Source of the DNA: Ruditapes philippinarum
Lineage: Eukaryota
Assembly (NCBI RefSeq): GCF_026571515.1
Contig: NW_026859677.1
Coordinates: forward strand, 1-64,000
Reading direction: 5' to 3'
DNA: 64,000 nucleotides
Part shown: piece after piece, positions 1 through 64,000 of the stretch
Numbering within the stretch: the first letter of the stretch is position 1
Layout of the letters: every line of letters starts with the position of its first letter
Notes under the pieces: generated by a model
Databases searched by the model: none
What the model saw: the letters and a program-made list of their open reading frames with translations, nothing else
What the model was told of the DNA's origin: nothing
Position numbers and translations under genes: made by a program

Positions 1-115
1 AATTTTTTAAAAAATATAACCAATTCAAGTCAAATTAAAAAAGAAAAAAATATTATATGTCACTTTAATAACTAGTTTTACCTAAGAAAAGAAAAAAAGA
101 GATGCCGTTGTTTAA

Positions 116-833
116 AGGCGCTATGCTAGGGTTACATAATCATATAAAGCAGAATGGAATACTGCATTATAAAATTTATGTAAAGTTCGCACGTTCTTAG
201 TATAATATTGATAACAGAAGCATTTTAAGGTCACCGACCTCGTTTTCGAGTTATCTGCCCTTGCTTTTGAAGAATGTTCGATAATAATTATAAACAATCA
301 AGGATATCAATTGCTAATGTTATCAGTATATCATGTAGCTGACTTATTTTTGAGTATTTCTGTAAAATTGACAGAACATGTAACAAGTATTTTGTGTATT
401 TTGCTTCGTTATTGAAAGATATGCCATTTTAAATGACCTATTCTTAAAGATTTTTCAGTCTCAGTCTCCGTACAAAAATGATTAAAAGGAACAGAAATGT
501 AAAAGAATTCCGTCAAATTTTTTATTTTAGACTTAACAAATGATAAAATGGAGAAAGAATAAACATATTAAACCAGTAGTAAAAAAGTTTGTAAAACTTA
601 TGTATAAGTTATCTGCCATTAAAAAAGACCTAAATTTAATGTCAACAACAACAACAACAACAACAAAAATCAAATTCAAGGACAGATAATTCGAAAATGA
701 GGTCTATGATCACCAATATGTTTCGCGTAAAATGGTTTTGTTATCATACTCAAAGATCGTGCAACGTTAAAATAAATTCTGCTATGTAGTTTTCAGTCTG
801 CTATGCATCTATATGCAACCCTAGCGTACACCT
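116..833. mobile_element. non-autonomous TIR DNA transposon (Kolobok-like) upstream of copy 1
   Basis: ttaa|aggcgctatgctagggttacata ... tatgcaaccctagcgtacacct imperfect TIR. The homologous element upstream of copy 2 is split (about 41123-41600 and 55102-55244). Confidence 0.55.
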
Positions 834-1029
834 GAAAAACACCTGACATTTTGCATATTAGCGTTCATTAACTTGAATGTGTTTGTATAGCATAGTTAGT
901 TATGTTAGTTATGCGACGCTTAGATTATTATCACATTTTATCATATTTGATTGGGTAACTTAGATATTACCCCATAAACGTGTTATCTTGTCCGTATTAC
1001 TGCACTATTTTTACTTCTTAAAAAGAAAA

Positions 1030-1102
1030 ATGGCGGATATCAGTATTATAATATTAAAAGTTTTTCTTCTAAACTTGTGCATTTTTCTTCATTCTGCAAT
1101 AG
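1030..1102 (+). CDS. copy 1 exon 1 (signal peptide MADISIIILKVFLLNLCIFLHSAIG)
   Basis: ATG in aaaATGG context, hydrophobic core, G|gtaagt donor; conserved in the paralog at 55405. Confidence 0.85.
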
Positions 1103-4100
1103 GTAAGTGCTGATCAACATATCTACATATTGTTTTTTAAATCTTATTTTTTAAGGTTGCATATTATTAACACACCTACGTTGTTATGAATGTTTTTTTC
1201 TTCTTTATTTTTGGCTTGCAGCCACGGCTGCAAGCCATCTGTTTTGTTTTGGAAAAGTTGTTCCGGTAAGGTGGTTTCCTGCTTACATTTGTTCGTGCAT
1301 GATTGAACGGGAAACCAGCGGCAATCGTGCCAATCGCAACTTTTCGGCCCTTTCCGTCACTCTTTGGATTAATGATAATAGCCGATGTAGTTCCGATTGC
1401 AATCGTGACAATTCGGGCGATTCCGTCATACTGCGGAATCAGATGAAGTAATATCACGGAAATCTAAGCTATTTTAGTAACTTCGGTAATCCCAGTTTGT
1501 TTATATAAATAGGATTTCTATTTTTACTTGATTTATCGGTTTAAACCGTAATAAATTATAAACGAAATTGTTCCGTTTTAATTCTTTTTAAGACGCAAAA
1601 GTTAGTTTCTTTTATAATTGTTTTTGTCTGTATTAGTTTTATATAATAGAGAATGGTTACTGTATTAGTATTCCGTCTCCAAAGGGTGGTCCTGCTTACC
1701 AAATCACACAGAATATTAGTGCATGATCGAGTTATAATTAGATCTACTGAACGCAATTCAACGTCTTGGTGAGGTTATCTAAAAATACTCCATGCATATC
1801 ATTAACCTTACCACGTGCTGATATACAGATAGCGCATCGTATCTGTGATCGTGTAACATAGTTGATACATGCTTATTAATTGATACCACGTAACGAAGTA
1901 TTTTAGTGCATTTACTTGTCTATAAAGCTGCTATATAAATGAAATTAGCAACTGCCAAAACGAATGTTTTCTCTGCGAAAAAAGTGGAAATGAAATGTGC
2001 ACACTTTTTTCCCTTCAGTATGATAGATAGATCTCCACGTTAGTATTTTTACGATTGATTATTTTCTTTATTAGTTTTATACAATATAGAATAGATTTCA
2101 AATCGTTTTGACAAAAAATATTCGTTTTTTTTTTCACAAAAAAAAACAACTAAATAAACCCTTTATGATATACAAATACCGTAATTCAAAAACATTGTTA
2201 TAATAAATTGAAACAAAAAAATTTTTTTAAAGGGTTGGGATAAAGGCACAACTGAGCAAGCCTTTCCTTTTAAAAGGAAACTTTAATTTTTTTTTGGTTC
2301 ATTCTGTTTGCATAGTTAAATCGCATTTTTTACATAAATTTTCGTTTTTTTTTTATTAAATCAATATGTAGGTTTAACGATCTTAAACATTTGTATCAAT
2401 TTTACTCACAAAATTTATGAAATAAGTATTGAGATAGCAAATCAAATTACTCTAAAAGTAAAATTTGAATTTTATTTATAGATTTGCCCTCTAATATCAC
2501 CAAGTACCGCGCGTCAAATCAATTCTTATATTTACCGCGTAAAATAATTAACAATGAACTACGGTGTTCCGTTGGGGCCATTGCCTATAGATAAAGTATG
2601 CATTTAATTAAGAAGTCTTCAGTACCTGCAGAATTTATATTCATTGCATAAGGCTAGAAGTATATGCTCAACAGTTTACTAACGATTGATCTAAAATATC
2701 TCAATACACTAAATTATCATACGTGCTTGGCTTTTTCCTATGAATTATCATGCTTTCTTTGCTTTCTTCTCAAAATAATCATACTTTCTAAAACATCATA
2801 ATTGTGTCCTCTAGAATATCATATTTTCTTTGTTTTCAGAAAATCTCATGATTCCGTGGTTTTATGTTTATGATTATCATTCTTGCATTGAAAAATGCTT
2901 TAGTTAAACATTCTTTTTTTTTTTTCATTCATCTCATAAATTATTAAAACTTCAGATCGATATCTTCTCAATTATCAAACTTTTATCCTAATGATTATCA
3001 TACTTGCATTAATTAATGCTTTAGTTAATCATACTTTCTTTATTGATTACACAAATCATTAAAATTGCATATCATTATCTTCTTCTTTTAATTATCTTAC
3101 ATTTATTCATTTATCCTTTGGTCAATCATACTTTCTTTGGTTCTTTTTTCACCTAAAATATTGTAACATCATGCTTAAATCTTCTTAATTATCATACTTG
3201 CATGGCTTTATCGTATGGATTATCATACTTGCATTGATTTATCCTTTAGTTAATCATACTTTTTGTGTTTATCTTTCAAATTATCATGATAATTCCATGG
3301 TCGTACCCTATAAATTTCAATATTTGCATGTCTTTTTCATATTGATTAGTATTCTTGCGCTGCTTAAAAATATTAATTATGAAACTTGCATAACTTGTAT
3401 CCTCTCTCTGAATTATCATTTTTGACTGTCACATAAATAATTATAAATGAATGGCTGAATCCTATCAATTGATTTATCAATAAATAACGTGTGCAAGGCT
3501 TAATCCTATGATTTATCATACTTGCATGGCAGAGCCACGTTACCACTGTAAACAGTTACCCTCGAGCTAGATATTCCGGTCTGTACCGGCAGCCGGTGTA
3601 GGATCCTTATATTGCCATGGTATTAACCTATGGATTATCTTGCTTTAATGACATAGTCCTTTATGGATTATACGTGCACATCGGCTCGGGTTATATAAAC
3701 ATGCAAGCAACCGTTTATATAGAACCATATAATCTGTCAAAAAATCTTTAAAGCTAATAATATATTATTATTTAGTAGGGTTATGATACTTTTTGAAAGG
3801 GGCCATATCAAATATTCGGTGCGAAACGTTTGAATCACAGGTAAACGTTGCGTGGCCATGACTTACACTATACCCCCGTTTCCCCTCTACAACCCAAAAC
3901 CTTAAAAAAAAAATTATGAAAAAAAAGATTTTTTTATGACTTAAATATTATAAAGGTATTTTACTCTACTTTCATTTTGCATAGAAATATCACTAGCATC
4001 TCAATTATCAGCGCATATATTCATCAATTTTTCACCAATCTTAACAATCTTGGTCTCAAATCTTAGATAAATAAATACTCTTTAAGAAAACAACAATGGC

Positions 4101-7100
4101 ACCTTCGCTGATTATACGTAGCAAGAAATATCCAAGCCCAAACTGTCAACAAATGAAACTCGGAAGAGATCTGATTGCACCGTTTCGGTAAAACTCTCAC
4201 GAGTAAAACACACTAAATTCACCGTGAAAGAATATTTCTTTGTATTGCGTATTTAAATATGATAAAATTAAAGGAATAAGAATGGATGGATTGATGTCTG
4301 TCTAATATAAATATTCATCATTTAAAAAGAGGAACCATGACAGTTTCCCTATTGACATCAACCCTATAAGAGAGAAATTCGTGTTTAAAGACACTATTTT
4401 TTACTTGAGAAATAAGTTCATGGGCGCCGCCATTTTGGCGTTCTGTCATTCTCGCGAGACAGACGAGACCGAGATTGTGACGTGTTATACCCACTTCCGG
4501 TATAGTTGTACACGCTGGTACAACTGAAATATATCTTGATGAAGAACTTATTAATTTAATTGCGTACATTATATATTATTTATGAAAACATCATATGGAA
4601 CTGAATTGCTTTAATTAATTAATTGAAGACGCCGCGACATTAATTATCATTTGCCCGATATTCAAGCTTGCTGATGATCCCACCACATGATTTAAGCAAT
4701 GATTATTGGGAACTGAAAAAAAATGTGTTGCTATTTTATGACGTGCTGTAATTTACTACAGTACAATTTGACAGGTGTGGAACCAAATTCCCCCTAAGGT
4801 CATTCAGTTCACTGATGAAGCGTAAAAAAATAGATGTCTATTTCGTCATTAGAATATTTGACAAGGGTGATTAACCAATTAGGGCAACATTGTGCATGAT
4901 CAAAAGGTCTGTCGGCACAGAGGCATACAAGGAGCAATAAAAATCGTCAGTACACAGTGTGACAGGAGCATTTGGTGCAAATTAGGAACAATTAAAATGG
5001 ACAATGCGCAGTATTAGACATAAGTAGTAAGAACCAGCAATTGTGTGAATAAATTATGCAAATTAGATTTTTGAGCAGCCAATAAAAATGATTTGCCTGC
5101 AGTTAATATTAGGCTACGATTACGATGCGCAGCATCATACGTTGACAGACATGTTAACAATTTACTTTTCAAAACAGTTGCTTATATTTTTGAAATGTGT
5201 ACATCAATTATAACATATGTTCACACCTTTAAATTTGAAAGTCAGAATCAAACTGCAAAAAATTAATTATATGTACTATTAAGAACACGTTTTATTAGGT
5301 TTTTTATAATGGAAGTGGCTAGCGTGCGGGCCCGTACGGCTAGCCAAAGTTTTAGCCGTACGTGAGTCACGTACGACTAGCAAGGACACGCTGTATTGGC
5401 TAGCCGTACGGCACTTTTCAAAATTTTTATGGAAGTCGAAAATGCATATTTATTTTATGACTTTAAGCGAGGATTTTATCCAAGAAACAGCATTAATTGT
5501 CTTTGGATGTTAACTTTTTAGAGATTAATCGCCTTGATCGCTATATATATCGATCTTTGTCATCGCAAGATGTCGAGAAAAAATAGCCTTTGCTTGCATT
5601 TACACCAATTGAAATAGTTTACAAATTTTTGATAATAATCCTTTTTTGTTTCATTAAGTTTAATTTTCGACACCTTTTATATGAAAAAAAAAACAAAAAA
5701 ACAACAAACACTGAAAATGATTGTTGTTAGGCTCTTGATAATTTCGACAATTACCGACGGTACTGTATCAAGGAAAGTTTGCATGTTCCGTGAAAGGCAT
5801 TCTAAAATTGTCAGTCCCTGGATAGGTTTTAATTAAGGCTAATTAATTGATTGACTGTGCTTTTATGTTCGATATTTATCTACTGTTTTGAAAATTATAT
5901 AATTATTTTTGCATTTCACCGTTTTTTCCATTCAATGTTCTTTTTATTTATTTATTTATTCCACTCCGATCATTTTTTATTCGATCCATGTGCTCTAAAT
6001 TAACAAAAATGATTTAATTATTCATACAAATTAAACAACAAATGATAAGCATGAAAATCAACAATTTTATAACGTTCGACTTCCATATAATTTTGAAAAT
6101 TGCCGTACGGCTAGACAATACGGTGCGTCCTGGCTAGTCGTTCGTGACTCACGTACGGCTAGAACTTTTGGCTAGCCGTACGTTTCTTTATTTATTATTA
6201 TTTTTTTTTTTGATATTGTTACGTATTTTGAACCATAAAAAATCTCCTCTACACCTCCTGTGAAAATTAAATTGTCTGATCAATACTTTATTATATTAAT
6301 ATTTCCTTACGATTCAACTAGATTTATCATGAATCTAAAAGATGTGGGGAAATGACATCACGCGCACCTGTTTTTATACGGCCAATACACAAACATGGCC
6401 GCGCTTACCGATTTGTAGAAATCGGTGATTTAGCGATTTAAATTTTGTTATCATTCGTTTGATATTATTATTTGGCGGCAGAAAATTTGCAGACTTATTA
6501 TTTATAGTATTCTTTTTCTGAAATCAAGTTTTTATTTTAACCTTGGCTTTCCCTTTAAGTTATTATTTATAATAATTGTTCAATCAAAGCATCTTATGAA
6601 ACTATAACGCACCTTTTTTCCTATATGTCAAATTCTAATTCCAAAATGAAAGTAAAATGGGCCTGCAGATTGTTTTCAAATGGAGTATTTTCATTGGTCA
6701 CAGGAAAACCTCGGACCAATGAAAATACTTAAAGGGAAACAACTCTGCTGTGCCAATTTACTTTCATTTTGGATTGAGAATTTGACATATAGGAACAAAG
6801 GTGCGTTTAGTGTAAGTCATGGCCACGCAACGTTTACCTGTGGTTTGAATATTACTCCCTTGACATAAAAAAGAACATATAAAGTTTTGTTTATTCGATA
6901 ATATATGTCGATTTGATTTGACATAAATCTATTGGGTAATGCAACTTGGTAGTTACATAATCCGAAGGTTTAAAGTGAAATTGTTTGATAGAATTATTGT
7001 ATTAATATATATACATGCGCCCTTTAAAGAATTAAAGAACTTGAGCAATTTCCGGCGCATGATTTGCACATAGTTGTGGCTTTTACAATCGTCAACTTAT

Positions 7101-10100
7101 TAAAATTGTGGAGTTATATCGCAAATTAAGCTTAAAAAGTAAAGAGTCAAGATTTATCATTAATATATTCATCCTCAAACATTGAAAAATAGATAAATGT
7201 CTAAAGTCAACATGTAGCTCATATAACAAGTGTAATAGCGAGATAATTATATCAGTTTGCGTGCCTGTATGTCTGGATTTATACCGTTCAATCCACTTAA
7301 AGAGTGTCCTTGAGTTTTTTGTTTATGTTCCCAGAATTCAAGCTACGTGATTATATTGCATCGAGTGAGTCATATATTGAGAGCATGAGCTTGAAATTTG
7401 AATCTTATTCATGTATGCACTTATACGTAGGTTATTATTTAAATAAGATAATAATAAGTTATTTGTGTACGCGCCGAAGCGCGACGCCTCTTATGGAATG
7501 AGAAAGGGCGACAGCAATTCGTCGGTCATAATAGCCGATCATTCCGATTGGTATGAGGATGTTTGATTAACAAAAATGAAATGTAGCGAACAATAAATAG
7601 CGAACTGGAGAATTTCGCTATGCAAACATATTCAATTGAAATTACCTTATCCGTCAATTAATCGCGCTCTTCGGGTTTTTTTTATTAATCATTTTGTAGT
7701 AAGTATACACAGTGGGTTATTGTGTATTACTGTACCTATAAATAGAATGATGACATTAACAATGTGACAGTCCGAAAATCTATTTATAGAAGTTGTTTTA
7801 GTTTAACGAAACGGTCATTCGTGTCGTGCTATGGTTATAAATAACGAATTGGAGAATTTTGCAGGAAAAGAAATTTGAAAAATGAAACATATTCAATCAA
7901 CTAATTGCACTTCGGATATTATAGACCTATATATTTTGGATATTAATAGAATTTCAAGTTCCTGTGGAAAAAAAAAATATTCTAATCTCTAGCATTCCTA
8001 CCAAAGTCCATGATGAACAATGTCTTTCGTCCGCCCATTCATAAATATTATACAATGCTGGTAAAAACCAGTTAACCATTGAAAAGTTTATAAGAATATC
8101 TAGTAATCAGCTGTCTACTAGTTCATCTTCACTTGTCACATTTCTTGCATTGACGCCCTTTGATGCTTGGCATCAATGCTTTTCTTGTTAATGTTATATG
8201 TAATGAAGATTTTATGGACTAAAGGTTATGTGTAATAAAGGTTATTGTCTTGGCTTTGCCAGTGTCACCTACTGATGAAAGTGAATTCAGAAATTTACTC
8301 TTTTTCATTTTAAAAGAAGGTTTATAAATTGTCGACATTTAGCGCTCATCGAGATTAGGTTTGGGGCCTTTTATATGTATAACGGTAAACAAACGTTATA
8401 TTTATACCGTAGATCATAAACGATTAAAGAAATACAGTATAACCCCACTAATGAGACCGCTTATGGTTCAGGAGGAAAATGGTATTTATCACAGAGTGGT
8501 CTGAAATGTAACTCCAAGGGGAACCATTCTAGTAAACGACCCGTGCTACTTGCTATACTTTAATAGCCGCCGTCCACCCGTTCTTGACGAGTATGGTCCT
8601 ATTCGCTTTTAAGGAAATAAACTGACATATTTCTTTCATACAGGCATTTTGGAAGGTTTTTTTTCCTTTTCAAAAATTCAAACAATAAATGTGCAATAAA
8701 TATAAAGCTTTATACACTTTAAATGTGCTAAGGATGGATCTATAGAAACGTGAAAGAGGCCCACATTATATTAGAAAAACAGAAAACATCACTGTGCAGG
8801 AGCGTTCTTTTTTTCTTTTCTTAACAGTACAGAATTTTTATCAACATATTTAACACTATTGAACACTTTTGCATTTCATTTTTTACGCGTTATGTGATAT
8901 CAACGAAATTGAAGACGAATTTCATTTTATACTTAAATTTAAAGTGTAAATAGAATTGCGAACAAATTTGTATAAATTGAATACATTAATCTATTGAATA
9001 CATGTTTATTTTAGGAGCGTCTTCTAGTTTATCATCGAATCAACAGGACTTGAAGTTGAGAGACGGTGGAGGCCGGGTAGAAAGATCTAAAGGGTGTTCT
9101 AATGACGGTAAATCCATAGATTACGCGCATGCATAGTTATTCTGTTTAACCACGAACTCAAAGAAACAATATCTAGGATAAGACTTAAAACAAAATGCTG
9201 TTTAAAGATGAGATAAGTCTTTGCCACCAGAATAGAGCCTGGCCAGCTCGCATATCCGTGCAGCGTGACCAAGCTCTTTATTGCTGGTGACTAAGTCAGT
9301 CTGAGATCAATTTGACTTCCTGTAAAATTTACAGGGAAGAACTGAATATTAGAAAGATTTGCATTAGTCATTTTGAAATTGCTATCTGAAATCCGGGAAT
9401 CTTCAACTTTGAAGTAGTGAAAACCTGTGAAAAATTATTCTGCAGGTGTATGGTTAACTGTGCTATTACTTTATTTATAATTTCTTCTTAATAATAGTTA
9501 GTCGCATTAAATTGTATTATACGATAAAAATCTAGATCGTAAATCGTAAATGCTACTAATTCTATTTTCCCAAAACCTATATTTTTTTGGTAATTTGTAA
9601 CAGTTATCAAAGTACTACTCATTTGCCATATACATGAACTATCTTTTTATATAAAGGCCTGTTGGCAATTTGTATAATAATAGTGAATTAGTCTTTTGTA
9701 TGGAAGTAAAATACTACATGTACTTTGTTTACATTTTGCTACCTTTTTGACACATTTCTGTACGTTCGGCGATACTTTCTTCAGTTGTTAAACAGATACC
9801 AAGCTCTAATTCAATTATTCATTAACACTATCAAATTTTACAGTTCTAAAGTATTTAGAAATATTGATATCTGAAGCTATATGCGACTTTTACCGAATCT
9901 CCAAAAGATAAAAGTATCTGAGAAATGAATTAAAAGCATTGTTTGGACTTATTTGACCTTTAATTTTTCAATTTCTATTATGCTGGGTTAGTTAAATGAA
10001 ATGTGTTATGTCTATCATTAAGTGCATATATTTTCAGCCAAGCAACTTAAAGCGGTTCCAAATCATGCGGATATGTATGGAGGAAGACTTGTTGATCTTT

Positions 10101-13100
10101 CTGGTCCATGTTTCGCGACAGACAAACCGGCATATTGCCAGTTCAAAAACGTATGTTAACGTTTTGCTTTGCTAACATGTTGTTGCCATGAGTAGTCCAT
10201 TTTTACCTTATTTCACCTAGTTATAAACCTACAGGATAATATTGTGATTTGGATGGCAACAGGTGGTAAAATACGATGTTTTCTCCAAAGCTGTTGTTTT
10301 AGGAGGAACCATTAGGTAATAACGGCGGAAAGTGTAATCACTAGTACAGAATTCATGAGGGGGGATTTTCATTTAGTCGCAGCAAACATGAATAATATTA
10401 AAGAGGCGCTATTTCCAAAACAGAGAAGTTCCTGGGAGTTGAATATTGTCCATCTGACATAAAAATTAGATGTAACTTAATTTTAATTTTCTTCCGATCT
10501 GACTTATTAGAAAACTAGAAAAAGGATGTATAAGGATATCTATTTTATAAATGTAAATGTTACAAAATACTTGCAAGTGGTAGTTATCGCCAGTGAAATA
10601 TAAATATTTTGCTTTATCACATACCCTGTGCAGCCTTTGCGTTCTTTTCAGCCACATGACGGCGTAGTCCTAGCGAATCAGGAAGCTGTAGATATAAGCA
10701 GAACACGTGTCCTATGTGTGGTGCCTAGACTTCTAGTACGTGACCGCGTGATTTTAAGTGTTTCAACAGACAATGGGAAAACCTACCCATACAGTACTAA
10801 CTTTACTATTGGTAAGGGATGAATTTATATTCAATTCAGACTTTGTCTGAGTATCACCATAACAAGATTGAAATAGAATTACAGACACAATGTGCTACTG
10901 TTGTAAGATTTGCCATTTATTTAAGGGACTACTGCGGGTTTTTTAATATGACGGGATTGGAAATATTTTTTCGAGATTAATTTTCCATGTGATGTAGGTA
11001 TAGACCAATAACTTATTCGAAAAAATTCACACATTCGCTCCTTTCGTTTTTCCTAAATAATTATTTAAATTGTGAAAAATGACCCTAAATCTGAAAAGCG
11101 TTACCACAAACTGTGCTATGAAAAGCTCAAAAATACGGTTTTTAATATTTCTTGAATACCTTTTGCATATCTTACTATTTTAAGTGTCCAGGAATTCATT
11201 TTTAGATGTTTGAGTTTTTATATACAGTGGTCATTGCTGTAAACATCCCTAAACATCTCCTTGAACAATAAACGTGAAATTATTTCCGGGGCATAATCAA
11301 CCTTTAAAGTTTCATGTCTCGCTCAATTTATTTATTATAGCAGCAGAGTAAAACTTCAATTGTATTCTATTTCTGTTCTTGCTCCAGTTTTTCCCGGAAG
11401 AATGCCACCCTTAGTAAGAAACCTAGGGCGATGGTTCTTTCCCGATGCAACTGTTCTAAGTCTTGAATGGGATAATACATTGCTCACCAACGACCGGAAT
11501 TCTCTGGTTGACATACGACTCATTGGTTTCAAGGAGAATGATGGAAAAGTATAATTACACCATAATTAAGTTCATATGCAACTCATCCGTGCACTTTACA
11601 AGTTTCATCCCATTTTCGCCAAATAAAATTACCGATTTTATGATTTTGTATTAAGAGTGCAGTCCTGTGCTAAATATTTTCAAAGGACTCCTGTCTATCT
11701 TTCAATCTTGACACAACCATTCACCATTAAAATTTGATTTTTCTTTTAAAAAAATCTCATGACAGAATAGTGAACAGTGCAGATCATGATTAGATGGCAT
11801 GGGTGTGCTGGATGGTTTGGGTTTGCACTGGCGAATAAGTATGTTCAGTTGCCGCTAGAATTATTAAAGAAAGCATTGAAATAATAGAAAATGGTAATCG
11901 ATTTTTGGTTTGCATTGCTTTTATCAAATCTTTTTTTTTCTTTAATTTTCAATTTCCTCTATAAATCTACAAGGTGCATATTTATTTTATATACTTTTAT
12001 ATACTAGGTATATAAGCACACACGCACACACAGCGAGGCGATAACTAATGCCCTCCCTGAAATTTATGTTAAAGAAAGTACATGTTGGCGTCTCATTGCA
12101 GGCAATTTACAAACCTTTGATCACCCTTGGTAAAGATGTACCGGCGTCAAATGGTGAGTATGAATTTGAAGCCAGAAACTACCAATGCACAGGACAAGAC
12201 TGTTTCGAGTATGAGGTCGGATTGGTTGAGGTGAAACTACAAGAAAAGTTCACGCCTACCAAGAACAAGTATTTGATACTTATTATGTTCTGTATGTGTA
12301 TTGTCTTAAGATGCTCGTACTATGAAAAAAGATGACGTTTAAACTTTTGAAGAATGTCAAACACTGTAAAATTAATAGCATGGCATACTCGGGTCAAGTT
12401 AGTTGAGTCTGGTTGATTCTTTTTTTATTTTGAACGGTAGTGGTTATAGTTTATATGTATGGTAAACGATCTCATACCATTATAATAAAGAATACAACTC
12501 GAGGTCCTAAACTCAATCGGGATTATGTCACATCGGTATTGTGTCTTATCATCACTTCTTGCATGATTACAAGGTTATCGCATGCATATAGTAACAAACT
12601 TTGATTTATTTATTTTACAGGTTTTTGTCAACAAATCGTGTACCACTCGGTTGGTTTGTCAGAAATGTAATGAAAGCAAAATACGGCTCGGATTGGCCCT
12701 CTGATTTGTGTATGAAATGGCATAAAAGCTCTTCTCGGGACATGAAATGGTTTGGCGAGATTCTTAAATGTCCATGTTCGCTGGCTCAGGCAATCGCAGA
12801 CTTTGGAAGGTGGCAGCCTGATAAAGGATGCAATCTACAAAAGGCGGCCAATCCGCGCAATTGTTTTTACCACAATGCTGCCGTTCATTGCGTGCGTTCC
12901 GTGCAGCCAGTGTAAGTTAAAGTACTTTTTAGCGTTTTGGAATTTTTATTATCATTTTTATTTATCTATTTTGTTGTAGTTAATGTCATCCGTTTTTTTT
13001 CATGTAAAAAATCGTGTCTACGTCTTGTTTATGAGTGAGACATGTAAAAAAAAGCTTAAGTGGATTATCAAATGACATCTGAAAATGCTTGATGATTTTT

Positions 13101-16100
13101 GAAGAGGTAATGATTAATTCACAAGGAAAGTCCTCCAGAAAATAATTTTTATCAAGTGTAATTTCTTTCAAGCTGAGAGCCAATCACGTGTAAGTTATGT
13201 TTTAATGACTCGCCCATGGAAATTTTCTTATGTACTTGAACTTTCTTAAAGCTTTTACCTTAAGTATTAGATCTACTTGCAGTGAATGACAAATAAAATG
13301 TACTTACAAAAATATTTTTTTATCAGACAAAAATGGTATAAAAACATTCTACAATACTTTAAGTACTATTTCAAGGCGATTTGTATTTTATATTGCAAGG
13401 TTCATTGTGTCCCCACGTTAGGGGGCAATCAGATTTACCCTAGTCCGTTCGTCCGTCCGTTCTCATGTTGTATCGCATTTACGTAAAAGTGCTTGAGCTA
13501 ATGCCAACAAACTTTACAGAAATGTTGATCAGCATGTGAAGTTGAGCACCTAGGGTTTCACGTGTGGATTAAAATTAAAATTTGAATTAAGGTTTGTAGA
13601 GTTATTGCCCTTGACTAAGTAAAAACTTGCTATTTTCAATTTGTGTCGCACATAGCTCTAAAAGTATTTGACCTAGAGTCATGACACTTTACAGAAATAA
13701 GCATGTGAAACGGTGCACCTTGGGTTTCAATGTTGACTTTTTATTATTTGTAGAGTTATTGACTTGACTTAGTTAACATTTGCCCAAAAAATATTTGACC
13801 AAATCATGAAACTTTACAAAAAAATGTTCGTCAGCATGTGTAGTTGTGCACCTGGGGATTCGCTTGCGGATTTCTTTAATATTTGTAGAGTTATTGTTCT
13901 TGACTTAGTAAATATTTTCAACTTAAAAAAATAAAGTATTTGACCTTGAGTCAGGAAAGATTACTGGACTGTTGGTCAGCATGTGTAGTTGTGCATCTAT
14001 GGTTGGTAAAAATCAGTACGTCAACATTGAAAAAAATGGATGCTGTTTTATGCCCCAACCACATTGTGGTACGGGGGTCATATGGAATTTACTTTGTCTG
14101 GTCCCTTTGTCTTACTGTCATGTTGTACGTCAGTAGACAGTAAGGTGTGAAGACAATTGTGTTCTATGGACACATTTCTAGTTTATACTTCACATGAAAC
14201 TGTTCAGTTTTCGCTCGCAGGACCATTTCCTCTTGCTTAAAAATCGTTTCGCAATGTGGCATAAGGTCACGCCAAACTGCTATGTTCAGCATTCTCTACA
14301 ATGCCAAGAGCTTTGATATTTTGGAAAATCTATAAAAAAAGGTTTTAGATATTATTATGCAGTTTGGGTCTAAAATGACAACATCGTATGACCAAATCAC
14401 TGACATTCTTGTTGTAAAAACGTGACCTCCTAAGCAATGCATTTCAGGTGAGCTTAAAGAACTATCATGGCCCTTTTTTTAAAAGAAATTTGTTTGTTTG
14501 TTCTGATTTACTTAAATGGCATGGGACTATATTTTTGCGCGTATGTATAGATATAATTGTTGTTCTAAAATATATGCAAGGCATGATAAGAAGACGATTT
14601 GTCTTCAAAAACTGTTTTAATGTTTACAGATGTGTTGTTGCTCTGAACATTTTAAATGTTGAAAATGAAGTAGCTTCACTTATTTGTACAACAATGCTGA
14701 TTTCCTGAGCTAAATGGCTTCAAGAAGAAGTGATATAATGGGTGCTTTTGTCAACGGACAATATATTTAAGACTTTGTTTTTATCAAAGCATGCTATTAT
14801 TTTAGCAATGCTAACCAAAATTTATTTGATATGACATAGCTTCAGATCCAAACCAAATAAAAAAGCTTTCATTTTGTATTAAAGAAATGGAGCCGGAAAC
14901 CAGTGTTGTTACAGCGCTAAAGGATATCTTGTGTTCGCGGCAGACACATATTTTGGAAGTACAGCTGACAAAAGTCACGATTGGGGAGCTGCACCATATG
15001 GTAAACCTGGTCATGTTCCAATTCTCTCTCATTGGGTAGACGATATAATTCCGCTATTCAGCTGTTGCCAGTGGACAAACTTCAAGTCATGTGACTATTA
15101 TGTTCAGCTAAGAGGAACTACGGATTGTACGGAATATAACCCTCCTGTACCAGGTATATATCTGCTAAATTTGTACTGTTATATCCTACGATACCAACTA
15201 TCGAGCTAAAACGCTCACATGCCAAGGTCACACTTGAAGGTCAACATTGATGGCGGGTATAATTTGTCATGTTCATAACTTTTTATCAATGAAGCGATTT
15301 TGAAATTTACTTGGCTCACCATAATATGACGATGTGCCATGCGCTACACCAAGACCGTACCCCCAAAGTCACTTAGTGGTTAAAGCTTAAGATCTGTTTT
15401 AGACTCGTTTTAGGTCAACATCCTTTCAATTCATGAAAGGAATTTTAACATAAGTTTGTACAAATATAGACAATGTGTCATGCGCAACACCCCAGAACCT
15501 CACCGTCAAGATCAAGGTCACAATTACTGGTCAAATCATAGCATTGTCGCATTGTCGCTAGAACAGGACGACAAAATGACGATGAGACAACGCACCGTTT
15601 GGCGTGTTTCTCTAGCGACAAGACGACAAGACGAAAAGGCGATAACGATATAGGTTGTGTTGCTATCGACAACGCAACGCGCAAAGTGTACCAAATCAGC
15701 CACCATACTTCTTACCGTGGAGAACAAACGTGTTCATCACATTGTAGCGCAGTTTGGTCTTTATTCGTTATTGTTTTCTTTTTAAGTTTATTTCTGTGTT
15801 TTATCGTTTTATGAAGTTTCTTACTTTACTGCTAGTTTGTAACATAATTATGATGACGTAAGAATTGTGACGAAGTTTCACTGCCATATTTATTTTACAG
15901 CGTTTGTGTACGGGCAAGGTCACATTGCGACATTAAGAGGCCAGAAGATCCGCGTCATGGCGCCGGGGGATTATATCTTGCTTAAAGCAGGGACCACAGA
16001 GGTGCAGGCGAGATTTGAGAATAATCTTACTCCAACTGAAAGTAAGCAGTTATAACTAATATTTTGAAGTCGACAAAGCATACATGTTGTTTTATTTATG

Positions 16101-19100
16101 GCATTTTTATAATCAAACATTAGAATGGAAATAACCAAGATAAGCAATTGACGTATTTGCGTAAATTTAACTAAAGGGAAGTAACCGTGTAAAGTTTTGT
16201 TTAAACAAATGGTTGATTTAATTAAAGAGAAGTTACCGTGTAAAAACAATGCTTGCTTAGTTAGAGGATATTTCATTTTCCCTCCAGGTAAACACACATG
16301 GACTTCATATCACAACTCATTACAAATCTTATATCTTTCTTTTTTCACATAGGTGGGAAGGTTATTAACAACACGTTCACGTTGACATCTGTGGCCATAG
16401 AAAGCGATGGAATATCAGACAGGGTAGAACTACGGTTGCAAAAAGATGATACTAAAAACATTGTTTACATCGAAGTGCTACTGAATGGAGAAATTAAAGA
16501 ATTTAAGGAGAAATCTTTAAAATGGCAAGATTTCAAAGGTAATGCTAGCTTTGTTAGTGTCAGTGACAATATGAAGTATATGAAAACCAATATCTTTTTA
16601 GAGATTCGTTGGTATTTATTATGCATTTTTTAAAATTTAATTGTCATAATTATAACATATGCTATTTTAGTGTAGATAAAACCGTTTTGTTATAAACTTT
16701 ATAATGTATTTTTCAATAAAACGTTGATTATAAACAACACTATATATCATACATTAAGCAATGGTTTTAGTAGATCTGCTGCAACACGAGTTGCAAAGGG
16801 GTTAACGAGCAGCCGACTTATCTTAAAGGGAAGATGACTGCCATGCAAAATGTTAAACCCATACTCTCCATGCCATTGTAAGGACATTAAATCTATGGTC
16901 TTATCCGCCCATGCATTTAAAAGACATTAGACACATGATCTATTTCAGCAAATGATTTGAAAATACATTATATGTTAGCTACATTCCGATCATGCAATCG
17001 AAAAGACATTAAGTCTAACTAAAATACATACAGATCATGCAAAAAGAAAAAAAAGATCAATACCTACATTCTGCGAAGCAAGGTCACGTTTTTCGATATT
17101 AAAAAGTTAGATTTTTAGCTCGACTATTTGCAGAATAATCGAGCTAATGCATTCACCCATTTGTCGGCGTCGGCGTCCTTGTGGGTATAAGCTGGTATTT
17201 CCATAACTACTAAAGGGACTGGATTGAAACTTCACACACTGTACTCTGTGATTATCTAACATGATTGGCACAAGTCTCATAACTCTGATTTGCTTTTTTA
17301 TATAAGTATGCCCTATGACTTAGAAATTCTTGTTAAAGGTTTTGCTTGTAAGCAGGTATCTCCATAACTACTGAAGGGTTTGTGCCTTTTTGGAAAAAAA
17401 TTATGCATTCATGATAATAAAGCAGTGATTAAGTCGATAAAACATCTTAATAACAAGCCTTTGTACCTTTCCGGACAATTTTATGTATTCATATAGGTAA
17501 GCATTATTATACTCAATGAAACACCCTTGTGACAACTTTTCGAATAGTCGAGCGTTACTGTCCTCCGACATTCCTTGTTTTATTGATTATATTCTTTTTT
17601 TAATAGCAAGTGCATTCTACATATTTCTTTTTAATTCTCATTTCAGGTGTTGCAGTTATTAATACCGATTTGACCGGAAAGAATGACAATTATACGGTGC
17701 TTCTTACCAATAACATAGGGTTTCAAGTGGCAACCGTTGCTGGCACCATGCAGCTAGATCTTATGATGCCTACGGACATTATTGTAATCTTTCATTACAT
17801 TTTATTTTAATTAATGCAAATATTTTTATTTAATTTATAAGATGCTAAATAGCTCTTATTTAATCAAAATAAAGAAGGTTATAACCAAGGCAGGGAAAAA
17901 CATAAATTTGCACGATATATGGATTCTAGAATGATAGTTAATTATACGTATTATGATATGAGGGCCACGTCATTATCTACAAACGTCAATAAAATTATTT
18001 TATAATTTTATAACAATCATTATTACACTATTGATAGTCCATTACAGTACTTAAATCATAATCAATAGTTTGAAGTACTTTAGTAGTCATAAAATGTGAA
18101 GCTACCAGACACCTAGGATTTTTAACGTACTTTTTTGTTTTAATGTAGTAATTTTATACTTGTTATTCATTAACTGATACTATTTTTTCATCTTAAACTG
18201 TAAATTAATATTAGCGAAATAATTCTTAATTGTCAGACACTACTTATCATAAATGTAATTTAATTGTAAAGTAATTGTAAAGTAATTGTAAAGTAATTGT
18301 AATGTAATTGTAATGTTATTGTAATGTAATTGTAATCATAAACTCTTACCCTGCTGGAAACCAAAACTAAAAACCTTTTGACACAAACATAGAGAAAAGC
18401 CAGATGGCACATCTGTGTAATCTGACCAGGTTCTGTTTTGTTGGTATATGTAGTTCAGATTTTGTATTTTCTCATCGAAATCCCTAAAAATGAAATAGAA
18501 TAAGTTATTATACAAAATTCAAAATAGGACTAATGCATTATAGAAACTCAGCAGGTTACGGAATCAAGCCACATAATGCTTCAGAAATCCATACTTTTTT
18601 TTTAATTTTTCAGAAATGTCAAGCATGTGTTTAATAATGTTTAAATTATAGATTAAGTGCATGTTAGATGTTTTACATCTACAGGAAGTAGTGCTAAACA
18701 TGCAAAGTAGTCTTTTTACGTCCATACTAATTCACGATGATTGTACCAATTGCAAACAGGGCTAAAGATACAAAAGATAGTTCTGGCATATAGCAAATGA
18801 GTATATTTTTGGAAACAATAACAAGATACCTTTATATAAAAGATATAGGTTTTGATAAATAAAAATGATAAAAAAAAAGAAATAAAAATGATAATTATCT
18901 TTTTCTGACGCATAATGGGCCTGTTTATAATGGATGTGTTTAATTCATCAAATTTTCAAAATCATATTAAATAGATTTTTGTATTTTACATGATGACTGC
19001 AGAAAGTGACATCTGGAATATTCGGAAACATTGACGGAGGCGAAACATTGTCGAATGGTGAATCAATTGATTTATTTGATGATGCTAACAAACCCGAAGA

Positions 19101-22100
19101 TGTGTACAATTTTGAAAAAGCATGTAAGTTTTACTTGGCTCTTTTTGCACAACTTTTATTTTTGTTTGAATAAGATTGCTTTAAACTGTTTAGTTTTACA
19201 TTAAATGGGTCTAGGTAAGTTTTATAGAACGAGTTTTGAATTGATTGCTGTTCCTAGGAGGAAACTGAACAATCCTTAATTAAATCTGTGTATATCTAAT
19301 TTTTAATAACATGTTTGTCTTTAATTGGTTCAGGTTTTTGTGATTTTCTATTTTGCAATTTACAATTAAAGTATATATGTTAATATATTATTAATTATAA
19401 TGTGTAGCATGTATTTAATAATAAAATTTTTCTTAGAATCTGATACATACTATAGCACTTACAAAAATTTAATTTTATAACCTCATTTGTAAAGAATTTT
19501 TTATATAAATAAATTGTCAGAACTCCACTTTAATGGTTTTGTTAAACTTCAAATTAGCACAAAAAATTATTTATTTTGCAAAAGTAAATAACCACAACAA
19601 TTATCTTTTTCCATTACTGTTCATTCACTTTATTTCTTTGACTTCGAATTTCGTGGTTTTTGTCGCAAAGAACATTTTCTTAGACTGTTAATTTTCCAAA
19701 AGGTGAAATATAGATAATGTCATGCAAAATAATCTTACAGCAGACGAAGTGAAATTTCGTTGAATCTTTAATTCGTGGAGACCTGAAAATTAGTTCCCCA
19801 CGAATAATAATGAGCATATACATAACAAATTTTAGGAGTTCAATTATTATTAGTGTGCTTCAAATATTAAAACGTAAATGATATTATCCAGAGCCTCAAG
19901 ATAATGTTTTCAATTAATCTTAGGACGATAGATAAAAAACAAAAATCCGAGAAACAGTGTGGGTAATACATTTACCAGTAGACGCTTTTACCGGCCAAGA
20001 CGTATAATAGTCCTTATCTTAGATGCGTTCACAAAACCCGAACGACTTACACCACAATTTTGTACATTCTTTGTCAATATTTTCTATAAGAAAAGGTCTA
20101 AATTTCAGAATCTTAGGTACGTAATACATTTCAAATATACCATTTTATCTAATTTCAGGGAAGGTGAAAAATAACAACCTTTTTAAAGACAGTAAAACGT
20201 TTCCAACAGAAGCAATTTTCAACCCTAAATCATTATCATTAAGAATACGTTCCCAGACTTACTGTACAATCAGCAGACGGACTATTTTTGATGATTGTGA
20301 ATTTGATTACACGTAAGTAAAACTAGCAATGATTAATAATAAGTTGGTCGACAATTCGCATAAAAGTGAATTGGTCTATAAGGCCGCGTCTTCACCTATT
20401 CAAGTTTCTTACATGTCACATTTAGATAAGCTAAATAATGGAAGGTATGCAAAGCAATAAATGATCCATAGTATTTAGTATTCAGACATTTCATATTGTT
20501 GGCATGTGCGAGATACATGATCTGATGTTGCATACTGATATTTATATAGCAGATAATAAAGTGCTCTAGAACAAAAAAATTATAGCTCATCATAACAAAT
20601 GTTCATAATAAATCATTCAAAACTGTATAATTTAAATATATTTATTTCTTCTTCAATATTTACAAACAAAATTACAATACATAAATTACGTCCAGGATTG
20701 AGTAGAAAGCTTAAAGCTTATATGAAACTCACTCCTGTAAAAAACATTTCAACAATTAATTTTAGTAACAACATTAAATAGTTTTTGTAATTACAGTTCA
20801 TTGTACCTGCATCTAATTCCATCTATATATTTACAAGAAGATAAAAAATAGACAAATAACTACTACCTAAGAAGTAATTTGTAAAGTGTCATATAATGAG
20901 GAGTTGGTCATGTCAAATGTTTAATATGTAATGCCTTTATCAAATTTAAATATTTTCTCGACATTGGAGAAAGGGAGATAAATAGCGTCTGCATGCATAA
21001 CCTAGTACAGAATTGTTACAATAATGTAAGAACATTATTTTACAAAAGTAGAATTCAGATCGTTAGAAACAGTTATCTCTGACTGCTCTCTTGTGGACCT
21101 GAACTAAACCAGAACACGAACTGGAGCCTAGAAGCTCCAGTAAGGTCTCAACATTTCTTTTCAAGCATTATTTAAGAATATCCAAATGTAACATTACTAT
21201 TGTTTATATCGATAATTGTAATACTTATGGATAAGGTGCCCATTGCAGACCAATCCACTTTAAAAGCAGATCATGTACCTGTCTGTTCGTAAAGTCGTGA
21301 AACCTAGTCTTTTTCTTGTTTTTCTCTCAATGTAGACTTATTCAAAAACAAAGACTTACGGAATGCAAGACATGATGTTTCTTATAGCAAACTTGTCTAA
21401 GCAAGTCGTATATTGTCTGACATTTATTGGCAGTCTTATATTTAAAACACAGGTTCTAATATTGTGCGACCGTCATTTTAAACAGATTTAAAGCAAGTCA
21501 AACCAATTGCTGCTTTTGAAAAAAAATGTTTATCTCTTAAGTGAAACAACATATTTTGTCGAATGTATAATTGCTTTTTTTATCAGTCGCACTGGCTCAG
21601 AAGCGATCGCAAAGGCAACACAGGAAGCTGGTATCAGGCGCGAGTCTCTTATTGATAATTTAGAGCCAAGTATGTTGTAACTTCGTATTTACGTACTTTA
21701 TTTTCTATCATTTACAGTAATCATTACCAGTAGGCATTTATTCATTTCAATCTTTACAACAAGTAATTCTTACATTATTGCTCAAATATTTAATACTAAT
21801 TTTATAATTTTCAAATTGTTAACTAGTATTATATATCTTTGTATAGAATCAAAATAAAACGACTAGCTATAAAATTTTATATTTTAGTGTGAAGAACAAG
21901 ATATAATCTTCTCATTTAAATGTGCGCAATGATGCATTAGATATGCTGTATTCTGCATTTTTTTTCAACCATTCTGATCACTGCCGGCTAATTAGTGACA
22001 CTACGTGAAAAACATAAAAAGATCTGACCTTGAGTCAGATTTGTTCTTCTGGATCATGCTGATCGTAAGGTAGTCTAACTGTAATATTTTCCCGCCAAAA

Positions 22101-25100
22101 AATCTCACATCTGCCAATATTGTTATAAATCGGCCATTTCAGGACCGTTATTTTTCACAATATTCTGTATTCAATATTTTTAACCGTTAATAACATAACG
22201 ATAAACGATATATGATTGTAAATAACATAATACCCAGTCTATTGAAAAAAAAAAACGTTCTAGAAATAACCGATTTACTACGATATTGGCCGATCTTTGA
22301 ATTTTTTGGCGGGAAAGAATTGCATTAAGTCTACCTCAAAATTGGGTCAATGTGACAAGTGTGTATTTTGCTTTTTTCAGTCCGGTCTTGTGGTTTACTT
22401 GATGTTCCGAGATCTAAAAAATCGAGCTATGAATACACAATTGGTACAACCACGACCGTAACTGAATGTAGGAGCGGTTCTTTATCGGGTAACACCACAT
22501 ATACATGCGTTGACAACTTGGGTGAAACTCAGGCCTGGTCTCCGGATGTGACAGCAAAATGTGGTATAAAAGGGTTTTTTATTGAGCATAAGCTTTTAAC
22601 AACATTTTTTTTATTTGTAGGGATATTTGGTATTGATATCAATCTAAATATTGTATATACGTGTATTGTTCTTATTTAATTGATTTATTTTGTCAGATAT
22701 ATAAATGCAGTTGCATTTAATAAATATTCGTTAAATTTCAACTGATTTTATGAATTATATATGGTGTGCTTCTCCTGTCCATGAACTGCGGGCCCTATCA
22801 TTTCTTCCAATCTTTGTCTAGTATACACTGTTATCAGATATCATTACACTTTATCCGAATAAGAATTTGCATATAGACAAGATGAATATATTCATACGCA
22901 CTTATTCCGCTTAAACTGTCCATAGAATAGTTCTTTTAACTACTATTTTTATAAATATCCATTTAATCTCATCTGATTTTATGAATAATATATGGTGTGC
23001 TTCATTTAGAAATTGTTTCATATAATGTCACTTTATGTAACATTAAAATTGTTTTAATTGTGAACAGGTAATGTATGTCCATATATACATATATTAATCA
23101 AATAACTGGAAAAAACAACTGGAAACTAGAATGACTTCCTGTCATATAACTGTAGTCACTGTAATTTGTGACCAAACGTGATCTATTAATACACATCACA
23201 AAAACTATACCGAAAATGTTACTCAGAACCTGACAATAAGTTTTTAGTGTATGATTGTTGTACTCAACCATACTCATAATGATTCATGAACACGTCCTTC
23301 GTTTTCCATTGTCCAATTTTCATCACTGTCTCTGGTAAGACTCCCTGCGTGACAGCTAATGTAGCACCAGTGGGTCTGAACGACTAAGCAGTATATCCCT
23401 TTAATCCAGCACGACTGATGGCATGTTCCAATATATGACTAATGGTATCACTTGTCACTGCCGCGAAAGGAGCACGTAAAGATATGAATAATGGTTTTAA
23501 TGTCAGATCCCGCAAATGTTCTGTCAGTGCATTATAGCATTTCAATCACGACACAGGATCCATTATCGAATCTGGATTTGACGAAATCTCTACAACAAAA
23601 ACATTCTCTTGGTATCATTTTGAATACCCCAAAAATGCATAGTTAATGAACCGTTTTCACCAAATCATAAGTAGAAATTGCAATCCGTTGAAGTTCGAAA
23701 TCATCCCGGTTAAATATATTTGCCTTAGGCGCCAAATCAGATGGACGTGTCATCATTACCTACTTCATTCGTAAATCCGCAACAGATAAATTGCTATTGT
23801 CACCCAAAAGTTGTAATAATCAGCGAGACATTGACCTTATGGTCCCTGTTTTAGTCAATGAAACAATAAGTCTTTTTATGTCTGGATTTTGAATAGGTGA
23901 ATCCTTATCTATAGACTGAATCAAGGAGGATATGGAAGCAGACACTGTACTAAGTATAGATTCAGGTCGTTCAGAAGAATCTGCTATTTCGCATAAAAAT
24001 TCCGCTAAATGGTCTAATGTTCTATTTTCAACAAATGGTATTCCTTTGTCCTTACAAAATGAAACGTAACAATTTGCATAATGATTGTAAATATGCATAG
24101 TGGATTCTGCAATACAATGCGTAGTCTGACGAGCAGCCCTAACAGACCACCCCATACATCTTAACCTAGCTGACCACAGATTATTTATGCATACATCTTT
24201 AAATACCTGTTTTTGATTAGTTCTATTTTAGGCCCGATGGCTTATACTGTTCTTTTTGATAATGGCAGTGGTTTGGTACACCTATTAACATGGAAATCAG
24301 TTTTTGTACCAATGTTTGCTTTCCAACTTTGGTGCTATTAACGTTGCAATTGCTCGCTGTGGACATATTATGTTCAGCACCTTTGGAATCAATGCAAATG
24401 GAGGATTGACATAGTTGTTGAAAAGACCCTAATCGACTTGTGCTAACTCGTCTACTACGTGTGTTAAAGGATCCCAAAACATTGAGATGTAAATTGACAG
24501 TTGCGTTGTAGTGATGAACGCAAACAATCTATGTCGTGCGGCCTCCAAATCCTGTCCAACATGTTGAATAAATTTGGGTGTAATTTCCATTCGTACGTAG
24601 ACTTTATGCGGGATAACTGGTTGGCACGATAATTTTCCATCCCTGAAAGAAAACGAGCTCCTATTGTGATATTGTGATCCATTGCCGTTATGTGGATATT
24701 GCGTGCAACAGTATCTAGATGAGTAGTTGAACTCCCCATATTGTTCAGAAAAGCTACAGTGGTAATACTGTCTGACAACACTTGGACATGTTTGCCTTCC
24801 AAGTGAGTTATGAATGAGAGAAGCCCCATTAACACAGCTGACAATTCGCGGAAGTTTGAACTTCTGTACGTCATAGACTTGTCCAAAAGGCCTTGTGCCT
24901 CGTAGTTCGGTATCCATGCCCCCATCCGTAGCCAAAAGAGTCTGTCACTAATTGTACATCAAACGATGTTTTGTTTAGTACACTAGCACCCACTGGATTC
25001 CAGTTATGTACTGAATTATACCACCATGTAAGGTCAGGAAAAGTATACTTATCAAAATTCAACGTATCCTGCCACGATTTCCTTGTTTGCAAAAGCCTAT

Positions 25101-28100
25101 CAACATTTCTTAAAAGCAATTTTCTGGTAATACATATTTAGTCATAGAAACACATTGACCCGCTACACTCATAGAAACACATTGACCCGCTACACGCGCT
25201 AGTTTTTCTTTTTTGCACTTGCATAACCACGACGCAAAATGTCTTTGAAGAATTCTGATTCTTCCTGGATTTATGCTAATTAAAGCTTCATCCCCAGTAT
25301 TGTCAATAATGTATCCGATGTGTAACAAGCTCGGGTGTTAATGAAGATATTTCATAGTTAATGGCTAAACCTAAATTCTGTCATACCGATACAAAAATGT
25401 TTTTGAAAGTTTCAATGTTTTTTTTTAGGATCCGAACACAATAAAATCTTCCATATATGCTACAACGCGAAAACCTATAGAGCGTAAATACTTGATAACT
25501 TCCCTAACAACTTTGTAAAAATAAAATGGACTACAACAATGCCCGAAAGGAAGAACGGTCCACTTGTAATAAATTTAGTACTCTTGATATTCAGCATGAA
25601 CAGGAATATGAAAACATCCGTTTTTAATATCTGCTGTTATCATATAATCTCTTGATTGAACAACAGAAATAACAGTGTTGATATCTTCATTACAAAACTT
25701 AGGTGCAACGCACTTTGAATCCAAAAAACGTAGGTCGGTTACAATACGGAAATTCTAATTTTTCTTTGAAACACAGTTAATAGGCGAAATGTACTTTGGT
25801 TTAACCTGACAAATTTCAATATACCCTTGCAGTAACAGATCATTCAATTCCTTCTCCAGAAAACGTGCTTCTTTGTCTGAAAATGACCTATTCACAAATT
25901 CAAAACATTCAATATCACAATGAAAGGAAAGTTTACACCATATTCTAACCAATTTAAACCTGTTCATTAGCTCCAATAGGGATTATTACCTATAACTTTA
26001 CTACAAAAAATATAATAATGTTACTGTTCTTTAATAAAATCCTGTAACTGTTGAGATGCACCACGACCCCTACCAAAATCTGTAGGAAAACGGCTCCTAG
26101 AACCACCAAATACGTCAAAACGTCCACGATATGCACTTCGTGGAAAATCACCACTAGCACCACTTTAACAAAAATAGTAATCTCCTGTAACAAACCTCCT
26201 TGCAAACTTGGATATGACTGGTGCACTGTATCTGTTGTGTATACTGGATAATTCAGGTGCAACCCGCACGTTGTTAATATTACGCTCTGTAAAGCCAGAA
26301 TTGCCCTTAGTAAGAGCACGAAATAAGTTGGCTGTGTTAGAATCAAATCTACCTTTCACAAGTAAGGCGGAATATTCGTCCTGTAAATGCTAAAATTTTC
26401 AGCTAGCACTGTTGCTATAGGATCTAAATCCAACTGTTTGCCTTCCTGTACCTGGCTAAGTAATTTTATTACAGGCTCAACGTACCTACCACATCTGGAC
26501 AATACGTTTAGCACAGGCTGATCTTCTCTTTAATTCCAGTACGTGAATCATGCAATTTCAAATTAGTGGGTAAAATAACCTTATCAACTGATGATCGTAT
26601 AGAACTATATTTCTCCTGCAAATCACTGAATACAGAGTTTTAGCGTGAATATTTGCCTCCAATGCTTCTAAACGATGTAAAATGAATTCCAAAGTAACGT
26701 TGTCCCTATTTGGAGATTTTTCAGCACCTCTTCCAAAATAAACAGTGGAATTTAAATGATCAAATTCTTCGTCTTCTGGCGACATTTTCACGGAGTGACC
26801 CGCCTGTGAGTGTGCACATGGACAAGATGAATATATTCATACAAACTTATTGTGCGTAAACTGTCCATAAAATAGTTCGTTTAACTACTATTAAAACATC
26901 TATAGACTGACAGCAGGTATTTTAATGTCAATATTTGAGAAGACGCATACACATAATTTTGTTATTACAGTTGTATCACGCTTATAAAAAAGTTATATTT
27001 GACTCCTTGCTAGGTTTTAGTTGTTCTCTGACGGTAGCAATAATAATCTCAATACTCGTTTTGTTTTGTTAAGTTATACATAAACCGTTTTTCCAACCTT
27101 TGGTTGTGCCCAAAATAACACGTTTTATTCCCTTATTGGCATCATTTCCACTTAAGACAAGAAGCAAAATTCTATATTTCATGGTTTAACCGCCGTATGA
27201 ACACATCTGTGGATGTTTCTAAATTCCAAATTTTACCATTTCATGTTTAAATGTTGAATTCTGCTTAAGCCGGTGCTAGGGGGCGTGGACGGTAACTTGC
27301 ACTTTCCAGTACCGTCCATGAACAGGCTCAATCAAACCGAGCCTGCAACATTTTCAATTTTGCCGTGTTGGGCTTTCTTTAGGGATTCTGTATTTATCTA
27401 TTTTGTTGTCTCTTTGCTAGCGACACAGAGTCAGGATACCGTCTTTAAAACGATACAATCAGCATGATGTCTTAATTTGTCTTTTGACGTCTTGTCTGTG
27501 ATATACAAGTTTCAAACATCGAATTCCAACTAAAAAATATCATTCTATTTAGTTTCGCCAATTGTTTTCTCGTTAAGAGCACACATTTACTTTTGGACCA
27601 TACGCTTCTACATATGGAATGGCACGGACGTATCAAATTGGAGGTTCCATGATAACCGCAGTATAAACGGAAAGAATGTTTCTACATTCCATTTTTCACT
27701 ATTTACATGTTTATTTGTTAAATTCTGCAAAAGCTGGTTCTAGGGGGCGTGGACTGTAGTTTGCAATTAACGACCACCGGCTATGAACAGGCTCCATCAA
27801 ACAGACCGTGCAACATTCTCATGTTTCCATTTTTAAGCGTATTTAAGGTGTAAACTTTTTAACATTTTTTGTGTTTTACTTTACGAAAAAGAGTAAAGTA
27901 GTCAGTTGACACCGCCTTGTTGTCTTTTGGCGTCAAAGAGAAAGAAGCCGATTGAAATAACTTTTCGCTTGCGTCAGAGAGAGAGACAGACCGGATAACT
28001 AGCATAGCTTCTTTTTTATATTTTTGCTTAAGCCAATTAGCAAAGTTTTTCTCTTGTCTTTTTGTTTCCGACAATTTGGCAATAATGACTTTAAATTGAT

Positions 28101-29213
28101 AAAAAAAACCATTGGCTGCTGTTTAGACACGCTAAAGATCTTTGTTGTCAATTTATTTTCAGAATTGGAAACGGAAATGGAAATGGAAAATTCGTCTAAC
28201 TCGTCTAACACAGGAATGATTGTTGGCATCGTGATTGCTGTTTTGGTTGTTGTAGCAATTATAATTATTGTGGTTGTCCTCGTTTTTGTACGGAAAAGAA
28301 GAAATGGGTAAGATTTTTTAAATTCAAAAGTTATATTTTATAGAATGGTGTTACCATACTTCACCAATTGTTAACATATAGAAATTTACACTTCTTTCAT
28401 ATTAATTTTATCATCCGAAGGGCGGCATATTAAAATCGCACCGTCCGTCTGTCTGTACGTCCACTCTTCATTCGTGTCTGGACTGTAACTTTGTCATACA
28501 TAGCTTGGCTCAAATGTCTACCACATCAAGATGATTTGTCGCATCCAAGACCCTTGTCCCAAGGTATTAAGGTTGCCATTAATAGCACTTTATTTCACAA
28601 AAACAATATTAAGCAATTAGTTACTCTCACTCTCTTTTCTTTTTATAATACCTGAGTGCTTAAAAAACATTTTCTTGGGCATTTGTCATTTGCGTGACAG
28701 CTCCTGTTGTAAATGCTATAGTATTAACACAAATTGCATATTGCTAGATGATATATAACAAATTTAAAATGAATTGGTCTAAATAGTAGGTCTGCAATTC
28801 TATAAATATTTATGTTGATAGTGTTTAGTATCAGATAGAACAACTAGCCACGAAATCATTGTATATATGGATGCTGTTGTAGATTGATTCATATTAATTA
28901 AATGGGAAATCAGGACACCAATTCTCTCTTCAACACACACTAAAATGGATATAGCTTTTCACCACAAGACCCGCATATTGCTTTTCAAAATTAAAGTTCA
29001 ATGTCACTATCAAAAAGCCCGCAAAAATCACTACTTATCAGACTGTCCTTTGCATGCTGGTTACAATGTATACTCTAGTTTATTGATTATTTTACTCATA
29101 AATTTATTATCATTATTATTATTTAACCTTTTTAACATTTTAGAAACCGAAAAGACGGTGCTCCATATGCAACTGACGAAGCGGTCGCTATGAAACCTGA
29201 GGATGTTAAGTGA
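1030..29213 (+). CDS. Mesh/SUSD2-like (sushi domain-containing protein 2-like) type I membrane protein, copy 1; 17 exons, 848 aa
   Basis: Exons 1030-1102, 9015-9107, 10038-10150, 10652-10811, 11388-11548, 12102-12268, 12621-12911, 14885-15153, 15901-16041, 16353-16538, 17647-17783, 19003-19123, 20159-20312, 21587-21669, 22381-22563, 28163-28307, 29144-29213. All introns are GT-AG with compatible phases; total 2547 nt with no internal stop. Domain order signal peptide, IPT/TIG-like, AMOP, VWD, sushi, TM matches the Mesh/SUSD2 family. Confidence 0.9.
1208..2295 (+). mobile_element. HINE (non-autonomous Helentron)
   Basis: 5' T-run + hairpin ggcttgcagccacggctgcaagcc; 3' subTIR gcaagcc + palindrome tttccttttaaaaggaaa + T-run; absent from the paralogous site (~55560). 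Confidence 0.72.
2710..3530. repeat. degenerate array of attatcatacttgcat-like motifs in intron 1
   Basis: The motif recurs many times; a homologous array lies at ~55995-56670. Confidence 0.6.
3836..6842. mobile_element. non-autonomous DNA transposon, 35-bp TIR, 8-bp TSD (P- or hAT-type)
   Basis: TIR cacaggtaaacgttgcgtggccatgacttacacta at both ends; TSD gtttgaat at 3828-3835 and 6843-6850; empty site gcgaaacgtttgaatattact in the paralog (~56950). Confidence 0.9.
5334..6182. mobile_element. nested MITE with ~110-bp imperfect inverted repeats
   Basis: cgtacggctagccaaag...tatggaagtcgaa mirrored by ttcgacttccata...ttttggctagccgtacg. Confidence 0.7.
9015..9107 (+). CDS. copy 1 exon 2
   Basis: tttattttag acceptor, phase 1-1, ASSSLSSNQQDLKLRDGGGRVERSKGCSND; conserved at 58091. 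Confidence 0.8.
10038..10150 (+). CDS. copy 1 exon 3 (IPT/TIG-like)
   Basis: KQLKAVPNHADMYGGRLVDLSGPCFATDKPAYCQFKN; the GG..V..SGPCF...C.F motif is typical of Mesh/SUSD2. Confidence 0.88.
10652..10811 (+). CDS. copy 1 exon 4 (IPT/TIG-like)
   Basis: PHDGVVLANQEAVDISRTRVLCVVPRLLVRDRVILSVSTDNGKTYPYSTNFTI. This acceptor was chosen because the alternative upstream AG is absent in the paralog. Confidence 0.88.
10921..11307. mobile_element. TTAA-flanked Kolobok-like MITE (shared with the paralog at ~62560-62964)
   Basis: ttaaggga...cctttaa ends; a related 5' end occurs at ~48605. Confidence 0.45.
11388..11548 (+). CDS. copy 1 exon 5
   Basis: FPGRMPPLVRNLGRWFFPDATVLSLEWDNTLLTNDRNSLVDIRLIGFKENDGK, flanked by AG/GT. 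Confidence 0.88.
12102..12268 (+). CDS. copy 1 exon 6
   Basis: AIYKPLITLGKDVPASNGEYEF...KFTPTKN, phase 0-2. Confidence 0.85.
12621..12911 (+). CDS. copy 1 exon 7 (AMOP domain N-half)
   Basis: VPLGWF...CMKW...CPCSLAQAIADFGRWQPDKGC...CFYHNAAVHCVRS, the AMOP signature. Confidence 0.92.
13405..14185 (+). mobile_element. HINE-like element with internal tandem subrepeats
   Basis: (gtcc)n microsatellite after the 5' end; repeated tttgtagagttattg...gacttagt units; ggacacatttctagttt 3' end. Confidence 0.55.
14885..15153 (+). CDS. copy 1 exon 8 (AMOP domain C-half)
   Basis: NGAGNQCCYS...SHDWGAAPYGKPGHVPILSHWVDDIIPLFSCCQW...DCTEYNPPVP, Mesh-like. Confidence 0.92.
15901..16041 (+). CDS. copy 1 exon 9 (VWD start)
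   Basis: AFVYGQGHIATLRGQKIRVMAPGDYILLK...VQARFE aligns with the family motif GDPH..TFDG..Y.F.G.GEY.L...Q.R. Confidence 0.9.
16353..16538 (+). CDS. copy 1 exon 10 (VWD)
   Basis: GKVINNTFTLTSVAIESDGISDRVELRL...KWQDFKG. Confidence 0.88.
17112..17582 (+). mobile_element. HINE
   Basis: tttttagctcgactatt...tcgagcta 5' end, gtcggc microsatellite, 3' aatagtcgagc + hairpin + cttgttttt. Confidence 0.65.
17647..17783 (+). CDS. copy 1 exon 11 (VWD)
   Basis: VAVINTDLTGKNDNYTVLLTNNIGFQVATVAGTMQLDLMMPTDII. Confidence 0.87.
18255..18336. repeat. 10-bp minisatellite (gtaattgtaa)n
   Basis: About 8 tandem units. Confidence 0.85.
19003..19123 (+). CDS. copy 1 exon 12 (VWD end)
   Basis: KVTSGIFGNIDGGETLSNGESIDLFDDANKPEDVYNFEKA(W), the T.GL.G-type motif; not in the ORF track. 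Confidence 0.85.
20159..20312 (+). CDS. copy 1 exon 13
   Basis: WKVKNNNLF...YCTISRRTIFDDCEFDY, with the C.FD motif of the post-VWD region. Confidence 0.85.
21587..21669 (+). CDS. copy 1 exon 14
   Basis: RTGSEAIAKATQEAGIRRESLIDNLEP, phase 2-1. Confidence 0.83.
22068..22337. mobile_element. MITE with ~85-bp inverted repeats
   Basis: aggtagtctaa...ttttcccgccaaaaaat mirrored by attttttggcgggaaa...taagtctacct. Confidence 0.65.
22381..22563 (+). CDS. copy 1 exon 15 (sushi/CCP domain)
   Basis: SCGLLDVP...YTIG...EC..GSLSG...YTC...AWSPDVTAKC: four Cys plus the conserved Trp. Confidence 0.88.
23265..24170 (-). pseudogene. tyrosine recombinase of the DIRS/PAT element (disrupted)
   Basis: ORF 23820-24155 (SAM-like N-terminus) plus PLFISLRAPF...AGLKGYTA*SFRPTGATLAVTQGVLPETVMKIGQWKTKDVFMNHY. 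Confidence 0.85.
24223..25980 (-). pseudogene. RT / RNase H / methyltransferase-like pol of the DIRS/PAT element (frameshifted)
   Basis: ORF fragments 25755-25976, 25110-25328, 24871-25119 and 24464-24925 carry DIRS RT-RNaseH motifs. Confidence 0.88.
28163..28307 (+). CDS. copy 1 exon 16 (transmembrane helix)
   Basis: GMIVGIVIAVLVVVAIIIIVVVLVFV followed by the basic stop-transfer RKRR. Confidence 0.88.
28405..28710 (+). mobile_element. HINE remnant
   Basis: gggcggcatattaaaatcgcacc + (gtcc/gtct)n; 3' tgtca..tgacagctcctgtt hairpin. Confidence 0.5.
29144..29213 (+). CDS. copy 1 exon 17 (cytoplasmic tail, stop)
   Basis: ttttag acceptor, phase 2; GNRKDGAPYATDEAVAMKPEDVK then TGA. Confidence 0.78.
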
Positions 29214-29351
29214 CCAGTACCAAAATAATGTTAATAAAATAGGAAACATTTCAAACAAATTTCAAACCAGCAATACCAGAATTTCATACATATATCATAC
29301 ATAGTTTCACATTTATATTTTTGTATTGTATTATATAATAATGTAATGCTA

Positions 29352-30472
29352 CAGCCCGTCTCACACAGAACACAGGGCTTATACGGTTGGCCACCCGTGT
29401 AAACCGTACATACAACCGAACCAACCGTGGCGTTATCCGAATTACACTCGGACCATTGTATCCGTGTAAGTCGTGTATGATTTTTGAAACTTTAAAAAAA
29501 CTGGTACGGATGTCATGTCCGGTCCGTGTGTGATCGTATAAGCGACCGTACAAGACCGTAAGAGACCGTATGAGCTATATATAACCGTATTTGAAGTCCA
29601 CTCCACGATTGAGCCTAACCGTGTCAAGATCGTATATAAATCGTATGGAATCGTTCGAGACCGTCCCCAAGTCCTACCTCCAACATCTGATTAACACCCG
29701 AATGTAACACGATAACGGCACGATACACACGAGTGCACACACGGGGTCATACCATCGTCATACGACCAAGTACGAATCATGCATGGCAGACACGGTATAG
29801 TTCGGGTGTACACGGTCTCATTCGGCCTCGCACGGTCTTTAACGGCCTCTACGTCATCACGAACTGTACAACTGCTGCCACCCTCAGCTGCTAGATCTAC
29901 CCAGAGTACTTGCTGCATAACACTAGAATACATCCAAAGAAGAAGGTTCCCACGCACAGAAGGAATACAAGAAAGGCCATCCAGGCCCGCAGGCCACTTC
30001 AACCTGCTGACCGTGATAAGCCCGAGGATCCACCGGCACTACCTGAAGAGAGACCCGTTTCTCCCAGGGATTCAGGGTCGGATGTCAGCTCGGTGGGATC
30101 TCCATCAAAATGGGTCAATTTATATAAAAACATACTCGAATGTCTAATAATTCGAGCATAACTTAAACAAAAGTCGGAGGGACCCTATGTAAACCCTGTG
30201 AATGTCGAAAAAAAATCGAGTAAACGTAGTACTTAATCGTACTAGACCGACCTTTGAACCGTACAACAATCATATGTATTTGTATGCAAATCGTGTTCAA
30301 ACCTTGCTTAACCGAGTACATCCGTGCTTTATTCGTACAAACTTATGCTACATTCGAGTCTAACTCGTATCAACTAATCTCCAAGCACAGTTGGAGCTAA
30401 ATACTCGTACCAGTCAACCCGTGTATAACCGAGTATACCGTATGGGAACCGTTTTCTGTGTGAGACGGTCTG
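29352..30472. mobile_element. non-autonomous TIR DNA transposon just after the copy 1 stop codon
   Basis: TIR cag(c/a)ccgtctcacacagaa at both ends, flanked by TA on each side; GC/CpG-richer interior. Confidence 0.82.
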
Positions 30473-30650
30473 TAATGCAAATGTTAACTATTTACAATGC
30501 AATATGAAAAGATGTTGTGTATTAAAACAGCAATTTGCTAAACGGCCCATTATGCTCCAGCAATGCTTTTAATTCTACTTCCCAAAGGCTTTTTTTTAAT
30601 TCTGGTGTCCTGTTATAGTTTCCAGAATTTTACTCATTGCCCAATTACTT

Positions 30651-30855
30651 GGCGGCGTGGCCGAGTGGTTAACGCGTCTGACTAGTAATCTAATGATTGC
30701 CGACCGTGCATTCAAACCCGTCAGGGGCCAGCCGTTGTTTCCTTGAGCAGGAAACTTTACATTCATTGCTTAGTACTGGTTGGTTCCAGGAACGAATAAG
30801 AGTTTAGAGAATTAGTGTTTCAATAAGCTTATTGCTTCCAACATAATGAACTTAT
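30651..30855 (+). mobile_element. tRNA-derived SINE (CORE-like)
   Basis: A box tggccgagtgg, anticodon-like arm ctgactagtaatc, B-box-like ttcaaaccc, then CORE-like gttgtttccttgagcaggaaactttac. Confidence 0.72.
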
Positions 30856-31789
30856 TACTCGAAACTTATTTTGCATCTGTTGTTTTTGTAAATTAGTTTA
30901 GTTATAATGATTTGTATTTTGTATGGAAGTCAAATACTACTTTGTTTACATTTTGCTTCTTTTATGACAAATAATTTCACATTCAGTGCTACGTTTTCAG
31001 CTGATAAGTGTCTAATGTGTACTTCAAACAATTATATAAACGTTTTAAAGCTCATGTTTGCTTTTACTTAATATGGAAAAATGTATTCATTTATGCCTTT
31101 AGGATTACATGCATATAATACAATGTTATTATCTTATATTGTAGTTTAGTATATTGACTTGTATTTTATTGCTACTGAAAAAATGTATTGTTAGTTGTAA
31201 TGAAATAAATTTATTTTCATAATATTTGTATTTGATGGCATAAAACATATTTGCATATGGAAGATTATGTTGGCATCGAATGTATCACTACAAAAAATGT
31301 TTTTGTAGTGATACAATGCCAAAAGTATGTTTTTGTTAGTATCAATGCCGCATATACTCTTGATGATCTTTCCTCTGCTACTTCTTCCACAACGGTCAAC
31401 AATACTTTGACTATCACTGCGAGAACAACTATCATTTCTAATATTACCACTTTTACTATAAAAGACAGAAACTATATTACTAATAACTGAAGTAGCAAAA
31501 GATGCACTTTTCTAATATTACAACTTTTACTATAAAATAAAGAAACTATGTTACTAATAACCGAAGTAGCAATAAAAGATGCCTGTATACATGTATACTA
31601 GTTATTCCTATTCTGTATATTAGTGTCTAAACATATGATGTAAAATAAATATCTTCAATAAAATAGCTTTGAAAATGTTAGAAGAATTTTTTTTTGTGAT
31701 TTTTTATAAATATACACTCATTTTTATCTTACAAAATATTAGCAGATTAGCTCTTTATAGAGGCGTTCTTTGACACTTGCTCCTCACCG

Positions 31790-31970
31790 CCCGCCTGGGG
31801 CTTTGGATTATTTCTTGTGAGGAAGATATCTAACTTAGCTCACAGAACGGCGTAGATCTACTGCCTTAAACAATGCGCGAATGAAAACCTGAGGTCTACC
31901 TCCACCAGTAAATTAAAGCTAGAAAGTCGACCTTTATTGTGTTTGTGTAATGTAAAACCAAACCAAAATC
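31790..31970 (+). mobile_element. 5'-truncated SINE remnant
   Basis: gtgaggaag...ctgaggtctacctccaccag...gctagaaagtcg...aaaccaaaccaaa resembles molluscan SINE body/tail; recognised from memory only. Confidence 0.45.
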
Positions 31971-32862
31971 CGCCGCTTATCTAAATGTTTAATCTTCAAT
32001 ATGGAGATTTAAAGACTTATTTAATTCGAAAAAAGCAAACGTTATCTGTTAAAGCTACTTGTAAGTATTAACTGGGTAGTGTACATGTTTAAACTCAAGT
32101 GAAATAGGAACAATTCGGTGTAGTTGTTTGTCTACCATGTGATTTCGATATAAACAGTATGATCATATTATAATGAACTAAGAAATTCCTACCAAGAGTG
32201 AATGTGAATGATCAGAACAAAATAAAGCTGCAGTTGGAAAGAAAAATATAATATACCTTTACAGATATACAATATATAACTGTATACATAAAATCTGCGA
32301 ATCATAAGTGTTTTACAAAAGCAAAGATTGTTGAAATCTTAATTTTAAGAAGATTAAAGAGTTGCAATACATTTTCCTGCAGTACATGTACTAATGTTAT
32401 GCAATATACACACTGTATATATCCACTTTTCTTCTAGTTATCCATGTTTTTTGCTTTGTTTTATTGCATTATTATATTTGTTCAATCACTACGAATCTTT
32501 GTTAATATAACCATATCGAGCATTTTTCTTGTGAGGGAGAAGTCAGATACTTTTCCAGTAATTTTTACTGGTGCTAGCATAGACAATCTTTGTCGCACTC
32601 TTGACCTTCCTAGGAAACATGCTTTATCTCCCACATAAATGATTAGAACCCAGGGGCCGGTTTCTCAAAGCTCTGTTAAATTTAACTGCCTGTTAAATAA
32701 ACAGTCCGTTAAAATAGCTAACCGGCTGTTACTTAACAGTCTGTTAAAAACTTGTTGCTCAAAACTTTTTGACGGGAGTGTTAATTGTCACCCCTGTTAA
32801 ATTTTAACCAGCTGTTAACAGGTTCATTCAATCCCATAATTCCCCTTTCTGTAGTCTGCAAA

Positions 32863-33165
32863 ATGGCGTCTGAATCGTCTGAATCCAAAGTCTTTAAAAA
32901 ATGTAAAACGGTTAAGAGCAACAAATTTCAATGTGAATCTTGAGGAATTAGTAAAAGAAAATTTTGAAGTGCCTAACTCAAAATTTACAAATCAAGTCAC
33001 AAATGCCCGAAAGTCCGAAATATGGAAAGAAATAAGTAACAAGATATCTGCTCTTGCATACGCGCAGAGATCAGAGCAGGCCTGTGTTGATAAATGGGCA
33101 AACTTGAAACAGAAGGCTAAAGAGGATCTTATGTAAGATAAACTAGAACGACGGTGGTGGGCCGT
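32863..33165 (+). pseudogene. Myb/SANT-like DNA-binding protein of the Harbinger
   Basis: LEELVKEN...SKFTNQVTNARKSEIWKEISNKISAL...RSEQACVDKWANLKQKAK...GGP; frameshift and stop. Confidence 0.85.
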
Positions 33166-36100
33166 GTGTAATATACACCCAAATGAAAATTTGTTAGACT
33201 AATCTAGTCAATTTTATTAATTCATATTGCTTTATTAGAGTTCTACAAGGCAATGATACAATGTTTACTTATACATATGTCCATCAATTAATATTCATAA
33301 GGCATTATGACTCAAAGGGCATGACCAAGTTTGATCTCAGGGTCATTGTTAATGTAACTAATGTAACTTTTGTAGAAATCTACAAATTGATGCTATATGC
33401 AATATCAAAGTTCTAGGCTTAAGCTGATCAATGATTTAGCCAAAGTTTCACACATTAAGACTTATAAGTGTTTTCCAATATTATTCCAAAAAAGATTTTT
33501 TTCATTTATATGGAATTATGTGCCTTGAAATAACACAGTCCATTGTGGTGTCTTTCTTTTGTCAATGTATCCTGATTATCATTCTGCCTGCATCACATAA
33601 TGTGAACCACAATTATCGGGTCACTAAATGATTACTCAATAATAAGAAACTACATTTGTCATATTTTTTTTAAATCTTATAATTAAAATCAGCTGAAAAA
33701 TCGTTAATCTCTGTGGCCCACAGAAATGTCTAAGAATTAGTAGTAACTTTCAAGTTATGAAAAGATTAAATTGATTTGAATTGAATTGAGAAAATCTGTG
33801 TGCAAATGTATATTTTATGCATATTTGATTTTTTTTTTAAATTTTTGTCATTATCAATTCTTTGTCAATGACAGTGATAGTTATAGTCAATCTTTTTTAA
33901 ATATATAGGTATTTTGTCTCAACTTGACAGTGTAACAATTAGCATAAGGCCACTTAAATATTGACCCAAACTAGATAAAAAGCTCAACATTAAAATGCTC
34001 TGGAAATTAAGAGAGAAAAAAGACCTATACATACACACATATTAAAACAAGAAGTTCAGGCAGTTTGTCGGCTTGCATTTCTGCATCAAACATTTCACTA
34101 CCCCTTCCTTCCTACTCCATATCTTTCCTTTTCAGAAAGGCTAGAGACAATTTTCTATCAGAGACAAGCAACACCAGACCAGGACTACTGTAGTACAGTA
34201 TGTTATAACAACAACAACTTTTATTTTGTAATGGTGAGATACAAGTTGTTTGTTCATACAAATTTACCATGCTCATGAGTAAAGCATGTCAGCAATGATT
34301 ATAAGAATAATCATAATGGAGACCACCCCGCACTTGGGAACACTGGTTGAAGACCAATGGTGGTCTTAATTGAATTTTTTACTGTAATTAATATCAGTAC
34401 TAATGTAATGTTATTAATCAATACTCAGATACTAGGGAAACTATTATACAGATTATAGCCATATAGATTTGTTCAATTAATGTAACCATACAATTAAAAA
34501 AATAAACACAATAATATTTTTTATTGTAAATATGCAAACAGCCGTTTATATAGGGCCATATACATGTCAGGGATCTTTATAACGAATTTATAATACAGCA
34601 AGCAAGTATATCTTTTTCATTTCCTGGAAATTAAACAAATTTAATTAATTTGATTCAATAGGACTCAATGGTACAACCAGTAGTTTCGTGCAGTTGAACA
34701 GGGTTATCATAATCATTTATTATTTTACATGTATGTATTTTGTTTTCAATGGAACAATCTAAAATTACATTTGACACTCATATTTGCAGGCTGTGACTTA
34801 AGTGCTGACTGTGAGATGCCAGGTGTTTAATAATGATGTGCAGTATTAATCCTGAAAAGACAGATTTTTAAATCTCAATACTTAACTATTCATCATTTTC
34901 CTTGAAAACCCAGTAATAAATAGTGTCACAAATAAAGCAATCAATTAATCTTATACAAAGCAATTCATAAACACTTGTGCACTGAAATAAGATTCTGTGT
35001 TGCTTTAGTATTTTTGAATATGCGTAAGCATAATTAATATTTGATACTGTTGAAACATAAAATTTGATATTATTAAAAAATATGAAATATAACTACATAT
35101 AATCTTGCAATAAAACATATTATGAATTTTATTATTAAAGGTGAGCACAACCACAAGAAGTTCTAGGAAACACAGGCAGTGGACTTAAAACGGACATCGA
35201 TTAAAGAAATAGTAATTTAAATAATCAGAAACATTTGAAACAAATTTATGATTGAAACACTTCCAGCAAAAATAATTTTATCCCAAAATAGTTGAAAATA
35301 CACATGCATGTGTTAAACTCATAAAAAATCCGCCCCCAGAATTTCGCCCAGAATCTTGTTTGACAATTCCGCTCCGAAATTCCGCCCCAAGATTCCGCTT
35401 CAAAATTCCCCCCCCCCCATCTCATTTGTATATTTCGTCCAAATTCCGCCCATAATCCGTGCCATTTCCACCTGGAATACGGCCGAGATGCATGCCAAAA
35501 GAAAAAGGTTTAACACTTGTATATTCGGGGGAGAATTTAAATTTCTGGGCGGAATCTGTCTTTGAATTTCACCCAATTTCCGTCCAGAAAATTTCGTACA
35601 GGAATGCTCCCACTTTCCATTACAAAACGGAGGAAGAGCACTGAATGTCATGGTCAAATAAAGTTTATGTTCATTTTTATATTTGCCGTCTTTTCTAAAT
35701 GGAAGTTACGCGCAAGCATGAATAAGTCACTACATAAGTTGATGACAAAAAATAATCCAATCCGGCCAAGACAATTAAAGCACATTTCAATAGTTTTACC
35801 TTCAATATCAAGGTCATTCATGGGCCAATGTCAAATTTTGTCTCCTTAAAGGATTATTCCTATATAGGTTGTTGTGACCAAGCACGTGAAAAGACATATA
35901 TCAAGTTATATTAAATATCAAGCAGCATTATAACTTGATTATCAAAATCATTCAAAAGTCATGGTCAAGTTTGTCTGATCTACTCAATTAGTCGTATCTT
36001 AAGATTCAGTTTGAAGATTGTTCGTTAAGAAATAAAACTATATTATCACTGAAAGTTTTTTGGTGGCAACTGAAAAAAACATGCAGCTTTATAACACCTC

Positions 36101-38234
36101 GAGCTGTTATTAATTATCTATTTCATAAATAAATTCCCGTTACAAGTTGCAATGATATTAACTTTTTTCAAATATCAAGCTTCTAAAGAACGTACAATTT
36201 ATATATACATTTTATAAACATCTTCTGCTTTGCTTTTCTTTCACAAATAGATATTATCAAAGTATTTCTGTCCAGCGCATGTGGCCCTTTTAATATAAAT
36301 AAATTAGAATTGCATTAACTAGGCTCTAAAATGAATTGACAAATCAAATGAATCAAATGTTTCCATCTTTTATAAGATGTTAAGCAAAAGATTGAACAAA
36401 ATAATTTAAATACCCGCTATCACCGAGAAGGAACCCATCTGAAAAACTTTTGTTATCTTTCTCAAGACGCTGACAAAGCCCCGATGTTCTGAAAACATGA
36501 CTATCATGGCAAGAACCTGGCCAACTTGCATTTACACTCGTGAATTTACCTGTAGTAGAACATACTTGATTAATACATAGTGAAAAATTACAATGTTGAT
36601 AATATTTGTGAGTCATTATTATGTTAGGTAGACAACCTGATTTTGGACTTTTGGAGTAGTCTTGAGGTGTCATATGGACTCTTGGGGTAGTTTAAGACAC
36701 ACCGTGTAGTGTCTCCTTACACAGGAATGAAAGAATTTTAACAGTTATGTTATGATTTCATCTGATTTTTTATGACTTTATGTTTCCTTCACGAAGTTGA
36801 AAAAAAACCTTTTTTTTTAATCTTAGAACTTTAAAGATTGAAGAATTCCTTTATGCGTATTTAGCCAATATTAATAATTAGTTGTAAGTAAGATAACAAA
36901 GGGGAATTTTTGAATTTTTAAATTTAATTATCCAAAATAAAAGTTGACTGTTTGCACTAAGTATAAAGATATCACGGAAAGTGATACCATTTTGTCTTTA
37001 AACCGATTTACCCAAAGTTGTTTTTTTATTTATTGTTGTAAGCAGCTTTGACCTAAATCGTGATACACAAACGATTTGAACAAAAGTGAAAATATACCTT
37101 CATTATCACAGACAGCTTGTACAGAAATACTATGATAGCCTTTTCTGTTTACGAAGGAGGAGGCCTCATCGGTCCTTTGGTGCCTGGATCCTAACATGTG
37201 TGCCGTCAATGCAGCCGATTACATTCGTAAATCGGGCGACATCGAAAAAGTGTGAAGAAATTTTCTTTTTTTTGTCGTTATGTGGCCAGTGCACAAACTC
37301 ATGGATGTGACTTATTAGTGCATCTGTGAAACTGTTAACCGCTCTTGACGGTCTCACCCCGGTACGGAATTAAACCCAGCCCAGAAAATAGTTCTTTGAA
37401 ATTTTTAAGTGTCCTATTTTAAGTCATTTTTGATGTGACTGGTTACATTTTAGTGTATTTATTGTAACAGTGTACATTTAATGTCATTTCTGATGACTTT
37501 AAAAGTTGTTTTTTTTGTGTATTCTGCAGGATCTCATTTCTTGGTGGAAGGATTCGATAAGAACTACACGCTAGCATACATGACATTTGAAACTTTGATA
37601 ATTTGACAGTGACTTAACAAATCAAGATATATTGTGAAATCTAGATGGCTAATATAGGACATTTCGGGCTTCGACTAACTTTTCTAGTGTTGATGTTTAA
37701 AGTTATGAAATACAGAATTCTTATGAGTTTAAAAGAAGTCCAGAATGAAGCTTTAAATGTGACAGATTTACTATGGAATAAAGAAGGACGAAAATTGAGT
37801 GGGCCGTGTCCAATATAAAATATGGTAAAATTGGATTCCATGAAAACTACCGATAATAATTGCATGAAAATTAGCATGCTTGTAGACTTGGTACATTAAA
37901 GTCAGCAACAAAGAGGATTATTGTCAGGTATGTGAATTTTTTATTTTATTAAAAAAATAATTTTGACATATTGAAATATGCCCAAAATGGCCTGGAGTTG
38001 TCTTCCCTTGATAAATAGTCGTCTTCAATTGTTTAGATCATCAGAAAAAAATAAAGAAACAATACCGGGCTATATCTACATGATCTATAAAATACAAATA
38101 TCATTTTGTTGAAATTAAGCTATTATTTTTTTTTTTAAATATATAAATTAAATTTAAATTTTATTTCAGAATTGACCTGTTTTATTACTTTAAATTGCTT
38201 TATTCCCTAGGGCTAAGTTTGATAATAAATAGGT

Positions 38235-38633
38235 ATGGATGAGGTAAAAGAAGTGTGCCGAAAGAAATTGAGCAGCAAAAGTGTCATACATGCAAATGGA
38301 GAATGTGTTTTTTGGACAGGATTTGTGAAGCTGCAAAGCTATGGACAGATTCGCTACAGAGATCCAAGAAACGTAGAGAGCCGTAGACATAGGACCTGAA
38401 CAAGTCATCGTATTGCTCTAATGGTTTATTTCAGGGACTTTGATATTCAAGCAAGTCAACAAGCATTTCATTAATGCAACAATAAATTATGTATCAATAT
38501 TCATCATCTCGTACTTGAGGCGTGCGGTATAAATAATTTAAGAAAAAAATGTTTTTCTCATTGTAGGTGCTATGGTCATTTTGATGCAGATTGAAATCTA
38601 TTATCACATTGCCTAGTGCATTCATCATCATAG
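38235..38633 (+). pseudogene. His-Me finger / His-Cys box (I-PpoI-like) endonuclease pseudogene
   Basis: MDEVKEVCRKKL...GECVFWTG...YGQIRY...T*TSHRIALMV...AFH*CNNKLCINIHHLVLEACGINNLRKKCF..CRCYGHF..*..LSHC; 133 codons in one frame with 3 internal stops. Confidence 0.85.
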
Positions 38634-38929
38634 TGTTATTACAGGGGACTTGTTAATTTGAAGCATTTTTTATATCTTTTTCAGATAATTGACCTGCTGT
38701 TAGGGACCATGTGGATAACTTTTTCTGTTCTATTTCTCGCTGCTTAGTATACATGTTGTTGTTTTTTTTTAATTTAATTTTTTGTAACATTTGAGCTTTC
38801 CCGTTTCGACCGGCAAATCAGGTCATTATCTGACATTCTGGCATGAATGTGACGGGGCCCATCCTTGCTTTTATTTCACTTGGATTTGCACCGTCAAGGC
38901 AGCGCTTCAGAGAAACGCTACAATGTTGA

Positions 38930-40165
38930 AGGCCCTGCCTCGACAAGCTGTCCCTTTTTGTATTCTTCAGTATTCGGACCTGTACTTCTAGCAAGATAGT
39001 ACATGTGCTCCAATTTGGATCGCCTTTGTCTTCTCTTTTTCTTAAATTGCAGTGTTCTTTGGTAGATTTTATGCCTTTGTAGCCTTTTTGAAGCTGATTT
39101 CAGATATCTGCCAGCTCTTGGTGACAGAGTATGACCCGCTAGGCTGCTGACCTTTTCTGAACAGAATCCTGCAGTGAATTATTTATCTGCAGTGTTTTTG
39201 AGGCAAGACTGCCGGCAAAGTTTCTTGTCAAGTTTATTTCTTAAGGCAAGGTTGATAACACTGCTCTATTGAATCCTTCAAATGTCTGTGTGGAGAAATT
39301 ATTTGTTACACTTTGGACAGCGTATTCACTCAGACGTATCCATAGAAAAGCCAACAAAAGATTATGAATACCATGTGTTGGTAGATAGGAAGAGTTATAC
39401 CACCAGTCCACAACTTCCCCTATGCCAGAGCAAACTAGCGAGTCATCGGGACAGAAGTTACAGTTTCCAGCGTAACACTCCAATGTGGCTCTACGGTATT
39501 AAGATTTCCTTTGACACCATTTTCTTTTAATCGCAGCTTTTTAATAATGGCGCCGCATCTAGCTAAATTCTTTGCGAAAAATACAGTAGCTTGCTGTTTT
39601 GCTTTGCTAGATAGTCTCTTTCCTTGAAACAATGTTGTGATCCAATTTGAAGCTCGGGCCCTTCTAATTTGGCGACTGCCTAGATGATGAGGGGCTGCTT
39701 GACGGGCAACCTTCCATGCGCTTCCTAGTTTGTTGTAGAAGTTAGACATTCCAAGGTGGGCTTTTTCATCGCCATCTGTTGTCAGGGTTCGAACCAATAT
39801 GCTTTCCTTTGTCATATGCCATTTGCCTTTCAGAATGACGCTGCATGTATGGCATCTCTGCTGTACAATCAAAATGGCCAGGGCAACTGACTTCGAATCT
39901 TGGTTTCGCATATATGCACCAGTCCAGCAAAGCGTATTGTGCACTGTTAGTCCAACTACATAGTTAAAGCTGGTTATGATTTTCAATGGCAACACCATAA
40001 GCCTACGAAGCAGCCTGCCCAGGCTTGTATGATGAAACCATTCTGGTAGCATTGTAACGGCTATCAAAGGACAAGTCAAGATGGTTTGGATGGGGTCTTG
40101 ATTTTTCTTGTTATCTTGGCTAACAAGTTTCCTTTTCTCCTCCATATCTTCATTGTTGAGCTTTT
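38930..40165 (-). pseudogene. Kolobok-type DDE transposase (5'-truncated, frameshifted)
   Basis: Motifs LSFDSRY (D), RTLTTDGD (D), STQTFEGFNR (E); ORF fragments 39435-40145 and 39241-39483. Confidence 0.78.
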
Positions 40166-43094
40166 ATTTTAATAGAAGTCCAGAATGAAGCTTTTAATGT
40201 GACAGATTTAATATAGAATAAAGAAGGACGAAATTGTCTGAGCCGTGTCCTGACACAGTACTTTTACTAAATCCGCAGGTATCCCCAATGACTTCATACA
40301 TGGAATCAGATGCAAACAACTTAATGCTAACAAAACTTGATTTCTTGGTGAAATGGCATGGTTTCTCTTAGTACTTCTTAGTAATTAGTTCATTTTCTAG
40401 TAAATTTACAATATGATTAACACCTTCATTACTAAATCTGTACCTGCGTATCATTTCACTGTCAGTCATTTCACGTAGATGCGAGATATAACTCTTCTTA
40501 TAGAAACTAATATAAAAGTAGCCATCTTTTATTCCTCTGTTAAATTTTTAACGGAGGTTCAAACCTCGATTAAATTGACAGACAGATTCAGCTGTTTAAG
40601 TGGCAGTTAAAGTGAACTTTAATTTTGAGCAACAGAATTTAACACAAAGGTTAACTTTAACCGTCTGTTAATGCATTTATTACAAAAAATAAAATAGAAA
40701 AATAATTCTGATTTTTGTTATAATAAAACTAAAAATCAGATTTGTTTCTATTTTTCTTTTTTAATATATGCATATTATATTTAAATAACATATTTTAGGT
40801 CTATCATCTTTGATACTATGCGTAACTAGGCAGAAAATATTCAATAATACCGCGGGCCTCATCTATAGACTTTTCTATAAATATTGCGAAAACTTTAAAA
40901 AAGTGTGTGTGGGGGGGGTCTTTTTATTATTAAGGAAGTTTAACATATATCCTAAATATTTTATCAATTATTAGTCATTATCAATATAATAGTCAAATCT
41001 CTTTAAAAAAAAACTATAACCAAATTCAAGTCAAACTAAAAAAGAAAAAATAGTATGATGTCACTTTAATAACTAGTTTTACCAAAAAAAAAGGAAAAAA
41101 GAGATCCCGTTGTAGTGTATAAAGGCGCTATGATAGGGTTACATAATCATATAAAGCAGAATGGAATACAGCATTATAGAATTTATCAAAACTTTGCATG
41201 ATCTTAGAATAATATTGTGATAACAGAAGCATTTTAAGCAATAAAATTCTGGTGCACCGACCTCGTTTCGAGTTATCTTTCCTCTTGCTTTTGAAGGTTC
41301 GATAATGATTATAAACAATCAAGGGTATCAATTGCTTATGTTATCAGCATATCTGACTTCTTTCTGAGTATTCCTGTAAAATTTCCAGAAAATGTAACAA
41401 GTAGTTTGTGTATTTGTTTTCGTTATTGAAAGATATGCAATTAAAAATGGCCTATTCTTAAAGATTTTGCGATTCTCCGTACATAAAATGAATAAAAGAA
41501 ACAGAAGTGTATTAGAATTCTATCAAATTTTGTATTCTAGACTTAACAAATAATAAAATGGAGAAAAAATAAACATAAACCAATAGTAAAATAATAATAT
41601 AGAATTAATGTTTCAGTAATCACCTAAAACAATCAAAGCACTGAAAGTACTGGAGGGTCGCTTGCGCTGACAAATTTATATGGCATTATATTGCTGGTGA
41701 TCACCTGAAAGGCAAAAGCATGTTCTTTAGCAACTTTTTTGAAAAAGGTCATGTCATATTCAAGTGGAAATGATTGAATACAAAGGAAAGAGCAATATTT
41801 TATTTAATTTAATTCAGGAAGATTTATCATTGGCATCCAACAATTACAACACGGTTTATCAAAAGTACTAAAAACCAGTATTTTTTCTCAAGTGGCTCAG
41901 TTGAGATCGAAAAACCAAACTGCTTTATATCCTCAAAATAATACTTTGAAAGTTGAATAAATTTTAAGAGTACACTACTGACAGAAGCAGAAGCTGGAAG
42001 TAGATAACCAAGTCCTCTATTAACAATGACTTAGCATTGATAATTTCATCTACTTATAAAGCATATGAAAAACATGCTCATTCTTGGGGATTATAGTTAT
42101 TATCAATCTGATATTCAAGTTATCAAGTCCAAACAACTCGATAAGAAAATGGTTGAAAAATCTTTCTGTTTATATGCATACTAGTAATAAGTGTTCCATC
42201 AGGGATAAACTTTCAGTGATTGTGAATACATGACTTATCAATGTCACAATTTCATCCAGAGAGATTCATGAAATTCTCACAAACAATAAGTCAAGTATGG
42301 TCAGTTAAAACTAGAACTATCTCTAAATGTGATTAATACCCCCATAAAACAGCTTTGGACATTAGGATGTAACAGAATACCTTGTAAAAGAATTGAAATA
42401 GAGTTATGTTTGTGGGCATTTAAAGATAGTAAGTTGTGGTTCCTGTATGTTGCATTTCCTTTCAATGTGGTTGACCATTGATGAAGTTTTATTGAATAAC
42501 TCTGTAATAAGTCAAGAAAGACAAGGAAAAGGATCAAAGGGCAATAACTCTATAAATACTGCAGATGGAGTAATGGTAATTGTACACTGCACTTTCTCTC
42601 ATTCGCTTGACCATTGTATGAAGTTGAATTGAATTCCAAATACTAGTTTTCAAGTGATGCACTGGACAAAAGTACCAAAGGGCACTTACTGTAGAGTCAT
42701 TCCTGCAAAGTTTGGTTACTGTGCAGTCTTTGGTTTCTGAGGAGATTTGTTTAAAGAAATTTTTAACGACCCACGACAACTGATGGAGGAGGATCACAAT
42801 AGTTCACCATGAGCACGTTGTGCTCAGGTGAGCTAAAAAATAATGATCAAAATACAAGTTCGTGGATAACCTCGGCAATGCCAACATGACTGTTACCATA
42901 CCTCTATTTTTTAAAAAGAAAAAGTCGAGCTAAACAGGGGCATAACTGCATCAAAAATAATTTATTGTGGCCAAAATTGAACGAAAATCTGTCTTTTGAT
43001 ACTAACATGGCAAATATCAAAACACTTCATTCCTTCATAAGTTGTCCTGCAGAAATCAATTGAACACCATAACTTATAACATGCTTTTCAGTAA

Positions 43095-45375
43095 AAACAA
43101 GGGTGCCATAGTCACAAAATACGCCCGTTTACGAAAGCTTTAGATGGAGATGGGGGCATTATGGATAAGTGTTATCTAGCAAGCAAGTTTTTATCCTTGG
43201 CACTGTGTTGTTAAATGAACCTTAAAACAAATCAGTAGGGAAGATATGCACAGGATGTGTGACCTTGACCGTGGTCGCAGGGACCTGAATTTTATGCACG
43301 GCACTCAGCCTCACAATGATGAACATTTGTGCCAAATTATATTGAAATCCCTCTATGCATGTAGAAGTTTTGCTCCAGACAAGCGTTTTGCTATGAGCTC
43401 TAACGGTGACCTTCACCTCTGACCTAGAGACTTGGTTCATGTGCAGGGCACTACGTCTCATGGTGGTGAACAATTCTATAAAGTAACATTAAAATTCCTC
43501 CATGCATGTAGAAAATATGCTCCGGACAACATCTGGATATTTTATCATCTCCAGTGACCTTGACCTTGCAAATATTAACCTAAATTAAATGTGTCACACC
43601 TGTAGTCATAATAGTTACCATTTGTGCTACAATCCATCAATAAATGATAACTAAATGGTCCCTATACACATCTTCAAATTTTATCTGAACTTTGATCTCT
43701 ATGTGTAACCTTGACTTTGGTCGCAGGGATCTGAATTTTGCGTGCGACACTCAGCCTCACAATGGTGAACATTTGTGCCAAGTTATATTGAAATCCCCCT
43801 ATGAATGTAGAAGTTTTGCTCCAGACAAGCGTTTTTCAATGAGCTCTAAGTGTGACCTTGACCTTTGACCTGGAGACCTGGATCATGCATGGAGCAATAC
43901 ATATCATGGTGGTGAACATTTCCATAAAGTATTATAAAAATTCTTCCATACATGTAGGAGATATGCTCCAGACAAAATCTGGATATTTCACCATCTTTAG
44001 TGACCTTGACCTTGCATATATTGACCAAAAGTACATGTGTCATAGCCGTATTCATGATAATGACCATTTGTGTTACAATCCCACGATAAATGAAGATTAA
44101 ATCGTCCCTATACACATCTTCATATTTTTATCTAAACTTTGACCTCTATGTGTGGCCTTGACCTTGGCTGAAGGGACCTGAATTTTGTGCGCGACACTCC
44201 GCCTCACAATGGTGTACATTTGTGCCAAGTTATATTGAAATCCCTCTATGCATGTGGAAGTTTTGCTCCGGACAAGCGTTTTTCAATGAGCTCTAAGTGT
44301 GACCTTGACCTTTGACCTAGAGACCTAGTTCATGTGCGTGACATGGCTTCTCATAATGGTGAACATTTCTATGAAATTTCATTAAAATCCCTCCATGCGT
44401 GTAAGAGATATGCTCCGGACAAAATCTGGATATTTCATCATCTTTAGTGACCTTGTATATATTGACCTAAATTATATGTATCACAGCCATAGTCTTGATA
44501 ATGACCATTTGTGTTTCAATCCCTCAATAAATGATGACTAAATGGTCCATATACACATCTTCATATTTTTATCTGAACTTTGACCTCTATGTGTGACCTT
44601 GACCTTGGCCGCAAGGACCTGAATCTTGCGCGCGACACTCCGCCTCACAATGGTGAACATTTGTGCCAAGTAATATTGAAATCCCTCTATACATGTGGAA
44701 GTTTTGCTCCGGACAAGCATTTTTCAATGAGCTCTAAGTGTGACCTTGACCTTTGACCTAAAGACCTGGTTCATGTGCGCGACACTGCTCCTCATAATGG
44801 TGAACATTTCTATGAAGTTTCATTAAAATCCCTCCATACATGTAGGAGATATGCTCCGGACAAAATCTGGATATTTCATCATTTAGTGACCTTGACCTTG
44901 TATATATTGACCTAAATTATATGTATCACAGCCATAGTCTTGATAATGACCATTTGTGTTACAATCCCTCAATAAATGATGACTAAATGGTCCATATACA
45001 CATCTTCATTTTTTTATCTGAACTTTGACCTCTATGTGTGACCTTGACCTTGGCTGTAAGGACCTGAATCTTGCGCGCGACACTTTGCCTCACAATGGTG
45101 AACATTTGTGCCAAGTAATATTGAAATCCCTCTATACATGTAGAAGTTTTGCTCCGGACAAGCATTTTTCAATGAGCTCTAAGTGTGACCTTGACCTTTG
45201 ACCTAGTTCATGTGCGCAACACTGCTCCTCATAGTGGTGAAAATTTCTATGAAGTTTAATTAAAATCCCTCCATACATGTAGGAGATATGCTCCGGACAA
45301 AAATTGGACGTCGCCCGCCCGCCCGCCAGGGGCGTTCCCATAATACGTCCCGTTTTTCAAATGGGCGTATAAAAA
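43095..45375 (-). mobile_element. HINE carrying a ~445-bp tandem repeat (about 4.7 copies)
   Basis: Ends atacgcccg / gggcgtataaaaa, (cgcc)n microsatellite; the unit recurs at ~43261, 43708, 44155, 44595, 45040. Confidence 0.8.
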
Positions 45376-48300
45376 TGACATTACTTTTAAATTATTTCAC
45401 AATAAAGTATTCAGTCAGTAAGTAGCCAGGCTTTATTTGAATGAGGATGAAAAGCCTATAAACAAACAGAAATTTTGTGGGAAATACATTTATTTCTCAG
45501 AAAAATGTGATAAATAAAGAGTAGATAATTAATATTTGCAAATCATGAAGGCAATTAAACAATTCAGGAAATAATACAGAATCACTTTCAAATATGAACA
45601 TTGAAAATTATTTATTTTACACAGACAAAAAAATCTGCTCTCTTTGGCTTGTATGAGGGGCTATAAACCTCGAACATAATAAGGCGTCATATCTGAACTA
45701 CTTTCAGTCACAGTAAAATAGCAGCCTCCATGGCAAAGTTATACTAATACATAATATATGTTTTTCAATGCCATTCATGAAAATATCTAATCTGCTGTTC
45801 ACTCTATGAAATATATTTGGATCTTGCATGCAAAAGAAACAAATATCCATCATGTCCATTATTATTTATATATATGATATGTTCCAAATTTTTTCATGCT
45901 TACAAAAATTATATATCTATGTAAATTAGTTCATTTATAACAAGCAAAACTGTAATTTCATTGTTCTGACCAACAATCTGCAGTGTTTTTGTTAAACAGC
46001 CATACTCCAAGACTGACAAGTTTTCTTTGGCATTATATTATCCAAAATTAACAATATTGGGAAATAATGGAAAACAGAAATATTAACAAATACATGTATA
46101 AAATAAAACCAATGTATAATAATTCAATGTCCATTTATAGTTAAAACTGTGGAATTTAGCTATGTCAATGTCTGAAGGGATTCCAGTTCAATTAATCTTG
46201 TGTTCTCCCATAACTGAAGCTACAAATATCTGAAAATAAAATATATTTGTCATGTTGCAAGTTATTGTTAATGATATCTGGCACTGAATTTATTCCAAAT
46301 CATAAAGACAATGTGCTCCATACATGCCATACTTAACAATTTACCAGTAAATCGAAGACATATTTCTTCTATAATTTTTTATCATATCTTTGCATGAATT
46401 ATCATAGTTAGCTTACACCACTATGTAAAATGCTAGTTTCTGGTCACAAGAAAATCAAAAGCAATGGATGGTGTGATATTCAAACAAAATTAACTTTACA
46501 AATGCTGCTGAAAAACAAACAAGAATATTGTCAATTACTTTCAATTAAATGACAGGACAATTAATGCTGCTTTACAAGAATAGAACACCACTTCTGACTG
46601 CAAGCAGAACCATAGTGTATTCTGGTGTCAGGAAAATAATTATTATCGCTTATTTTTGTATCTCATGCTGAAGTTTCCTTTTGAATACAGGAATAACTCC
46701 TTCACATAGTTAGCTTCACTTCAATTAAGTTGTTCCAGAAATAATACATTGTCTACTGGGTACTTCAGACAGCTTCATTTGAACAGAGTGGGCAACTTCT
46801 AACTGCAAAGTGGGAGCAAGGTTTAGTAAAACAATTAAACAGCATAATTTGTTCAAATACAAGAAACTAGAAACAGGGCGTTCAAATACAAGAAACTAGA
46901 AACAGGGCATAATCTGTTAAAAAAATTGAAAATTTTAATGAGCATACATTTCATTTTTTTAATTTTCTAGTGTAACATGTTTACAATAATATATATTTTT
47001 TGAATGATTACTCTTCCTACAATGAATTAATGTATTTCTGGAAAGGAGACTTCTAATTTTAAATACTTTGTCATGATTTTGAATTAGTAAAGGTCTGCAA
47101 TGATATCAGTCAAACATTAGAAAGTAAAAACCTTTGTACAACAATATTGGTGCAAGTTGAAAATTTGGAAAAACCCTAAAACTGTAATTCATTCATTAAT
47201 CATTTTTCCACATAATCTAGTAGTAAAACATGATGATATTTGTCACAAAATCCTGGACTTCAGGCATATGCACCATGCAACAAGTGATTACAGTAAACAT
47301 GTTTAAAAAGTTTGATGACTCTAATTAATTGCTAATGGATCAGTTATTACCACAAGATGACATACCTTAGAACCTTATGATATTAGGAATGACCTTTATT
47401 GACATGCAATCAACAACAGACCTAAATTTTTTATTGAAAAAATGACAAACCTGTATGATTTTTTTTCCTCTGCAGCAGAAACCCCTTCCTTACAGATAAT
47501 TTCAAAGAATCTATAACTAGGATCCACATCATCATGAAGACTTCTAGGCTGGAACTCCATCACTTTTTGCTATAACAAACTGCCGGTTTGAGCTGTCTTG
47601 TCCTGTATACATGTATATAACTTGTCTGAACCTACTGTACCTTCACTGTTATCAAACAGTAACATGACAGAAGTCATCTAAAAAAAAAGCAAAACAAAAT
47701 TTAATGTCTTATATTAAAGATCATGCACAAGTAATCAGTATTAAACAAGCAAGTTATATCATTTAACCACAATTGTTTCTGCATATATGATATCTGTGTT
47801 AAATATATATCAAATAATAACTTTAAAGTTCCATTAAGCCTTAGAAAAGATAAAAAGTTTATTTTTGAAACTTTCCTTTTACATATCTTGTTGCACCTCT
47901 CAAATAGTTACATGTACTCATTGGACATGTACATGTAGAGAAATTATCTATTATCTGGCAATTGGTATAATTACATTAATTTAGTATTCTGTATGGAAGT
48001 CAAAATAATACTTTGCTCACATTTTGCTACCTTTACAACACATGACTGTTTGTTCAGTGTTACTCTTTTCAGTTGTTAGACATTTGAAAGGCTCTAAATA
48101 CATCATTAAAACATTATTGAACACATGTTTGACCTTTCTAAAGAATTACAAAATTATTTATCTCTGACACATTATATGTGCTTTTAAGATTTTCAATTTT
48201 TTTATCAGAGATTCTTTTACCTATACTCTTATTCTATAGATTAATTACTAAGAACAGAAAATAATGTAAAATGTACTATTTTTTTCAATTTTATTATTTA

Positions 48301-49544
48301 ATAAAATACAAAAAGGAAAACTGTTTCTCTCTGTAACCAAAGAGAAATCATAAATATTGTAAACTTCAGACTCATACCCTTATTACTACCTTTAGCATTA
48401 ATGGGCTCTGATGGCTGAATTCTAAGGTTGTTATAATTTATGTACTTTTACAGTCAAAATGAGGTAAATATTTTTCAAGGAATTCTTCTTATAAATATAT
48501 ATGCGGACACAAAACAAATAAATTTAACGATATGACAATAAGTTAAATTCAGTATTTGACCTTGATGGTCAGTCATCTCAAGGTCAATGTCATATATGAA
48601 TTACTTAAAGGGACTCCACTGAGGCTTTTGACAAGACCGGATTGGAAATAATTTTTCAAGATTGATTATAATTTATATGATATTCTATTTGATGTAGATC
48701 TCAGCAAAAAACCTAAATGCAAAAATTTCAGATCATGCACTCACTCTGTTTTCCCAGAATGATTACCTGAACAGTATAAAATGTCCCAAAAATGAACAGT
48801 GTTGCCGAGCTTTTGATTCATACATGTATCGGGAAAAATAGAATAAGAATAGCACAAATATACAATTTTCAATGTATTTCTAAATATATTTCTTAACAGT
48901 ATGTGCATATCATTCTGGACACAAGGAAAAAAACAACAGCATTTATTGCAAAAAAAACTGGTATACTGCTTTTTTACAGGAAATACTTCCATGAGGGTAA
49001 TGTTGTTTTTAATTTTGACTACTAAGTCAAATATGTGTTTCAAAATTTTCCAGAGCTCAATAAAATAAATGTGGGTTTTTATTATAAACAAACATTTAAA
49101 GAGAACTTACACTGAACAATACTATCATAGTATGTCTTGACCATATCACATTAAAAACCTCACACAACAGTTTGTTATTTCACACACCTGAAATATAAGC
49201 ATTTCTTATTTAACATTAATATGATTTTCATATCAACAATAAAGCATTCCCAACTTATAGTTATCTAAATCATTTGGCTTAAAGGGATACTCAGGCAAAA
49301 TAATGGCAAAAATATAAAAATGATTTTCTGTACTCAAATCACCCTAAAATGACATTTCTTAAAGTCCCAACATGAATTTCTGTATAAATTCTATATATTT
49401 TGGGTTTGAAGTTTAAATATATCTATAAATGTTGAACGAAATTTTGACGCGAACAGAATCACCGAATAGTTTAAAAACAAGTCATGCGATTTGAACAAAC
49501 CCTGGAAGTTACAATAACAAATATTGTGGATATTGTATGATTGA

Positions 49545-51316
49545 AACAAGAGGGCCATGATGGCCCTGAGGTCGCTCACCTGTATATAGGCCCCCCCCAA
49601 CCCCCCCCCCCCAACATTGCAGGGTCAATTTAACCCAAGGGCTTTTATTTGCACAAACTTGGTAGACACCCATAAGAAGATGTTCATGCTAAACATCTAA
49701 GCTCTAGCTCATTGGGCTTTTTAAAAGAAGATTTTTTTTAAAGTTTTTACTATACACATATAGTTAAAAACAATGACACCCCTGGGGCCGGGCCAGTTTT
49801 GACCCCAGGGCTTTTATTTAAACAACTTTGTAAACACTCACTAGAAGATGTTTCATGCTTAATATCTAAACTCTAGCTATTTGGGTTTTTTCAAAGAAGA
49901 TTTTAAGTTTTTGCTATAAACATATAAAGAAAATCAATGACCCCCGGGGCGGGGCCAATTTTGACCCAATGTCTTTTATTTGAACAAACTTTGTAGACAC
50001 TCACTAAAAGATATTTCATGCTTAATATCTTAACTCTAGCTATTTGGGCTTTTTCAAAGAAGATTTTTTAAGTTTTTACTATATGCATGTAGGGAAAATC
50101 AATGACCCCCCGGGGCGGGGCCAATTTTGACCCCAGGGCTTTTATTTGAACAAACTTGGTAGACACCCATTAGAACATGTTTGATGCTCCTTATCTTAGC
50201 CATAGCTCTTTGAGTTCTTTAAAAGAAGATTTTTTAAGTTTTTACTATATGCATATAGGGAAAATCAATGACCCCCCGGGGCGGCGGGCCCAATTTTGAC
50301 CCCAGGGCTTTTATTTGAACAAACTTGGTAGACACCCATTAGAACATGTTTCATGCTAAATATCTTAGCTCTAGCTCTTTGGGTTCTTTAAAAGAAGATT
50401 TTTAAAGTTTTTACTATATGCATATAGGGAAAATCAATGACCCCCCGGGGCGGGGCCAATTTTGACCCCAGGGCTTTTATTTGAACAAACTTGGTAGACA
50501 CCTATTAGAACATGTTTGATGCTCAATATCTTAGCCATAGCTCTTTGAGTTCTTTAAAAGAAGATTTTTTAAGTTTTTACTATATGCATATAGGAAATCA
50601 ATGACCCCCCGGGGCGGGGCCAATTTTGACCCCAGGGCTTTTATTTGAACAAACTTGGTAGACACCTATTAGAACATGTTTGATGCTCAATATCTTAGCC
50701 ATAGCTCTTTGAGTTCTTTAAAAGAAGATTTTTTAAGTTTTTACTATATGCATATAGGGAAAATCAATGACCCCCCGGGGCGGGGCCAATTTTGACCCCA
50801 GGGCTTTTATTTGAACAAACTTGGTAGACACCCATTAGAACATGTTTCATGCTAAATATCTTAGCTCTAGCTCTTTGGGTTCTTTAAAAGAAGATTTTTA
50901 AAGTTTTTACTATATGCATATAGGGAAAATCAATGACCCCCCCCGGGGCGGGCCAATTTTGACCCAGGGCTTTTATTTGAACAAACTTGGTAGACACTCA
51001 CTAGAAGATGTTTCATGCCAAATATCTAAGCTCTAGCTCTTATGGTTTATTAAAAGAAGATATTTAAAGTTTTTTCTTTCCGTTGCCATGGCAACCAGAG
51101 TTCTGCATGGAATTAAATTCTTTGAACAATTTTTAAAGGTGACCACCAAAGGAACATTCCTGTGAAGTTTGGATGAAATTGGCTTAGTGGTTTATGAGGA
51201 GATGTCATTTAAAGTAAAAGTTTACGGACGGACGAACGGACGGCGGACGGACAGACGCCGTACGAAAAGCAATCACAAAAGCTCACCCTGTCACTTTGTG
51301 ACAGGTGAGCTAAAAA
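49545..51316 (-). mobile_element. HINE carrying a ~165-bp satellite (about 9 copies)
   Basis: aacaagagggccatgatggccc...gctcacctg at one end; (ggac)n and agctcaccctgtcactttgtgacaggtgagctaaaaa at the other; unit ccccggggcggggccaattttgaccccagggc. Confidence 0.88.
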
Positions 51317-52786
51317 GTCTAAGTAATTGATTTGACATGTTTTTTAACGTTTCCAGAGTACAGAGTGACAACTATTGTGAAATTTTAGCGCTCTAACCTG
51401 ACCCACGCGGGTCAAGTTAGGAAAACACCATTTTATTCTTTATATGGAGAAAAGTTTTGTTCCTTTGACTGTTTAGTGTTTTCATTTTGAGGACATTTAC
51501 AGAATAATGAATGAAAATTTCAAAACTAAGAAATGAAAATTTTGCCTGTGTCTCCCTTTAATAGTCAAATCAGCTACATCATGTACATGTATATATACCA
51601 ACTCAAAACAGGTCAATGCATCAAACTATTGGAATAAATCAAAAGCAAGTTAAATGTTGACCATAACCATTCAAACAACATCATTCATGTTTATAAAAAT
51701 ACAATGATTATTTGTGAAATTAATCAGTCAAATCCCAATTTAATTAAATCAATTTAATCATATATTTTTCTTATATCAACATTTTTTTCATATTATAATA
51801 TTAGAAAATCCCCTAATCATCATGTAAATAAAGTTTTATATGATACACAGTCTAAGTACTATCGTCCGTTTTTGTATGCACTAGCATAGAGCAGAATGGG
51901 GAACCACGCACTTGTTTGTGGGAGAACACTTCTGGATCAGGAATTACCTTCTAAAAAAATCTAGTTGTAGAATCTTTCTTTAAATACAGGCAAATATGAC
52001 TGAGTGACAATGCTTGAGCAAAATAAATAAAATCCAGCTGTTTGCATATGTGTTTATCCTTAGTGGTCTCTTTATTCGCTCATTTAAAGCTTAATACTGG
52101 TAATTATGTACATAAAGAGAAACAGAAATTCTAAAAAGAAAGTCCAAATAGCAATATTGAAAATGCTGCAGACTCAGTTTGATTGAGCCAGTTCATGGAT
52201 AGTACTGGAAAGTGCATGCTGCTGTTCACACCCTGGCCCAATAGCACCAGGTTAAGCAGTATTCAACATTTAAACATGTAATGGTACAATTTTGAAATTA
52301 GAAACATTAGCAGGTGTATTTTTATGGCAGTGATCATGGAATCTTCAATTTGACATGTTAGTGCAATTCCATGAAAAGTGGCGTTTGATTCCCAAAGAAT
52401 ACAATGTGTGTTCCCTTAATGAAAAAAAGAATGGGGGAACTGAACAAAAAAGGATACTGTTCATCAAGATTCTGTGTATTTTCTTCTTTGTTTTTCAAAA
52501 ACTTTGGTTTAGATTATTTCAATAATTACACTATAAAAACTGAATTTGGCAAAGTATTTGAACTCAGTTAGTGTCAGTGTGAGAACCTAAGCCTTAATGA
52601 ATAATCAGACACCTCCTCTAGGACAGAATTACAACATGCATGTAAACAAAGTAGTTTTTTGACTTCCATACCAAATACTAAATCACTTTAACTATACAGG
52701 ACTGATAGCTATCTGTTATCTATTAAATATAAAGGATATACAAAATAAATGCAAAAAAACTAAACAATAAATATTTTTCAGTCCAA

Positions 52787-53052
52787 ATTTTAGGTGGGGC
52801 GAATCGTCACTAAATTGGGACGAATCGTCACATCGGCGAATCGTTACCCTGTTACCGACAAATTTTATAAACAAATCTTCAAAAATTTATCACACGGGTG
52901 GCTCAGTTTCATAAAGTCTTTCTTATTAAATCGAAAATGAATTTTAAAAATGTTAATTTTAGGTGGGGCGAATCGTCACGGTGACGAATCGTTACCCTGT
53001 TACCGACAAAAAATCTTCAAAAATATATCACACGGGTGGCTCTGTTTCATAC
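52787..53052. repeat. two-copy direct repeat (~170-bp spacing)
   Basis: ttttaggtggggcgaatcgtcac...gaatcgttaccctgttaccgacaa...tatcacacgggtggctc occurs twice. Confidence 0.75.
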
Positions 53053-53432
53053 AGTAGTTCCTATTTAATCGAGGAAACTTAAAATTACTAAAGAACTTAC
53101 AATTTCTTCATGTCTGTATCAATTAAGGTGCACCATCAATTAACGAAATGACGGAAGTCGAATCAACTGACCTCAATGACCTGTCACGTGATTCGATCGC
53201 GCATTGATATTTTTTCTGTACACAGCACAAATTTACTGTAATTTTCGATATCATGATACATTTCAAAATGCATGGTAACCCTCCTGTAATGAATGAAGGT
53301 ACGGATGTTTTAACTTGTTACCGACCATACAGAACTATTTACTACGTGCATGAAATTTCAGCCGAAATTCGGTTCGCCGTAAGCGTCAAATGTAGCTTAT
53401 AACTTTGGGCCGCTCTGCGCAAGCGCAGCGAC

Positions 53433-55095
53433 CAGGGGCGTAACTAGGCGTACTCCTGTACGCCCGTGCGTACAAATCAATCCTGTGTTCAAAAAAATCA
53501 CATGCGCTAAAAGTTCTAAAAAAGTGATAAAAACATAGGGGGTAGTGTGGTCGGGGCACATACAGGCCTACTGACTCTTTCGACTTAATCATTATATAAA
53601 TATTTCATAACATTTACAGTATAAATTAATATCTTTTAAAAATGATCTATATTGTGATATATTGTACAGATTCAACGGAGGAAAGTTATGAAAAGCTTAA
53701 GGTGTCTTGTTCAGAACCTATTCTTGGCCGAGATATTCCCCTAGCATTGGCTTGGTGGCCTGTTTAAAATTGCGCAACGTGCTTATTTGGCGCGCAGGTC
53801 GCCCGCAATTTTTCCCCAACTTTTTACTATTCCCGTATCGGCCCTTTTGTGTCCTCTTCTGCTTTTGGTTGGGTGCCTTCTGGGTGCCCTGCTTGTTTGG
53901 CTGGATTGTGTAGGGGGCTGAGTTCTGCCAACGTAGCCTTGAATGTTTTATTTTTAATTTCATCTTTTAAACACGTAACAAATTGGTGTAATTTCTCAAT
54001 GGCATATTAATCAATTGATTGATAGAATTACTTTGCCGTGCCAAAAAGGGCAGACACATACAAAGAATGTACTCTTCCTTCTCAATTTTATGCAGTTATT
54101 TAAAAGAATAGTAATATTCTAAAATAAGTTCTTGAGATTACATTTATTGTTCTCTGTGGTCAGCAAAACATTGCGATGAGTCATCAAGAAAGTTACATCA
54201 TTATTAAAGTCGTACATGCATATATCTGCTTATGAATTTACTTTATCACAAACGTTCTTAAATGAGTCCTTTAATGTATTCACATGATCCACATAATCTA
54301 TGTGATATTCAACAATTTTTAATTAATTTACTGACATTTCTGTTAGGAGATTTTGAAATATCTTTGCATGTAATATAACGTGTAATATAACGCGTTTTTT
54401 ATATATACATGTATTGTAATGTATTAATGAAATATTTAACAGTCCAAAACAGTCACTGAACTTAATCACAATTTTCACAACATGATAGTTTTTAAATTAA
54501 TATATTGTTACAACAGTTGCTACTTATGAAGGTGCAAAATGACAGTTTTTCCTCAGAGAGCATTGGGCATTGTGTGAATATATTCATCTTTGTCGAGAGT
54601 CTCGGCGTTAGCTGTGGCTTATGTCATGGACTAACGTGAATTTGACAATTCCGTCCAGCGGATTCGGCTTTTCTAAAGAAAGCAAGGCTCTGTACCCAAA
54701 CATGACATATAATCAGTTCAATTAAAACAAACGCTTGCTTTAGTTTTCGACGTTTCTAGCGTTTTTTTTTATTTAAAATTTACTGAATACGGGAGATTCG
54801 TAGCTATAACATCAGTTTGAAAGTCGCAAAATGACATTTTTTTCTGCGAAAAAAATCGATTATAAATATAAAAAAGTTCTATGGTATATATGTAACGTAC
54901 TTGTTCATTTTACCTATTTTAAAATTAACAAAAAGAGTTTGAAATCATTACCAATATGTTGTCAATATAGCCTCTAGATAGTCACAAAATGCCAGGATAT
55001 CGCTTCCTCTTTCAAAAAAATTTCTCGGGGGGGAGCATGCCCCCGAACCTCCCCAGTTAAGGAGTACATACCAAAAAAGCTCAGTTACGCCCCTG
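53433..55095. mobile_element. non-autonomous hAT-like element with a 5-bp TSD
   Basis: 13-bp TIR caggggcgtaact / agttacgcccctg; TSD gcgac at 53428-53432 and 55096-55100. Confidence 0.82.
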
Positions 55096-55404
55096 GCGAC
55101 CCAACAACAACAACAGAAATCAAATTCAAGGACAGATAATTCAAGGTCGATGATCACAAGATCATGCAACGTTAAAATAGATTCTGCTATGTAGTTTTCA
55201 GTCTGCTATGCATCTACATGTATATGCAACCCTAGCGTACGCCTGCAAATCACATGGCATTTTGCATATTAGCGTTCATTAACTAAAATGTGTTTGTATA
55301 GTTAGTTATGCGACGCTTAGATTATTATCATATTTTATCATATTTGATTGGGTAGTTTAAATATTACCTTATAAACGTGTTAAAAAAGAAATTCAAAAAC
55401 AAAA

Positions 55405-58400
55405 ATGGCGGATATCAGTATTATAATATCTAAAGTTTTTCTTCTTAACTTGTGCATTTTTCTTCATTCTGCAAGAGGTAAGTGCTGATCAACATATCTG
55501 TATGTTTTTTTTTTTTAAATCTTATTTTTGTAAGGTTGCATACGTTGTTATGAATGTTGTTGTTTTTTTGTTGTTGTTCATTCTGTTTGCATAGTGAAAT
55601 CGCATTTTTTTATTTAAATTTTCGTTTTTTTTTATTTAATCAATGTGTAATATGTAGGTTTAACGATCTTAAACATTAGTATCCATTTTACTCACAAACT
55701 TTATGAAATAATTAAGTAGTGAGATGGCAATCAAATTACTCTAAAAGTAAAATTTGAATTTTATTTATAGATTTGCTCTCTATTGTTACCAAGTACCGCG
55801 CGTAAAATTAATTATTATATATATACCGCGTAAAATAATTAACTATGAACGGTGTTCCGTTAGGGCCATCGCCTATAGAAAAAGTATGCATTTAATTAAG
55901 AAGTCTTCAGTGCCTGCAGAATTTATATTTATTGCATAAGGCTAGAACTATATGCTAACCATTTTACTAACGATTGATCTAGCATATCTCAATACACTTA
56001 ATTATCATACGTGCCTGACTTTTTCCTTTGAATTATCGTGCTTTCCATGCTTTCTTTTCAAAATTATCATACTTTCTAAAACATCATAATTGTGTCCTCT
56101 AAAATATCATATTTTCTTTGTTTTGTCAGATATTGCCATGATTGCATGACTTCATATTCATAATTATCATTCTTGCATTGATAAAAGCTTTAGTTAATCA
56201 TTCCTTTTTATTAATCTCCCAAATTATCAAATTGCATATCATTAACTTCTTAATTCTCATACTTTTAACCTTATAGTTCTTTTACTTGCATTTATTTATC
56301 TTTTGGTCAATCATGCGTTCTTATAAATATCATAACTGCATGCTTAAATCGTACTTAGTATCATACTTGCATGTTTTATTGTAATCTTTCACGTCCTTTC
56401 TGTGTTTATCTTTCAAATTATCATACTTCCATGGTCGTACCCTATAAAGTTCAGTGCTTGCATGGCTTTTTATATGTATTTTCATACTTGCGTTGCATAA
56501 TTATATTAATTATGAAACTTGCGTTACTTGTGTGTCCTCCCTTTGTGACAATCATTTTTGACTATGTCACATAAATAAGTATAAATGACTGGCTGAATCC
56601 TGTCAATTAATTTATCAATAAATAACTTGTGCATGGCTTTATCCTATGATTTATCATACTTGCATGGCAGAGCCACGTTACCACTGTAAACAGATACTCT
56701 TTAGCTACATTCCTGTCTGTACAGGCCTTATGTTCTCATGACAATAATGAACATATGAGTTGTCATGCATGCATGACTAAATATCCTCTAAAATATTATC
56801 CGTGCACAGCGGCTCGGGTTATATATGCAAGCAACCGTTTATATATAACCACATGACCTGTCAAAATCTATATAGCTAATAATATATATTGATTTAGTAG
56901 GTTTATGATACTTTTTGAAAGGGGCCATATCAAAGAATTGGTGCGAAACGTTTGAATATTACTCCCTTGACATAAAAAAAGAAAATATATTAAATATTTT
57001 TTTGTTTATTCGGTTATGTACGTCGATTTGATTTGATGAAGGTATGAAACATAGCTCTATTGGGTTATGAAGCCAGCGGATTAAATAATCCGACGGTTTA
57101 TAGTAACTTGGTTTGATAGATATAAATACATATACATGCGCCCTTCAAGGAATAAAATAACATTTCCCGGTGCATGATTTGTACATAGTTGTGGATTTTA
57201 CAATCGTCAACTTATTAAAATTGTGGAGTTATATCGCAAATTAAGCTTAAAAAGTAAAGAGTCAAAATTTATCATTAATATATTCCTCCTCAAACACATC
57301 GTCGGATACCCACGATTGATAAACATGTCACATAACATGCAATCAGATAAATGTTAATGGTTCGGCCGTGGGTATCCGACGATGAGGTGAAAGAGACCCA
57401 GTTTGAAAAGGCATTATTATATAAGAAAAGTAGAAAACATCATTGCAGACGCGTTTTTTTTTTCTTTTCTTTTTTTAAGAGCACAGAATTTTTATCAACG
57501 AATTCAGCCCCCATATTTCATCAATACAACAAATTTAATACATTATGCACGTAATAAGCAAACCATGCTTTTAATATTCCACAGAGACTTAACAAATTAA
57601 TCATATTTTAAATGACAATATTTTGTAATATGTAATACAACATTATATTTATTTAAATATTACATTACAAAGAACATTATTTCATTATGAACATGTCGAT
57701 ACAATTGAAAATGGCAAGAGTTTTAGTATTGAAGCATATCTGATTTCAAATCATACTGTTTATCTTATAATCTATTAAACACTTTTACATTCCAAACATT
57801 AATCAAAATGTTTCGCATTATGTGATATCAACGAAATTGAAACCGAATTTCATTTTATGTTTAAATCTAAATCGTATAAAGAATTGCGAACTAATTAATA
57901 TATCAAACAAAATTGTATAAATTGCTCGAGTTAAGCAATGAAATGAATGCGTTCTAATTTATCTATGTATATTTATTATCTCAGCCGATGAAAAAAATCT
58001 TCTCTTGGGCAGAATATTGTTACTTTTGTCTTTAAGCATGTACCTTGAATAAGGTAACTTATTAATCTATTGAATGCATGTTTATTTTAGGAGATTCGTT
58101 TAGTTTATCATCGAATCAACAGGGCTTGAAGTTAAGAGACGATGGAGGCCGGGTAGAAAGATCTACAGGGTGTTCTGATGACGGTAAATTTATAGAATAC
58201 GAGCATGCGTGGTTATTCTGTCTAACCACAAACTCAAAGAAAAAAAATCTAGAATGAGACTTTTTAAAAAATGCTGTTTAAAGATTTTGAATTGGAAGAG
58301 ATTAGTCTTTACCACCAGAATAGAGCGAGGCCAGCCCAAATGTCCGTGCAGCGTGACCAAGCTCTTTACTGCTGGTAGCTTAATTTTTCGGACTAAGTCT

Positions 58401-61400
58401 GTCTGAGATCGGTTTGACTTCCTGAAAAACTTACAGGGAAGAACTGACTTCTAAAAGGATTTTCATCAGTCATTTTAAAATTGCTATCTGAAATCCGGGA
58501 ATCTCATTGGCCATCCTATAATTAGAGTAATAATCTAAACGATCTTTCTGACACGTATAAACGTTCAATTTATAAAAGAACCTAAAGGAGTATCGGAAGC
58601 ACAGTTTCTTGTAAAATTCCTCGGATATTTGAGATCCCGTAAATTCAAGTGCATACCGAAAGACACCATGCAAGTAAAAGCAGTTTTACCGTTTACGGTA
58701 TGTTTTTAAAGACAGAAGCTACTTCTTACTGTACTTTAACATTGAAATCCCTTAACCTTTACAACTTGGACGCCAACGGTTTTTCAAGTAGTGCAAACCT
58801 GTAAAAAGATTATTCTGCAGGTGTATTATTAACATTCATAATTACTTCATAATACTTAGTCGCATTATATTGTACGATAAAATCTAGATCGTAAAATGTA
58901 AAGGAACACTATGATTCTTTTTTTATTCTGTCTCATTTTAAACTGCAGTTATAACACATTTAATGTTTGTAATCAAGTACATGTAGAAGGTCTTACGCTT
59001 TATCATTTTTTATCTTTAAAAGATAACTCACAAAAACCGGTAAATCGAATATTTAAAAGAAATAATTATGGAAACTAAGTTTCGATGTGGTCTTAATAAG
59101 ATAAAACACTTGATTAAAAAAAGAAAGAATGGCTAGATAAACATAACCTGTCCCATTTTACACACACCGTGTCAATCTCGTTGAAATACAACCATTTTAT
59201 CAGTCGCAACTTTTCGACTCTTTCCGTTAATCTTCGGATAAGATAATACGTTCCGATTGCAATTTTAGCTCATTAAGGCACCCATGCTTCGTGGAAAGTG
59301 ACTTTAATACGACGTTTCGTTTTGACAATCGTGATCTTTTAATTAGTCTGTACCCGCGATGCACGATGGTACGATGGTGAAAACTTTAAACATGACTATT
59401 TCAGGATAAAATATTTCAGATCATTTTACTGTAACAAAATACCAAAGATATAAGTTTTTGAGACATAGAACAAGTAGCATTTCCGAGGAAAAGTGGACCT
59501 TCAAGAGCAGGCTGGATGTGTATCCAATGAAAAATGTAGCACTAAATTTGAACGTTTTTGTCAAAAAAGTAACAAAATGTAAAAAGACTTTTTAACTTCC
59601 ATACAAAGTAATAAATCACTGTAACTGAATGATTTTGCAAAAGTCAAGAAAGCAACATATTCAGATAACTTGCGAACGAGTAACTTTAAAAGCACATTAT
59701 GCTTCAGAAATGCTACTTATTCTATTTCTCAAAACCTATAATTTTTGGAATTTTGTAACAGTTATCAAAGTAATACTCATTTACCATATACATGGACTAT
59801 CTCTTTATATAAAGGTCTGTTAGCAATTTTTATAATAATAGTGAATTAGTCTTTTGTATGGAAGTAAAAATACTACTTTGTTTGTTTACATTTTGCTACC
59901 TTTTTGACACATTTCTGTACGTTCAGCGATACTTGCTTCAGTTACCAAGCTCTAATTCAATTATTTATTGACACTATCAAATTTTACATTTCTAGTATTT
60001 AGAAATATTGATTTCTGAAGCATAATGCGACTTTTACAGAATGACAAAAGAAAAAAGTATCTGAGAAATGAAATAAAAGCATTTGTCTGACTTATTGGGC
60101 CTTTAATGTTTCAATTTCTATTATACTGAGATAGTTAAATGAAATGAGTTAAGTCTATTATTAAGTGCATATTTCTTTTCAGCAAAACAACTTAAAGCGG
60201 TTCCAAATTATGCGGATATGTACGGAGGAAGAATTGTTGATCTTTCTGGTCCATGTTTCGCGACAGTCAAATCGGCATATTGCCAGTTCAAAAACGTATG
60301 TTAACAGTTCTTCTTTGCAAACATGTTGTTGCCGTTACAGTTACATTTAAGGCCGCAGCAGTTACTGCTGATGCAGCAGTTACCGTTGCTACTGCAGTTA
60401 CCAATGCTGCTGTAGTTACAGTTTCTGCTATAGTCACCGTTGCTGATGCAGTTACCTGTAGTTGCTACAGTTAAAGCTGCTGCTGCAGTTACTGTTGGGC
60501 TTGTAGTTACCATTGCTGCTGTAGTTACCATTGCTGCTGTAGTAACCGTTTGTTGCTGCAATTACCGTTGCTGTTGTAGTTACCGCTGCTGTTGCAGTTA
60601 TCGCTGCTGCTGTAGTTACCGCTGCTGCTGCAGTTACCGTTGCTGCTGTAGTTACCGTTGCTGCTGCAGTTACCGTTGCCGGTGTTGTTACCGTTGCTGA
60701 TGTAGTTACCGTTGCTGCTTAAGTTACCGCTGCTGATGCAGTTACCGTTGCTGCTTTAGTAAACGTTGCTGCTGTAGTAACAGCTGCTGCTGCAGTTACT
60801 GTTGCGACTGTAGTTACCATTGCTGCTGAGGTTTCCATTCCTGCTGTAGTTACAGCTGCTGCTGAAGTTAAACGGTTGCGACTGTAGTAACCGAAGCTGA
60901 CGTTGTAACGGTTGCTACTGAAGCTACTGATGCTGCTGTAGTTACCGTTGCTGCTGTTGTAACGACTGCTGATGCAGTTACTGTTGCTGCTAGAGTTACC
61001 GTTGCTGCTGTAGTTAACATTGCTGCTGTAGTTACCGTTGCAACTGCAGTTACCGTTGCTGATTAAGTAAGTGTTGCTGCTGTAGTAAGTGTTGCTGTAG
61101 TAGTTACCGCTGTTGTTGAAAGTACTGTTGCTGCTGCATTTACCGTTGTTGCTGCATTTACCGTTGTTGCTATAATTACTGTTGCTGCTGCAGTTATCGT
61201 TGCTGCTGAAGTTACCGTTGCTGCTATAATTACTGTTGCTGCTGTAGTTACCGTTGCTGCTCTAGTTACTGTTACTGCTGTAGTTACCGTTGCTGCTGTA
61301 GTAACTGTTGCTACTGTAGTTACCGCTGCTGCTGTAGTTATCGTTTCTGCTGCAATAACCACTGCACTGTAGTTACCGTTAATGCTGTAGTTACCGTTGA

Positions 61401-63187
61401 TGCTGTAGTTAGTGTTGCTGCTGCTGTTACCGTTGCTGTAGTAGCAACCGCTGCTGCTGTAGTTTCTGTTGCAGCTGCGCTGCTGCTGCAGTTCTCGTTG
61501 CTGCTGTAGTTACCATTGCCGCTGTGGTTACTGTTGCTCCTGCAGATACCGTTTCAACTGCAGTTATTGCTGCTACAGTAGCTACCACTCCTTCAGCAGT
61601 TTCTGTTGCTACTGTAGTTACCGCTGGTGCTGTAGTTACTGTTGAGATTTAGTAACCGTTGCTGCTTTAGTAAACGTTGCTGATGTAGTCATTGTTGCTT
61701 GGGAAGTTACCGTTGCTGATGTAGTTACCGTTGCTGATATATAGTTACCGTTGCTGATCGCGATTCAAATAATAGTCCTCATCATACATAAATAATTTCT
61801 GTCGATCTTATAAACCATGAGTTAATTCCACTTAGTTAAAAACCTACAGGATAATGTTGTGATTTGGTTGGCAACAGGTTGTAAAATGCGATGTTTTCCA
61901 AAGCTGTTGTGTTAGGCGGAACCATTAGGTAATAACAGCGGTAATAACACTGGAACAAAATTCAGGGGGGGGGGGGATATTCAATTAGCCGTAGCAAATA
62001 TGAATATGACGAAACAATATTAAAGAGACGCTATTTCCTTACCAGAAAAGTTATTGGGAGTTAAATAGTGTGCATCTGACATACAAATGATGCATAAATT
62101 ATTTTAATATCCTCTGAATTGACTTATTATAAAACTAGAAATAGGATGTATAAATGTACATGTTACAAAATACTTGCAAAAGATAGTTATATTGTCAGTG
62201 AAATATTAAAACTTTGCTTTATCACATACCCTTTGCAATTTTTGCGTTCTTTTCAGCCACATGACGGCGTAGTCCTGGCGAATCAGAAAGCTGTAGGCGA
62301 TATAAGCAGAACAAATGTCCGGTGTATGGTGCCTAGACTTCTAGTACGTGACCGCGTGATTTTAAGTGTTTCAACGGACAATAAGACAACCTACCCATAC
62401 AGTACGAACTTCACTATTGGTAAGGGATGAATTCATATTCAAATTAAGACCTTCATAATTTAAAAATTTCGAGTATCAGCATAACAAAATTAAAATAGAA
62501 TTACAAACGCAGTGTGCAACTGTAGTAAGATTTGTTTAAATTTAGTTTTAAATTTTATTTAAAGGGACTTTACTGCGGGTTTTTTAATATGACGAGATTG
62601 GAAATATTTTTCGGAAATTAATTTTCCATGTGATGTAGGTATAGACCAATAATTTATTCGAATAATTTCGAATGTTTGCTCTCTTCGTTTTTTCCTAAAA
62701 ATTATTTAAATTGAGAAAAATGGCCCTAAATTGAAAAGCGTTACCACGCCTTTTTGCTTAAAAAAAGCAAAAAATACGGTGTTTAATATTTCTTAAATAT
62801 CTTTTGCAAATCTTACTATTTTTAATGTTCAGGCTGATCTATGGAATTCATTTTTTTGATGTTTTAGGTTTTATAAAAATACAGTGGTCATCGCTGTAAA
62901 CATCCCTAGACATCTCTTTGAGAAATAAACGTGAAAATATTTCTGGGGCATAATGGACCTTTAAAGTTCCATGTGTCGCTATAGCAGCAGAACTACAATT
63001 GTATTCTATTTCTGATCTTGCTTCAGTTTTTCCCAGAAGAATACCACCCTCAGTGAAGCCTGTAGGGGAATGGTTATTTCACAATGCAACTGTTCTAAGT
63101 CTTAAATGGAATTATACATTGCTCACCAACGACCAAAATTCTCTGGTTGACATACGACTCATTGGTTTCAAGGAGAGTGATGGAAAA
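55405..63187 (+). CDS. Mesh/SUSD2-like protein, tandem copy 2 (5' part; exons 1-5; continues past the window end)
   Basis: Exons 55405-55477, 58091-58183, 60183-60295, 62257-62419, 63027-63187. All are open, with splice sites and phases identical to copy 1; introns also align. Confidence 0.88.
60332..61757. repeat. 18-bp minisatellite (gttaccgttgctgctgta)n in intron 3 of copy 2
   Basis: About 1.4 kb degenerate array; absent from intron 3 of copy 1. Confidence 0.92.
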
Positions 63188-64000
63188 GTATAATTTTACC
63201 ATATTTTAGTTCATATGCAACTCATCCGTGCACTTCACAAGTATTATTCCATTTTCGTCAAATAAAATTACCGATTTTATGATTTTGTAAAACCTTAATC
63301 AGAGGTCACGTGTTGCTACTTTACCGCTCGTATGTGAATGATGTTTTGCTTTACTCGTTGAACAGATATGCGCTGTGCCGTACATGTTCACTGTCTTGCC
63401 AAAACAGAAACTTTTAATAACACGTTTTTGGAACACTCTTCCAAGACCCAGTGGTTGGTATAAATGAAAACAAAATAAAAAAAATTATTGTCGAAGGTGT
63501 GCCGAGCAAGCTAGATAAGACGATCTCTAGGACCATCCACTTCCACAAAGTCAACATATTGAATCAGTCCTACGCAATCTGACTAAAGTTCAGATCTACT
63601 TATTTCTGTTAGGTAGATCTGATGACAACCGAATATGCTTCGCCTCTTTATCCGATAAAGTTATTTTAGCCATGCAATCAACCGTTTGTTTTGCCAGTTT
63701 ACCTGTCGGCTATATGGACAATGCCATGTTTGTTCTCAAAACCCTCAGTATTGGTTTTCCCAAGGTTAACATTAGAAACCACATCGCTTTCAAAATTGTG
63801 AAAGCTCGCCGCTGATTGGCTGTGTGAAAGGTCACCAGAAATGATTTAGTATTTGGTCACGGTTAGATCTTAAAGCAGAGCATTATTTATAGCTGAATTT
63901 TATTAGTGTGCAGTCCTACGCTAAATATTTTCAAAGGACGCCTGTCTATCTTTTAATCTGGACACAGCCATTCACCATTAAATTTTGTTTTTTTTTTTAA

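What the first reader, a model, noticed from the sequence alone, without database searches (positions are those of the whole stretch)
37350..40250. Composite DNA transposon carrying a homing-endonuclease-type nuclease plus a DDE transposase between long direct repeats (KolobokP-like)
Seen: the Harbinger transposase is cut exactly between ...FSKSTVS and RAVNSF..., with a TGAC duplication. The 2.9-kb insert has a 462-bp left segment (37350-37811) whose 3' end (...gccgtgtcc) recurs at the right terminus. It also holds a + strand His-Cys box nuclease reading frame (38235-38633, missed by the ORF track because of 3 stops) and a convergent D-D-E transposase. Known: KolobokP elements have this architecture (long direct repeats, transposase and His-Me finger nuclease), unusual for eukaryotic DNA transposons, and canonical Kolobok TSDs are TTAA. 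Inference: a KolobokP-like family member with a non-TTAA target, whose right repeat and transposase 5' end were removed by one deletion at ~40165.
Basis: partly seen in the sequence, partly recalled or inferred. Interest (0 to 1): 0.8.

Follow-up and report, generated by a model that had tools for sequence, protein, structure and literature searches.

The report
Decayed KolobokP transposon copy in a mollusc

Summary
A 2,901-bp insert (37350-40250) splits a Harbinger/PIF-type transposase frame. Five of nine paralogous Harbinger copies carry one TGAC where the window has TGAC on both sides of the insert.

Full copies of the same family elsewhere in this genome are 4.66 kb. They have:
- 471-bp direct repeats at both ends
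- an intact 132-aa I-PpoI-like His-Me nuclease
- a convergent, intact 624-aa DDE transposase

The window copy lost 1,677 bp in what looks like one deletion: the transposase 5' third and the first 387 bp of one repeat. Its nuclease frame has 3 stops, and its transposase has several frameshifts.

Nearly every feature that Kojima and Bao (2022, PMC9587614) use to define KolobokP is met:
- repeats of about 450 bp with GG...CC termini
- 3-4 bp duplications with no fixed target sequence
- solo repeats and a dimer
- a CCHC finger and a second zinc finger in the transposase

The repeats' own inverted ends are weak in this family (8 of 14).

A non-TTAA target is normal for KolobokP. At least four further KolobokP families are in this genome. 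Earlier scan notes list other Kolobok lineages here but not KolobokP.

The parts
37346..37349 (.). Left copy of the 4-bp target site duplication (TGAC)
   Evidence: The empty sites in 5 of 9 paralogous Harbinger copies hold one TGAC.
37350..37811 (+). Complete long terminal direct repeat (LTDR), 462 bp. It starts GGTCTCACC and ends CCGTGTCC. In the paper's orientation (transposase on the direct strand) it is the downstream LTDR.
   Evidence: It is 92-93% identical to both 471-bp end repeats of the full copies L031 and L032. One search reported 939 first-look candidates for the whole insert; 40 were scored, and most of the listed matches are to this unit.
37812..40162 (.). Remnant of the internal region (INT), colinear with positions 472-2903 of the 4,193-bp LTDR+INT reference taken from the full copy
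38235..38633 (+). Pseudogene of the His-Me finger (His-Cys box, I-PpoI-like) nuclease. It has 3 in-frame stops and no frameshift. The conserved Ser before the catalytic His is replaced, and a stop follows the His.
   Evidence: The intact paralog has PF05551 at 34.2 bits. Profile against PDB: I-PpoI at E 6e-5. VIA-align: Z 6.2 over 112 residues.
38918..40162 (-). Remnant of the Kolobok-type DDE transposase (coding nt 569-1875 of 1875; residues about 190-624) with several frameshifts and stops. The N-terminal 189 residues are deleted.
   Evidence: (PF20700, 28.8 bits)
40163..40167 (.). 5-bp filler at the junction of the 1,677-bp deletion (INT 2904-4193 plus LTDR 1-387 in reference coordinates)
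40168..40250 (+). Last 83 bp of the second LTDR (positions 388-471 of the repeat), ending the element
40251..40254 (.). Right copy of the target site duplication (TGAC)
36380..37349 (-). Downstream part of the host element: a decayed Harbinger/PIF-type transposase gene (DDE_Tnp_4)
   Evidence: PF13359 at E 3.3e-12 on 36380-36673. The uninterrupted paralog L036 reads through the insertion point and hits PF13359.
40251..40560 (-). Upstream part of the same Harbinger/PIF-type frame (ends ...GFSKSTVS)

Best explanation
The insert is one old, now inactive copy of a KolobokP DNA transposon, a lineage of the Kolobok superfamily.

What a live element of this family looks like (shown in sister copies). 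It is 4.66 kb long and consists of LTDR (471 bp), INT and a second LTDR. INT encodes a 624-aa DDE transposase. Downstream on the other strand it encodes a 132-aa I-PpoI-like His-Me finger nuclease.

How it got here. The whole unit integrated into a Harbinger/PIF transposase gene and duplicated 4 bp (TGAC). The duplication is shown. That the transposase acting on the outer GG...CC ends made it is inferred.

What happened afterwards (shown):
- The copy lost 1,677 bp, apparently in one deletion. This removed the transposase N-terminus and the first 387 bp of the adjacent LTDR.
- The nuclease gene picked up 3 stops.
- The transposase picked up several frameshifts.
- The copy drifted to about 90-91% identity with the intact copies.
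It can no longer move itself.

The nuclease's role is inferred from the published, untested model. In that model it cuts inside an LTDR or at abutted LTDR ends and provokes unequal crossover. That would yield the multimers and solo LTDRs that are also seen in this genome.
For: - Insertion boundaries and TSD were proved against empty paralogous sites in 5 of 9 loci.
- Full copies: C1645 is 4,664 bp, its LTDRs are 469/471 identical, its TSD is TTAA and both ORFs are open. C5304 is 98.5% identical to it, has TSD AAAA and both ORFs open.
- Transposase: PF20700 at E 1.1e-52 over 1-350 of 357 profile positions. Nuclease: PF05551 at 34.2 bits, above the cut-off of 27.
- Nuclease profile against PDB: the five best rows are all I-PpoI, E 6e-5 to 4.5e-3. 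VIA-align puts I-PpoI first, with Z 5.6-6.2 over 111-112 residues.
- The spacing S78-H79, H91, E95, N100 equals I-PpoI S97-H98, H110, E114, N119 as listed in the paper.
- In a 21-sequence transposase alignment the following are invariant or nearly so: D223; C268-C283-H286-C289 (the CCHC finger after the first D); D325/D327; D352xxH355; C430-C435-C438-C445 (a finger between DxxH and E); E505. The paper gives these two fingers as Kolobok and KolobokP signatures, and says a finger between the second and third catalytic residues is absent in MuDR, P and hAT.
- TSDs: 11 of 14 elements examined have a recognisable TSD, 9 of 4 bp and 2 of 3 bp, and TTAA in 2.
- Solo LTDRs with TSDs: six distinct loci. 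One (LTDR-INT)2-LTDR dimer at C1624.
Against: - The LTDR's own terminal inverted repeat is weak in this family: 8 of 14 positions by eye. The local aligner found no terminal match.
- Foldseek E-values for I-PpoI are not significant (0.23 and above). A single-sequence phmmer search against the PDB missed I-PpoI, and the single-sequence fold was poor (pLDDT 42.7).
- Pfam names the transposase family 'Mutator-like', not Kolobok.
- No tree with named Kolobok references could be built.
- 3 of 14 elements had no clear TSD.
Confidence: 0.93

Rival explanations
1. It is a Mutator-superfamily (MULE or Phantom-like) element, as the Pfam family name suggests, that happens to have direct end repeats. It is not a Kolobok.
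For: The only Pfam hit of the transposase is PF20700 'Mutator-like transposase'. All 46 homologues carry it. Kolobok, MuDR, P and hAT share the C/DxxH motif (paper Background).
Against: - A conserved four-Cys finger lies between DxxH and E. The paper says a finger between the second and third catalytic residues is absent in MuDR, P and hAT.
- TSDs are 3-4 bp. From recall, MULEs make about 8-11 bp.
- Termini are GG...CC, as in Kolobok.
- The architecture is exactly that of published KolobokP.
Confidence: 0.04
2. It is two unrelated insertions side by side: a 462-bp non-autonomous element next to a truncated transposon. It is not one composite unit.
For: The repeat also occurs alone with its own TSDs. 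The paper argues that LTDRs can move on their own.
Against: The empty site shows that the whole 2,901 bp sits between one duplicated TGAC. The same LTDR-INT-LTDR order recurs with TSDs around the whole unit at C1645 and C5304.
Confidence: 0.02
3. It is an LTR-retrotransposon-like or tyrosine-recombinase element (DIRS/Ngaro type), because it has long direct end repeats.
For: Direct repeats of about 470 bp, 4-bp TSDs and solo repeats all look LTR-like.
Against: Pfam found only a DDE transposase and a His-Me nuclease in the two long ORFs of the full copy. No other ORF of 135 aa or more exists in it. Repeat ends are GG...CC, not TG...CA.
Confidence: 0.01

Closest known systems
KolobokP lineage of Kolobok DNA transposons (Kojima and Bao, Mobile DNA 2022, PMC9587614)
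   Same: - LTDR-INT-LTDR layout, with LTDRs in the ~450-bp class (462-471 bp here)
- 5'-RR...YY-3' termini
- autonomous length of 4.66 kb (paper: 4,022-4,748 bp in oyster)
- DDE transposase with both zinc fingers
- convergent small His-Cys box nuclease
- 3-4 bp TSDs without a fixed target
- solo LTDRs, multimers and deletion derivatives
- a mollusc host
   Different: The LTDR's own inverted termini are weak in this family (8 of 14). The paper reports 11-18 bp perfect or imperfect TIRs in oyster families. I could not check whether this particular family is among the 228 listed in the paper, because the supplements were closed. The nearest protein in the public collection is 78% identical.
I-PpoI, the His-Cys box homing endonuclease of a Physarum group I intron (PDB 1A73, 1EVW and others)
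   Same: ββα-metal core with the same spacing of S-H, H, E and N. It is the best PDB match by profile (E 6e-5) and by VIA-align (Z 6.2, 112 residues).
   Different: About 20% identity. 132 aa against 163. It is encoded by a transposon, not an intron. Its target site is unknown and its activity is untested.
Canonical Kolobok elements (Kapitonov and Jurka; as summarised in the paper's Background)
   Same: DDE transposase with C/DxxH and a downstream zinc finger, RR...YY ends and a 4-bp duplication.
   Different: Canonical Kolobok has short TIRs and TTAA-specific TSDs. This family has long direct repeats, and only 2 of 11 recognisable TSDs are TTAA.
Bacterial composite transposons / IS26-type pseudo-composites
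   Same: A coding middle part is flanked by two copies of a unit that has its own inverted ends and can occur alone.
   Different: Here the flanking units encode nothing and the transposase sits in the middle. The host is eukaryotic. The comparison is the paper's analogy and was not tested here.

Membership tests
KolobokP | Long terminal direct repeats at both ends, about 450 bp or about 660 bp | tested here: met
   Full copy L031 has 471-bp repeats that are 469/471 identical. The window has one complete 462-bp repeat plus the last 83 bp of the other. Sister families in the same genome have 455, 464 and 650 bp.
KolobokP | Each LTDR has its own short terminal inverted repeat (paper: 11-18 bp, perfect or imperfect) | tested here: inconclusive
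   Family of the window: 8 of 14 terminal positions match, counted by eye on the ends printed. The local aligner found nothing at the termini. Sister families in this genome are clear: 13-14 bp perfect at C9857, 11 of 14 at C11813, and 6-7 bp perfect then imperfect at C6962 and C1067.
KolobokP | [quoted passage not shown] | tested here: met
   L031 has a 624-aa transposase and a 132-aa nuclease in convergent orientation. The same convergent pairing is seen at C5209, C11813, C6962, C9857 and C1067.
KolobokP | CCHC zinc finger downstream of the first catalytic D | tested here: met
   C268, C283 and C289 are invariant and H286 is present in at least 90% of 21 aligned transposases. D223 is invariant upstream of them.
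KolobokP | TSDs of 3-5 bp, no strong target preference | tested here: met
   11 of 14 elements have a recognisable TSD. The 4-bp ones are TGAC, TTAA x2, AAAA, GTTT, ATAT, CTAA, ATAG and GTTA; the 3-bp ones are AGT and AAT. 3 of 14 are unclear.
KolobokP | Solo LTDRs and (LTDR-INT)n-LTDR multimers occur | tested here: met
   Six distinct solo LTDRs with TSDs (L013, L015, L018, L021, L023, L028). One dimer of a deletion derivative at C1624.
KolobokP | Transposase falls inside the KolobokP clade on a tree with Repbase Kolobok families | not testable with these tools
   No named Kolobok reference sequences are available.
Kolobok superfamily | DDE triad with a C/DxxH motif, and a zinc finger between that motif and the last E | tested here: met
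   D223, D325/D327, D352xxH355, C430-C435-C438-C445 and E505 are conserved. The third Cys, C438, is invariant, which fits the paper's remark that the third position is extremely conserved.
Kolobok superfamily | Termini 5'-RR and YY-3' | tested here: met
   GG...CC in the window copy and in every LTDR end printed.
Kolobok superfamily | TTAA-specific 4-bp TSD | tested here: not met
   TTAA in 2 of 11 recognisable TSDs. The paper reports the same relaxation for KolobokP, so this does not count against KolobokP membership.
His-Cys box homing endonucleases (I-PpoI group of His-Me finger nucleases) | ββα-metal motif with the catalytic His and Asn, plus the conserved S, H and E at I-PpoI spacing, and conserved Cys/His zinc ligands | tested here: met
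   S78, H79, H91, E95, N100, C24, C81, C86, C112 and H115 are invariant, and C106 and C126 nearly so, in 17 sequences. PF05551 scores 34.2 bits against a cut-off of 27. I-PpoI is the top PDB hit at E 6e-5. The window's own copy has lost S78 and has a stop after H79.
His-Cys box homing endonucleases (I-PpoI group of His-Me finger nucleases) | Sequence-specific DNA cleavage at a homing site | not testable with these tools
   This needs biochemistry. A 2026 review says the KolobokP model awaits experimental confirmation (passage read).
Harbinger/PIF (host element) | DDE_Tnp_4 transposase domain | tested here: met
   PF13359 at E 3.3e-12 on window 36380-36673 and at E 1.9e-8 on the uninterrupted paralog L036.

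The most novel reading that the evidence does not exclude
The family is still mobile in this mollusc.

- Two copies (C1645, C5304) keep both ORFs open, and the LTDRs of the C1645 copy are 469/471 identical.
- Sister families (C6962, C1067, C9857) have 100% identical LTDRs. The transposase matches at C6962 and C9857 have no internal stops; the C1067 match covers only part of the protein.
- Both LTDR length classes (about 460 bp and 650 bp) occur in one genome.

If so, this genome would be a natural system for testing the unproven idea that a transposon-borne homing-type nuclease drives unequal crossover between the element's own end repeats.
Probability: 0.35. Interest if true: 0.4.

Novelty: new member of a known kind. 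Interest (0 to 1): 0.15.

Why it matters
It matters little beyond annotation. The copy is a dead member of a lineage described in 2022 and reported in almost all bivalve genomes analysed.

Three things are useful:
- The nested insertion gives a clean empty-site proof of a 4-bp, non-TTAA duplication for this family.
- The genome holds intact copies of several KolobokP families.
- Pfam labels the transposase 'Mutator-like', which would mislead automatic annotation.

The open question is what the His-Me nuclease cuts and whether it drives multimer formation. This window does not address it.

Tried and rejected
- Single-sequence phmmer of the nuclease against PDB sequences found only chance LRR hits. 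A 17-sequence profile then found I-PpoI.
- The single-sequence AlphaFold model was poor (pLDDT 42.7). The alignment-based model reached 76.6.
- Foldseek ranked I-PpoI first, but at non-significant E (0.23 and above). VIA-align gave Z 6.2, which is middling by the tool's own note.
- Full-text search for PF20700, to link the Pfam name to Kolobok, found 0 papers.
- Per-position conservation over 26 LTDR copies showed no stand-out block (window means 0.92-1.00). So there is no candidate nuclease site from conservation.
- Local alignment of the LTDR ends found no terminal inverted repeat. The 8-of-14 figure is my own count on the printed ends.
- C5209 (L046) showed only a 114-bp identical direct repeat, and C614 (L050) showed none, only satellite-like arrays. 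I did not resolve the LTDRs of those two copies.
- C5097, which looked like a multimer, is better read as two ~3.0-kb non-autonomous copies about 3.9 kb apart. This reading comes from coordinates only.
- The organism's name could not be had: runs are coded. Earlier scan notes call it a mollusc or clam (unchecked).
- LTR-retroelement and tyrosine-recombinase readings were rejected for lack of any such domain.


Full report
**What is in the window**

The sequence at 37350-40250 is a 2,901-bp block, 36.7% G+C against 33.6% for the window. It interrupts a minus-strand reading frame. The frame ends ...GFSKSTVS at 40251 and resumes RAVNSF... at 37349. TGAC is present on both sides, at 37346-37349 and 40251-40254.

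I tested the boundaries against empty sites. A search of the window's own genome (G000, 1.41 Gb in 15,874 contigs) with the 400 bp left of the insert found 10 candidates besides the window itself, and all were scored. I examined 9 of these paralogous loci.
- In 5 of them, matches to the left and right flanks overlap by exactly 4 bp. The junction reads ...cgctcttgac|ac(a/t)gtactttt..., with a single TGAC.
- The other 4 are truncated or diverged at the junction.

One uninterrupted paralog (L036) has a 181-aa ORF that reads straight through the insertion point (...GFSKSTVSRAVDSV...) and hits Pfam DDE_Tnp_4. The window's downstream piece 36380-36673 hits it too (E 3.3e-12). So the host is a decayed Harbinger/PIF-type transposase gene. 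The insert is one event with a 4-bp target duplication.

**What the insert is**

A search of G000 with the insert gave 939 first-look candidates, of which 40 were scored, so copy numbers are lower bounds. Three loci match over query 1-2813 and then continue.

I took out the fuller stretches. The copy on C1645 is 4,664 bp:
- It has 471-bp direct repeats at both ends, with 469 of 471 positions identical.
- It is flanked by TTAA on both sides.
- It carries a 132-aa ORF on the strand of the repeats and a 624-aa ORF on the other strand. The two ORFs converge.

The copy on C5304 is 98.5% identical. It has both ORFs open, has AAAA on both sides, and has an unrelated insertion inside one repeat. The copy on C6380 is 89.5% identical and full of stops.

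**How the window copy differs from a full copy**

- It is colinear with positions 1-2903 of the LTDR+INT reference. It then jumps to repeat positions 388-471, with 5 filler bases at 40163-40167.
- The missing 1,677 bp are the last 1,290 bp of the internal region, which hold the transposase 5' part, and the first 387 bp of the adjacent repeat.
- The remaining transposase (38918-40162, minus strand) covers coding nt 569-1875. It carries 8 internal indels, 6 of them not multiples of 3, and is 93.5% identical over aligned positions.
- The nuclease frame (38235-38630) is 82% identical in protein to the intact one. It has 2 TGA and 1 TAA and no frameshift.
- The complete repeat and the 83-bp remnant match at 71 of the 78/77 positions compared. 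This is consistent with an old insertion.

**The proteins**

*Transposase.* The intact transposase matches only Pfam PF20700, 'Mutator-like transposase': E 1.1e-52, profile positions 1-350 of 357. The window's 242-aa piece scores 28.8 bits against a cut-off of 26.5.

*Nuclease.*
- The intact nuclease matches PF05551 (zf-His_Me_endon) at 34.2 bits, above the cut-off of 27.
- Sixteen homologues (48-67% identical, all carrying PF05551) were found in the public collection.
- In the 17-row alignment, S78-H79, H91, E95 and N100 are invariant. Their spacing equals that of I-PpoI S97-H98, H110, E114 and N119 as the paper lists them.
- A profile of this alignment finds I-PpoI as the five best PDB rows, E 6e-5 to 4.5e-3.
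- An AlphaFold model built on the alignment has mean pLDDT 76.6.
- Foldseek ranks four I-PpoI chains and I-HmuI first, but its E-values (0.23-0.81) are not significant.
- VIA-align gives I-PpoI Z 5.6-6.2 over 111-112 residues, then SMAD MH1 domains at about 5 and I-HmuI at 4.0. By the tool's own note these Z values are middling, so I lean on the sequence evidence.

**Comparison with what is known**

A full-text search for 'KolobokP' found 2 papers. I read the abstract, the Results, part 1 of the Discussion and passages of the Background of Kojima and Bao 2022 (Mobile DNA 13:24, PMC9587614). They describe the following features:
- LTDR-INT-LTDR elements, with LTDRs of about 450 or about 660 bp
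- 5'-RR...YY-3' termini and short TIRs within each LTDR
- autonomous lengths of 4,022-4,748 bp in oyster
- a DDD/E transposase, with a His-Cys box nuclease downstream on the complementary strand
- TSDs of 3-4 or 4-5 bp, with no strong target preference
- solo LTDRs, multimers and deletion derivatives
- presence in almost all bivalve genomes analysed

They also give two transposase signatures. [quoted passage not shown] The other is a CCHC finger after the first D, present in KolobokP and a few other lineages.

In my alignment of 21 transposases (21-66% identity to the query), the following are invariant or at least 90% conserved: D223, C268/C283/H286/C289, D325/D327, D352xxH355, C430/C435/C438/C445 and E505.

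*Target duplications.* Of 14 elements whose ends I inspected, 11 have a recognisable TSD and 3 (C6380, C926, C3519) have none that I could see.
- Nine are 4 bp: TGAC, TTAA twice, AAAA, GTTT, ATAT, CTAA, ATAG, GTTA.
- Two are 3 bp: AGT and AAT.

*Other forms of the family.*
- Six distinct solo LTDRs carry TSDs.
- C1624 holds an (LTDR-INT)2-LTDR dimer of a deletion derivative lacking reference positions 1268-3280.
- C926 holds the monomer of that derivative.
- A ~3.0-kb non-autonomous family shares the LTDR and the first ~25 bp of INT.

The one feature that is weak here is the LTDR's own inverted termini. I count 8 of 14 matching positions on the printed ends, and the local aligner found nothing at the termini.

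**More KolobokP families in the same genome**

Protein searches of G000 show further transposase/nuclease pairs in convergent order, at 23-78% transposase identity. From the stretches I took out:

| Contig | Element length | LTDR length | LTDR identity | LTDR inverted ends | TSD |
|---|---|---|---|---|---|
| C11813 | 4,804 bp | 455 bp | 92% | 11 of 14 | ATAA |
| C6962 | about 4,650 bp | 464 bp | 100% | GGTCAG...CTGACC | TTTA |
| C1067 | about 4,650 bp | 464 bp | 100% | GGTCAG...CTGACC | TTTA |
| C9857 | 5,243 bp | 650 bp | 100% | 13-14 bp perfect | TGA |

Both published LTDR length classes therefore occur in this one genome.

**How it works: shown and inferred**

Shown:
- integration of the whole LTDR-INT-LTDR unit with a 4-bp duplication
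- later decay of this copy
- existence of solo repeats, a dimer and deletion derivatives

Inferred from family knowledge:
- The DDE transposase acts on the outer GG...CC ends.
- The nuclease, being I-PpoI-like, makes a sequence-specific double-strand cut.

The published model has that cut falling in an LTDR or at abutted LTDR ends and inducing unequal crossover. A 2026 review, of which I read the passage only, states that the model awaits experimental confirmation. My scan of conservation along 26 LTDR copies showed no stand-out block that could mark a site.

**What I could not do**

- The look-up of sequencing runs showed that 20 of the 24 listed runs, from 9 studies, hold the full copy or a part of it. 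The runs carry a coded species name, two small-share RNA runs are labelled 'mollusc metagenome', and one DNA run is labelled marine sediment.
- No named Kolobok reference sequences were available, so the tree test is open.
- The paper's supplements (Table S1, Data S1-S5) were closed. They may list this very family.
- The nearest transposase in the public protein collection is 78% identical and unnamed.

**Earlier scan notes**

They record the nuclease stops on this window (s1-808225). They also record other Kolobok lineages (KolobokE, KolX, a DEDDh-type) elsewhere in this genome, which they call a mollusc or clam. None concerns KolobokP.

**Verdict**

The object is a dead, 5'-deleted copy (in the element's own orientation) of a family that belongs to a published lineage. 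A non-TTAA target is normal for that lineage. Interest is low.

Noticed in passing
G000 C11813 (L047 2009-6812), C6962 (L048 2511-7158), C1067 (L051 1123-5772), C9857 (L049 1732-6974): These are four further KolobokP copies from at least three other families. Their LTDRs are 455, 464, 464 and 650 bp, and three of the four have 100% identical LTDRs. Transposase matches at C11813, C6962 and C9857 have no internal stops; the C1067 match covers only residues 73-448. Both published LTDR length classes occur in one genome.
   Followed up: partly
G000 C1624:18403-23154 (L045, reverse strand 2347-7098): (LTDR-INT)2-LTDR dimer of a non-autonomous derivative lacking reference positions 1268-3280, flanked by AGT. 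The monomer of the same derivative is at C926:1636-4286.
   Followed up: yes
G000 C3068:32226-35233, C12848:84309-87310, C11323:62634-65648, C5097 (two copies), C13004:362670: A non-autonomous family of about 3.0 kb shares the LTDR and only the first ~25 bp of INT with the window's family. The rest of its INT is unrelated. On C5097 two copies lie about 3.9 kb apart, which looks like a local duplication rather than a multimer.
   Followed up: partly
G000 C1385:103565-105602 (L006 1501-4038): An LTDR plus an internally deleted INT that runs to the INT end, with no second LTDR in the 295 bp that follow. It resembles the LTDR-INT forms that the paper attributes to excision of a single LTDR.
   Followed up: no
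L049 and L048/L051, LTDR-INT junctions: INT begins and ends with matching tetranucleotides next to the LTDRs: TTAA...TTAA at C9857, and TAAA...TTTA at C6962 and C1067. The paper notes TATA...TATA in one clam family. This may be a trace of how the composite arose.
   Followed up: no
window 36380-37349 and 40251-40560; G000 loci L035-L043: The host Harbinger/PIF-type element is itself a small repeat family: 10 candidates besides the window, at 73-90% identity. At least one paralog has a 181-aa open frame through the insertion point.
   Followed up: partly
G000 C614:18000-26500 (L050) and C5209:1-7500 (L046): The copy with a 78%-identical transposase (C614) sits between satellite-like arrays and shows no detectable LTDR. 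The C5209 copy shows only a 114-bp identical direct repeat. Their ends were not resolved.
   Followed up: no
Pfam PF20700: Pfam calls this transposase family 'Mutator-like', and all 46 homologues found carry it. By the published signatures these proteins are Kolobok, so automatic annotation of such genes will be misleading.
   Followed up: partly
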